A stretch of DNA of 64,000 nucleotides from Guillardia theta CCMP2712 (Eukaryota > Protista > Cryptophyta): assembly GCF_000315625.1 (NCBI RefSeq), contig NW_005434648.1:676236-740235 (forward strand), read 5' to 3'. The position numbers were made by a program, and so were the translations under genes. Below the pieces are notes generated by a model that was not told where the DNA came from, ran no database searches, and saw only the letters and a list, made by a program, of their open reading frames with translations. The number at the start of each line of letters is the position of its first letter. Within the stretch, counting starts at the first letter, position 1. This document shows, piece by piece, positions 1 to 64,000 of the stretch.

Positions 1-159
1 GAGCAGTACGATGACTGGCATGACATGTGGGAGGAGGCCATGCAGGCCAAGGCCAACAACACTCTTGGAGGAACGATCGGAGCAGACAAGCTCGTCTCCA
101 TCCCAAAGGCTCAGCCAATGGTGACCGAGAGCGCCGTTCCTGTGGGGCGTATTGGATGA
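1..159 (+). CDS. 3' end of an unidentified gene (partial)
   Basis: Frame 1 reads EQYDDWHDMWEEAMQAKANNTLGGTIGADKLVSIPKAQPMVTESAVPVGRIG-stop (TGA 157-159), followed by an AT-rich 3'UTR-like stretch. Confidence 0.5.
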   Translation, partial: EQYDDWHDMWEEAMQAKANNTLGGTIGADKLVSIPKAQPMVTESAVPVGRIG

Positions 160-608
160 GTGTGATAACTGATAGCAACTAACTTGATTCTTGTTTTTGT
201 TCTCGTTGATCAGTGTTGAGCTGTTTTTTTGATGTACAAGATTGTGAATACTTATTTGGCATTAAAAGGAGAAAAAGGAGCAGAAGATTCTCGTTTCCAT
301 TATTTTTCATGTACATTCACAATTTATTAGACATTGTAATACTATTCTCAAGCCAATACAATTTTTGAATACCACTTCGTGTTTCTTCTGGGTTTGCTGT
401 TCTTCGAGTGATCAATATACATTAAAGAGTGAACCAAAACAGGTAATGAGCTCAAGCAGCACAAAAGATTAAGGTCAATTTCCAACATAGTGCTCACTTC
501 TGTCAGTCATAATATTGCCTGATGATATTGGTCAAGATGATATTGGTCAAGTCTCAAGTTATCTAACGAAAATGCGTAGAAACAATTAGAAAAAAGAGAA
601 AACTGATT

Positions 609-2057
609 CTAAAGAGTAGAAGCAGCTTTCTCCTTGCGCGTCTTGTCGACATCCTTCTCATATGTCCAGTACAGGAAAGAAAAACATGCAAGGGTGAGGA
701 TCCAGGGGGGGACGGAAGCTTGGAGAAGCGCTGTGGTGAGAGCATCCAGGTTGCTCACTCGCTCAGCCTTGCTGAGGTCGGAGATGGAGGTTCCCTTGGC
801 AGGAGATCTGTAACCGTACATCTCCGCTAGGAAGCCGACGACTGGTCCTCCGAGCACCGCAGCAACAGCACCGTTCAAGCAGTTGAGCAGAGCTGAAATT
901 CTGGCCCTGTTGTTGGGAGTGACTACCTCCAAGAGCACAACCTGGTTGCAAGCAACTCCCGCCCATGTCGCCGTGAGACCAAACAGAATGTTGAGCCAGG
1001 CGTAGGCCGAGAACGAGTCCGGGGTCTTGGGAACCTTGATGAAGATCCAAGAGATGAGAACGAGTCCGCTAAGGATCGAGACTTGAGCAGCAAGTGGACG
1101 ACCGCGGAATGGCGACCAAGACCTGGCAAGTACGTCTCCAACGATCCCTCCGACTATTCCTCCTACTCCGCTGGCAAAGATCTGCATGGTGATGAGAACT
1201 CCGGACGCGGCATTGGACATTCCGATGTATTGGAACCACATGGTCAGGAAGGACATTGCAGTCCATGGAATGCATCCAAACATTCCCTGTACAAGGATCA
1301 CAAGGAACGAAGGGATTGTGAAGTATGAGAACAGGAGCGTGAACTCCTTCCGAATCTCTGAGATGGCCCCTTGTGCCGACGTCGAGCTCTCATTCTCTTG
1401 CTCCTCGTTTCGGAATTCTGCCATGAAGAAAACAACGGCGACAGCCACGAGGATCGAAAGGCCCCCAACCCCGATGAAGGACGCCTGCCACCCATGGAGG
1501 TGGATGCTGCCCAACGAGAGCCTCTCCTCGGAGAAGCTCGTCAGCACTGTCGCACAGATCCCCTGCCCTAGAGCCATGCTGAACTGGAGCAGACCGAACA
1601 CAAGGCCGACCTGCTCAGGCTCCGTGATGTCTGCCACGAGAGACTGCGCTACTGGTCCCAAGGACGCAAGGGCTACTCCGTTGAGGCATCGGAGCAGGAG
1701 GATGATGTGAAGTTGTCCGATGCACCCCAACAGGATGGCAATGAGACCCCAACCCATGCATCCTGCCACGAGCACAAACTTCCTTGACATCCCTCGGTCT
1801 ACCAACGATGCCCAGACAGGGCCAGCAATGGACTGAAAGAACGCCTGAGCCATCGCAATCATTCCTAGCGATGCTGGAGTGAGTCCAAGGTTCGACTCGA
1901 GGACCTTGAACGAGGAAGGGAGGAGTTGGTTGCAAAGTCCCTGGATAGCTGTGACAAGGTAGAGCAAGCCTCGTGCAGCCCTGGCAGAACCTCCCCGTCG
2001 CTTCTGTAGAGCAGAGGCTTCTTTCATCTCCATTGCCTTGCTGGTAGAAGATGTCAT
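609..2057 (-). CDS. MFS transporter (spinster-like), intronless
   Basis: About 12 hydrophobic segments with MFS motifs (WASLVDRGMSRK, GGIVGDVLARSW..RGR). Likely true start is MTSSTSK at 2057; the upstream RE-repeat is translated microsatellite. Confidence 0.85.
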   Translation of the reverse strand: MTSSTSKAMEMKEASALQKRRGGSARAARGLLYLVTAIQGLCNQLLPSSFKVLESNLGLTPASLGMIAMAQAFFQSIAGPVWASLVDRGMSRKFVLVAGCMGWGLIAILLGCIGQLHIILLLRCLNGVALASLGPVAQSLVADITEPEQVGLVFGLLQFSMALGQGICATVLTSFSEERLSLGSIHLHGWQASFIGVGGLSILVAVAVVFFMAEFRNEEQENESSTSAQGAISEIRKEFTLLFSYFTIPSFLVILVQGMFGCIPWTAMSFLTMWFQYIGMSNAASGVLITMQIFASGVGGIVGGIVGDVLARSWSPFRGRPLAAQVSILSGLVLISWIFIKVPKTPDSFSAYAWLNILFGLTATWAGVACNQVVLLEVVTPNNRARISALLNCLNGAVAAVLGGPVVGFLAEMYGYRSPAKGTSISDLSKAERVSNLDALTTALLQASVPPWILTLACFSFLYWTYEKDVDKTRKEKAASTL

Positions 2058-2074
2058 CTTGTGACTTCCGTTTC

Positions 2075-2204
<130 letters not shown>

Positions 2205-2375
2205 ACAGTCCGAATTTCTGGAACACCCCTGACCCCCTCGCTTAATCCTACCCCACCCCTCTAATTGACTCATACGAAGACCTAAAGGGTACCGGTCATG
2301 GAGACAGAAAGACTCGATCATGGACACAGAAAGGGAGGGTACGATATCACGTCACCGTGACTGTCAGCTAGTACG

Positions 2376-5300
2376 ATGTCCCTCATGCTGCGGGCGCATC
2401 GCAAGCACGTGATGGTGGGGGTGCTGGTCAGCTTCATGAGCATGAGCGGGACTTCCTCCTCCTCTGCATCATCATCATCATCATCTTTCTCTCCAACAGC
2501 TTCTTCGCCTTCATCATCCTCCTCTTCTTTTCCTTCTCTTTCGCAACAACGTCAGTCAATATTCAATCCTCAGAAGTTTTCTGGACACCAGATAAGGATG
2601 GATAGATCGCTCAAAACCAGTCTGTTGCTCAGATCATTCAGCGGATACTCTGACAGAGTGAGAGGAGGTCGTGCACAAGAAGAGCTGGACGACGAGGAGG
2701 AGAGTTCAGAGAAAGAGCACGGGGCATGGCAGCAGCAAGAAGATAAGAATTTAAATTATTTCAAGGAAGTAAAAGAGAGTTTCTCGTTCCCGTCCATGGA
2801 GGAAGAAGTATTGAAGGTGAGCAATGTCTTGTACCTCTTTCATGCTTCTCCGATGAATCTTCCTTCAGTTCTGGGAGGACATCGATGCGTTCAACCTGAG
2901 CTTGCAGAAAGCCAGAGAGAGTAATGATGAAAGGTGGGTGTTCTTCGACGGGCCCCCGTTCGCTACAGGGATGCCGCACTACGGCCACATCCTGGCTGGA
3001 ACGATCAAGGACATCGTCACTCGCTTCTGGTCGCAAAATGGCAAACTCGTGGAGAGGAAATGGGGATGGGACTGCCATGGACTTCCGATAGAGCATGAGA
3101 TCGAGAAAAGTTTGGGGCTCAAGTCCAGGTGTGAGATATTGGAGATGGGCATCCCAAAGTTCAATCAAGAGTGCCGCAAAGTTGTGATGAGATACTCGCA
3201 AGAGTGGAAGCGAATCGTGAAGCGACTTGCGAGGTGGATCGATATGGAGAATGACTACAAGACTTTGGATTTCAAGTACATGGAGAGTGTGTGGTGGGCG
3301 TGCAAGGAGCTGTTCAAGAAGGGTCTGATCTATCGAGGCTTCAAAGTCATGCCTTATTCCACGGGGTGTGGCACATCGTTGTCTAACTTTGAAGCAAACC
3401 TCAACTACAAAGATATCACTGACCCTGCAGTGGTGGTGAGATTTGCGAAAATTCTTGTTGCTTGCTCGCCTGCTCAATTCCTTGCTGGTTCTGACATTCT
3501 TCGATCATGAATTTAGGTAAGTTTTCCTCTGATGGATGACACGGATGTATCTCTATTGATATGGACGACTACCCCATGGACACTTCCATTCAATCTCGCA
3601 ATCTGTGCAAACCCTGACCTGGAGTATGTGGAGATTGAAGACAAGAAGATGAAGAACAGGTTGTTGATGAGTATCCTTACAATGGTAACGAGACAACAGG
3701 TACATTCTTGCAAAATCAAGACTCGCACAGCTGTATGGGAAGGTATGATAGCTTGTGTTTTGATCAATGATTTGAAGTATTCAAAACAGCAAGTTGAAAA
3801 CTCCTGTAAAATCCTAAGGAGCTTTCCCGGCAAAGAGCTTGAGGTAGCAACACAATAATGGCTTGCTGCATTTACATCTTTCTTCCGCCCCGTCTGCTTT
3901 CTGCTGCCTGTCCTTCTGAAGTTTTAACAGGGCAAAGAATATATTCCAGCATTTGAGTGCATGAGGGAAGTAAGTTGTATGAAAATTCGGAGTATTTTCA
4001 ACTGAGCCTTTTGCAGTCATTCAAATCATCGGGATTTCGTGTTGTCACGGACACGTTTGTGAGCTCTGACAGCGGAACAGGACTTGTGCATACTGCTCCA
4101 GGTAAAATTCTTTCACCCTCAGTGTAGATTAGCTGGACGATGATGAGGCTGGGAAGAAATAATGTTTGATGTAGGTTTCGGTGAAGATGATTTTCGAGTT
4201 TGTCTGGAGAAAGGGGTCGTGTCCAAGAGCGACACATCGATCTGCCCTGTAGATGACGATGGGAGGTGAGCAGCGGAAGTCTCGAGGTGGTCTCAGTTTC
4301 GAATATTTATCTTGGATGTGACGTTCAGATACACTGCGGTGATGGAGACGTTTCAAGGTCGATTTGTCAAAGATTGCGACAAAGATATCATTCAGCATCT
4401 CAGGTTGCCTTCTTGCACTGTTTGCAAGCACTCCGTGATCATGTTTCTCAAGGGATGCGGGGAGACTGGTTCAAACCAACTCGATTGTGCACTCTTATCC
4501 ATTTTGTTGGCGATCAGATACACCGCTGATTTACAAGGTTTGCAAATGAAATGTAAGTGTCCCTCTGAATTCATCTTCAGGCTGTACCGAACTGGTTCGT
4601 CAATGTTGAGTAAGTTTACATTTGACTACTAGGCACATGCCATGTTTCATATCTATTTATGTTCATACTTCATTTAGATGACCATATTTCATTTATTTCA
4701 ACACGTTGTGTGTGTGTCCTGTATCATACCATGCTTCATATGAATAACATCGTTTCCGCGAGATTGGGTTTGTAATGACGCTATAGATCCATCAAAGACA
4801 AGCTGTTGGCAAACAATGCCAAGACAGAATGGGTTCCATCGTTTGTAAAAGAGAAGAGATTTCATAACTGGTATTTCCTACGTAATCCACTCAACCTGCT
4901 AAATTCCAATCCTGCCATTCCTTCTCTCTGTTCTGCTGAAGTTTCTTCTCAAAGTTCTCACAATTCAACTGCTCCTGCTCCTGCATCTTATTCTTCCTCT
5001 TGTTCCAAATGCCCAGGCTTGAAGCAGCTCGTGATTGGGCCATCTCAAGAAACAGATTCTGGGGGACTCCCTTACCCATCTGGTATTCGTCTTTCTCTCC
5101 TGTTGTCTACCTTTCTCTGATCTGCTCTCCCTCTCTTTCACCCCCTGAGGATTGAGGGTCGCGCAGGCACAGCGAGGACTGGGAAGAAATTGTGTGTGTA
5201 GGGTCAGCCGAGGAACTTCAACGGCTGTCAAACGTGTCCCTGTCTGACCTCCACAGAGAGTTCGTGGATGAAGTCACTATCCCTTCATCTCGTCCAGGAC

Positions 5301-8237
5301 AGGTAGGAGGAGGGCGGGGAGGAGGAGGCGAAGGGAAAGGAGGAGCAAGGGGGGAGGGGGAGGGGGCTGATAAAGTTGACGACGCACAACAGGCACCTCT
5401 AAGGAGAGTGTCTGAAGTGTTTGACTGCTGGTTTGAAAGTGGTTGCATGCCGTATGGACAACTACACTACCCGTTTGAGAACGTTGAGGTACCAGGAGGA
5501 GCAATCAGAGTTTCATCTTGAACTTGTTGTCAAGCTCTTTGAACAAACCTTTCCTGCCGACTTCATTGCTGAAGGATTGGACCAAACACGCGGATGGTTC
5601 TACACGCTCATGGTGTTGAGGTGTGTGCAATGTGATTCGGAAGATATTTTGCGTTGGATGATGGTGGGGGAAGCGATGAGGAGAAATGAGACGTGTTGAC
5701 ATGCTGTTGGAGATTTCGTAGAGCCATGAGATGACATTGGGAATCGCAAGGATGTTGATTGAGTTGAAATATACTAGAGAGATTTTGATGAACGTGGCAT
5801 GACGTTTATATCGGCAGTACCGCACTATTTGACAAGCCAGCCTTCAAGAACGTCATTGTCAATGGACTTGTGCTTGCAGCAGATGGGAAGAAAATGAGCA
5901 AAAGGTGGGAAGAAAGCATTATTTGATGTTGGGCATGTATGGAAGGCTCCAAGCAAAAGATAGTTTCGAATGAGGAGGCAGTCCAGATGCTTATGATTGA
6001 TTGGATTCTGCAGATTGAAAAACTATCCTGATCCTGAAGATGTTATCAACAAATATGGCGCCGATGCTCTCAGATTGTATCTGATCAATTCTCCGGTTGT
6101 ACGATCAGGTGAGAGCGAAACAAGTCAAGAGGGGGAAGACGTTGAAGGTTCGAACAGAGTCGCTCAAGTTCAAAGAGGAAGGAGTGAGAGATATCATCAA
6201 AGATGTCTTTCTGCCATGGTACAATGCATACAGGTGAAGGAGATTGGATCAAGATTATGTTTGCGATAATTGTACATGAGATGAGGATGATGATGATGAC
6301 GACGACGACAAAAAGAGTTCTGTGTTTGTTGAATCGCTTTTCAGATTTCTTGTTCAACAAGCCCGAGCAACATATCACAAGACTCAACAAAAGATTCATG
6401 TCTCGCATCAAGAATACGTTGAGAGCAGGTCTTGTTGTTCCTATCACACTCTGTCTGCTGACTTGCTTCAACAGCAATGTTATGGACAAGTGGATTCAAT
6501 CAACCTGCAATTCTCTTGTTGCTTTTGTCACAGAGGTGATAATAGAAAAATGAGGATGAAGGGAGGAGGGAGAGGCGAATTTTACCATCACGATGATTCT
6601 TTTTTCGTATTGTCTGCACCCAGGAAATGAAAGCTTACAGACTGTATAATGTCGTATCAAGGCTTCTTCTTTTTGTTGAAGATCTTACAAACTGGTGAGT
6701 TTCCATTGCTCATTTTTAAGTGAATCAACAGTCGTTTGTCAGGTATGTTCGCATGAATCGTAACAGAATCAAAGGGGCTGGAAACGATGCACAAGATTGT
6801 CTGATTGCACAATCAACTTTGTTCAAGGTCAATCGTTTTGATCTTGTCTCCTCGTGGTTAAGTTTTCCTTCAGGTCTTGTCAACATTTACACAACTCATG
6901 GCACCATTCACCCCTTACATATCTGAACATGTTTGCAACATCTTTCACCATCAAAGTTTCTCATGAGCTTTCAGATCTATCAAAACTTGAAGAGTGCCAT
7001 GTCAGAAGAGGTTCGATTGCAGAGCATTCACTTTTCGCGGTATCCACAAACCACGAGTGGAGCAGAAAACAAGGTGAGACAAGAAGAACAAACATGCTGC
7101 TTGGCTTATTTCTGCATTCCTCCATCGAGTTGTGTTCAACTTGTTGATAAGAATGGGACTGACTCGATCATCAAGACTTTGGAAACGAGCATTTTGTACA
7201 TGCAGAAGATTATCATTGCTGGCCGGACAGTGAGAGACAAACGTCAGGTGGAGCAGCTTACTCCTTGTTTGCTCGCTGAACTGAGCTTGCAGATAAGTTT
7301 GAAGACTCCTCTTCGCTCCGCGCACGTCTGTCTCCTCCTCCATCAGTTCCGTCTGACATGTTGCAGTTGATTGTAGCCGACCAAGAGCAGGAGACATTCG
7401 TAGCTCCTCTCAAGAGGTCGAAAGGAGGAGGGAGGAGGAGGAGGAGGAGGGAACAAGATTGCAGTAACGCCCTAGCTCAGTTACATCCTGTCGGAACTCA
7501 ACTTGCGTGATCTTACGATCAGTCGGGAGGATGATGACAAGACCTGTCTTAAGGGTGAGGGAGCATGCCAGTGGTGTTGGGTCATTTCGCTCTTCAGCCC
7601 TGCCCGACTCGAAGGTCCTGGGGAAGCGACTTGGCAGCAAGTTCCGTCAAGTAGCAGAAGCGATCAAGTCGATGAAGTCGGAGGAGGTGAGAGAGAAAGA
7701 AAACATGGGAGGGAGCGAGGGAGCAAGGAGGAGAAAGAGGACAATGCTGGATTATGTCAAAGAGGAAGCAGGCGGAAGAGGGAGGGAGGGAGATGGGAGA
7801 TGGGAGGAGAAGAGAGGATGCAGGAGGTAGCATGGAGAGGGAACATGACAGTGATCTGACCATGGCGATCAGCTTATGAGACTGAAGAGGGAGCAAAAGA
7901 TTGAAGTCTGCGGTGAGACGATCATGCTGGAGGAAGTGAAAATCTTTCGCGAATTCGTGGGGAAGGAGAACAAGTTTGAGGTGAAGACAACAACCGGCCG
8001 CTCCCGTGCTCAGCTGTTGCTGCCAGGCTTCGAGTGTGGAGGAGATGGAAGGCTGTCTGATCATCGTTGATGTGATCATCATCTCTCCTCTTCTTCCTTC
8101 CTTCTCTTAGTGCTGCCCTGTTCCTCCTCATGTCATCCCTTTCCTTCTCTCTCTCTGTCATCGCTCTAGTCCCATCACCCCATGTCCTCATCCTTCTCCC
8201 CTTCACCCTTCATATTCCTCCTCCTCCTTCCCTCTTG

Positions 8238-8270
<33 letters not shown>

Positions 8271-8966
8271 TCTCCTTGCTACCTCCCTCCACATGCCTTT
8301 CCGCCTAAAGTTTCCTTCAGACGACGGTTGACGAAGAAGCGCTCGAAGAATCGTTTGCAAGGAATTTCATATGTCACGTTCAGAAGCTCAAAAAAACTTC
8401 ACAAGTAAGCAGCTGCTAACAAAGTTCTCTGCTCCTCACTCGAGGAAAGTTGTAGCAACATGATTCGCTCACTCAATATCTTCCGCTTCCTCTTACTCTC
8501 TTGACAGGTTGTTCCTGGAGACTCAATCTCCGTCGGGTTTGAGATCCTTGAAGGCGACGCAGAGGTCCCTTCCTTCCTCCTTCCTCCTTCCTTCCTCCCC
8601 TCCTCAGTCTCGCTTCTCCTCTAGCTGCTTCTCCCCTCCTCCTTCCTTTAGTTTGTATCTCGTGCTGCCTTTCAGTCACTATTCGAATCCTTCGCTTCCC
8701 ACTCCTCTTAGCTTCGAGCAGACAACCAGCAGCGTGTTGCAGCTGCTCGACAGGCGGGAGGAAACGATCACTGCGGGGGTAGGGAGCAAACTCTACGACT
8801 TGAAGTCCACGGAGATGCAGGGAGAACAAGTATACCCTCCCTTCATCGTCCCACACCACTAATGCCACTGTGTCCTCCTCCTCCTCCTCCTCCTGATCCT
8901 GATCCTGCTCCTCCAACTCACTTTCACGCTCAGGCCGGGTCTACTGAGGAGACTCTAAGGTACTAA
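2376..8966 (+). CDS. IARS: Isoleucyl-tRNA synthetase, eukaryote-cytosolic type, multi-exon, with an N-terminal targeting-like extension
   Basis: [16 protein letters not shown] (HIGH motif), [60 protein letters not shown] at ~5890, [10 protein letters not shown]. The 3' end is either 8862 or, with a final intron 8830-8933, 8966. Confidence 0.93.
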
Positions 8967-9186
8967 GCGCGCGAGCTCTTCTTGTCCGTGACTGGCTGGC
9001 AGCTTGAGCAAGGGCTCGATCCGCGTCCGGCTGGTGATAAACCGACTTTCCTCCCTCGAAATGTGAGGGGCAGAGGACGAGGAAAACAGCAAGTGAGAGG
9101 ACAAGGACGTGGGTGAAGGATGGTTGGAAGGTAGAAGAGGAGGAAGGGAGGAGCAGGAGCAAGGCGAGAGGAGTTAGCCAAGGAGA

Positions 9187-9222
<36 letters not shown>

Positions 9223-12200
9223 GAAGGAGATTAAACAAGCAGAGCTGTTGTTTGTTGTCTTCATTGTGCAGAAGCTTCTTGTTGGAGCGATACGGAGAGC
9301 CCACGAGCCAACGCCAGCCGGATCGACTCCATTCGCATCCTCTCGGCCTCACTGCGTTTCCTCCTGCGTCTTCGTCACTGTCGATAGCACAGAGGAGGAG
9401 GAGGAGGCACCTGTCGGCCTTGAACGACGACTCGACGTCCTGCAGCGCCTGCATCCTGGTCAACCCGGAGGAGGAGGGAGGGAGGCTAAGAGACCTGGAG
9501 GCAAAGAAACATGTCGGAGGAGGAGAAGAGCGATGGTATGCCGCTCTCGATGAGGGGGATGGAGTAGGACAGCAGCTCAGGCCAGAATCGTCTGCTCCCC
9601 CCTTGTCACCACCAGCAGAAAACTCTCGTCATCCCCAGCAGGGACCCTTCACTCACCTCGGAGCTGCTCGTCGCGTTTCCCCTCCCCGGCTTTCGTCCAG
9701 CAGCTCCAGCAGCAACTTCGCGGCCTCCCTTCCTGCCTGCACCAGCGTCGCCCCGCTCGGGTTCTTCGCGCTCTGAGATTGAGGTTTACAGCACGAACGG
9801 CAGGAAGAGGAACAGATGAAGGAAGGGCAGGGCTAGAAGACGCGGATGGTGATAAGGAGGGGAAGGTCGAGTAAGGAAGAGAAGGAGGAGGGTGGAGGGT
9901 GGAGGAGGAGGGGGAAGTATGAGGGAGGAGGGAGGAGGGAGGAGGAGGAAGGAGGAAGGGGGAGGAAGGAGGAGTGTTCTAACCCGCAGGCTCTGCCTGT
10001 CTTTGAGGCTCAGGTCGCTGACTGTCGCCATCAGTTCTCTCATCCTCGAGTAAGTCCTGATGAGCTGAACTTCGCTGGGAATGTCTTCTCCTCTTGTCTC
10101 CTCCACATACTGCAACAGCGTCAAACATCTCCCACATGCACTACTACCCTCCCTCTCTTCTCCCTCTCTTCTCCCTCTCTTCTCCCTCTCTTTTCTCCGT
10201 CCTCTCCCTCTTCTCTTTCCCGGTGCTCTCGTTCACCTGTAGGATTGGCTGCATGCGGTACAGGCTGTCATCAACACCCTGCACGAAGGAATGCAAACTC
10301 TGACACATTGACGTCAAAATCGTCTCAGCCCTCACTTCCTGCCCACTACGCCTCCCTCTTCCCTCCTCTTTCCCTCTCTTCCTCCCCCCCCGCTTCCTTC
10401 TTCAATCCTCCTTTCCCCCTCCTCTTCTGATCTTCCTCCTTCCTCCTCTCTTCTTCTTCCATCTCCTGCTCTCTCCCTCCCTCTGTTTCTTCATCTGCCT
10501 CACCTGGCTCGCGAGGGTGGCGACAAGCTTGGACTCAGCACGAGCGAGCCAGTACAAACTCGCTGCCTCGTGGCCCCTCGCGTAGAGTCTCAACCCCCAC
10601 GCACATTGAATCTCACTTGCCGTCTTGACGATCAACTGAGCGAGAGATCAGGCACAAGGAACAAGTGGGGATGAGCAAGCAAGACGAGAGGAGAGAAGAG
10701 AAGAGCCGAGAAAGGAAGGGAAGGGGTGGGTCAAGGGAAGGTGAGGGGAAGGCAGGGGAAGGGGAAGGGAAGGTGAGGGGAAGGGAAGGGAATATCAGGG
10801 AACAAGTCTGACGTCACCTCTGAATCATCCCATAGATGGCTCCCATGAATGTCTCGCACGTACTCCGGGCAGCATTGCAGCAGATGCCGGCATTTGATGT
10901 CACTATCGATGTGCTGACGAGAGATGATGAGGTGGGCGAGGTGGAGCATCTCCTGCCTTCGCACCCTCCATCGTTCTCTCGCTTCCACTGAAGTTGACTC
11001 GTCAACCATCGCATCGCTCTCCACCACTCCCTTCACGTATGCCATGGCAACTTGCCACATGTTGTTTGACGACATCAGGATATCGATGTAGTTGCAGATG
11101 GCGTAAGTTCTCATGTTGGAGGCAAACAACTGACTGAACGGAAGGTATTTCCCTCGATACAAGACATCGGCAAGGTGGGCCGAACTCCACCAGTCCTTCA
11201 AGTCTGTAAAGAAGTGCTGTACTGCACCTTGCATGTCCAGACGAAGTAGATCTTTGATCACTGACTCCTCGTCTTCCGGTTTTCGAACAAACTGCCCGTG
11301 GACAGTCAACGCGTCGTCGGCATACGATGCCAAGTCTGCAACTCCGAGAACAGTCTCAGACCTTCCAAACAACATCCTCGTCACCACGATCTGCAACCAG
11401 CTGTATGCGTGCGCAGAGATCTCATCTTCGCTCCCCTTCATGATCTTCACCATCGTCGCCATCTTCTGGCAGATAGGAGATGCTCCTCTCTGCACCAGTT
11501 TGTCGAGGTAAGTCCATTCCTTCCTTGTCGTCCAGACTCGCCAGTACGAGTCAATGGCAACGTTGTTATCAACCATGTTCTCAAGCTCGAAGAGCGAGAC
11601 CTCTCCACCTTCCCCTCCTCCGACAAGCAGCGAGAGCATAACCTCCACCATCTCCACTCCATCCTCTCCACACTGATGGGCGAACGGGCCATCCCTACCG
11701 ATGAGCGACAACATCTCCACGGCCTGATCGATGTACACGTGCATAACGAAATGAAACAGAGCTCGCCACCAGTCATCGTTTGCCCTGTATGAGGCTCCGT
11801 CTGTAAGGAAGGGCTGAGACGACCCTCCTTGGAAGAGATCCGACGGGTTGTGCTCCTGCATCCAGTGCACCAGGTCGAAGGGAAGATCAGCATTCATGTT
11901 GGCTGGTCGCGGAGAAAGATGTTTGATGATAATGTGTGCAAGGTGCCAGGCCTGATGCCCGCGGTAGAGCCGGGACAGCATGTCTTTCGCCAGAGCCGCG
12001 TCACCTTCTTGGAGGTTCTCAACGTTCTCCACCATGCGGGTGAGGAGGGTGCAGTAGAGCTCCTTGTACTCGTTGATTTCATCGGCCAGCAGCATCCGCC
12101 TCGCATCCAAGTTCGCGTCATTCATCCCCACCGAGAGAGCTCTGGAGATGCTCTGTGACCAGACATTCTGCGCCTCTGAGTAGAACATCTGCAATGGCGC

Positions 12201-12716
12201 CTGCACGAAGTTGCGATTCTTCCACAGGCTCCATGGCAGGTTGAGTCTGATCCAACTGAGATCCGCTCCTCTCGAGACAGCCCTCCTCCGTTCATCGGGG
12301 GAAGCAGTCTCGCTGACGCCCTGAGGAATTTGACCCGATGTCACCACCAGATCATCGCCTGGCCCCCATGAGAAGAGGGTGACCTTCGCCATCCTCCCAG
12401 TGCCGCTCAACCTGCAAACGTTTCGTTCGTATGAGTCCTTGCACTGCAGTTGTTACACATGACCGACAACCACTACGTAACATTCAAGCATCAACATTAG
12501 CATTGACCTCCCTGAATCCTTCTAAGTGTTCATATCAAGGTTGATTCTTCTTCATCCTTGCCCTAGCTATCCAGCCCACGCACTACCTCGCTCATCCAAG
12601 TTAATCCATCGATTCCACCATCTCATTTCATTCGACCATCACTTGCATTCATGCCCCTACTTCTTCCCATTGATGAGATGTCACTCTCCTGCTTGCTTGC
12701 CTATCTCTCTCTCCTG

Positions 12717-12763
<47 letters not shown>

Positions 12764-12861
12764 TCTCCTCCTCCTCTCCCTCCCTCCCTCCCTCCCTCCC
12801 TCCCTCCCTCCCTCTGCTCTTCCCCTTTCTCTCCCCCTTCCGCCTCGCGTGCCGCCGCCAT
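8941..12861 (-). CDS. NUP85: Nucleoporin Nup85-like, multi-exon
   Basis: Large exon with FSWGPG, LVHWMQEH, SWLQIVVTRMLF, WWSSAHLADVL, MRTYAICNYIDILMSSNNMWQVAMAY, which match Nup85 features. Start and terminal exons are approximate. Confidence 0.75.
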
Positions 12862-13301
12862 GATCCTTCTCCCTCGTTACAGCCGTTATCCTACCGTTCC
12901 AAACGTTACGATCTCACCTCATCCCCCCTCATTCCTGTTGTTCCCGCCAAATCAGATGGATGAACGACAAATCAACAGTTTTACAAGACTCAATCTTTCT
13001 TACATATGACCCGTTCATCTTCCTTGGAGATGTAAATTTTTATTGGTAGGGTACTCCATCGTTCCGCCAGCTCAGAGGGGCTAAGGGACATGGCGCGGAG
13101 GAAACAACGGTAAGGGCGAAGATAATTGCAGGAGGCAGAGGAGAGGAGAGCAGAGGAGAAGAGATGGACAGAGTTGTCATGACAGAAGAAGACAAGGCAC
13201 ATGTATCAATCTGATTGATTCGTTTTCAGGAGCCATACACTGTGATACAAGTTTCTCTCATCCGGATTCACTCAAATTTCTGACGGATCTATAAGAGAAA
13301 G

Positions 13302-16300
13302 ATGGCGGAAGACCCGGCGCAATCCGTTCTTGAAGGCATGCCTCCATCCTCCAAGGACTTGGGGCTGCAGTTGCAGGATCTTGACTACCTCTTGCGTGTT
13401 TACAGCACACTCAGGACTTTCAGCTTCCTTCTTCGACTCGCGCCATTCACCTTATTGGAGCTCTGCACAGACATCCTTCCGAGCAAGTCAAGCCCTATGA
13501 TAGATGAGATCTGTGTGCAGCTTCTCAAGACCATCCAATGCTTCCCTCCTGTCAGTGAAGAAAATGCCGAGGAGGAGCTGGTGGTGTTCAAGGAGGACGC
13601 GGAGCCCTACCTCATTTCCAGAGACATTGACAAGCTCATCAAGGACCCGATCTGGAAGTATCTTGATTTCATGTCATGGCCAGAGTTTCTGAAGAGGCTG
13701 ATGGTTGCTCGCAAGTGTCGGGTGTTTGCAGGGATAGACTGTTGTGAATTCCTTGAGGAGCAGGAATGGTGCAAGTTGCCGCTGGGGTCAAAGATAGCGA
13801 CCTTGCAGTTCCTCTGCGACTGCTTGCTGGATGCTCCGATTGCAAAGTCCTTGATTGACGGGAGGGATGAACAGATCCCGATGTGCATGGAACAGGAGAA
13901 GGAGGAGGTCAAGGCGAGGGAGAAGGGCTTGCTTGCCAAGGCTGCGAATGACAACCTGGTGGCTGCTGCTGCGGGAGCCTCTCACCAGGGGCTTCCAAAC
14001 TACTCGCACCTACCATATGACAACAGCCACTTGTATGTTCGTGATGGCCTCGATGAGCTCGAGATAGATCAGTGCGATCTGTCCACACTCGGAGGAACTT
14101 TGATCTGTTGTGATGGTTGCCCGGCCTCCTACCTCAGCCGCTGCGTTGGGCTCAAGAGAGTCGGGGACGAGAAGCAGAAGTGGTTCTGTGAAGAATGCCG
14201 CATCGGGGGACAGATCAGAGCATACCGATTCCTTCATAGGCAGGCGAATGCCATGGAATGGGAGCATTTGCCACTGATAGCTGACTTCGGCAAGGGAAAA
14301 CACGGCATCGAGGTTGTGTTTTGTCATGGGCGACTTTACCTTTTCAAAGACAAACAGCTTATGGCATACTACAGTGAGCACAGTCAAGTAGAGCTCTTGA
14401 TCCAATGGTTAGAACAACTCGAACAGAAAGTTAACGTCACAGAACAGCAGGGAACCTCCGCCAAGTCCTCTGAGAAACAGGAGAAAGGAGATGGAAAGGC
14501 GAACGGAACAAACTCGGTCGACGATCGGGTCAGCACACCCTCCAAAGAGACTCAAGAAGGAGACGCGCCGAGATCGCTCAGGCGCAGAAAGCTCGCAGAC
14601 AAACGGGAGGATGAAGCTGCAGATTCTCCCAAGGACAAGAAGACGAGTACCCCCGGGAAAGAGGCAGAGAAGGAAGAATTGTCACGATCCCTCCGGCGAA
14701 GGAAGAAAGCTAATGGCGATGGAGAGGACGGTGCCGCAACTCCTGACACTCGCACACCGTCCAAGGAGACAGAACAAGCGGAGAGCGCCAGATCGCGCAG
14801 AAGGAGGAAGCTTGCTTACGTGGAGGATGACAACGGTCCTGCAGGTGCTCCTGTCGAGAAAGGTGAAGGCAGTCAAATCGAAGATGAACACGAAGAAGAA
14901 GGTGCAAGGTCCCTTCGTAGGAGGAAGGTTGCTTCCTATCGTGAGGAGGAGGAGGATGGCGCCGGAGCTCAGAATGAGAAAGATTCGGAAGCTGGGGACA
15001 TGGCGCGGACACGAAGAAACAGGAAGCTGGCGTACAACCAAGATGATGATGGAGATGTGGAATTTGAAATCAAGGAGAACAGGAGCACAGCGGAACTCGA
15101 GGACTCACAGGATGGGGAGATGGTAAAATCAAACAAAAGAAGCGAAAGAGTGCACTGCTGAGGGCCTTGACAAACAAGAGCAACGCCATTGTAGATGAAA
15201 TGAAGTTTTGTCGAGCAGTGGAAACAAAGATGAAGAACAGAGAATACCTGAACAAGTACAAGGACTCGCCCTCCATCCATGAAGTTCGCGCGATCTACAA
15301 GCCCTCCAAGATGAACAAGAGGCTAGTTGAGAACGCAATCACATCCAAGTGGAAGGGTTGGCCCCGCTACAATGATACCAACTTGGCGTCAGCGTCGAAT
15401 CTGCACATCTTGGCTACTTACCTCACGAGGCTCGAGAAAGACCTGCAGGGGCTCGCCAACGGCCCGTGGGTCACTCGCACTGGTAGGAGAGATTGGATTG
15501 AGCAGGTGAGAAACGCCATGGAGCCCAAGGATGTAGCGAATGCTGTGGTTGAGTTTGAAAGCTGCCTGCAATCCCTCGTGTTTTTGCCCAGCTGGTTTTC
15601 GTCGGACTCCCCTGATGCGAAGCCGAGGAGGTGAGAAACTTGTGCTGTTGTGTTCTCGTAGCCCTGAACCTTTTACAGCAGGCGAGGTCGCAAGAAGAAG
15701 TCAGAGAGCAGAAACGAAGTCGACTACGACGAGCTGATGAGAGCTGGTGTCTTGGACGATCCCTCTGGAGCTTTCAAGGAGGAGGAGGAGGAGGAGGAGG
15801 AGGTGCTCCTCAACTGCTGGGTAGGTGGGAAACGAGCGGCCCCGCTGCACATCAAGTTATCATCGCGAAGCCTGAGGAAAGTCATCCTGAACTCTGCGGC
15901 CGATCAGTTCAACAACATGATCTACACAGGAGACCATGCGGTCCCCAGCACAAGATTCAAGTGGATCCGTCGTTGTGTCTCTGCTAAGACAGTCCACTTG
16001 CTGTCGATCTACCTCCGCATGCTCGACGACTTCATCAAGTGGGATGGTCTCAAGAGGCCACCAGTTCCTACCAACGGGAAGCTTTACGACGCTCAAGGGC
16101 AGCCGCTCCTGGAGAAGCTGATCAACAAGAGAGATCAGCATGGCCTGCAGTATCTCATGCAGTTCTGGAACAACGTCGAGAGGCCCCAGTGGACGTCGCC
16201 GGACAGCATCCCGCTGTGGGCGATCAAAGACTACGAGAACCATGTGAGGAAGGAGAACAAGATCTTCTGGTGGAAGGAGTTCGACTTTCATCCTGGAGCT

Positions 16301-19300
16301 TTCATCGAGGTTGAAGTTGATGGCTACTGGTACCAGGCGTTCGTCCTCAAGTGCATCAACTCGCGGGAGGAAGTGGAGGAGTGGGAGTTTGACCCGGCGC
16401 TATTCAATGACAAGGTCGGGATGGTGCTGGTGCACTACATCAGTGGGCGTGATGATGAAGATGAATGGATCCCCAAGGACAGCGTGAGGCTGCGAGAGGA
16501 CAAGCTGGCAGAGAGGAGGTGCATTCAAGAGCGACTGAAGAGAGAGCACGAGCAGCGAAGGCTAGCGCAGATCATCGATGCTGAGAAGAGAGCCGCGGCA
16601 AGAAGTGAATACATCCAGGCCAGGAAGAAGATGCGAGAGCATGAGAAGGCACTCAGAGCGGACAGGGAGAGGGAGAGGATGGCTGAGCGAGAGAGAAAGC
16701 TCAAGGCCAAGGCGGAGAAGATGAAACAGCGCGAGTTCGAGAAAGAAGAGAAGATAAAGATGAAGGAGCGGGAGAAGCAAGAGAGGATTGAGAGGAGGCA
16801 GCGGGAGCAGGAGATCAAGAAGATGGAGATGAAGAAGGCCAAAGAGCTGGAGCGTGAGCGGCAGCGTATCTTCCAGAGCAAGTCGAGCTGGTGGAAGGAG
16901 TTCGAATTCAAGGAGGGTGCCATGGTCGAAATGCAGTGGGACGGGGACTGGTGGGATGCCGTTATCATTCGCTGCATCGGGTGCCCCAACAACACGGCAG
17001 GAGATCAGGAGGGTCAGGCAACGCAACCAACTCCTTCTGCTCCCCCTCAAGCCAAACCGGCTGTCGAGCCAGTTGTCGAGCCCGTTGTTGCCCCCGTTGT
17101 TGCGCCAGTTGTTCCACCCGTTGTCGAGCCGAATGTCATCGCAGGAGGAGAAGTTGCCATTCTGCCACCACTTGAAGGGTTTGATCCCTCCATGCTTTCT
17201 CCTCCTCCCCCTCCCCCCGGCTCGACAACGGGTGGAACAACGAAGAGCTGTCCCGCAGCAGGCAGGGGGAAGTTCTCAGCAGGTATGGACGGCAGACGGT
17301 GAAGGAGAAGCTCAGCAGAGCATGCGAGAGCGCAAGTCAGGCAACGAGAACTCCCTCGAGTCCCTCCTCCCCTACACGGTCCCGCTCATGCAAGGGCCCA
17401 AGTTCCGCTACCCCGACGACTGGCCGGAGGACGGAGTCTACATCTGTGCTGAGGACGATCGGCCCATCGACGTGGCCCGGCTGCATCGGGTCAATGTGGA
17501 CCGACTGGTGCGGATGAACAAGAAGAGGTACTCCGGGTTGACCCGGGTCAGCCCCCTCAAGGCTGGAACCTCCTTGGAGCTGCCGCTGCCCCTGGATATC
17601 ATCATCGAAGACGATCCTCCTCCCCCAAAGGACCCTTGCAAGGTCGGGGTTGTGCTGGTGCACTACGTGGGAGGAGGGGAGGACGAGACTGAGTGGGTCT
17701 TCACGTGCAGCAAGCGAATGCGACCCTCGTCGGACAGGCTGTGGAACGCGTTCATCGTCGACACAGGAGGAGAAAACGAGAAGGTGAACGACCCCAACGC
17801 GTGGAAGAAGCACTGCAAGAAGGTGCTCAAACGCGTGAAAAAGAACGACAGGAGCTGGCCGTTCTGGGAGCCGTTCTGGGATGATCCGGAGGCAGATCCC
17901 GAGACCGCAGACTACCTGACTGTTGTCAAGGAGCCCATCTGTCTGGACTTTGTGGATGCGAGGCTGGAGCAGGACACGTACGGGAAGCCGGAAGACTTCC
18001 TGGCGGACATGCGACTGATCTTCAGCAACGCCAAGAGCTACAACCCTCCTGAGCACGACTACCACAAGATGGCCGACAAGGTTTCTGCCTTCTTCGAGGA
18101 GATCTGGGCGACCGGTCACGAGGGCAACAACTGGGGGCAAGTCACCCAGAAGGATCCCAGCAAGAGCTTGCTCAAGAGCCAGCAGAAGATCAGACCCCAG
18201 CTCAAGAAGAAAACCCCCAGCACCACCCCAGCTCCTGCTCCAGCTAAAGAGAAGACAAAGGAGAAGACAAAGGAGAAGACAAAGGAATTGTCCAAGGAGA
18301 AGTCCAAGGAGAAGACAAAGGAGAAACAGCCCAAGACTCCTGGAGACCTGCCGGTGAAGAATCTGACGGGTGAGTTGGAGGAGGTGAAGATCAAAGCTCC
18401 TGTCAAGGAATTGCTTCTCAAATGCATCGACGAAATCTTCGGGATGAAGGATTCAGAATTGTTTCGTCTACCTGTAGACAAGCAGATCGCTCCAGACTAC
18501 TATGAGGTGATCAAGAGGCCGATGGACCTGACCAAGGTCAGAGAGAAGCTGGAGAAAGGAAGGTGAAGATGAAGATGATGCGACTGCTTGCGGTTTCTGA
18601 TTCTTCCTCTGCAGGTACTCGATGGTCAGCAAGTTTGTGGCTGACATGAGGCAAATCTTCGAGAACGCTTACGAGTACAACAACGAAAACGACCAGGTCT
18701 ACGAGGAAGCCAAGAGCCTGGAGAAGAAGTTTGAAAAACTTTGGAAGAAAGTTGAGAAGCAGATCGAAGAGATTCCCGCAACAAAACCTGAAAAGGAGAA
18801 GAAGGCAGAGAAGGCAGAGAAGGCAGAAGAGCTCGCCAAGACTCCCAAGAAAACACCAAAGTCGTCCAAGGGCAACGACAAGAGCAATGACAAGAGCAAT
18901 GACAACTCGGCGAAGCAATCGGAGAAAACAAGTCAGGCCAAACCAACTCCAACCAAACCAAGTCAACCCAAGATTAGTCAATCCAAGACTAGTCAAACCA
19001 AGGAAAATCGAGAGAAGTCAACGGCGAGGTGTCTCGAGGTGCTGGACAAGGTTTCCAACGACAAACACGCATGGCCCTTCGAGGAGCCGGTTGACGCGAA
19101 GAAGTTGAAACTGAAGGACTATCACAAGATTGTGAAAGAGCCCATGGACTTGTCCACGATCCGGTCGAGACTGCAAGGAGAGGAATACAAGCGGGTAGAA
19201 GAAGAATTTCACAGAGACATGCACCTGGTCTTCGACAACGCCCTACTCTTCAACCATGAAGGGGATCCCATCCACGAATACGCCGAGCAGCTCAAAATGA

Positions 19301-19962
19301 AGTTTGACAAGCTGTGGGCCAAAAATGCGAGGCCGGAGGAGGCTGCCGCCAAGAGCGAAACTCCCACGGCCGACAAGAGTGCGAAAAAAGTGTTCAAACA
19401 GGAGAAGGAAGCGGCAGCTGAAGCCAGTCAAGCCCCGGCCGCTGAACATGTAAGTGACAAAGTTGAATGAGAGACTGAGAGATGAACTCCCTCCTCCCTC
19501 CTCTCTCCTCTCCCTCCTCTCTCCTCTCCCTCCTCTCTCCTCTCCCTCCTCTCTCCTCTCCCTCCTCTCTCCTCTCTCCTCTCTTCCTCTCTCCTCTCTC
19601 CTCTCCCTCCTCTCTCCTCTCTCCTCTCCCTCCTCCCTCCTCCCTCCTCTCTCCTCTCTCCCTCTCCCTCCTCTCTCCTCTTTCCTCTCTTCTCTCCCTC
19701 CCTCCTCTCTCTCCCTCTCCCTCCCTCTCCGCTCCTTCCCCTCTCTCCTTCCTCCCTCCCCTTCCCTTCCTCTCGTTCTCGATTTTTTCGTGTCTGATGA
19801 AATTGATAGTGGTTGGATTGGGCAAAGACGACCATCCAGCAAATGCTCGACGACGAACTTTCTCTTCCCTTCCGAGAGCCTGTCAACCCCGTCGAGCTCG
19901 GGCTGGATGACTACTGGGAGGTATGATACATCCTCCTCCTCCTCCTCCTCCTCCTCAATATT

Positions 19963-20000
<38 letters not shown>

Positions 20001-20396
20001 CATCATATGCATCCACTTCGCCCTCCTCATCCTCATCCTCCTCCTTCTCGTGCTTGCTGATAATCCTCCCAGGTGATAAAGAACCCCATGGACTTGGGAA
20101 CGATCAGCAAGGGGCTCAAGAGGAGGAGATACTCGTCCCTTGCCCAGGTGGTAGAGGACACGGTGCTAGTGTTTGAAAACGCGATGCTCTACAACAACCG
20201 ATCAGACCCAGTGAACAAGAGCGCCAAGGAGATGCTTGCCAACTTCAAACAGGAGCTCTCTCAGTTCGAGAGAAGAGCTGGCGGAGCAGGGCAAGCAACC
20301 CTAGGTGATACTTCTGCGAAGAAGAAACGGAGCAGAGAAGAGAATGCAGAGGAAGTAGAACCGTCGAGCAAGAAGGGCAGAAAGAGCGGAGGTGAC

Positions 20397-20428
<32 letters not shown>

Positions 20429-21370
20429 GGAAGTTCCGAAAGAAGCATCCACCAAGAAGGGAAGAAAGAGTGAAGGAGGAGCAGTTGCGGAGCAAGTTTC
20501 CACAGAACCGTCCGCCAAGAAGGGAAGAAAGAGCGGTGGCGGAGGAGGAGCAGAGGAAGTTCTGAAAGCAGCATCCAACAAGAAGGGAAGAAAGAGTGAA
20601 GGAGGAGCAGTATCAGAGGACGTGCCAACAGAACCGTCGAGCAAGAAAGGCAAAAAGAGCAGCGGGGGAGGAGCAGGAGGAGTGGAGGAGAGCGGGAAGC
20701 TGGAGATCGGGGCGACAGTCAAGATGCTGTTTGACGACGGGCAGTGGCATGAGGGGGTAGTGGACAAGTTTGACAGCAAGAAGAATAAGTATGAAGTGCG
20801 CTTCGCAGACGGGGACGTTCAGATCACATCCTTCCCTGACCCTGACGTGAAGCTGGTGGAGGAGACAGCCTCGTCCAAGAAGCCCCAGCTCCCCCCCGAG
20901 CAGGGGTCGAGCAAGTCTCGAGGCAGGAGACCGCAGGATGAAGCTAAGGGAAGTGGAAAGAAGGGGAAGGGAGGACAAGGGGGGGAGCTGCTGGAGGACC
21001 CGGAAGCGAATCTTGGGCGCCACGTCAGCATGCTCTTTGATGACGGCGTGTGGAACAAGGTAAATCTCCTCCTCCTCCACCACCACCACCACTGCCTCCT
21101 CCTCCTCCTCCTCCTCCTCCTCCTGTCTTGGTCTCTCTATCCTCTCCTTTGCCCTGCTGTCCGCTCCCACCCTCCCATCACCCTTCTCTTGCTTGTCCGC
21201 TCCCCCCCCCCCTCTACCAGCGGCGTTCAGCTGACATGGGGCAGGGGGTGATCATCAAGTACCACATGAGGTCGGGCAAGTATCGCATCAGGTTCGAGGA
21301 CGAGGAGGAGCTCGACGTGCTGCTGCCCAACGAGGAAGTGAAGCTACTGGAGGAGTTCAGCTACACCTAG
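13302..21370 (+). CDS. Very large multidomain chromatin reader (DDT, PHD, WSD-like, chromo-like, 2 Tudor/Agenet-like, LysM-like, 4 bromodomains, 2 C-terminal Tudor)
   Basis: DDT LLRVYSTLRTFSFLLRLAPF; PHD LICCDGCPASY..WFCEEC; chromo-like EKLINKR..QYLMQFW; bromodomains SWPFWEP..NAKSYN, LFRLPVD..NAYEYN, AWPFEEPVD..NALLFN, LFLPRACQ/PMDLGTI..NAMLYN; Tudor GATVKMLFDDGQWHEG. Short introns (e.g. 15123-15178) join the ORFs. Confidence 0.8.
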
Positions 21371-21374
21371 GGGA

Positions 21375-23344
21375 TCAAAACTTTAATGCACCACCGCTGG
21401 CTCTACTGCAGCCCCTGGTACTGCCCCAGGTCTGCCCCGTACTTGTCCACCCCCGTGGTCGTGAAGCCGATGGCCTCGACGGGTCCCATGCCCTGAAGGA
21501 GAATGAGACGCAGGAGGTGGCGCAGTTGGGGAGGGTGGGAGAGAAAGAATGAGAGGAGGGAGGGCAGGAGGAGATGGCAAGGACGAGGGGAGGGAGGGAG
21601 GGAGGGAGGGAGGGAGGGAGGAAGTGCTTCATCGGTGAAGAGTCAGGGGAGGAGCAGGAGGGAAGGATTAGAGGAAGTAGATGGGCTTGCCTTGCCCAGC
21701 GAGGGCTGCTTGGCGTAGCCGGCAAAGGAGACGCTCTTCTTGCTGAGAAGAGACTCGAGGAGCCATGATCCGAAGAACGTCTCCCCCCTGCTGAGTCGTC
21801 AGCAGCTGCTCGGAAGAGGAAGAGGAAGCAGGAGGGAGCCGAGGGGACTGTGGACGGGGAAGAGATGGGAGAGGAAGGGTACCTGTGCGTGACTGAGAGG
21901 ACAGCCTTCTGTGCGATGATGGCGTTGAACGCTGGCTTCAAGGCAGAGGCAAACTTGAGCATCTTGAGAAGAGTCAAGACTTGAAAACGAGCACAAGCAT
22001 CGTGACCGCACAGAGGAAGGGAAGGAGAGGAAAGTAGAAAGAGGGAGAGAGGAGGAGAGAGTTGGAGAGGAGGAGGTGGAAACAAAGGGGAGAGTGAACA
22101 AGAGGGGGAGGAGGGGGGGGGGGGGTTGGAAGCAGAGGAGGGGGAGGGGAATAGTTTGACCTCAATCTCCGCGTTCTCGTCCTTGAGAGCGCTGAATACA
22201 TCCTCCGGTGCTCCACTCATCCTCGAGTTGAGACAAGCGACAGCAGCGCAATCCTTCGGAATAAGCTCCCTGGATAGCAAACTGGTTCAGACCTCCCCGA
22301 AACTTCTCCCCCACCTCCTCCTCCTTTTTCCCCTCCTCTGCCTCCTCCGCCTCTACCAAAGTCTCCAACTCTGCCAACGTCTCCAACTCTGCCAACGTCT
22401 CCTCCTCTGCCAACGTCTCCTCCTCCTCCCTGTCACCGGATAGCGGTTGCCTCCTCCACCGTTGCTGCTTCCACGCAGATGATCTTGGAACCAGATGCCA
22501 CAGCGCTCTCGCACTGGAGGAAGACGTTCAGTCTCACCACCCTTCCAGCAGGGACGAGCACATCACCTCCTCCTTGCTCCTCACAAGGGTCAAAACTTCG
22601 ATCCCCAGTGCGCTACAGGCCTTCTTCACCTCCTCCAAGCTTGCAGAGGACATGGGTACCAGCACCCCCTCCACCCCCGCAGCCTTCGCCTCAGCCACCT
22701 GCTCGCAAGCAGCTGAGCACGAGCAGAGAAATGACTCTTGCTGAGACCTGACGCGACGATGTGACCTCGCCAGTGCGGACGACAGGGAGAGGACCAGGAA
22801 AACTTCCCTTGGCTGACAACTGCAACGCAAGTCAGTACGTGCGCATGGTCCTGCGTCCAGCTCTCACTTGCTCTTCGACGAACTTTTCGCAGTCTTGGAG
22901 TCCCGACTTGCTGTCAGCGTTCACGAAGATGGCTCCTGCCTTCTCTCTGCGCATCTTGAGGGAGAACTGACGGAATTCCACGCCATGCAGGGCGCCGTCG
23001 TCAGCATTGGGATGACGGGAGAACTCGATGGCAACACTGACAGCACCAGAAGCCTTCTTGAGAGCCTTGAAGAGCTTGGTCGAAGCCTTGGCTTCTTTTC
23101 CTTCCTCCACTACTCGGAGAAATTTCTCCACCTCCTCTTCGTTGATCGCCATCTTCAACAATCCACAACCCCGGTCCCTCCTGACACGAAGAGCTTGAAC
23201 ACGAGGCCTGAGGGATGAGAGCGTATTGATGCGAGAGGAGGGCGTGAGGGACAAGGAGACATGTGCTGTGGATGAGAGAAGGTAGCAGAGGGTGTGGCTG
23301 ATGCAGCAGACGAGGAGGAGGACGAAGAGCGGCGCTCTGGCCAT
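21375..23344 (-). CDS. Indole-3-glycerol-phosphate-synthase-like (TIM barrel) protein with a signal/transit-like leader
   Basis: Leader MARAPLFVLLLVCC.. followed by S/R-rich sequence; LFKALKKASGAVSVAIEF, EEQLSAKGSFPGPLPVVR, QVAEAKAAGVEGVLV, ALGIEVLTLVRSKEE resemble TrpC segments. Confidence 0.55.
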
Positions 23345-23465
23345 GGCGGCCTCCGTTCCTGCGCTTCCTGCGACAGCCCGCCTCAGAAAATGTGAAGCTT
23401 GGAATCGAATCAAACCGATCTGACTACCCTGATCCGAATCGAACTGAACCGATTCGGCTCCTCCA

Positions 23466-25819
23466 ATGCACATCAGGGTGAAGACGCTGACGAGGAGGAC
23501 GTTTGGGCTGGACGTGACGCCTGACGACTCCATCATGAGCATCAAGACGAAGCTCTCCAAGGTTCCCCCTCTCCTCCTCCTTCTCTTTATCTCCCTCCTC
23601 TCCTCCTCCACCACGTCCTCTCTCGCCCTCACCTCCTCCTGCTCCTTCTCCCTCCTCTCCTCCTGATCCTCTCCCTCTCCCAATGTCGTGGTCTCTCAAC
23701 TTCACACTCTCCTTCCTTTCTCTCTACTTTTCAGCCTCTTAGAACCGTTTGCTCGTCCATTTCCTTCATCCATTGCTTTCCTCTTTGCACCAACGCTCCA
23801 TGAGATTCCTACGCAATTCTGCCGCAACAGCATGCTGTTGACTGTTAGGGGCATCAATAGAAAAAGAATTTTTGATGCATCAGCAGGAGACAGGCATTCC
23901 CCTCAAGGGACAGAAGCTCATCTACAAAGGAGAAGTCCTACAGACAGGAAGTGTGGAAACTTGCGGGATCTCCGATGACGATTTCCTCGTCGTCGTCGTT
24001 GCAAGGTCACCCGATGAAGTCAGTGAAGTGAAGGAGGTGGACAAGGTGAGCGAGAGCTTGTGCACTGCACCGCTTGTGATGACCGGCGAGCAGAAGAAGT
24101 CAAGCTACAACTCAGAGCAGGAGAAAGCTGAAGCCACAAGAGCAAGGTCGAGTCTCTCAGCTGCGGAGCATGGTGGGAGCTCATGGTCGGGTGCAGGGAG
24201 AAGGCTCTAGCGTCAGTGCGGAACGACAGCAATCAAGCAGGAAACTTCCCTGTGCAGTGAGAGTCTGATGGAGGAGACGCCTCGAGCCTCACGTGCCGCA
24301 GGTTGACCGAACTCATCCAAGCGCTCGCCACCTTCTCGGTCGCGGGTCAACAGTTCCAGGTGCAAGTGGACCCGCGCTACGAGGAGGAGTCCAGGTACAT
24401 GTGCCCTTGTCCTTGCGCTTCTTACCGCATCCTCGACAGAGACAGGGAAGAAGTTCGTCAGGAGGAGGAGGAGGAGGAGGAGGAGGAGGAGGAGGGAGAC
24501 GGCGAGGACGAGCACGACCTTGACGGTGAAAATTGCGGTCTGATGATTGATCGATGACATGGACGGGTAGACGAAGATCAACACGATGATGCCTACGAGG
24601 AAGAGCACGAAGATGTGACTCTTGTTGTGTCTGCTGTATTGTTCCTGACGGCAAGAGGAGGATGAGGAAGAGGAGGACGAGGAAGAAGAAGACGAGGAGG
24701 ATGGCGAGGGCATGCTGTTTGAGGACAACGAGTCGCTGCAGCAGCTGCTCGACATGGGTTTCCCTGAGAACAGGGCAAGGAGAGCGATCGCAATATGTGG
24801 GGGAAATGTACAGGTGGAGGAGGAGGAGGAGGAGGACGGCAACGAGGGACTTACAAGAGGAGCAGAGGAGCATGGAGTGGTTGCTGGAGCATGAAGGTGA
24901 TCCAGGCGTCGATGAGCCGATGAGCGAGGATGAGCTGCGATCTCTTGCTCGCTCGCGACGTGAAGTGAGAAACTTGTTGTGCCAGCGGCGGGTCTTGACG
25001 CATACAGCAGGAGGTGAACGGCCCTACCAACGAGGTGAGAAGGCAGAGAGGGGAAGGAGGAAGAGATCACAAGGAAGCAGGAGGCCGTGACTAGGCTACG
25101 AGAGATGGGCTTCTCCGAGGAAGACGTCACGCACGCGCTGCGAGCATGCGACAACAACTTCGAAGCCGCCATGGCATGGTTGCTCGGGGATCGAGAGGTG
25201 AGGAGAAATCGTCATTGCACTGCTGACCTGAGACCCTCTCCTCATTGCTCGATGGCAGGGAGGAGGAATGGAGGAGGAGGAAGAGGACGAGGAAGAGGAC
25301 GAGGAGGAACAAGAGGAGGAGGAGGGCGGTATCGACATGAGGGGATCGAACTTGAATCCTGCCTTCCTGGACTCGACAGAGATGCGACAAGTGAGGGGAG
25401 GGAAGTTGGTCTCCGTCTCTCACCTCCCCCGCAGATCCTGTCGAACCCAAGAGTAGTAATGCAGCTCCAAGAGATGCTGTCTGACCCTGAGAGCATGAGA
25501 AATCATCTCAACAACCCTGAGGTTTTCTCCCTCCCTTCTTCCCTCTCTCCTGCCCCTTTTTTCCCCTCCTTCTCTCCATCTTCTATTGCATTGCTATCTC
25601 CCTCTCCATCTTCTTTCCAAATCCATTCCCCTTCTTCTCTGCCTCCTCTCTCCCCTTTCGATCTCTTTTTTTGTGTCTTCTTCCTCATCCTCCTCATCCT
25701 CTCCCTCACTTCCTTCTCCTCTCTCGCAGCTCATCACTTCATCTCAGATGCTTCAGATCTTACAAGCCTTCAACAACCACAACTTGCAGTATCGACCTGA
25801 TGACAACGAACCAGCCTAA
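23466..25819 (+). CDS. UBL-UBA-UBA-STI1 protein (UBAC1/KPC2-like ubiquitin shuttle)
   Basis: UBL MHIRVKTLTRRTFGLDV..GQKLIYKGEVL; UBA1 LQQLLDMGFPENRARRA; UBA2 LREMGFSEEDVTHALRACDNNFEAAMAWLL; STI1-like ILSNPRV..MLSDPESMRNHLNNPE. Confidence 0.8.
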
Positions 25820-26549
25820 TAAACTCCTACCAATGTCAGCCCCCCCCCACCCCCCTGTTTCGAAATTTATCACCCACCCTATGCCGTCTCGTTATGCCGC
25901 CAGACGGATCTCGAAACCATCTCTCCCCTCCCCTCCCCTCCCCTCCCCTCCCCCTCCCTCTCCCTCCCCTCCCCTCCTCCCCCTCCTCCTCCCCTCCCCT
26001 CCTCTCCTCTCCTCTCCTCTCCCCCCTCTCCTCTCTTCCCCTCCTCCTCACCAGCGCGTGTCTGTCCCCTTACCTTGTCATCCCTTCTCCTTCTCATCCT
26101 CCTCTTCATATTTCATCTCCTCTCCTCCCCTTCTCTCTTCCCTCCCTCGCCTCAGCAATTTTCTACTGAGATTTCTGTTCATCTCTCGTCTGTTTTCCTA
26201 TCTCGAATGTGCAGCTTCTTTCTACCTATCGTTGCTCCATCGCATTTCATAGCTCGTTCTCTTAGCAAGCTCTCCTCCTCAGGTCGCAACTCCCAGTTCT
26301 GACTTGATGCGTTGTCAAGATTGCAGGCACACAGGAGATGCAGAGATGTACATTCGAGCTCTCGTCACGTTAGCATTGGGTCGGTAGCAACAACTTCCTT
26401 GCAGCGACGAGCAAGACCAACGGCAGCGACATCATCTAAAACTTTCTTGTTTACAGTCTTTTGTATCATCGTTGAAGCGAATTCCTCCTCTCACAGCGAG
26501 GTATCCTTCAGAATCGTTTGTCGACGCGCTGAGAGAGCATCAGGTGAAG

Positions 26550-28010
26550 ATGTCGGAGCCATGCAGAAAGAGAGCGAGGGAGGACCGGGAGGACAGTGAG
26601 ACCAAGGAGCCAAGTTTTGACGAGCTAGTGGATGCAGCATCGCGAGTGCTGAAGGAGGATGGCGAGATGAATCACAAGAAGGTTCTCAAGACTCTCAAGC
26701 AACAGCTCCCGCGCTGGCGCATCACCGACAAAAAGCTCCACAAGGCCATCATGCACATCCGATCCGCTCCCAAGGAAGTGAAGGAACAGGTCCACCTGAA
26801 CACGGAAGGACGATTGATGGGTACGCCGAAAGGTTTCAATTATGACTTCAAAGCTATTGACGCGATCGATCTTTCCGACAAGATGATTCTCAAGAAGCTT
26901 GTCGGTGAGTGTGAAAAAGCTTACAAGAAGAAAAGCTTTTGGCTTGCGGCAAACGCGAAGCCAAGATTCACATTAGAAGCACTCGCAAAGCAAATCTTTG
27001 GTGAGCCGTAGAGATGAATTGAATTTATCTTATCATTGCTTTCCCGACAATCATCAAAACAAATGGATTTGACGGTCGGTCGATTGCTTCTGAACAAAAC
27101 GCAAAAGAATTTCACACAGCCGACGTCAAGGGGTATGATGAGACAAGATCAGGAGCAGAATGGTGATGTTTGTGACGTCACCGGCACGACTTATCTTCAT
27201 GCAGGTGGGTGCAGTTCAGGGGAACAAAGTCAGCTCATGGCAAGTCCATCGGCTTTCATTGGGATAGGGATGAGTTCTATGCGGACAGAACTGATCAGAA
27301 CGTCCATCCTCAGGTGATTCGTCGTCGATCAAAAATCGCTTTGAGTCATCTGAACATCTAGATCGGGACTGTGACGTACCTCAGCGAGCATGGAGCTCCT
27401 ACCCTCGTGCTCGATCAGGTCAGGAAGCAAAATGAGAGCGAGACTCTGACCATGTTGTGCCAAGAGTCCGATTCCCAAAGGAGAATCGCGGGACATTCAC
27501 TCAGGTGCTCTTAGCCACCCCAAGCTCGGCAAGCATATCTGCTTCGACGGCAGATTTCTGCATGGAGTCCCGGCCGAGCTCTCGCGCCACCTCAAGGAGG
27601 ATCAGTTCACACGGATCACCTTCCTCGTCAACATCTGGATTTCCCACATCCCTACTGACACGGCGCCATGGCCGGAGGAGGATGTCAAGAGCATGTCCAC
27701 GTTTTCTCTTCCTGTCTCCTTCTCGCAGATTCTTCTTCGCTCGCCTACTGCCGTCACTGTCGACCATAAATGCCCAGTGGGTTCTGTTCTCACAGTCAGG
27801 TCGCTGTCGTGAGACCACCCGCAGGTGCAAGGATTCGCTTTCGGACGGAAGGGGGAATCGCATGAGCTTTGGCTTCCAACACCACGAGGAGGAGGATCGC
27901 CGGATGACAACATGGTCATCAGACTACAATCCGAACTTGACTCAACTCTTTCTCAGGTCTTGACCTTCACCAGCAAGGCTCCTGCTCGACTTGTCCGCTC
28001 CATGAAATAG
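26550..28010 (+). CDS. Conserved hypothetical protein, 2OG-Fe(II) oxygenase-like
   Basis: Spliced reading gives SGAEWWVQ..IGFHWDRDE..HPQIGTVTYL..GAPTLVL..KHICFDGRFLHGV..RITFLVNIW, an HxD...H...R pattern. Confidence 0.6.
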
Positions 28011-28242
28011 CATTTACTTGACGCTTACCAAAGGTGTCATGACATCACAAGAAAACGACTAGAAACGAGGGGGATTGGTCCTTGCTATCTTACTGCTTGG
28101 CTGATGCAGGAGCTTTCTGTTGATACATTCCGTCGATAATGTTCCTACACCGACAGAAGTAAGGATTGGAAGGACAAAAAATAAATGAAATGAATGTCGT
28201 TACTTGTTCTGTTTCTTGATGAGCAATCGATTCAAGCTTCCA

Positions 28243-31200
28243 TCAGCATTGATTTCTCCAGACTTCTTCGAAAAATGCTTGACGAGGATAGAAAATCGTC
28301 GGACCTGTTTTCTATTAGAAAACATTTGCACAACAGAGATTGCGAGCACCTGTTGTGCCGGCACTGCGATCTCTTGATTTGCTGCAGCAAAGCCAGGAAG
28401 AAGCCCGTTCGCCCTGAACTTCGTGCAGGCCCTGGCTTTCTGAACAGTGGTTGCATCGCTTTGTACTTTCCTTGTCAGCTCCAGAGCAGGTTCAGCAAGA
28501 TCGTCTTTGTCTGGGATAGTTGAAGGATCTTCTCCTCTTTCAGCTGCCTCAGATCCCTGTAAAGACAGTCAAAATTTTGTTTTGAGTCCATATCCTTTGG
28601 AGATCAAACCTTTGTCTTCAAGACCAGCATGCATGACAAGAATTCTTTTCCGCTCCCTACAACCATGACGTGCGCTACCGCGTCCAGATGCCTCAATAGA
28701 ACCTGAAGCAAGATACGATCAGATCGATTCTTCTGAGAAAGACACTCACTTTCTCGAGGTTGATTGCCTCGACTTTGCTTCCATCCGACAACTTCAATAC
28801 ACTCTCATCATCCTCGTCTGTTTCTGCTGGAGCTTGACTTGATTCAGCTTGCTTCTGCTCAGTCGGTGCTGCTTGCACAGTGGGAGGAAGTGAATCTTTG
28901 CTTGTCGCAGGAGCTTCAGGAGCTGCTGGAGGGGCGGGCGGAGCTGGAGGTTCAACCTGCGGGGCTGGCGGTGCAGGTGGGGGTGGGGGGGGCATCTGCG
29001 GAGCCGCCGGAATCTGCGGATGTGATGTAGGCGATTGCGGAGCAGATTTTCTTTCAGCCGGTGGCGGAGCCGGTTGAGAAGATGGAGAAGCAGGGTGTTG
29101 GGCAGAAGAAACTGGAGCAGAAGCTTCAAGCTGATCTGAAACTCCGGCGCCAATCTCTTCTTCCTGTGGTGTCTCCATTTCTTGCTGTTCTGCATCTGAA
29201 AGTTCGGAAGGACCTGGTCCGTAGTACATCACCTCCTTAGTTTTCACATCTTCAACCTTCCACATGCCATCTGGCATTTGGATTCCTGGTGTCGAGCCTG
29301 TGCGCAAAAGGATTCGCCCCCTCCACTTGAAAGATTTGTCATCAAACGCTTCACCCCGGGCTGCGGCCATGCAATCCTGGACTAGACTTTTCCAAAGAGG
29401 TGGATTGCACATTGGATGTAAAACAGGAACGCCTTTTCCGGGCATCAGCTGCCTTTCGGCAAAAGCCAAAGGTTTCACACCCTTCTCGCCTTCGACTCCT
29501 TGCATTTTCAACTTCTGATCCCGTTTCAAGGTATACTTAATGTTCCCTCCCGCAGTCTTGAAGACGACGTCTAATTGAGAGTCTTGAGGACCAATCAACA
29601 TTTCATTTAGAATCTGCTGAATCTCATCGAATTTTCCCTTTCCAAAATGAAGGTTGTCAATCGACACCAATTGGTAGTACTCACGGATGCCGTCAAATTT
29701 CCTGCCTGTTGGAGTTAACAATCCAGGGACCAGCTGCTCCCCAGGTGCCGTTTCCGCATACGATCCTGGTACTATGCCATCTTTTTCAACATAGAGAGTC
29801 TCATTATGGTAGGAGAAACTGATTCCAGGGCTATACCATTCCTGCACTCCCGTCTTTGTAATGATTGGAGCGCGTGGTACCAAAGCTTCATACTTTTTCC
29901 CCGTTCGTTCGAACTCTATCAGAACATCTGTTCCAGGCTGACCATCAGTGATAGCATGGGCCCATTCATGAACGGTTTTTTTGTAAACGTCTTGGTAGGG
30001 GAACACTTGCACTGGACTTGTTGGAGCGTCACCAATCTTGTGCACCACATCGCCAGGCAAAATCTTCTTCACGTCCCAATCAGCAGAAATATTTTTTGGA
30101 TTCAAGTGGAATGCAGGTCCGTTCAAATTCAAATGGTCCACCACAACCTCACCTCGATCTTCTTTTTTGACAAATGAGATACCACAATGCACACCACTCA
30201 AGTTTGCAACATATTTCTTCTGAGGAACCATTCGTGGGCGCATCACGCGTACGGGCTTTTCATTATTTGGAGACGGAATGTTGATTGCATTGGGATCCAC
30301 CTTTTTCAGATTGATGAAAGTGGAGAGGTCTTTTTGATCCATAGCGTCTTCAGCTTCAGGGGCAACAATTCCCACAGGTTTTCTAACAACGTTACAAGTG
30401 TACAGCTCCCCTTTGAAGTTTGCAAACGTCATAACACATTCTGTGTCTTCTTTGCCAGTGAGAAGATTATGCCAGGTTTCAAGAGGTTTTCTCGCTATAT
30501 CTTGTCCATTGACCTCTAAAATCCTGTCGTTGACCTTGACCACGTTCCCTAACAAGTCAGCAGGACCATTTGGTATGACTTGTTTTACCCTAACCCAACG
30601 ATGACCACCAAGGTCTTGGTGGAACACAATGCCGACCTCACAGTCTTCTCGTTTCACACCGGTTCTCCCTTTGTACATTGTTACATCATAAAATTCAGAG
30701 TCCGGAGCTCCGGCATGCCGCAATCGGAGAATGACCCTGTCCATCCACAACTTTTTAGAAAGCATTTTTTTCATGGTTGCCAATGGTCGAAAACCGCCAC
30801 GAATGGGTACTAGTTGATTCCTTTCGTTTCCTATCCCAATGAGCCAGTCGCCTTCTTGAATTTTGTCCTTGCCATATTGCTTGGCAGGTCCGTTATCGAT
30901 AACCTTTGCAATCCGAATCTGGCCATTACCGTAGTTCTTGAATGCGAGACCCAGTCCAAAGATATCTGATTCCCCTGTCGTAGGCTGATACTCTCTCGCA
31001 GGAGTCAAGTCAACCAATGCTGCCTTGGGCGCTACAGGACCTGGACCAGTCGGTTGAGGTGGTGGCGCGGGTGGTGCAGGAGCTTGTTGGGGTGGAATTG
31101 GTTGTTGAGCGACCTTTGGCGTAGTTGAAACTTGGAAAGAAATTTGAGGCTGCTGAGGTTTAGGCGCAGTGCCCGATGATCTCACGAGATTAATCTGTGC

Positions 31201-32379
31201 AAGCCCACCCTTGGCCTTTTGTAACCGCAAGACCATGACAGAGCCTTCCGGTCCACGGAGCATTTCCGCTATTTCGACAGGGTGTACAGTGCGCCCATTT
31301 GGTCCGATTCCGTAAAAAACTTTAACACCATCAATTTCGTATATGATGTCACCTATTTCGACATGCCCACTGACATCAGCAGGCCCCCCAGGCTTAATGT
31401 GTGTAATCTGGAAGCATCCATCGTCGGTGGAGTCAAATTGAATGCCAATATCAGCTGCACCAGAAACATTTGAAGTCAATGGTTGCTGCGCTCGTTGCTT
31501 CTGTTTGTTCGCAGCTTGGTTTGGATCCTCTGGATTCAAGGTACGCTCGAGTAAGACCGCTCGAGCATTGTTTGGATCTCCATTTTTGAAAACTTTGACT
31601 TCCACAAAAGTGCCAACAGGTCCCTGGATGTGCTGAACAAATACCTAATGTACGCATAAGATTTCATCATGCGGTTAGTTACTTCTTACCTGGAAAGGCT
31701 TTTTGTATACATCGTGATTATCGACTTCAAACACTACGTCTCCAGGCTGAATTTGTCCAGATTTTTCAGCAGAGCCTCCTCTAGCTAAGCGAACGATTTC
31801 AAGCTCATTCTTTTCATTTGGTTTCAGAAAAAGGCCAACACCACCTATAAAGTTTGTAAGTGGAAAGCGAGAAGACAAGGTTCACAGGCGAATGAATCAC
31901 AAACCGATAGGTGTTTGTTGAGCTTGCACTTGATAATTCTCCAGGGGAGGAACTGGAGGAGCTGCAGGAGCTGTGGGGGGAAGAGGTGGTTGAGGCCCTT
32001 GTTCATATTGCTGCTGCTGAGGCATGTAGTTCTGCAAAGACGTTTCTGGCATCCACACCGCTGGTTGTGCTATTCAACAGACGTCACAATTTGAAAACAA
32101 TACAACAAAAGCGAAAACAGTACCAGGGGCATTTGCCTCGTTTTCAGATTCATCTGGGATTGCAAAATACTCATGGCCTTGTCTCTTTCCTGAGTAGTGG
32201 AGAGCCTCGAAGCACTGAGAAAATGCAACTCAGGGATTCCTCAATGATCATGCAAAACAAGAGTCTAACTGAAGAAGAATGAGTCATACCTCCACACAAA
32301 AGCTTTCTTTGCATTGCTGGCAGAAGAGAGAAGCTGGTGTGTCATCGCATAAATCGCAGATCTTCCTTCTGCTTGCCAT
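28243..32379 (-). CDS. B-box zinc finger + multi-PDZ protein with Pro-rich linkers
   Basis: First exons read MASRRKICDLCDDTPASLFCQQCKESFCVE/CFEALHYSGKRQGH (B-box). At least five PDZ-like units (GVGLFL..GGSAEKSGQIQPGD, IGIQF..GGPADVSGHVEIGD, LGLAF..NGPA, VGIVF..NGPADL, CGISF..NGPA). Confidence 0.8.
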
Positions 32380-33161
32380 GGCTGTTACCGCTGCCGCCGC
32401 TCCTCTTCAGAGGATGCTGCCGAACATCACCCCCACCCCCCGGGCAGTTCCACGGGTACCACCCCTAGAGAACTTCGGAAAAGGACTACCCCACTGACAT
32501 TTCTCCCGCTAGTCCTAGAGGTGCACCGCTACCACAGGCGGTTCATGTCGACAGGACCCTACCCCCATTTGGTCTAGCTACCACCCCCTAATAACTTCAA
32601 TTTCTCGGACCCTCCGGTGTGACACCGATTTGCAGAGACAGGGGCCTGCCGCAGTGCCGTTCTGCATACCACCCCACCCCCACCCCACCCGCTCCGCTAC
32701 CCCTGTCAGCCCCTTACCGGTGTTTCCGACCCGGTGGCCGATCGTACATTTGGAGCCATCCTACTGCACCCACCCCCTTAGCCTACCATTGGATTCCGTC
32801 CTTTCCTGGGAAAATCCGGGGTAGTATTTCAGGGGGTCAGTTCTTTTTGGCGATGAAAGCCAGACAGGAGGGGTGGTTTGAGTGCACAAATTTGAATTCT
32901 TGGTCGAAGGAAGGGGGGTCCCCCAACGCAACAATAGGGGGTGGTAGATGCTAATGCTGTAGTAGGGCCTGGGGTGGGTAGTAGTCGGCCCGGAGGCCTG
33001 AAGTTGGGCTTCAAGGTAACGGTCAACCGGGCACCGAGAACTTTGAAACTTTCGAAAGAGAATATTCAAAGTTTGAAGTTCTTGTTGAACTGGTCACGCC
33101 CGACAGGTTCTGGACCCGGAGGCCTGCTTGACACTCGACTAGCGCCCAGGAAGCGGCCCCC

Positions 33162-33755
33162 ATGGTGAGCGGAGCTTTCGCTGTCAACTGTGCACCCTTG
33201 CCAAGAACGCTGCATGCTGGGATAAGAACAAGAGGATTATCCTCACCCTCTCATGCTTTAATCACGCGGCTACCATATCAAACGAAACAAGCAGAGCAAA
33301 CAATCTCTTACTTCTCGCCCTTGAGCCCGAGCATGCCAACAGGTGATGCACGAATCAGGTTGCATGCAGCAAGCACAGCCATTCCTGCTGTGACTCTGAA
33401 AGGATTCATCCTCTTGAGCTCATGCATTGCATGCGGCGTCTCTGGTGCTACAAGCATGAAGCTTTCTAATGGTTTCAAGAATTTTTGGCCCAGTGTGATG
33501 ATTTTTGTGTCTTATGCTTTGGCCTTCGTACTCTTTACAAAGGCGCTCTTGCTTTGGCCGCTATCTATCGCATACGCTGTATGGTCAGGGCTAGGAACGG
33601 CTGCGACGGCAGTGATAGGCGTCGCGTTTTTCAAGGAAAGCCTGAAACCAGTTCATCTCTTAGGCCTGGCGCTTATCATTGTTGGGGTATCCCATGTATG
33701 GTTTCCTTGAAAGGCTCTGACTGGTTTTTATCAGGTTTCAGTGATGAATCTTTGA
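33162..33755 (+). CDS. SMR (EmrE/QacE-like) small multidrug resistance family transporter
   Basis: GATSMKLSNGF, PLSIAYAVWSGLGTAATAVIGVAFFKESL, GLALIIVGV. Terminal intron 33687-33734, then VSVMNL-stop. Confidence 0.85.
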
Positions 33756-34359
33756 AGCAGACTGCAACATGCACCTTGAAGACAATGAACCTGTGCGCAA
33801 CACCAGGAGATGTCTACAATTTCCCCTCATGCTTTTTCCACTGGATTGCAGCATTTTGCACCACAATCCCGCAACGCTACATCTCAACTGTTTCACTAAC
33901 AAACCTTGTTTTGGATATTAATCAGAAATGCTGTTAGAACCGAATACACGATGAAGTCACCAAGAACTCTCTATTTGGAATCAAAAAATAAGTTCTACAC
34001 GAACAACAGCACGATAATAAAAATTCTCAACTTTTACTGCACTAGCTCTCTCCTTCGCCCTCGTCAACAACTGCTTCCTTTCCTGCCAGTTGGATCCCTA
34101 ATCGAGAATGCACCAATTTCTTGTCATCTGCATGAAGCCATCACAGATGTTAAAGCTCGAGAGCAAACCTAGCGATGATGTTGTTGATGATGACGATGCA
34201 GTTTTGGAAAGGGTTACGTCAAGCTGCTCGTCACTCAACGGGTGTCTGCCCACAAGTCACATGGAAAAATACAAAAATGACCTCTTGCCCAGCTGGAAGA
34301 CCGCATGCTGCTGTGAACTTCTTTCGAGAAGCCATGTCAAGCTCCTGACCATGTCAAGC

Positions 34360-35458
34360 ATTCATGATGCGTCATCACAGCTACCCTCCGACTCACAGGA
34401 ACTTGATGAAGAAATGGACAGATGCTGTGACAGGCCGCGTGCGGCTGTCGATTGGAGCAAACTTTGCACTATGTGAAGTCAACAACATTGACATTGACTC
34501 CTTGCATCAATGATTTACCGTGCAGATATTCAGTCGAAAAGGATTTGGGAGCCTCTGTACCTTCTTTGGCAGCGGCATGAAGGATGAAATTGTGGAATCC
34601 AGCGGCTGACCATTTCAAGTTTAACAGAAGTCCAAAGTAGCTACCAATACTGACCTGGCCATACTGACAGTATCCACGACGAACGATCAGGGACATTCCA
34701 TCTTTTCCCTGCCATACAATGAGGAACGATGAGGCAACAAATCCTTGGACCTTAATGGCTTCAAGATATCTGGGACCGCAGACCCTGCTAAGATAAGTTC
34801 CAGGAGTGCTCCGTTCTATCACACACCAACGAATGTCTCGACAACCATAGATATCTGATTGCGTCTCAAAAATGTAATTGTGGTGATAAAAACACATCCC
34901 AGCATCTTGACAAAAGATCTTATGACACGCTGCACTGCAAGTCGCTGTACAACACATGCTACAAAATGCACTTTGAGTTGAATTCCGAAAGGGGGTACCA
35001 CATGGACACTTGAGCTTGGAGAGACTTACAATCATCTCTTCTCCCGCATTCAGTTTGTACACGACATCGTCCGAGGACGTCAGTGTGCTCCATTCTCTTG
35101 ATTTCTGAAATTGCGGAAGGCCTCCCACGAGACGATGGCCGCGATCTGTGGCGCTTTCTGCACAGTAATAGCACATCCGTTGCTTCAGGTCAGGTGAGAA
35201 CCACACAGCACGGAGATGCTCGTGGAGGTAATGGCTGCATGCGATGTTGTCCTCGAAGTATTCGCTCTTCAAGGAAGGGGCACGATCTACGTGTTTCTTC
35301 TCATCACTGTCAACACTCTCTCCTGCAAATATCAAAGGTTGCCCGATCTTGTCGTGAGAGCTGTATTCACGTAAATCATTGACGATCTCATCAAGAGCAA
35401 CTTCATCTGATGCAATTAAAGCATGACCTTTATTGCTCGCGCAGAAATGCACACTCAC
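34360..35458 (-). CDS. Hypothetical Cys-rich protein (putative zinc-binding), multi-exon
   Basis: 329-aa ORF with CYYC, CPCG..CSMCCTATCSAACHKIFC; spliced continuation toward ~34360. Both ends are uncertain. Confidence 0.5.
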
Positions 35459-36041
35459 CTTCCTGACTTCTCGCTCTCAGTTTCCGTGTCTTTGTTCGTC
35501 CAGTCGGCGGACGAGGAGGAGGCCCCTGCATGGCGGTGCTCCGATCAAACTGCCATACCAACTTCGGAACCACCTCTTTCACTCAATCAACCCCCAGTCA
35601 CCCGGTTGAAACCTCAATTTCACACTGACAGTCGGCGCCGGGCGGCGCCGGGGCCCGGGGCGGCGCGCCGCCGTGCCCACTGGGCCTGAGTCGGAGCCTC
35701 GGAGTGACACTGTGCCGGTTACCGGCCGTCTGGCACTGCGGCGGCAGCCTTGCCCCCAATCGGGTGACTCCGACTCACAGACTGAGAGTCAGCGGCCAGC
35801 GGTGCGACTGCGGCCTGGCACTGTGCTCTTGTTGACTGACTCCCGAGTCCGGCGCCGCGATCGAACGGTGCCGCGCCTATACTGATGTCGGTGCCAAACT
35901 TATTCTCTTATAGACTTACTACCTAGACGAATTTTCAATTTGGTGGACAACATGTCTTGCAATCCTTCCATCACGCTTCTTCTTCTATCAATCTCCTGCA
36001 GCTGAAGCTACGAAAGAGTCAGCAAAGACCGTGACACTGAT

Positions 36042-36935
36042 TCAGTTGCAGCTCACCTGCAATCGTTCGATCTCTGAGTTTGAGGTGGAAAGTTCAGAAG
36101 AACGTGATCGGCTTGAAAGTACTTGAACATCCGGTGGATTCTGTTGCACCTGATTGAACGCCTCGGGATCACTTGGCATCGTGGTACTCGAGTCTGGCAG
36201 CCTGAGAGGAATGTTGTTTCTTCCACGATCGCTGTCAGGTTCACCAAGTCCTCTCAGTGATCTAGTCGAGTCCTGTAGTATAGATGATAATGATGCGATG
36301 TCGTCCTTCTTGGGCAGTGACCAGAGCTCAGCGGTCTCTCGCCACACCGGTCTGCTCGCACTGGGAACAGTGTTTGGCCTCGTTCTGTTCAGAAGCGGAA
36401 CTCTCTCGTCTTCTCTTTTCAGCGATTGAGTTGCACTTTGTTGAGAGAGGAGAAGCAACTTCCATTTGTCACCCGCTGCGATGTCTAATGAAGAAATCAA
36501 ACTTTGACTTACAAGTGAGAGATCTGCGACGGTGTTGATCCTGCGCCCATGCAGAGCCGCCAGCGTGTTGTACTCCACACCATAGCGCAGAAGAAGTACC
36601 GCAAGCGCCCGATCCATGTCCTTCATATCCCATATTGTTGCACTTCCAGGATGGGGCAATGGCTCATGAAAGCTCTGAGAATCGTTCCAGCTCTTCTTTG
36701 ATAGTTTGAACAGATGCCGGGACATCATGACCTCCATCACTTGCTTGCATTTCATGGGCATCAAGATCTGGTTGGCTCTCATCAAAGACTTCGAATACAA
36801 TTCCTGCTTTGCTCTATGCATTATAACCTTAGAGTCTCGTTGTAAAGGCAAGCCATCAGCTGACCATGAAAAGGTTCTTGCTTGTCCATCCTGAGACTGA
36901 GAATGTGAGAACTCTGCCGCCAACTGTGATTTCAT
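36042..36935 (-). CDS. Hypothetical protein with a possible SAM-like domain
   Basis: 297-aa ORF; LAVLLLRYGVEYNTLAALHGRRINTVADLSLVSQSLISSLDIAAGDKWKLL resembles a SAM domain. Confidence 0.5.
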   Translation of the reverse strand: MKSQLAAEFSHSQSQDGQARTFSWSADGLPLQRDSKVIMHRAKQELYSKSLMRANQILMPMKCKQVMEVMMSRHLFKLSKKSWNDSQSFHEPLPHPGSATIWDMKDMDRALAVLLLRYGVEYNTLAALHGRRINTVADLSLVSQSLISSLDIAAGDKWKLLLLSQQSATQSLKREDERVPLLNRTRPNTVPSASRPVWRETAELWSLPKKDDIASLSSILQDSTRSLRGLGEPDSDRGRNNIPLRLPDSSTTMPSDPEAFNQVQQNPPDVQVLSSRSRSSELSTSNSEIERLQVSCN

Positions 36936-37439
36936 GCTGCCACACTTGCAGACCTCTTCTCATTCAAGTCTCTTCCTCAGCTGGTCTTCAACCTGAGTCC
37001 TCTTGCTGGGAGAAGCATCTTTGTTCTGTCAGGCTTTGAAGAGGTCATATAAGAATTTCATATCTTTGAGTGTTACAATTTTCAATTGTCACAGGCTGAA
37101 TTTGAGAACAGGCTGAAAATTGTACCAAAATCTTCAACGGTCAGTCATTTGACAAGTCACACCACTGCCAAGTGACGGCGCGGCCGGGCCCGGCGGCGAA
37201 CTTCATCATACACCGTGGCACGGTGACAGGCGGAGTCGGACGGTCACAGTGGAACTAACTTCTCACTGAGTTCTAGAAAGGTTGAGGGCATCTCTACGAA
37301 TCAAAGCTACTAGTTGATTTGAAATGGTCATCATATCTCTGACTTGCTCAGATGATCGGATCATTGGTGGCACAGTCATAGGCTTCATTGAAGGAAGATA
37401 ATCCTTTTAATCTAAAACATACTGAAGCACACGGGAAAA

Positions 37440-38496
37440 GATAGCGCAACTAGTTTTCGAGTCGAACTTGCAGAAGGACTCTTCAGGCTTTATCAGTACC
37501 TGTCTGACATACAGTGTCAGTTGTTAAATTAAATGACTTAGTATGAAAAAATCAATTACACCTATTTTCCAGCCTTGTCTGGTTTCATCCACTTTGCAAG
37601 CATTTTCGCTTCCTCTCCCTACGGTATGCAAATCATCGAATCATATGCAAACTTTGAGCCGAGTCTCACAGTCTCAGCGTAGATTTCCTTGATCTCATCC
37701 AAGTTGGCCTTGACCTGTTTTACATACAGAGCTCAGGGGGCACTCATCTTTGAGCAGCAAGGTACCTTGTCTTCCTCGGCCTTGGGATCAAATTCAGAAA
37801 TCTGGGACTTAACAGTTTCGTTTGAGCTTTAGAATAATTTCCAGTCAGGCGAAATTCGTTTCAACAACAGTGCTTGTTCAACCTCTTGGCAAAAGTAGCA
37901 AAAGCAGTAGCAATGGCCCGGCTGAGGTCCTTCTCTTGTCCTTCTCCTAGCCTACATGATACATTCACTGACTCGCAATTTGCACTCAAGTGAAAGCGCA
38001 CAATCCAAGCTTGGTTGTCTTGGCGTGTGCTTGAGCGAGCTCCTTCACGACCTCTTGTCAACACAGGTCCTAAACTTCAACACAACACTCACGATCCTTC
38101 CCGACAGGATGTTGCGGATATCATCTTCCTGCGTGCTATCGCCCGCATTGGCATTGGAAACGAACGCTACTGCACATGCTCCCAACACAATCTTCAGGGA
38201 TATCAGTTAAAAGAGTATCTTCACAAGACCAAGAAAGTACCATGGAGACAGCAGCTGCAATCTGCGAGTTTGAAAGAATTCAGATGACATATCCACATTT
38301 GTCAATTCAGAATGTACAAGGAGAGACTTGCAAAGTCAATAGGGGGAACAGGTTGGCAGAGGGAGAGAAGTTGAGACAATGGTATATCATAGAAGCAAAC
38401 TAGTAGGACCTGGAGGCGTCGCTGGCGCCATGGCGTGGGAGTTGGGTTCACCTTTTCCTCCACCATCAATCGCTCACCATCGCTTCCAGCCAGCAT
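37440..38496 (-). CDS. Hypothetical multi-exon gene
   Basis: Short coding-like segments between GT..AG introns (LKIVLGACAVAFVSNANAGDSTQEDDIRNILSG; EVVKELAQAHAKTTKLG; VKANLDEIKEIYAET). Confidence 0.35.
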
Positions 38497-39166
38497 GTTC
38501 TATTTCCGCTGCTTCTTTTTCGGGTGGCCTTCCGACTACCCTCAGTTTGACTCATACCACCCACCCATTGCAGCTGACCACCCTCAGCGACTCAGACAAC
38601 AGTGCCAGGCTGACTCCGGGGTAGGGTCTCCGACTGAGAAGGGTTCACTCACAAGGGATCCGATTATCATCCGATGATCAGGGGCCGACGAGTCGCCCGG
38701 CGGGTCGGGTCCGATCGCCGGGTGGCCCCGCGGGCCGGGCCCGGCGGCGCGGCCAGTCACTGAGTGCCGGGGTACCGTAGGGTGGCACGAGACTCGCTCA
38801 CCGGCGTCACGGCGCGGTCACTGCCCGGCGGGGTGCCGCCGACTGATCCGATGATCCGATCCCGGTGACCCGGCGTGCTCTCCTTCTCAGCCTGGCCGAC
38901 TCGTCAGGCTGCCCGCCACACAGGGGGGCCTGAACGAGTCACTCATCGGATCAGTCCGAGTCCGAACCCTCGCCGGAAGACTCGGAGACGCGGCGGGCCC
39001 TCAGTCAAAGTTCCTGCCCGGCCTCTTTTCTTCAAGGCCCTTGTTTTGAGTCAACCGGCCGGGTTTTCATTTTTTTATATATACTTGTTTCTGGTGCGGA
39101 CTCGCTGCTCATATGTTCATGAGCTTTCCCATTTGAGTAAACCTGTGGATAGGACAAAGGACAGGC

Positions 39167-40837
39167 ATGCAGAACCAGTGGAAGAAGGTGAGGTGGTCGA
39201 TGAGAGATGAGAGAAGGAGGATCCTGTGAGGTCGACACCTGAGTTGGCAATTCCCAACACATTCTGATATCTTGACATTCTGTGCTGCTAGAACGCGTTC
39301 AGTGCCTATCTAAGATATGGAACAGGTGCTCTTGATGGGCAAGAGCAATGCGGGGAAAACCTCGATGAGGTCGATTATCTTTGCGAACTACATTGGTAGA
39401 ATTGTGATAATTCTTGCTGGTTCCACGTGTGGTGACATGATGTGTTTCTAATCATCAGCTAGAGAGACTACAAGATTGGGATACACTCAGGTTCAAGAGA
39501 ACCCACGACAGGGTACCTAGGTGACTCTGTGTGCAGGATGTCGAACATTCGCATGTCCGTTTCCTTGGGAATTTAGTTCTCAATTTATGGGATTGTGGTG
39601 GGCAAGAAGCATATATGGAATCATACTTTGAGTCACAGGTATTGTTTAATTTCTTTGGCGCATGGGCTGAAAGTTTGCTTCATAGCGCGATCATATTTTC
39701 CGAAATGTTGCAGTCTTGATTTATGTATTTGATATCGAAAGTCAGCAGATGGCCAAAGATATGCAGGTATGCAAGGATGTTAGTTCTGTTATATTGATTT
39801 GTCTTCATTTTTAAAGTACTTCACGCTCTGCATCGATGCACTCAAAACAAACTCCGAGAATCCGAAAGTGTTCTGTCTGGTTTGTTAATTTCCTGCGTTT
39901 TGCGCCGTTGAATTCTCTGTGAAGGTCCACAAGATGGATCTTGTACCTGAGGAGACCCGCGACCAGGTGTTCGAGAAGCAGGTTTCGAGCTCTTACGGAG
40001 TTGTGGAGTGAAACTGATGTTGCTGCAGGAGGCCCTCATCCGAGGGGTGGTGGGTTCTCTGGATACCACATGCTTTCAGGTTCTCCTGCTCTGATTCATT
40101 TAGCAACTCACTCAGCGCGAAAGACCTCCATATGGGACGAAACTCTTTATCGGGCCTGGTCGCAGATTGTCTACAGGTTGATGAAGATTCGCAAGCTAAA
40201 GAGCTTAATCTGCCCTGCAGCTTGATTCCGAACGTTGCTGCACTGGAAAATCATCTTGCTTCCTTCTGTCAGGTATCGAGACCTTGCAATGCTGACAACT
40301 TAACCTACCGTTTCCTCTCAAAGGGATGTGGAGCAGATGAAGTAGTTCTCTTCGAGCGAGCAACGTTCTTGGTAATCTCTCATTCCACTCAAAAGGCGTT
40401 TCGAGACGTCCACAGGTGTCAACATAGCGCCATGTCTTTTATCCTCTTTGATTCTGTTTGAAAAGATTTGAGAAGATTTCGAACATCATTAAGCAGTTCA
40501 AATTATCTTGCTCGAAATCGCAAGCACAATTTAACAGGATGCAGGTGTGTCACACAATGTCGTGTTGCGCTGCAGAGGGTCTAATGCAGAATTCAGATCA
40601 AAAACAGCAAATTTACTGCCATCATCGATGCGTTCACCCCGACCACCTGCATCATGGTTGGTTTTGATGCAGTCAACAAGCCTTTCTTAATGAAATTTGC
40701 TTGATCAGGTAATCTGTTCGGATCCAGCAGCTCTACCGGCGATGACGCTTGTGAACATCAACAATGCAAGATCTTACTTTGAGAAGCATATTAGTATGGA
40801 TATAGGAGGGGAGGCGAGCAGCGGCAAAGCCGTCTGA
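39167..40837 (+). CDS. RRAGA: Rag GTPase A/B (Gtr1)
   Basis: [98 protein letters not shown]. Confidence 0.95.
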
Positions 40838-41546
40838 GCAAGTTGCCACTTGAATGAATGTAATTTGACGGTAATCGGCCGGGCCCGGCCCGCGGCGGCC
40901 GCAGCCTCAGACTCCCACTGAGCCTTCGGCAGATGGCTGGCAGGCTGAGCACGTGACTCACGGCGGGCAGCACGGCTGTTGCAGCACTGCACTGCACTGT
41001 GACTGGCACTGCAGTTCGGAGTTCATTCCGCCGCTGAGTCAAGGGCAGGCGGACTCTGAGGCGGGTTCCGGGGTAGGAATGAGCGGGGATGAGGGCCACC
41101 AGCTGGCAGAGGCTTTGAGACGTTGGCGGGATATGGAGGGGAAGGGGAAACGACAAGAGTCAAGAACAAGGAAGGCAAGAGAAGACAGAAGAAGAGATGA
41201 GAGAAGAGAAGAAGAGAGAAGAAGTCCTGAGGGCAGCGAACAAGAGAAGAGATGGGAAGAGAGCAGGAGGAAGGAGTCAGGATCACAAGCACGAGTAAGA
41301 TGACCAAGGGAAATATGCTGAGAAGATTAGATGGTTCGAGAGCTTGAAGTGAGACTCTAGAGGATCCTCTACTCGGCTATATGAGTAAACCATCTGGTGA
41401 AGAAAAGAGACATGTCCTGGGTATTAGTAAGGCACATAGAAGACGGGAGGGAAGCTTATTTCTAATGAGATATTAGCTGTGATGAACAAATGGGGAAAGA
41501 GCATTTCAGAGTATAAAAACTAAGACTGACTCAATTTGCTCACAAG

Positions 41547-43758
41547 ATGTCTTCCGAGGATGCAGCTCTGTCCGCCATCTACAAGGCCGCAGATGCCCTT
41601 CTAGATGTCAATTCAAAGTTGACGAGCGAAGGAGTAGACGAATTCTCAGCTGTACTCAATCTTTTTCTTGTTACAGTTTTCTTTGTGACATAATGGCAGA
41701 ACGCTTCTCACTTTCAGTGCATGATGGACAATGCGAAAGTTGGTCCCAAGTGCAAGCAACTCGCTTTGAATGTGTTGCCGAAGTACGTCAGCAAGTTTCC
41801 TGAGATGGCAGATTCTGCCCTGGATATCCTCATCGACTTGTTCGAGGAGAGCGACAAGGTAATAGTATGCTTTCACAATTTTTTTTCGTGACGTTTTTGT
41901 TAGTATCACCTCAAAGCCATTCAAGGATTCCGTGTCATTGCCAGCTCAGCTTCCTCTCCCGTGATCTCCAAGCTGGTGGGAGTTCTTGGACAAATCATTT
42001 TGTCAGAGGATGAGAAGGAAGTTGAAGCAGTCAACGATGCGTTGGTTCAAGCTTTAGAGAGGGATGTGAAAGCTACTCTTTCAGCGCTGTTTGAACAGAT
42101 GAGCTCAGATGAACAGCTTCGGAGCAAAACGACATCGTTCATTCAGAGAGAACTCATACCACGGGCAAACTCCCTTCTGAACTCATCTGATGAAGTACAA
42201 TCTTTTGTTTCGGAAAACTTGAAAAGAATCATGGGCTCTGGCATCAATTCAAAGGAATTCAATCTGTTCATGAAAGTTTTGTTCTGCATGAACAAGTACA
42301 AGAATGGAGAGGAGGGAGCTAACGAGCTTTTGGACTTTGTTCACACGTCTATCGATCTTAATTCGGACTTTTCTCCGAATTCAGATCAAGCGGACAAATT
42401 CATTCTATGTGCAGGCAGCGCAAAGCTGATCTTCCAGCACGGTGCTTCACCATACAAGCTTTTCAGCTATATTTCCAAGAAAGTTCTGCCTAAATTTGAA
42501 GAAATGAGCGAGACTCATCAAATAAGCTTGCTGAAAACCGTTGCTGAAATTTCTCCATTTGCGCTAGGATCGTCAGCGAGAGAGTGAGCCTTCTTTGCAG
42601 TGACTCAGTCGAACACTGAGGTGTGACAAAATTGTCAGATGCCTCCCGCATCTCTACCCACTGTTCTTTTCACATGTTCCGAAGAAGACTGAAGCAGAGG
42701 AAAAGATAAACTTTCTCGCTGGGGAGTGCTTGCTTTATGCATTTCACCAGGTCCATTCACGATATCTTCCAAGTGCTCCTGTGCTAACTTGCATGATGTC
42801 CAGCTTGGATCGAAAGTTCCTGGGTTCCTTCATGCACTTTGTGGAATCAAGATCAACACAGGACAACCAGAAAACAGGTCTGTAGTACCTCACGTGGTAG
42901 TGCATTGATGACTCGAGACCTCTACAGATTAGATGAAGATTTCAGCGCAAAGCTCAATCAATTGCACACTTCCTTATCCTTGATGCTTTCAGAAAGCAAA
43001 AAGTTTGCAGCAAAGCTTCGAGAGGTAGTTTCCTCCATGATGAATTTTCAGACTGAATGGTAGCCTGAAGGTTCAAAAGAAATTGAATGAGGAAAATCCG
43101 ACAACGGATAATGCCAAGAAAGAACTACAGACCAAAAAAGAATCCTGCTTGATGTCTTTGAAGTCCTGCACGGTATCTCAACCTGTGCTTTGCATATCAT
43201 TTCTTATTGTTGGAACAGAACATCATCGCCATGGCAAACAGTTTGAAGGAGCTCAACTTGAAGGATCCCAAATTCTTGGCAGAGAAAGCTGCAGTCAACC
43301 TGTAAGAAATTCAAGATAGAACTTTGCTCTTTTGACGTGTTGCAGATCGTTTAAAGCGAACAAACAAGGACAGGCTGTTGGCAATAAACGTCGCCAAGAC
43401 TCCAGCAACAGAGGAGGAGGCAATGCTGACCGCCCTGTGAAGCGGCAGGTAGGGCATAGAGCTGCTGTTAAGAGTTGGCCTCACTCTTGTGCAGGCACAA
43501 GCGACCAATGGCGGAGGGCGACCAATGCGCGGAAGCGGCTCTGGTGCTGGGTTCTCAGGACGCGGGCGAGGAGGTGATGTTGTTGTGTTTCTGTGCCAGT
43601 CCGTTTCCTCACGCTCTCCTCCCTTGCCAACAATAGGACAATTCGGAGGGCAAGCAGGCGGCCGAGGAGGACGAGGCGGCGGAGGCGGGCGAGGTGGACG
43701 AGGACAGGGAATGATGTACGGTCGAGGAGGCAGAGGCGGACGTGGGGCGCGAAGATGA
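41547..43758 (+). CDS. API5: Apoptosis inhibitor 5 (API5)-like protein with an RGG tail
   Basis: KCKQLALNVLPKYVSKFPEMADSALDILIDLFEE, KLVGVLGQII..EVEAVNDALV..DVKATLSALF, ECLLYAFHQL, C-terminal RGG repeats. Confidence 0.85.
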
Positions 43759-43865
43759 TGCGATACCGAGGGAGGAAGTGAATTTCTTTCAACACCATGA
43801 CAATGCCGCACTCCTCGTGATTCTCATTGAGTTAACAAGATTTTGCTTTAAAGATTTCAACCCCA

Positions 43866-44940
43866 TCATGATTGCGGGCTGCTCATTGCTGTGCTAGGGT
43901 CGATGAACCAGTCGGAGTAACTGCCGTACATTTGCACGAGCCCCCCGCTGGGAGAGAACCCCAGCTTAGTAGCTTGTATCTGCGACCTCCTTCGCTTCCC
44001 CTCGTCTGGCGTCAACATCAGAGAATCCGGTCCAGACTTGTCTGTAGGAGATGAAGGCTTTGCTTCCTTTGCCCAACGAGAAAGGCAGTCTTCGAATGTC
44101 GTGAGATTCCTGATCATGGGCTTTGACTGACGCACGTACTTGCAGAAAGGACCTGTATACTGAATGATGTGGCTGTATTCTGTCATGTCAATCAATTTCA
44201 TGCCTTTGCACATTTCAAAAAACTTTACCCTTGTTCCGGAACTTATCTGCGAGCTCATCCTCTTTGATATCTGCTTCGGGTTTAATCTGCACATTCAAAG
44301 AGATTTTATGCGTCTTGGGTGCAAACAAATAGTTCTTGCGGCTTTCAGGAAACTTGGTGCTTCTTGACAACCTTTCAGCCCGTAAAATCTTGCGCGAAAT
44401 CTCATCGTTGATCGCTGTGAAAGTATCTGATGGCTTTGCTTCACTTTTCTTTGCCACAGGGTGGTGGTGCAAGGGTACATGGCTAGGGAAGATGTAACTT
44501 CTGTGTGGTGTGATCAGATCTGTTACGACGGTACGCGGAAGCCTCTCTTCAGTGTTGATCAAGTCCAAGGTGTGCAGTACTTCTTTTGAATTCACTCGTT
44601 CAATTCTATTCTGTGCTTGTGAGTTCTGACTAAATCTGGGTGCTGGGAAGTCATCCTCTTCATCTTTTACAATTTCATTCGCGATACGAAAAATGTCTGT
44701 GGTCCGATAAAGCTGCGACAATCTCTTGTCACGCATTCTAATTCTGGCTTCTGCGTGATTGCATCTTCCATGAAAGCTCTTCACTGACACCTCAATGTGC
44801 TGGTAATCACGACCCACTGCAAGGCAATCGCTTTATTTTCCCACAAATCTGGCACGGATTGGTGTTGAAATTCAATCCCCTTCCCAGTGAAACTATCACC
44901 TCTTCTGTTCTTTTCTCCTTCTCTCCACCTCTGATCTATG
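43866..44940 (-). CDS. Hypothetical protein
   Basis: Two overlapping minus-strand ORFs (200 and 142 aa), probably joined by an intron; no recognisable domain. Confidence 0.45.
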
Positions 44941-46680
44941 CTTTCTTCTCATCTCCTGCTCATCGCAGCCACCATCGGGTAGATTCCCTTTGCTAATTCT
45001 CAGTTAGGAGATAGGTCCACTGTGGCCCTTGCATACCCCCACCCTTCTCATCAAGTACCCCACCTTCCCTTATGAAATTACCCCCCTTGTTCACTGTGCA
45101 CACTACCCTTCATATCCTTTCAAACTACCCTATCACTTGCCTCTTCCTGTCAGTACCCCTACCTGTTTTCCATAGCTCTTACTCACGGGTCCTCGACGTC
45201 TGTCGATTGCTGCCGATCTATTTCGGGACAGGACAACATCGCAGACGAAGAGCAAGGCACAGCAGAGAAAATGAAAGAAACCTGCTGGTGCGGCAGATAG
45301 CCTAGTCGGGCTCCTTGCAAGTTGAAGGAGAGATTCAAATTGAAGAATTATTCGCAGTTTTGCATCATGTTATTAGTGACAACTTGCGTTGAATACATCA
45401 AAATCAAGACAGGAATATACTGAGTGTTAGACGAAATGAGCGAAGCACTGAGTGAAACTTAGCGGCATCAACAGCGAGAGATAATATGGATAAGAAACCT
45501 TAGCATCATATTCTACTTCTCCGACTTTTTCAAAGGATTTGTGTTGTATACAGTGCGGGGGGGCAGGATTTGTGTTGTATACACAGCACTGCACACAACA
45601 CGTTGTACATTGTGTATACAACAATTTGTTCTAGTTGCTGATTGAATTTGTAGATTTGTCCTGATAATTGACTTGTTTTTTCATTATTTGGTTGGTACTC
45701 TCAATCGAGTCAATAGGAATCTTGTTCTGATCCAGCATGAATTTGACGTTCTTACAGATGTTTGGAAGCCTCACTGCTGTCTTTGGAAACAAGCAAGAAT
45801 TCGAGTCTCTCGACTTTGTATAATCGCGCTTTCTGCTTCCAATTTGCTGACACGACTGTATCTGCAGTGGCCTGATACCAACATGAACGGATATGCCTAT
45901 TTCCATCGCGTTGACCGAACCAATGGAGGCGATGTCAACGCCACTCATCACACTGGTTACGCAAAGAAGCACCCCTTTTGGTATTAATCGCATATGACCT
46001 CAATGGTCTGATGTTTTGTGATTAATTAAATTACGCTGTTTTGCTATTTTTGCTATGTGTCTGTAAGTGAGCTTAAATGCTTGTTCGTGTGCCACGTGTC
46101 AAGAAGGTTATAACAAATATAATGTTCTTTGAGCAAACTTGGCGAAAGTATATCATTCTACAACACCAGAGATGATTTGTCCCCATGTGATACAATGCAA
46201 TATCCTCTTCAGGTTGAGAGTGACACAAAACCCAATGTTTTGTATTTTGTGCTCCAATGGAGTCTTTGCGATGTTTTGATAATCACCTTATGCCTTGGAT
46301 TCCTGAGTGCGTTCTCATAGTAATTTGCCATCACCAGAATAAGAATCGAACTAAACATCTGAGCATATTCGAGGATAACCTAGATTTGAATGATGTGTTC
46401 ATGTTAGATCATATAGACTTTACTAAATGATTGAATGTGATGCCATTTTCTCCGTTGATTGAACGTGATAATCACCTCCTTTGTTTGGCAATGTTGAATC
46501 ACAATATGTGCAGATTGTAATGAACCGCTTCTCAACTTTGGGCTTAGTGATGTCTGTTTCTATGTCTTTGATCTTGTACAAAGGCACGGAAGACTTTAAG
46601 ACATCTTGGAAGAACTGGACATCGCATTGAAACTCATTTCAGAAAAAACTTGCACATTTTTATTCTCATACAAACACTAT

Positions 46681-47169
46681 TTAGACTTGAGTTCCGCGAA
46701 CATCATCCTCAGCCTCCTGTTGCTGCTCAGGCTGTCTCACAGCTCCCCACACAGCGCCGATAGGCACTCCGTAGATGGCGCACTCCTGAGGAGTGAGCTT
46801 GTCTCCAGGGAGCTCAGGAGGAGCATTGATGACTCCCGGCATCGAAAGAGGAGCACCGGGCATCAACGGGGCACCAAAGGAAGGAAGGAACGCTGGAGGA
46901 GCTACATTGGAAGCAACAGGCGCCTGGCTTCCGGAAGCGTTCTGATTGGGAGCCTGAGAGAAAACAGGAGCCCCAGGGAGGAATGGTGCTCCAGAGATCA
47001 AAGGCGCTCCAGCCATGATAGGAGCTCCAGACATCATGGGAGCTCCAGAGATAAATGGGGCTCCAGCGACGGGACCAGACACAGGGAGGGACGAATACAT
47101 AGGAAGGGATTGCGCCATGCTTGTGGGAACTCGCGTCGGCAGCAGCCCACCCGTAGGAAATAGAGGCAC
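46681..47169 (-). CDS. Small Pro/Gly-rich repeat protein
   Basis: Hexapeptide repeats (S/A/P)GAP(F/M/I/L)x and a terminal LTPQECAIYGVPIGAVWG module. Confidence 0.6.
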   Translation of the reverse strand: MPLFPTGGLLPTRVPTSMAQSLPMYSSLPVSGPVAGAPFISGAPMMSGAPIMAGAPLISGAPFLPGAPVFSQAPNQNASGSQAPVASNVAPPAFLPSFGAPLMPGAPLSMPGVINAPPELPGDKLTPQECAIYGVPIGAVWGAVRQPEQQQEAEDDVRGTQV

Positions 47170-49214
47170 GCGCTCGTTACACCTTTACTACCCACCCCCT
47201 CGATCCCTGCATTCACCCCACTTACATGAAAAGTTACCCACCCCCCTTATCTTCCCTGAACCCGTCCACAAACCTACCTTGAATACCAACACCCCCCCCA
47301 CCCCTTCAAATTCCGATTCCAACGTTCATTCTACCCCACCTGTACCCACCCATAGAAAGCAAAACTTCAACCCCCCCTTCTCCACCCCCCCATCCCCACC
47401 TCCTTCAGTTTGACCAGGAAGTCAAGGCCTTCTACTCAAGCATTCCATCGATAGAGCCAAAGGTCTTTTACTACTATCCTTCAGGCTGTCGATGAGCATC
47501 CGCATGCAACTCAGCTCATCAGCTATTTGTCCTACCCCCACCCCTACCACGTAGTATCACTGCAGGCCTTGAACCCCCGGCCCTACATCCCTGACGGTGC
47601 CCCCGGCATCATCACCACCCCCGTTCTCCCCATTTCGGATTTGCTTTAACAAAAGTACCCCTACTCATTATTGTTCACTTCCATCGGATAACCGTGCCAG
47701 AGGAGTACCCTGTCATTGCGTACCCTCCAGTTCTAGAATTTTCCAACCTACACCCCCTCATTTCCTGCCCCAAAAAAGAAATTTGAAAATTTGCATGAAG
47801 GTTGTGGAGAAAGGTTCAAATATTGTCTCACACAATGTTGAGAGATGTACTTTGTGAACGAATACCGAACTATTGCATCGATTGGAGTGACTCATTCATG
47901 GGGTACCCCCTGGCTTTAGCGAGCCTCTGTACCCTTGCTACCCCACTCCCGGGGGGTAGACCGTACTACCCCACCTGATAGCTTCGTGTCTACTCACTCT
48001 ACTCATTGGACGGACCGTTCCAGGTTTCCGATCGGATATTCGTTCCCCCACCCTTAGGCCCTGGTATTGAAATTACTCAAAATATAAGGACCCTACCACA
48101 TCAAATGTGTTCAACTACCGGGTACATCAGAGTTCCTCCTCAATTGAGTATATCGCATTTAGTAAGACTTCGCCAGTGAAAATCCCGTTGGAAAAAAAAG
48201 TTTGAAACTTTCTAACTGAAAGCCTGTTTTGAGTTCCAGGTTTGTGAACTTGTGATCAGATAGGAAGGCACAGAAACACAGAAACACCGTCACCGGGCAG
48301 AAAACTGCATCCGGCGGCACAGAAAAGTTTCAGGTCAACAAGGGAAGAATGAAGCCGAATATAAATGACAAGAGCGCAATACTGGCAGACAAACTTACAG
48401 GTCCTTGCACATGTGGCCGCGTCATGTACTAGAGTCAAAAAAAATCTTCGATGATGACTCAGTGATTGAATGCATTCGCCCAACTTGACACACAGACTAG
48501 TAAGTGAAAATGCCAGCTCCCGAGTCCATCGGAGCAGGCCGGGCCCCCCGTTTACACACCATGGAATGTGCGCTCAGTAGTCGCCCCAACACAGATGCGT
48601 CTTACCTCCGAGGCTCGTAGTTGGGTGAAGGCAAGCCTGGAACTTCGGAAGGGTCCAACCTATCGACAAAGAGGACTCCCGGCGCCTGAGGGCCGAACAG
48701 CCTCCTGAGCGCCGCCTCCGAACGAGGCTCGGGCCCGGCCCGGCCCGCTGCCTCACTGGTAAAGGGACCGGTGCGGGCTTGCGACTCATACCGTCACCGT
48801 AGGCTGGGCCGCTCGGCGCTTTTGTGGCGTGTTATCAATAGTGGAGATGGGGGGTAGGGGTTCAGATGTGACGGGTAAAGAGAAATCTGGCAGGGGTGGG
48901 GGTCTAAATTTATGATCATGGAACCAACAGAAACTTATTGAAAGAGCGGACTCTTACTCTACTGGGGTAGAGAAATGATGGGTAGTACTGGATTTGTTGA
49001 TGGTCAGGGTAGAATTTGTATTTTTAATCCGGGGGTAGGGGTAATCATACAGAGAGGGGAGGCGGGTACGAAGGGGGTCAAGGATGATGCGTCACAAGGA
49101 ATTCAGTCGTCCAAGAGCTTCAGGGGGTGGGGTGGCACTCAAATAGGTGGTAGGGGTTAATTAGTACCCGTACATTATATTCCTTTTCATGGTAAAAATA
49201 AGGGGTATGCATGA

Positions 49215-50531
<1,317 letters not shown>

Positions 50532-50664
50532 AAATGATTCGAACAATTCAATTCTATCATGTCCAACATCTGTAAGCTTATTCGATCAGTTCGAAACGTC
50601 TTGCGAAGCATTTGTGTTCAGCAGCTGAGGGGACTTCGAGCCTATCAAGCGCTTTTAGGAGTCA

Positions 50665-51956
50665 TCATGGATTCTTCACGAATGTGAACAGACTCACATG
50701 TCTCTGGTGCGGTTTGAGAACGTGCAGCAGTTCATGTCCCATGGCCTGTGGCATTGTCAAAGAAATAACTTGAGGAGAGAGAGTAAAATTCATAGAATCA
50801 CCACGTTGTATCCTACATTCAAAAGCTCTACGACTTCGATCTGCGATTGCGGTCTTGCGAAGTGTTTTAACGAGATGCTGGTGAAGCACATTGTTTCAGT
50901 GGACGATTCAACTGTTTCTCTTTCGCACCTCCCCGATGGCGGGTGAATGTCACGATCGTGGAATCTACCGAGCGGGTCTAAAATTGTTCGCACGGCGACG
51001 TCAACCAAAGGCTCCATGGGCGTCGCCAGATGCTCAACCCCACCATCTATCCAAAGCCCCCTCCAGCCCTTGTGCCATGAGAGGATGGGCATGGCAACAA
51101 AGCCTGGCAGAGCCATGGAGGCGACAACAGCATCGATGAGTTCGTCATTGCTTGAAAACTCGCTGACGAAGCGCATCGAAAGGAGCGGCCAAGAGCAGAT
51201 GGCAATGTGATATCGACCCGAGACTTGTTTGTAAAAGTCTGGCGGCAGCAAATCCTCCATCAACAGCCTGATAGGATGCAGTCGGTTGCAAAACCCGAAA
51301 AGCGGCTCCCGCAGGTGCGCACACACCATCGACTTCCACAGGCGAGGGTAGTGAGTGCGCAGCAGCAGCGAGGGATCCTTGTCTAGAAGAAGACAGATGG
51401 CGGATACGTTACCTGCACTGATGGCAAAAACTTCACATTTCTGAGCAACATCGAACTGCTCGTGGATGTACTTGCACACACCAACCTCAAATGCAAACGC
51501 CCATCCAGCACCATCAAAGAAGATGCGAGGTACGCCCTCCTTTCGCTTGCTGGGTTCAGGAGGGACACTTGACTTGAGTTTGCAGACGACCAGAACAACT
51601 TTGGATACTAATACAAAAACTGATGGCACGAACAGAACCAGGAAGACACCAATGGACAATGCCAAGTGCACGAGTGCAAGAAAGGGTCTGAGCACAACTG
51701 TCCATGTGCAGCACTTGATGTCTTCCACTTCAAAATCAATTTCCAAGGGTCTCTTATCTTCGAGGATATCGTCTTTGTTATCACTGTAAACATCTACCAC
51801 GCGTATCGACTCTTCCGTGTCCAATGTGGGCACGTCCTTTCGGTCCAATGGTGACAGTTCATCTTTAAGTTGGAGTTCAATCAGGTGTGGCCTTAATATG
51901 CCAAGTTCGATGTCGTTGGCGGGTACTTCAGCGTCGCAGGCCTGATGTTCTGACAT
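50665..51956 (-). CDS. Patatin-like phospholipase
   Basis: Gly-rich loop FDGAGWAFAFEVGV, nucleophile motif AISAG, ASMALPGF, WIDGG; an N-terminal hydrophobic segment. Confidence 0.8.
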
Positions 51957-52021
51957 ATCTCGTGCAACTTTCTAGCACGAGTCACTGACTCTCCAGGTTC
52001 ACATCTGATTGATGGACGGTA

Positions 52022-52170
52022 TTCTGAAGCTTGTTCTTATACGGTTCTGAAGCTTGTTCTTATACGGTTCTGAAGCTTGTTCTTATACGGTTCTGAAGCT
52101 TGTTCTTATACGGTTCTGAAGCTTGTTCTTATACGGTTCTGAAGCTTGTTCTTATACGGTTCTGAAGCTT
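52022..52170. repeat. Minisatellite, 23-nt unit TTCTGAAGCTTGTTCTTATACGG x ~6.5
   Basis: Perfect tandem copies starting at 52022, 52045, 52068, 52091, 52114 and 52137, plus a partial copy at 52160. Confidence 0.95.
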
Positions 52171-52984
52171 CTGCTGTACTCTACTGTCATGTCCTCTATA
52201 GGAAACATCCACAGTGTCCGAACTGATTGCTACCTCATTTCGGTGACATACCCCCACCCCTTCTTTGTCTTATCGAAACGGGGTCCTTGAAATAAGTGCT
52301 TGTCTACCCCGTCCTTGCCCAGTGAAATTGGAGGTAGTGTTGCAGCCCCTCGAGGAGCGAGAGGAGCCGAATGCTCTGCAGGGTGACGAAGGAGCGAGCG
52401 ACAATGACGAGAACATGCGCGAGGGAGGCGATGAGAGCATGCGCGAGTGAGGCGATGAGAACAAACATGATGAACTCAGAGGGGAGGAGGGGAGGAGGGG
52501 AGGAGGGGAGGGGAGGAGGAGAGGAGAAGCAGAGAAAGAACGAAGGAAGAAAAGAAAAATTCTGAGGGGAGGAAGACAAGAAGATACATGGATAACACAA
52601 AAGGAGGACATGACATGTTGGAAATAGAGCAGAGGTTGAGAGAAGTGAAGTGCACAAAAGAGTAACCAAAAGTTTGAACAAAGATTAAGGAGTCAGACTG
52701 GTTGGATCGAGCGGCAAGGTTACTTTTGACAACACATGGAAGCCGCTCGTCAAATTCTATCAACAATCGTTTGTTAATCGAATTTGAAGAGTGTAGGTGA
52801 AGTGAACTGAAAGAATACACGAGTTAATTGGGTTGGTGGCTGTAACAAGGACACAGCCAAATTTATGCCACTACACATGCGATCCGTTTGCATTCATACA
52901 TTTGATCGCAACCTTTTCTGACGTTACCTCTCCCTACGACACTCACATTCCCTTCCTTGCAGGTTGGTCTTCGAAGCTGATAAA

Positions 52985-54830
52985 ATGTCCGCTGTGGGTG
53001 AGAACCCAGCAGGCGCTGTTGCTCTCAAATCGATGAAAGATCAAGTTTTGTTTTCCTTCAAACGCACACACGAGATGTTTGCGGCAAATCATGGGTCCCG
53101 TCTGTCAGATATCGATGAAGCGAAGAAGTTGCGAATGTCGATGAAGCTTCGCGATGAATATTGGGTGGTTAAGGACTTGCCTCCTCCACAACCGGTCGCA
53201 ACCAACAAAAGTGACAAGGCGAAGCCACCAGTTCCCATTTTGGAAGGTGAAGACAAAACAGCGAAAGAGCACTTGCAGAAGACAGCGATTGCGCGGGTGC
53301 ACGAGGGAGACGACAAGACCAAAGCTGGAATTCCTGGTGGCAGTGGTGGGATGCAATTGGCAGTGTACAAGCCACAGGGTTCCAGCCAGGCTCTTACTGT
53401 ACGTGGAGGCAAGGGCCTGAATATGCCACGACCGCAATGGCATGCGCCATGGAAGCTGATGAGAGTGATCTCTGGACATTTGGGTTGGGTTCGCTGTGTC
53501 GCCTTCGAGCCAGACAATCAGTGGTTCGTTACTGGCGCTGGTGATCGAACGTTGAAGCTATGGGATTTGGCTTCAGGAGAGGTAACTTAGAATATGGAGC
53601 AAGATTTTGTATATAACTTTCTATTGTGCAAAGTTGAAGATCACGTTGACGGGTCACATCAGCCCTGTCCGTGGTGTTGTGGTAAGTGATCGTCATCCGT
53701 ATATGTTCTCAGTAGGCGAAGACAAGCTTGTCAAGTAAGTTTGAACTTGCAAGTTCTATCCATTCGGTGATGTTGGTGGGTGGACTACTGACTTCATTCT
53801 GATCAGGTGTTGGGATTTGGAATGCAACAAAGTTATTCGTCATTACCATGGACATCTAAGGTTCGTTGTCTCCTTGTATCCGGTACATTGTGAATCGTGA
53901 TGGCTATTTGCAGCGGTGTTTACTGCTGTTCACTTCATCCAACTTTGGACGTCCTATGCACTGGCGGTCGAGACTCATCAGGTCTGCACGTGTCAACAAT
54001 GTTTCGCAAGAACCATGACACCAGGCAGTGCGAGTGTGGGACATCCGAACAAAGAATCAAATTTTCTGCCTCTCTGGGCACAAGGACACAGTCGCAAGTC
54101 TCCTCACACAGGTCAGAACCTCATCTTATCGTTGGTCTGCTCAATTTCTTGCAGGGAGTTGATCCTCAGATCATCTCCGGCTCTCACGATTCCACCGTCA
54201 AGCTGTGGGACCTGGCGGCTGGAAAGGCCTACGCGACCCTCACGCATCACAAGAAAGGCGTGCGAGCTCTTGCGCTGCATCCAAACAAATATCTCTTTGC
54301 ATCTGGATCTGCGGACAACTTGAAGCAGGTGAAGATCATGAGGCCTCTGCTGAGCTCAAGCTGACCCTCGCACAGTGGAAGTGCCCTGAGGGCGTTTTCA
54401 TGAAGAACGTCGACCAAACGCCTTATCGAGCTGTGGTGAACTGTATGGCGGTGAATCACGACGACGTCATGGTTGCGGGATACGATAATGGATCGATCCG
54501 TTTCATGGACTGGAAGACTGGTTACAATTTTCACACTGAACAGACGCGGGTTCAGGTGACGCGAGCGTGAGATTTTAACACGCCCTTGTGACGTATCGGC
54601 AGCCTGGATCGTTGGAGGCAGAAGCAGGCATCTTCGACTGCTGCTTCGACAAGACCGGAACTCGTCTGATCACATGCGAAGCCGACAAGACAATAAAAGT
54701 CTGGAAGGAGGTAAACCAATGACATCGGTTGTTTTGTATGGTAAGGAACGTGCAGGACGAAAATGCCACCCCGGAAACACATCCCATTGAGTGGAAGGCT
54801 GTGGCACCAGGGACTGAGAAGAGATGGTAA
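52985..54830 (+). CDS. PLRG1: Pleiotropic regulator 1 / Prp46 WD40 splicing factor
   Basis: [90 protein letters not shown]. Confidence 0.96.
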
Positions 54831-54910
54831 ATGTGTGCGGAGTTTTGCTCACAGCAGTTGTTGATCGGCAAGGATTGATTTCTTGACATGCTCTTCTGGA
54901 GCAAGTCATT

Positions 54911-57450
54911 TCATTGCATAGATCGCAGTCGCTTCAACCGTACGTGCCTCTTCTTTGTCGCCTCATCATCTTTCGCACCCGAGGAGGAAAGTTTTCGCAG
55001 TCCCTCTATCACCCGAGCATCAAAGTCCTTGAGTTTGTCTACCCGACGACTTGCGTGGCGATCCATCCGCGAGAGGAAGCTCTGCATGTCGTTGCGATTC
55101 AGCCGCGTCCTAGGAGCAGCCCCCAGCATATCCGGCTCGCCCTCCTCCTTAAGCTTCTTGTCCATAAGCTTCGCCTTCCTCTCCTCGTTCCACTTGTTGA
55201 GCCGCTTGCAAGAGATGTCAGTTGCACCCACCGGGAGCGAGGGAGTCACCTCGATGAGGTTGGACACGTCCTTGACGCTGCTGGTCTTCTGTCTGCCTGG
55301 CTCCGTGAATCGGAACCTGGGAGGCAGCTGAGGGATGGCAGTGTTGAGATCTCGTAACATTTCAGTTCGAGACTCGTAGACTTTCTTGCTTCCCGTGATC
55401 TTTATCGAAGATTTTCTTTGGGTTCCGTCCATGCCGAGCTTGCTATAAATCAAGTCAGACATGACGAGCAGGATGGTTGGAACCTGAAGAGCTCTTTCAT
55501 TCCCGGTCTACGAATCTTCACTCGCGTTCCTTCCACATACAGCTTGCTCGCAATCGTCCTTGGCATTGCGATCTCGCTTTCTCCACGGTGAATCAGTCGC
55601 CACTGCCCGGTATCGCACGCTCCTTCCCTGGAGTCTCCGACTATGTGCGCATCGTCTTGGACGGCAGCAGAGCTTGGTGCGTATTCTTGAGCGTCTTCCT
55701 CCTGCTCGGAGCATGCTGATCGAGATCGCCGGAGGCTGCAGCAGCTGGGTCGCAGCTGTGGCTTGTGGTCGACCATTACACGGATGGTATCGTAGAGGCA
55801 GCGGTAGCAGAGCTTCTCAGTGACGGCGGTAGACGGGGACATATCTGGGCTCGAGTTGATCTCGATCAGCCAGACACGAAAGTCTCGATCGATGAGGAAG
55901 TCGTAGCCGAACAGCTCCGAGCTTCCCTTGCGGTTCTCCAGCAGGTCCTGTGCGCACATGACAGCCCAGATTGAGATGGACTGAAGCTGGGGGAGAATTT
56001 TTTCTTGCCAGACACTCTCCTGCAACTCAGTCACAGGCAGTCCAATAGGGTTGACTGCACCTGCCCCGTCGACGTCAGCCAGTTCTTGAAGGCGTCGAGA
56101 TCCCACATCGATTCGTCTACAGCCTTTGTTGGAGCTACCAACACGCTCAAAGCAAAGCTTACCTCTCCTTTCTTCAAAATCTGACGCTTCTTTCTGCACA
56201 CAATTATTACAAAGATGAGAGAAGCGATCGGTCAGAGTCTCTGAATTGTAGTCGGAGAGAGCAAAGCGAAGGTAACACTCGTCATAGAACCACACAGTGA
56301 GAGGATTCCAGTCGGTTACGAGAATCCACTGACGGATATCAAACTTCTTGTTGTTGATCAGCAGCGGGTTCTCGACGTACTTTTGCACAATCCATCTCTG
56401 CGAGTTAAGGCTACTTGCTCCCTTGCAGTGAGTGGTGAAGGAGAGAATGTCCGCGAGGCTTCTCTTGAGCTCAATCCCTCGTCCTCGAGACTTTCCCGCG
56501 GGTTTGACGATCCAGATATTCTCACCAACATTCATACAAGACTGCGGGTGATGATGAGAGATCCGCGAAAGTGCAGTGCGAGCTCGCGAAGCAAGGCTCT
56601 CGTAGTCTTGAACATGTGAGGAAGGAAACTTTTTGACACTTCTGCTCTCCACGTGCCTAGTGCCTTGTAAGAGAGCAACGAGACTCGATGCTTTCGTCGT
56701 CACGGCACTTTCGCATGTCTCTGCTATTTCTCCTCCTACTACGAAATGCACAGTTTCGACGGGACAAGGCTCTCCAAGGACTTCCGACCATTCTTGGGCA
56801 GACAATCTCGATCTTCCTGCTGTTGAAAGCTTGTCAGACAGGGCTGGTAATAAGCTGAGGACATGCCTGTTTCTTCGTCCTCTTCAATGTCTTCAAGGTC
56901 TATCGCTCGCACCAAGTCTTCACATGCGATCAAAGCCAAGACGGCTTTTTGAAAGTCTGGGGACTGGGTTGAAGGACGAGCGTCTCGAGGAAGCTTGTCT
57001 GCATGAGCAAGAAAGCTGGAGAGGAGGTTTTGAGCTGCGAGATTCATGAAATCTTCAACGAACGTGGCCACATCCTCTGAGTCATCGAGATCATAGCTCC
57101 TAGGAAAGAAGCTATCAGAATCAACGTCTTCAAACCAAGACAACGCTCTCAGGCTCTTTGAAAGTCCAACTTTGGTTGTCACATGTCGATTTTTGGCGAA
57201 GTGATTGACAATTTGATGAGGATTCAGCCTTTGAAAGTCAATTTCTGATGTCTTGACTGTCCATTTTAGATCAAACCCGAATTCATCTTTCTGTGTGCAT
57301 TCTGACCAACCCCGGTCCAGAAGTGCGTCGCGAACTCCAGGAAAGTTACCACAGATGACGAACTTTTTCCTTGTCATGAATTAAATTTGGAATCAATACC
57401 TTCTTGACATTGTTCTTTGAGAAAGAAGAAAATCCTCCTTATTACAGTGA
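54911..57450 (-). CDS. Tubulin glycylase, TTLL3/TTLL8-like
   Basis: VRDALLDRGW, QIVNHF..TTKVGL, FFPRSYDL, NIWIVKPAGKSRGRGI, VQKYVENPLLI, KFDIRQWILVTDWNPLTVWFY, WLIEINSSP. Start approximate. Confidence 0.88.
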
Positions 57451-57794
57451 TACAGTGCAGCAGGTTCAAAGTCTTACGTCGTTTCATATGTTCATTTCTG
57501 TATATTCCTCATCTTATTCGTAGGTAGATACTTTTGTTAGTGTGTCATTCATTTGCTTGCTGTCTGATGATTTCAAAGTTGTTGAAGAACATCTTCGAAG
57601 CATTCTTCCATTGTCGTTCTCATCGCTTTTTTCTGTTTCAACTACCAATTCCTGTGGAAGCCTTGGAAATCAGCGCATTTCCAACTGAAACACGACCCCC
57701 CCACCCCCACCCCTTGTACGACAGTATGGTCCCCTTCGTACTGATTTTTAACTTAACTTTGAGTAAAGATTGAAAGACTCCGCCGCCGGCCGCA

Positions 57795-57916
57795 TTTTAG
57801 AGTTTCGGGTTTCGGGTTTAGGGTTTCTGGACCGGGGGTTGTAGTAGTAGTAGTAGTCGATTTTATTAGAATGCTAGAGTAGTTTAGGGTTTAGGGTTTA
57901 GGGTTTAGGGTTTAGG
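57795..57916 (+). repeat. Degenerate plus perfect telomeric-type repeats, tract 1
   Basis: TTTAGAG-TTTCGGG-TTTCGGG-TTTAGGG at ~57796-57823, (GTA)n at ~57841-57857, then (TTTAGGG)4-TTTAGG at 57883-57916. Confidence 0.9.
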
Positions 57917-58043
57917 CGGTTATTCCAGGCACCATGGCGGTTATTCCAGGCACCATGGCTGCACGCGTGGTGTAGGGGAAGCTGCCAGGGCGCCAAGGAA
58001 GCTGCAAGCGAGAGGTTTGTATACTTCAAATAGCTTTCTAAGT

Positions 58044-60169
58044 ATGGTTCTTCAGTATGATGAAAATGTTCGCAACCTGCTGTATCGGAGATCATGCCAA
58101 TACACGCAGAGCGGACTTGTGGATGCCTCTGTCCTCGAAGCTGATCTCGTCGAGAGGGTGAAGAGCTTCGCGAAGCGTTATCCGAACAGCAGGACAGCCC
58201 AGGCTTGCAAGGCTGTGGAGGGATGCACCCCCGACGCTATCGCAGAAGCCATCCGCTCGACATGTCAGCAGGCACGACGTGAGCTTCTCCAAGAAGCGAT
58301 GACTGGATGGAGTGACGCATCCAGAGAGTGGTTTATGCAGCAGATTGAAGAAGCCAAGAAAGAGAAGGTCGAGACATACACCGCCTCAGCAGGCAACGAG
58401 GTGACTTCCTTCATCTCCATGACTCTCCTGGGCATCTCCTCGGTGTATGTCAACCATGAAGAGAAGCTGAAGAAGAAATTTGAAGAGATCGGACTGATCG
58501 TAGACTCAGTGCAAGAGAGTAAAGCAATCATGTGGAAGGCTCCGTATAGACCCGAGATAGCGAGTGCTGAGGAGATCCCGGTGACTGTTTCCTTCCTCCG
58601 CAATGCACAAGCGGAGAAGCTCTGGCAGGGAAGAGAGGACTTCGCGATCGATGGTCGCAAGTTCACAGCTGTACATGTGAGCATCGTGCACGATCGATCT
58701 TTCAAGATTCGAGCCAAGAGAGGACCCTGGGGCAAAGGGGGCAGCTTGGCAGAGCTGACTCACCTGCTAACCTTGGGCGGCATGACAACGGCTGAGATAG
58801 CTGCCGTCTATCGCTATCAGCTGCTGCGCCAGTCCCTTGCAGCGGTCCAACTCCAGCCGCTGGCAGGCATGCTGGTCGCTGGGGCGCCAGGACAGCAAGT
58901 CCACAAAGGCTTAGGTCAGAAAGGCTTCATCGCTGTAGGGGCCAACGTCATCTGGAGACAGAGGGAGGTGGAGTGGATCGTCTCCTCGAGCTGCCCAGAG
59001 GCGAATGATACAGCATTTCGAGCTTTCCGAGAGAGCGAAGCGATGGAGGGAGTACACCTGACTCTGTTCAGCGAGGACCCGAAGATCAGAGAGGCGCTCG
59101 CAGTCGAGTTGACAGCTGATCGCTTTGTGTCCAGAAATAAGTTGAAGAAGGCATCAAGGATGCAGAAGAAGGCAGGCGGCAAGGACGGCAAGGAAATCAA
59201 GATCATCATCAAGTCGACGGCGGCATCTGGTCGCTTCACGAGGAAGGAGATGGAGGGGCTGTGCAACGGCGGCAACACGTCTATCGCAAGAGTCAAGAGA
59301 GTCTTGTTGGAGATCGCTAACAGGCTCGAGATCAACGTTGAAGGCATCGACATGGAGGAGGATTTGAACACCAAGTCCTGGAACGGGTCCAAGCTATGCA
59401 TCCTCCTCGGCTCCACGGAGGATGCTCGACGCATGATGAAGGAGCTGCCCTTCTATCTCGAAGGCGCAGCAACCAAGCTCGAAGCAGTCGGCTTCGACAA
59501 GGAGCCTGACTCTGAGGCGGCTGGTCAGCGGGGCACCAGCGACGCAGCGCAGCGACAGGAGGAGAGCGAGGGAGAGTGGCTGGAGTTTACAGACCTGGAG
59601 AGGATCACAATGGAGGCAGCATCTCCGTCAAGCCAAGGGGACATGCAGCTCGTCAGCGAGCTGTCAGCAGTCATCGAAGAGGCAGCTTCTTTGAACGAGG
59701 CAGGGACGAGCGAGCCGATCAAGCTGGTCCTGGACAAGGCCGTTGGCAACCTCCACGACACGTTCTACTCTCCGGGGAGCCTGGAGTTCATGTCGCTGGG
59801 AGAGTGGGCGAAGATGCCAACGTTCTCAAGGAGAAGCTGGGGAAGTGGCTGCAGAGCAAGCGCTGGACTCGCGTGCAAGGAGAGAGCAAGAAGGCAAGGA
59901 GGGGCAGCGCGTTCTCGCCACGGGCAACGGCAGCTGCTGAGCTTGAGCAGGAGGCGGAGAGCGACGACATAGAGCGTCGATCTCTTAGCTTCCTGTTCAT
60001 AGCACTGAGTAAATTCGCAGAGATGCATGTGCTGGCCTGCTCGCTGAAGGTGGACAAGAAGGACCGACTGCGAGTGGAGATGAGGGAAGATGACGAAGAA
60101 GAGGAAGACATGGAGGAAGAGCAAGGCGAGGGCGAGGAAGAAGACGGGGCGAGCCCGTACCGAGCTTGA
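58044..60169 (+). pseudogene. ORF1 of unit 1, with a frameshift near 59810
   Basis: Homology to the unit 2 ORF1 runs in the 58017 frame up to SLGEWA, then continues in the -1 frame (LKEKLGKW..SAFSPR..FLFIALSKF) to the stop at 60169. Confidence 0.75.
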
Positions 60170-60194
60170 GCTGAGCTCAAGGTAAGGAGAGAAG

Positions 60195-60356
60195 GTAGGA
60201 GGCGACCGAAGGCCAAGGTGAGGAGAGGCAACTCTCCTGACTGAGGCTGAGGAAGCTGAATGGAGGAGGAGTAGGGGGCGACCGAAGGCCAAGGTGAGGA
60301 GAGGCAACTCTTCTGACTGAGGCTGAGGAAGCTGAATGGAGGTAGAGTAGGTGGCG
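60195..60356 (+). repeat. 76-nt tandem repeat x2 plus a truncated third copy
   Basis: GGCGACCGAAGGCCAAGGTGAGGAGAGGCAACTCT.. at 60201 and 60277; the third copy GTAGGTGGCG runs into GGTTTAGGG. Confidence 0.9.
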
Positions 60357-60388
60357 GGTTTAGGGTTTAGGGTTTAGGGTTTAGGGTT
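60356..60388 (+). repeat. Telomeric-type repeat tract 2, GGG(TTTAGGG)4TT
   Basis: Directly visible. Confidence 0.95.
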
Positions 60389-60460
60389 CCTTATTTCCTG
60401 GCAGGTTCCTTATTTCCTGGCAGGTTCCTTATTTCCTGGCAGGTTCCTTATTTCCTGGCA
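60385..60460 (+). repeat. 19-nt tandem repeat GGTTCCTTATTTCCTGGCA x4
   Basis: Copies at 60385, 60404, 60423 and 60442. Confidence 0.95.
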
Positions 60461-60535
60461 TGCAGATTTGCGGTACCCCTGCGCTGGTGGAGTAAGAGCC
60501 GCCAGGAACGACGGAAGCTTGGGAAACCATTGAGA

Positions 60536-62683
60536 ATGCTCCGAAGCATGTGGCCAATATCTATTGTGAACCCTGACGAGATCGTGCAGTACCGTACCTC
60601 CAGCTACCTCAAGAGGCAGACGGAAACTGGAACGATGCCGTCACCAGCTGAGCTTGTGCGACGACTGGATGACTTCGCAAGGCAGAATCCCAAAAGCAGG
60701 ACGAGCAAAGCTCTGAAAGCCAAAGAGATATCCTTGGAAGCCTTAGCCGAAGCCATCAGTCACACATGCAGCTTTGCTGAACCTTCACCACTGGAGAGTC
60801 TGAAAGGTCTCGGGCAGTGGGGTGATGATGCCAGGCAGTGGTACCTGTCCGAATTTCTAGCAGACAGGCAACGGCAGATGGAGGCCAGGTCTTATGATGA
60901 CCAGGGCACGAGTGTGCAGACGATTACCATGAAGGTACTAGGGATACCTGCATACTTCTCCAGACAGGTTGAAAACTTATGCGTCAAGCTGGAAGAGCAA
61001 GGCTTGATCGTAGATCAGACGCAAGACAGCAGGAGTTTGATCTTCAAGGCTCCCCTCAAGCCTGACCTGGCGAAGGCAGAAGAGATCCCAGCAGTGATCA
61101 CCTTTGTCCGCAACGAGGCGGCAGAGAAATTCTGGAAAGGAGAAGGTACCTTTAAGGTGGCTGGAAGGAGGATCCTAGCAGTGAACCCAGCAGCCAACCC
61201 ACCGATCTCGTTCAAGATGCGACCAAAGAAGGAGAACATGGGCAGAGTCGGAATCCTAGCGGAGGTGGCCCAACTCCTTAAGCTCAATGATTCGAGTACA
61301 GGTGATATATGTGAGATCTACAGGCAGTTGTGCTTGAAACAGGGCCTAGCAATTATCGACCTGATCCCAAACGCGGGAATGACAGTGAACCTCCCCCCCA
61401 AGAGGAACCTGCCGCCAAAGAAGGTGTTTGCAGCGGTAGGAATAGACACAGTCAACCAGAACAGAGAGGTAGACTGGATCGCGACTTGTTCGAGCCTGGA
61501 AGTAGCGGACATCGTCCTCCAGGCATTCGATCGACATGGAAAAGATCGAGCAGGAGTCACTTTGGGATTGGTCTCAGAGAATGACAAAATACTGAAATGG
61601 TTTTCAGTTCAAATGGAAGCAACGACTATGCTCAAGCATACGAAGAATGCTGTGCGACAGGAGGCGGCAACGGCAACGGGGGCAGAGATGCTGTACTCAG
61701 TGCAAATCTCCTCCCCAGTGCCATCAGGGAAGTTCTCTCGAAGTGAGATTGAAAAAATCTGCGCCAGTGACGAAACGGGCAGAGCCAAAGTCATCCGAAA
61801 CATCCGGAGGTCTGTCGCATGCTGGGACCCACAGGTTGAAAAAGAGCTGCAACGGGTACACATCCAATGTGACGCAGAGACGGGGATGTGGGATGGGTCT
61901 GGAATTATTCTCAGGCTACGAAGTGAAAGGAGTGCAAGAAAGATGATGGCTGAATTCCCCACACACCTTCTCTGCTGGCAAGGCACAGTTGAGATCCAGA
62001 CGACAGCAAGTAGTCTGAACCTCAAAGTGTCGCCTCAGGCAACACAGGATCAATCTGACCAAGCCAGATCACAAACGCCGGGAACCAGAGCAGGCGGAAC
62101 CGTGTGGAAAGAGATTGAACTGAACTCAATCATCAACGAAACAAACCTGCCCGACGCGGAAGCAGAGGTAGTAATTGCTGAGATCAAGACAGCTATCGCG
62201 GAAGTAGTTAACAATGACCTACAACAGCAAGGAAAGACCTTACTTCGTCTTGACGATGCTGTGCACGACATGCAGGTCGCCTTAGACAGTCCAGGCAACG
62301 CGTCCTTCTCCACGCTGCAAGAATGGGCTGATAAAGGCACTGGAGCGACATGGGATACCCAGAGTAAGGGCTTCAAAGAGCGAGTCCAACGAATCGTTGA
62401 GAAGCATACATGGAAGGTCGCGAAGCGCAAGCAAAGCGCTTTTGCCCCCAAAGAAGAGAAGCAGTTTAAGACTGACCTGCTCTTCATTGCATTGAATAAA
62501 TTCCTAGAGGAGACAGTAATCTCTTCGGTAGGAATGCTGGGAGATAACGACGAACTAAAGTTCATGTTGAGCACTGAACTACAGATGAAAGAGGCCGGAA
62601 TGGAAGAGGAACCGGAGGAAGGGAGCAAGGCGGACGACGCAGAGGGGATGTCACTAGACTCCCCCCCTGCGGCACAAGCTTAA
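60536..62683 (+). CDS. ORF1 of unit 2 (~715 aa, putative RNA-binding/gag-equivalent)
   Basis: Intact intronless ORF, collinear with the unit 1 ORF1 (EEQGLIVD/EEIGLIVD, KAEEIPA/SAEEIPV, QNREVDWI/RQREVEWI, SGKFSRSE/SGRFTRKE, LFIALNKF/LFIALSKF). Confidence 0.85.
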   Translation: MLRSMWPISIVNPDEIVQYRTSSYLKRQTETGTMPSPAELVRRLDDFARQNPKSRTSKALKAKEISLEALAEAISHTCSFAEPSPLESLKGLGQWGDDARQWYLSEFLADRQRQMEARSYDDQGTSVQTITMKVLGIPAYFSRQVENLCVKLEEQGLIVDQTQDSRSLIFKAPLKPDLAKAEEIPAVITFVRNEAAEKFWKGEGTFKVAGRRILAVNPAANPPISFKMRPKKENMGRVGILAEVAQLLKLNDSSTGDICEIYRQLCLKQGLAIIDLIPNAGMTVNLPPKRNLPPKKVFAAVGIDTVNQNREVDWIATCSSLEVADIVLQAFDRHGKDRAGVTLGLVSENDKILKWFSVQMEATTMLKHTKNAVRQEAATATGAEMLYSVQISSPVPSGKFSRSEIEKICASDETGRAKVIRNIRRSVACWDPQVEKELQRVHIQCDAETGMWDGSGIILRLRSERSARKMMAEFPTHLLCWQGTVEIQTTASSLNLKVSPQATQDQSDQARSQTPGTRAGGTVWKEIELNSIINETNLPDAEAEVVIAEIKTAIAEVVNNDLQQQGKTLLRLDDAVHDMQVALDSPGNASFSTLQEWADKGTGATWDTQSKGFKERVQRIVEKHTWKVAKRKQSAFAPKEEKQFKTDLLFIALNKFLEETVISSVGMLGDNDELKFMLSTELQMKEAGMEEEPEEGSKADDAEGMSLDSPPAAQA

Positions 62684-64000
62684 TGGACGCAGGAACAGGA
62701 GGAGACGAGGGCAGGTGGGACAATTGGCACAAGGGTGAGGTGGAAGGACAAGAAGGTGAGAAAAACAAAGACAAAGAAAATCAAAAAACGACACAAACAT
62801 TCGACCTAGTAGGGGAGATCCCCTGGAGTCGAAGGGAACAAAACAGAGAATATGGATTAGCGGCGCTACTCAACTCGGGAGAAGCTGGCTTTCTCTCCGA
62901 AGATGTTGTGGAGGCGATAATCCTCGAGGCAAGCGAAGGTATCGAACCATTGGAAGACAGATTTCAAGTAGCATGGCTACGAGACAAGAGGTACGCGAGC
63001 GCGCAAACTAGAAACCAGGTCGAGTCGCCGAGAGGGACTATTGTCCTCCCGAGAATAGTAGCTTGTTTGAGAGATCAAGAGGGGAGGACAAAGAGAGCAA
63101 AGCGACTACTAGCCGGGGCAGCTCAGCCATTCTTATTCCCGTGCGTAGAGAATGGCAATCATTGGATTCTACTAATGGCAGATTTTGACACAAAAAGAAT
63201 ACGCATTGTTGATTCACTCAGCACGGCTGAGAGAGACTTGGGGATTGTCAGAAGTCAAAGGGAGGCACAGTTTCAGCTGGAAGGCGCACAACGAATGGAC
63301 TTAGCCACACTCGCGGCGACGATTGTCACGGAGGCATTCAGCGACCAGCAGGAACATGCAACGACATGGCGGGTTTACCTGTCAACTGAGCTACAACAAA
63401 CAGACAATCACAACTGTGGGATCTTCATACTGTTGCATTTGCTGCTGATCGCAAAGACAAACAGACCGACACAACGAGACATCTCAAAAACAGGTAGGCA
63501 GCAAGGCGTCCCCCCACCCCAGCAATGGCTCGAGAGGATGAGGCACCGGCTGCTGGATGCGCTTTGGGTGGAGGATCCAGGAAAAGCGCGCATGCGAGAA
63601 ACGATCAAAGGCATCTGCAGAGCTTTACAACACGCGCAAGATAAAGGGTACAAGGAATGGCAAGCAGCAGAGGTGACCCAGGCACAAGAGATGGAGCAGG
63701 GAGAGCAAGAACCGTGGCAAGCGAGAAACATGGCGGACCTGCGGACATATGAAAGGTCAGAACAGATGGACTCACTACCGCCGCAGGCCACATCGCTCCC
63801 CCCAGCGGGCAAGCACAAAGAACAAGCTTCGAACGATGTAAGGGGAACTAGGGAGGAGGAGGAGACGCACTCTCCGGCAAGAGATCGAAGGGGAGTACCA
63901 CATCAACTTCAATGGGCCAATAGGGAAGAGGAACAAATACTAACAACAGGTAGAAAACCTCACAATGCAATTCGAACAGAAAGATCAGAGCAACCATCAT
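62683..64000 (+). CDS. ORF2 of unit 2 (partial) with an N-terminal Ulp1/C48-like cysteine protease domain
   Basis: My translation from ATG 62683 is open for 439 codons to the window end: GFLSEDVVEAII..FLFPCVENGNHWILLMADFDTKRIRIVDSL..LQQTDNHNCGIFIL (His 63160, Asp 63211, Cys 63415). Confidence 0.85.
   Translation, partial: MDAGTGGDEGRWDNWHKGEVEGQEGEKNKDKENQKTTQTFDLVGEIPWSRREQNREYGLAALLNSGEAGFLSEDVVEAIILEASEGIEPLEDRFQVAWLRDKRYASAQTRNQVESPRGTIVLPRIVACLRDQEGRTKRAKRLLAGAAQPFLFPCVENGNHWILLMADFDTKRIRIVDSLSTAERDLGIVRSQREAQFQLEGAQRMDLATLAATIVTEAFSDQQEHATTWRVYLSTELQQTDNHNCGIFILLHLLLIAKTNRPTQRDISKTGRQQGVPPPQQWLERMRHRLLDALWVEDPGKARMRETIKGICRALQHAQDKGYKEWQAAEVTQAQEMEQGEQEPWQARNMADLRTYERSEQMDSLPPQATSLPPAGKHKEQASNDVRGTREEEETHSPARDRRGVPHQLQWANREEEQILTTGRKPHNAIRTERSEQPS

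Follow-up and report, generated by a model that had tools for sequence, protein, structure and literature searches.

The stretch of Guillardia theta CCMP2712 DNA analysed here (64,000 nucleotides, referred to below as the window) ends in an alternation of TTTAGGG repeats and long open reading frames, which raises the question of what kind of sequence occupies this contig end and how it came to be embedded in telomere repeats. The original prediction was that a telomere tract, a short tandem repeat, a leader and an open reading frame of about 700 amino acids (aa), all present twice in tandem, mark a telomere-targeted retroelement family with an autonomous and a non-autonomous member. The twofold architecture is indeed seen, from 57883 and again from 60356 onward, and the evidence set out below leads us to conclude that the end of the window is very probably the part nearest the centromere of an array at a chromosome end, made up of non-LTR retrotransposons that are specific for telomere repeats and belong to a Dualen-type pair of elements.

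Structure of the array

The features of the array are listed in Table 1. A pattern of two telomere-repeat units has 8 matches in the window versus 0.03 expected by chance. The tracts had been described as four units of TTTAGGG each; both tracts are present, with measured lengths of 5.0 and 4.7 units. Both elements and all of their ORFs lie on the G-rich strand, in agreement with the orientation first proposed, and the window stops where the contig stops, inside ORF2 of the second element (element B). The transition from unique DNA to the array was placed by eye in a series of degenerate 7-mers, within which TRF reports a period-7 array at 57802-57827; a similar degenerate border is present at another contig end (L013). 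The inverted fragment that follows is unexplained; read as its reverse complement, it is similar to the 3' terminus of a (TAC)n-tailed element in L010. Throughout the genome the telomere repeat has 983 forward and 1159 reverse matches, versus 0 for a control pattern, and it runs in the minus orientation where contigs start and in the plus orientation where they end. A match to the TERT RBD (51 bits) was also found in G. theta.

Table 1. Coordinates of the features at the end of the window
Feature	Position	Strand	Description
Degenerate telomere-like 7-mers	57796-57835	+	border of unique DNA and array; pattern match with 1 mismatch at 57810
Inverted 42-nt fragment	57841-57882	-	resembles 3' end and (TAC)n tail of a sister family
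Telomere-repeat tract 1	57883-57917	+	perfect 7-mers; target of element A
Element A 5' tandem monomers	57915-57959	+	21 bp x 2.1
Element A	57918-60355	+	non-autonomous ORF1-only retroelement; defective copy (22-bp deletion, 3' truncation)
ORF1a	58044-60169	+	ATG at 58044; open to 59972, then other frame to 60169
Element A 3' UTR repeats	60186-60355	+	76 bp x 2.2; end abruptly at 60355, repeat-capped
Telomere-repeat tract 2	60356-60388	+	perfect 7-mers; caps truncated element A, target of element B
Element B 5' tandem monomers	60385-60460	+	19 bp x 4.0
Element B	60389-64000	+	5' 3.6 kb of a Dualen-type autonomous LINE of ~10 kb; runs off contig end
ORF1b	60536-62683	+	715 aa, intronless
ORF2, N-terminal part	62683-64000	+	439 codons, open to window end
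C48/Ulp1 protease domain	~63136-63480	+	part in window; PF02902 match in sister copies

The ORF1-only element

Element A, which is about 2.7 kb long when complete, is represented by at least 42 copies that are 97-99% identical, and in none of these is it followed by ORF2. The number of its 5' monomers varies in other copies from 1 to more than 10; these monomers are a candidate internal promoter, a role that we infer. Between the monomers and ORF1 there is a leader which is related in the two elements. ORF1a is intronless and is continuous in sister copies, but in the window copy a 22-bp deletion after 59817, private to this copy, causes a frameshift at 59817/59818. The window copy also lacks the final ~260 nt of the family 3' UTR, which is present in full, with a (TAA)n tail, at other loci. 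Because it carries both the private deletion and the 3' truncation, the window copy of element A is, judging by these lesions, dead. The claim that an intronless ORF1 of about 700 aa occurs twice is therefore correct for ORF1b, while the first ORF1 is frameshifted in the window copy. In the family as a whole, variable sites of ORF1a are distributed over the three codon positions as 23/19/48 (24 copies, p = 3e-4), and this third-position excess demonstrates, as far as sequence variation can, that ORF1a is under purifying selection.

The two ORF1 proteins had been judged homologous yet strongly diverged, and this is borne out by 31% identity over 607 aa (E 2e-83). Homologues of ORF1b are annotated solely as hypothetical proteins of G. 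theta, and hundreds of ORF1 copies are listed under the same description in draft annotations. No Pfam family was found for ORF1, and no ORF1 relative was found in the Atlas (best 0.77). The fold model of ORF1b is of low confidence (pLDDT 63) and its matches are weak (E 6e-4 and worse), but they are uniformly multi-RRM; on this hint ORF1a is predicted to be a multi-RRM-like RNA-binding protein.

The autonomous element

The link from the window to a full-length element B rests on sister copies that are 96-99% identical and lie elsewhere, full copies being found in L011, L012 and L037. In the copy in L013 the 5' monomers are more numerous than in the window. The ATG of ORF2 overlaps the stop codon of ORF1b in the motif TAATG, and the same overlap occurs in L037. 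No RT had been seen in the window at the outset, and RT and endonuclease domains are in fact found only in the sister copies, beyond what the window contains. There the full ORF2 is about 2570 aa long and encodes, in order, a C48/Ulp1 protease, an APE endonuclease, RT, an RNase H fold, a CCHC motif and an R2-like restriction-like endonuclease (RLE), so that the expectation of an RT and an endonuclease in ORF2 is met by the full-length sister copies. An intact ORF2 of 2573 aa is present on a 10.7-kb JGI contig together with ORF1, the TAATG overlap, monomers, tail and repeats; this contig may be DNA or RNA. Open ORF2 frames in the genome reach 2504 aa, and many ORF2 copies are frameshifted. Sequencing runs containing 75-87% of the words were also noted, and that these runs are RNA is only a guess.

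The 3' UTR of element B is structured and ends in a conserved box followed by a (TAA)n tail. This terminal box is common to elements A and B, and the terminal hairpins of the two are similar. Together with the consistent absence of ORF2 from element A, the common box upholds the proposed pairing of an autonomous with a non-autonomous member.

The domains of ORF2 were identified with differing support. RT matches PF00078 (RVT_1) in sister copies with an E of 2e-28, and the protease matches PF02902 (Peptidase_C48) with an E of 7e-7, with its H, D and C present. The APE match in sister copies, to PF03372 (Exo_endo_phos), is barely over the cut-off (25.7-26.3 bits versus 24.5); the domain lies upstream of RT at residues 491-723 of the intact ORF2, with the motifs N, E, D-N and D-H at 492, 520, 646 and 717. 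Across 38 homologues, the C, C, H, C, P, D, R, K and Y columns of the CCHC and RLE region are at least 90% conserved, and the CCHC, PD, E, R and K residues are nearly invariant. A sequence search of the C-terminal piece of ORF2 against the PDB gave no match, and a fold search alone succeeded: the model of the C-terminal 574 aa has a pLDDT above 90 over the CCHC/RLE part, and its best Foldseek matches are R2 retrotransposon proteins (E 1e-9 to 2e-7, ~240 columns, rmsd 3.2-3.3). The RNase H fold, which lies between RT and RLE, has no Pfam match and was recognized by a target TM of 0.6-0.72 to RNase HI. At the catalytic D/E/D/H/D positions of this fold the Guillardia/Hanusia lineage has other residues, while distant homologues keep the catalytic ones; to judge from these residues, the fold is catalytically degenerate in element B.

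Relationship to the Dualen clade

By its domain architecture, element B is a Dualen-clade (dual-endonuclease) LINE. APE and RLE occur together in a single polyprotein, as in Dualen, and C48, RT, CCHC and, on the evidence of the fold search alone, RNase H are arranged in the same order; the RT falls among proteins with this architecture. In the RT tree the element lineage is joined, with 100/99 support, to metagenomic proteins that carry the same C-terminal RLE, and one cluster of these same-architecture relatives also carries SET. The RT region of Hanusia phi is 62% identical to that of the Guillardia element. The tree was built without Repbase Dualen references, the metagenomic proteins serving as a proxy for them. 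Several other placements were considered and rejected. An NeSL/CRE-like element with RLE only was first suggested by the Ulp1 domain and was dropped once APE was found; membership of the R1 clade (SART/TRAS) does not agree with the presence of RLE, C48 and the RNase H fold or with an RT that groups elsewhere; and kinship with MoTeR, which is CRE-like, was given up for placement of the family as a Dualen-clade LINE.

Dualen elements were earlier reported from cryptophyte transcriptomes, and the published cryptophyte element Dualen-1_GCr carries SET (PMC5029228). These transcriptome reports are without genomic context. In a recent survey of repeats, G. theta was reported to have no Dualen (PMC12747079). 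Our literature searches found no description of a cryptophyte or Dualen telomere element. The initial impression that no telomere-repeat-specific family had been described from cryptophytes remains tenable; Dualens as such had been reported, so the novelty appears to be limited to telomere targeting. Nor can that targeting be extended beyond Guillardia, because no telomere-type repeats were seen at the ends of the metagenome contigs of distant relatives. At the sequence level, the elements described here have an ORF1 without similarity to that of distant Dualen-like contigs.

Position and junctions of the copies

Among the long copies of element A, 41/42 are found no more than 25 kb from a contig end and face outward, and the RT copies are likewise near contig ends and outward, with few exceptions. 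Copies that are far from contig ends or point inward were found in C72, C17, C60, C34, C42, C176 and C321. The assembly is a scaffolded draft with runs of N, in which the order within arrays may be partly wrong, and the chromosome ends lack long-read support. The observed placement is that expected of ORF1 copies at chromosome ends, and it excludes the case that would have refuted the idea, namely dispersed, intron-containing ORF1 genes. A constant register at the TTTAGGG flanks had also been anticipated, and all intact (TAA)n tails (12/12) join the telomere repeat in a single register. Of 43 telomere tracts, 28 end in ..TTTAG(G), mostly with a monomer next. The set of junctions included no full array and no end-to-end lineage-2 element.

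It could be argued that the copies represent a subtelomeric family that owes its spread chiefly to recombination or gene conversion, in which the retroelement has long been inactive and has no real target specificity. Conversion could also produce copy identities of 97-99%, some units are fused or rearranged (L061; L007), and the many frameshifted copies of ORF2 would be accounted for. However, each junction is different, with variation in the length of the tail, in that of the tract (2.3 to 41 units), in monomer number and in the order of neighbours, as would be seen after independent insertions, and nearly every unit has telomere repeats on both flanks. With intact ORF2 frames of 2500 aa in existence and ORF1a under purifying selection, we consider spread by recombination or conversion very unlikely as the main explanation.

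Proposed mechanism of insertion

According to the mechanism that we propose for this telomere-specific family, an ORF2 endonuclease would nick double-stranded telomere repeats at a fixed position in their C-rich strand, and the element RNA would then be reverse-transcribed from its tail, primed by the freed 3'-OH (target-primed reverse transcription). Both the nick site and the endonuclease that acts there are inferred. Since a nick in the C strand primes RT from the tail, the sense strand would become continuous with the G-rich strand, with the 3' end of the element tipward. Element A would be copied in trans by the ORF2 protein of element B, and this trans-mobilisation is again an inference.

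Terminal arrays with telomere repeats between the units might also be built by endonuclease-free addition to chromosome ends with the natural 3' overhang as primer, in the manner of HeT-A/TART and telomeric Penelope-like elements. Priming by a G-rich 3' overhang, however, would put the antisense strand on the G strand and the 3' tail centromere-ward, whereas the sense strand is observed to be the G strand, with tails outward in 41/42 copies. Because the sense strand is G-rich and the tails face the contig end, the definition of an end-attaching class is not met. The motifs of both endonuclease domains are retained, and the fixed 3' register (12/12) fits a defined nick, which leaves end-addition scarcely credible.

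At least 7 copies are 3'-truncated and repeat-capped in varying registers, of which there are at least five. Under target-primed insertion into telomere repeats, these would be explained if telomerase, for which a TERT gene is present, goes on adding repeats. An end that has eroded into the outermost element would be re-capped by telomerase, leaving a 3'-truncated copy followed by repeats in an arbitrary register, and new insertions would go into the newly added tract. This cycle of erosion and healing is inferred. The truncations may instead have arisen by internal initiation of RT, where sites inside the RNA micro-anneal to the nicked strand. Such initiation, at sites that resemble the repeat, has been documented for SART1Bm and SART1 mutants (PMC7265360), and 1-2 bases of microhomology are seen at some truncation junctions. 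A fixed nick, however, predicts the register of the intact tails, and the varying registers of the truncated copies are those expected if telomerase aligns on arbitrary broken ends. Internal initiation is accordingly an unlikely source of the truncations, although it retains some plausibility.

Comparison with other telomeric elements

SART1 of Bombyx mori, an R1 element, has two ORFs with a UAAUG overlap, as in element B, and here too telomere repeats coexist with elements. SART1 likewise inserts into the telomere repeat so that its sense strand runs on into the G-rich strand, and its tail is joined immediately ahead of the run of G in the repeat unit (PMC7265360). It belongs to another LINE clade, however, has the APE nuclease alone, ends in poly(A) instead of (TAA)n, and is without protease, RNase H fold and RLE. 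Chlamydomonas Dualens, in contrast to the strict telomere-repeat targeting in Guillardia, are reported to be dispersed or near centromeres and to have long target duplications (PMC9977147, PMC8226300). The Guillardia element further differs from Dualen in its separate ORF1 of ~715 aa, in the loss of the RNase H catalytic residues and in the lack of SET, and the system differs in having an ORF1-only, non-autonomous partner.

The Jockey elements HeT-A, TART and TAHRE of Drosophila also form terminal head-to-tail arrays, and HeT-A, like element A, is a gag-only (ORF1-only) element whose ORF1 is under selection and which depends on an RT-encoding partner, a dependence that for element A is inferred. 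In Drosophila, however, there are no telomerase repeats, and the elements are attached to the end itself with their 3' end centromere-ward, whereas in Guillardia the units are separated by telomerase repeats and a TERT gene is present. In microbes that likewise have telomerase, telomere-embedded LINE arrays are formed by MoTeR of Magnaporthe oryzae (CRE-like, RLE only), Zepp of Chlorella and GilM/GilT of Giardia. MoTeR resembles the present system in that one of its members is autonomous and the other is not, and in the variant repeats found at its junctions (PMC7367193). It differs in lacking APE and in the ORF of its short member, which is unrelated. Zepp and GilT belong to other clades, and none of MoTeR, Zepp, GilM or GilT is known to have two endonucleases.

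Conclusions

Telomere-specific retrotransposons are rare, and they are the main natural models for the ways in which mobile elements and telomerase share or swap the maintenance of chromosome ends. The Guillardia system represents an independent origin in Cryptista and, by the literature searched, the first telomere-targeting case in the Dualen clade. To our knowledge Dualen is the only LINE clade with two endonucleases, and it therefore becomes testable which nuclease gives the sequence-specific first-strand cleavage. The footprints of erosion and re-capping suggest that the array grows at the very tip, and the system includes, as HeT-A does in Drosophila, a gag-only passenger under selection. 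A bolder reading is that telomerase and a domesticated-like Dualen pair jointly build the chromosome ends, the elements inserting only in the outermost tract, with one endonuclease for each strand, buffering erosion and making up most of the terminal DNA of G. theta. We regard this as doubtful, though possible; if true, a new eukaryotic supergroup would provide an intermediate, based on telomerase plus retrotransposons, between the canonical state and that of Drosophila.

Structure of the terminal array

The layout claimed by the original prediction, in which telomere tract, tandem repeat, leader and ORF1 occur twice, proved accurate (see table). Chance alone would give 0.03 matches of the two-unit pattern of the 7-mer telomere repeat TTTAGGG across the window; there are 8, every one located between 57810 and 60386 on the plus strand. 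Two long ORFs, ORF1a of element A and ORF1b of element B, lie on that strand too, each behind a leader. The window (G000:C26:676236-740235) runs to the very last base of its contig. With 31% identity over 607 aa (E 2e-83), the two ORF1s are homologous yet strongly diverged, as had been claimed.

Features of the array in the window and domains of P0001, the intact ORF2 protein
Feature	Position	Strand	Basis
Telomere tract 1	57882-57916	+	5.0 units, Tandem Repeats Finder
Telomere tract 2	60356-60388	+	4.7 units, Tandem Repeats Finder
Element A monomers	directly after tract 1	+	21 bp x2.1, Tandem Repeats Finder
Element B monomers	directly after tract 2	+	19 bp x4.0, Tandem Repeats Finder
ORF2 C48	residues 159-274 of P0001		Pfam
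ORF2 APE	residues 491-723 of P0001		Pfam
ORF2 RT	residues 1213-1470 of P0001		Pfam
ORF2 zf-RVT	residues 2353-2395 of P0001		weak Pfam match

On the minus strand at 55450-57377, next to the array border on its inner side, are ORFs of 451 and 212 aa that presumably represent the final unique gene ahead of the chromosome-end array. The array base holds a 42-nt piece (57841-57882, minus strand) which, in reverse complement, is the 3' end of a sister family with a (TAC)n tail in place of (TAA)n. At another locus, L010 (178-528 and about 1100-1175), the 3' end of this family is found in the usual sense, with an ORF2 C-terminus of a second lineage (58% aa identity) inverted nearby; the inverted pieces at both places are unexplained. 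Array borders at L013:5190-5320 (contig C214) and L063 (contig C63) contain variant repeats, such as a 15-mer in which one unit is perfect and the other altered, or runs of a TTGAGGG-like variant, which may record older telomerase template variants or decay.

Element B is an autonomous Dualen-type element

The ORF1b stop TAA (62681-62683) overlaps an ATG (62683-62685) that opens a frame without a stop up to the end of the window. Six other contigs contain copies of the terminal 1.4 kb of the window at 96-99% identity, and many more contain a subfamily about 79% identical to it. In a full copy (L011) the ORF2 frame contains Peptidase_C48 and RVT_1, the latter split by a frameshift, while a subfamily copy (L015) has Exo_endo_phos between these two domains. 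An intact ORF2 of 2573 aa (P0001) is present on a 10.7-kb JGI contig, L037, where the whole unit consists of two 20-bp monomers, a 712-aa ORF1, a TAATG overlap, ORF2, a 3' UTR of about 700 nt, (TAA)n and telomere units. Element B is the autonomous member. An RT census of the assembly also revealed a second autonomous lineage, with an RT about 60% aa identical and open frames up to 2504 aa, at contig ends and mostly outward (e.g. C15:1041782-1043014(+), C64:6019-7251(-), C7:13680-14912(-)).

With the C-terminal 624 residues of ORF2 as query, an exhaustive HMMER search identified 106 relatives, most of which align over the final ~250 residues only. An alignment of 38 of them shows at least 90% conservation of a C-x2-C-x8-H-x4-C finger, of a PD motif with an R about 18 residues beyond it, and of a K together with a Y farther along. 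An AlphaFold model of residues 2000-2573 has pLDDT >90 across the finger/endonuclease part; among its Foldseek matches, R2 retrotransposon proteins rank first (E 1e-9 to 2e-7, ~240 columns, rmsd 3.2-3.3), ahead of RNase HI structures (target TM 0.6-0.72). From the Pfam matches, the conserved motifs and the Foldseek matches we infer the order protease, APE, RT, RNase H fold, CCHC, RLE. Full copies thus contain the RT and endonuclease domains anticipated for ORF2, RT and APE by Pfam and RLE by its motifs and R2 fold.

Long relatives have the same domain set, including a canonical RNase H; SET and Tudor domains are additionally present in one cluster. The RNase H catalytic residues are replaced in the Guillardia/Hanusia lineage but kept in distant relatives; the APE, C48 and RLE motifs of this lineage are intact. 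An RT tree, built without Repbase reference sequences, groups the lineage with RLE-bearing proteins (support 100/99), apart from L1-like and I/Jockey-like LINEs. According to PMC9977147, only the Dualen clade combines APE with RLE, and the cryptophyte Dualen-1_GCr, reconstructed from transcriptomes without genomic context, contains SET, C48, APE, RT, RNase H, CCHC and RLE (Lescot et al., PMC5029228). ORF2 is a Dualen-type polyprotein matching this published element. A Hanusia phi relative in EukProt is 62% identical in the RT region; its source, a transcriptome, hints that it is expressed in this sister species.

In four metagenome contigs with distant Dualen-like relatives (L069-L072), the 3' tail is a (CAG)n trinucleotide repeat, the 5' end has tandem 8-mers, and ORF1 and ORF2 overlap by 4 nt; one has SET plus Tudor at its N-terminus, and at none of their ends were telomere-type repeats seen. 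ORF1 has no Pfam family, no Atlas relative and no homologue found outside the Guillardia lineage, and it shows no similarity to the ORF1s of L069-L072. All fold matches of a low-confidence ORF1 model (pLDDT 63) are to multi-RRM proteins and are weak; an RNA-binding role is plausible but has not been shown.

Element A is an ORF1-only passenger

The element A unit in the window measures 2.44 kb (57918 to about 60358), and the genome contains at least 42 near-full copies of 97-99% identity, with up to about 300 first-look candidates. No ORF2 follows any of these copies; the element is an ORF1-only passenger, and the proposed pairing of autonomous and non-autonomous members is upheld. Complete copies have about 260 nt of further 3' UTR beyond the 76-bp repeats and finish with a box that nearly matches the one in element B, then (TAA)n; a long hairpin directly precedes this shared box in both elements, with modest z-scores (-0.8 to -2.9). 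The window copy ends inside the 76-bp repeats, without the 3' end of the family, and its ORF1a is broken by a private 22-bp deletion after 59817, a region that is open in sister copies. Among 24 copies, ORF1a has 23 variable sites at first, 19 at second and 48 at third codon positions (p = 3e-4); 43 changes are synonymous and 49 non-synonymous. Purifying selection has therefore acted on ORF1a during the spread of the family.

Telomere specificity and insertion

Genome-wide, the three-unit telomere pattern has 983 forward and 1159 reverse matches (control pattern, 0), and among the matches listed the reverse ones are at contig starts and the forward ones at contig ends. All but one of 42 long element A copies are no more than 25 kb from a contig end and are oriented toward it, RT-bearing copies are placed and oriented similarly, and every intact (TAA)n or (TAC)n tail (12/12) meets the telomere repeat in one register, which bears out the predicted association of ORF1 with chromosome ends. 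Of the 43 distinct tract junctions examined, drawn from about 35 loci, 28 have a tract that ends in ..TTTAG or ..TTTAGG, most then followed by a monomer. Tract length (2.3 to 41 units), monomer number (1 to >10), tail length and neighbour order vary between junctions, favouring independent insertions over block duplication.

Copies far from contig ends or facing inward occur at C72:438710-441147(-), C17:953055-954122(-) (internally deleted), C60:377378(+), C34:243093(+), C42:51843(+), C176:15589(+) and C321:2692(+), and may be scaffold misjoins or real interstitial arrays. N runs are present in L041 and L066, the assembly being a scaffolded draft, and a handful of its copies are inward or inverted; no read-level evidence lies behind the array findings. 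Sequencing runs containing 75-87% of the words of the stretch were found, their RNA origin being only guessed.

Telomere-specific LINEs are a known kind of element. Dualens are already known from cryptophytes (PMC5029228); our literature search, which did not cover Repbase or Dfam, turned up neither a telomere-targeting Dualen nor a telomere retroelement from any cryptophyte, in keeping with the original prediction.

Because the sense strand of the element runs on into the G-rich strand, with its tail toward the tip, we infer that a 3'-OH of the C-rich strand primes first-strand cDNA synthesis. Natural chromosome ends do not provide such a 3'-OH, so an endonuclease nick within duplex repeats is inferred to be required. 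SART1 of Bombyx inserts in this manner, with identical orientation and a similar junction (PMC7265360). Judging from the fixed register, the downstream flank would start with TAGGG, or with GGG if TA belongs to the tail, and the G strand would be cut after TTTAG(G), with either endonuclease a candidate for either strand.

Inferred erosion and re-capping

Truncations on the 3' side with repeats directly adjoining occur in at least seven copies (five of element A, two of element B), and these meet the repeats in at least five different registers. Internal priming at a fixed nick could be invoked for such truncations, but a single register would then be expected, whereas telomerase aligning on eroded ends would produce many. 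A match to the telomerase RNA-binding domain (PF12009, 51 bits, G000:C21:562211-562372, minus strand) implies that a TERT gene coexists with the retroelement arrays. Erosion and re-capping is also the favoured reading of the window itself, where 4.7 repeat units and then element B come after an element A that breaks off at 60355. The many registers of the truncated copies, together with the TERT match, favour a cycle in which elements would insert into the terminal tract, erosion would reach into the outermost element, and telomerase would heal the end.
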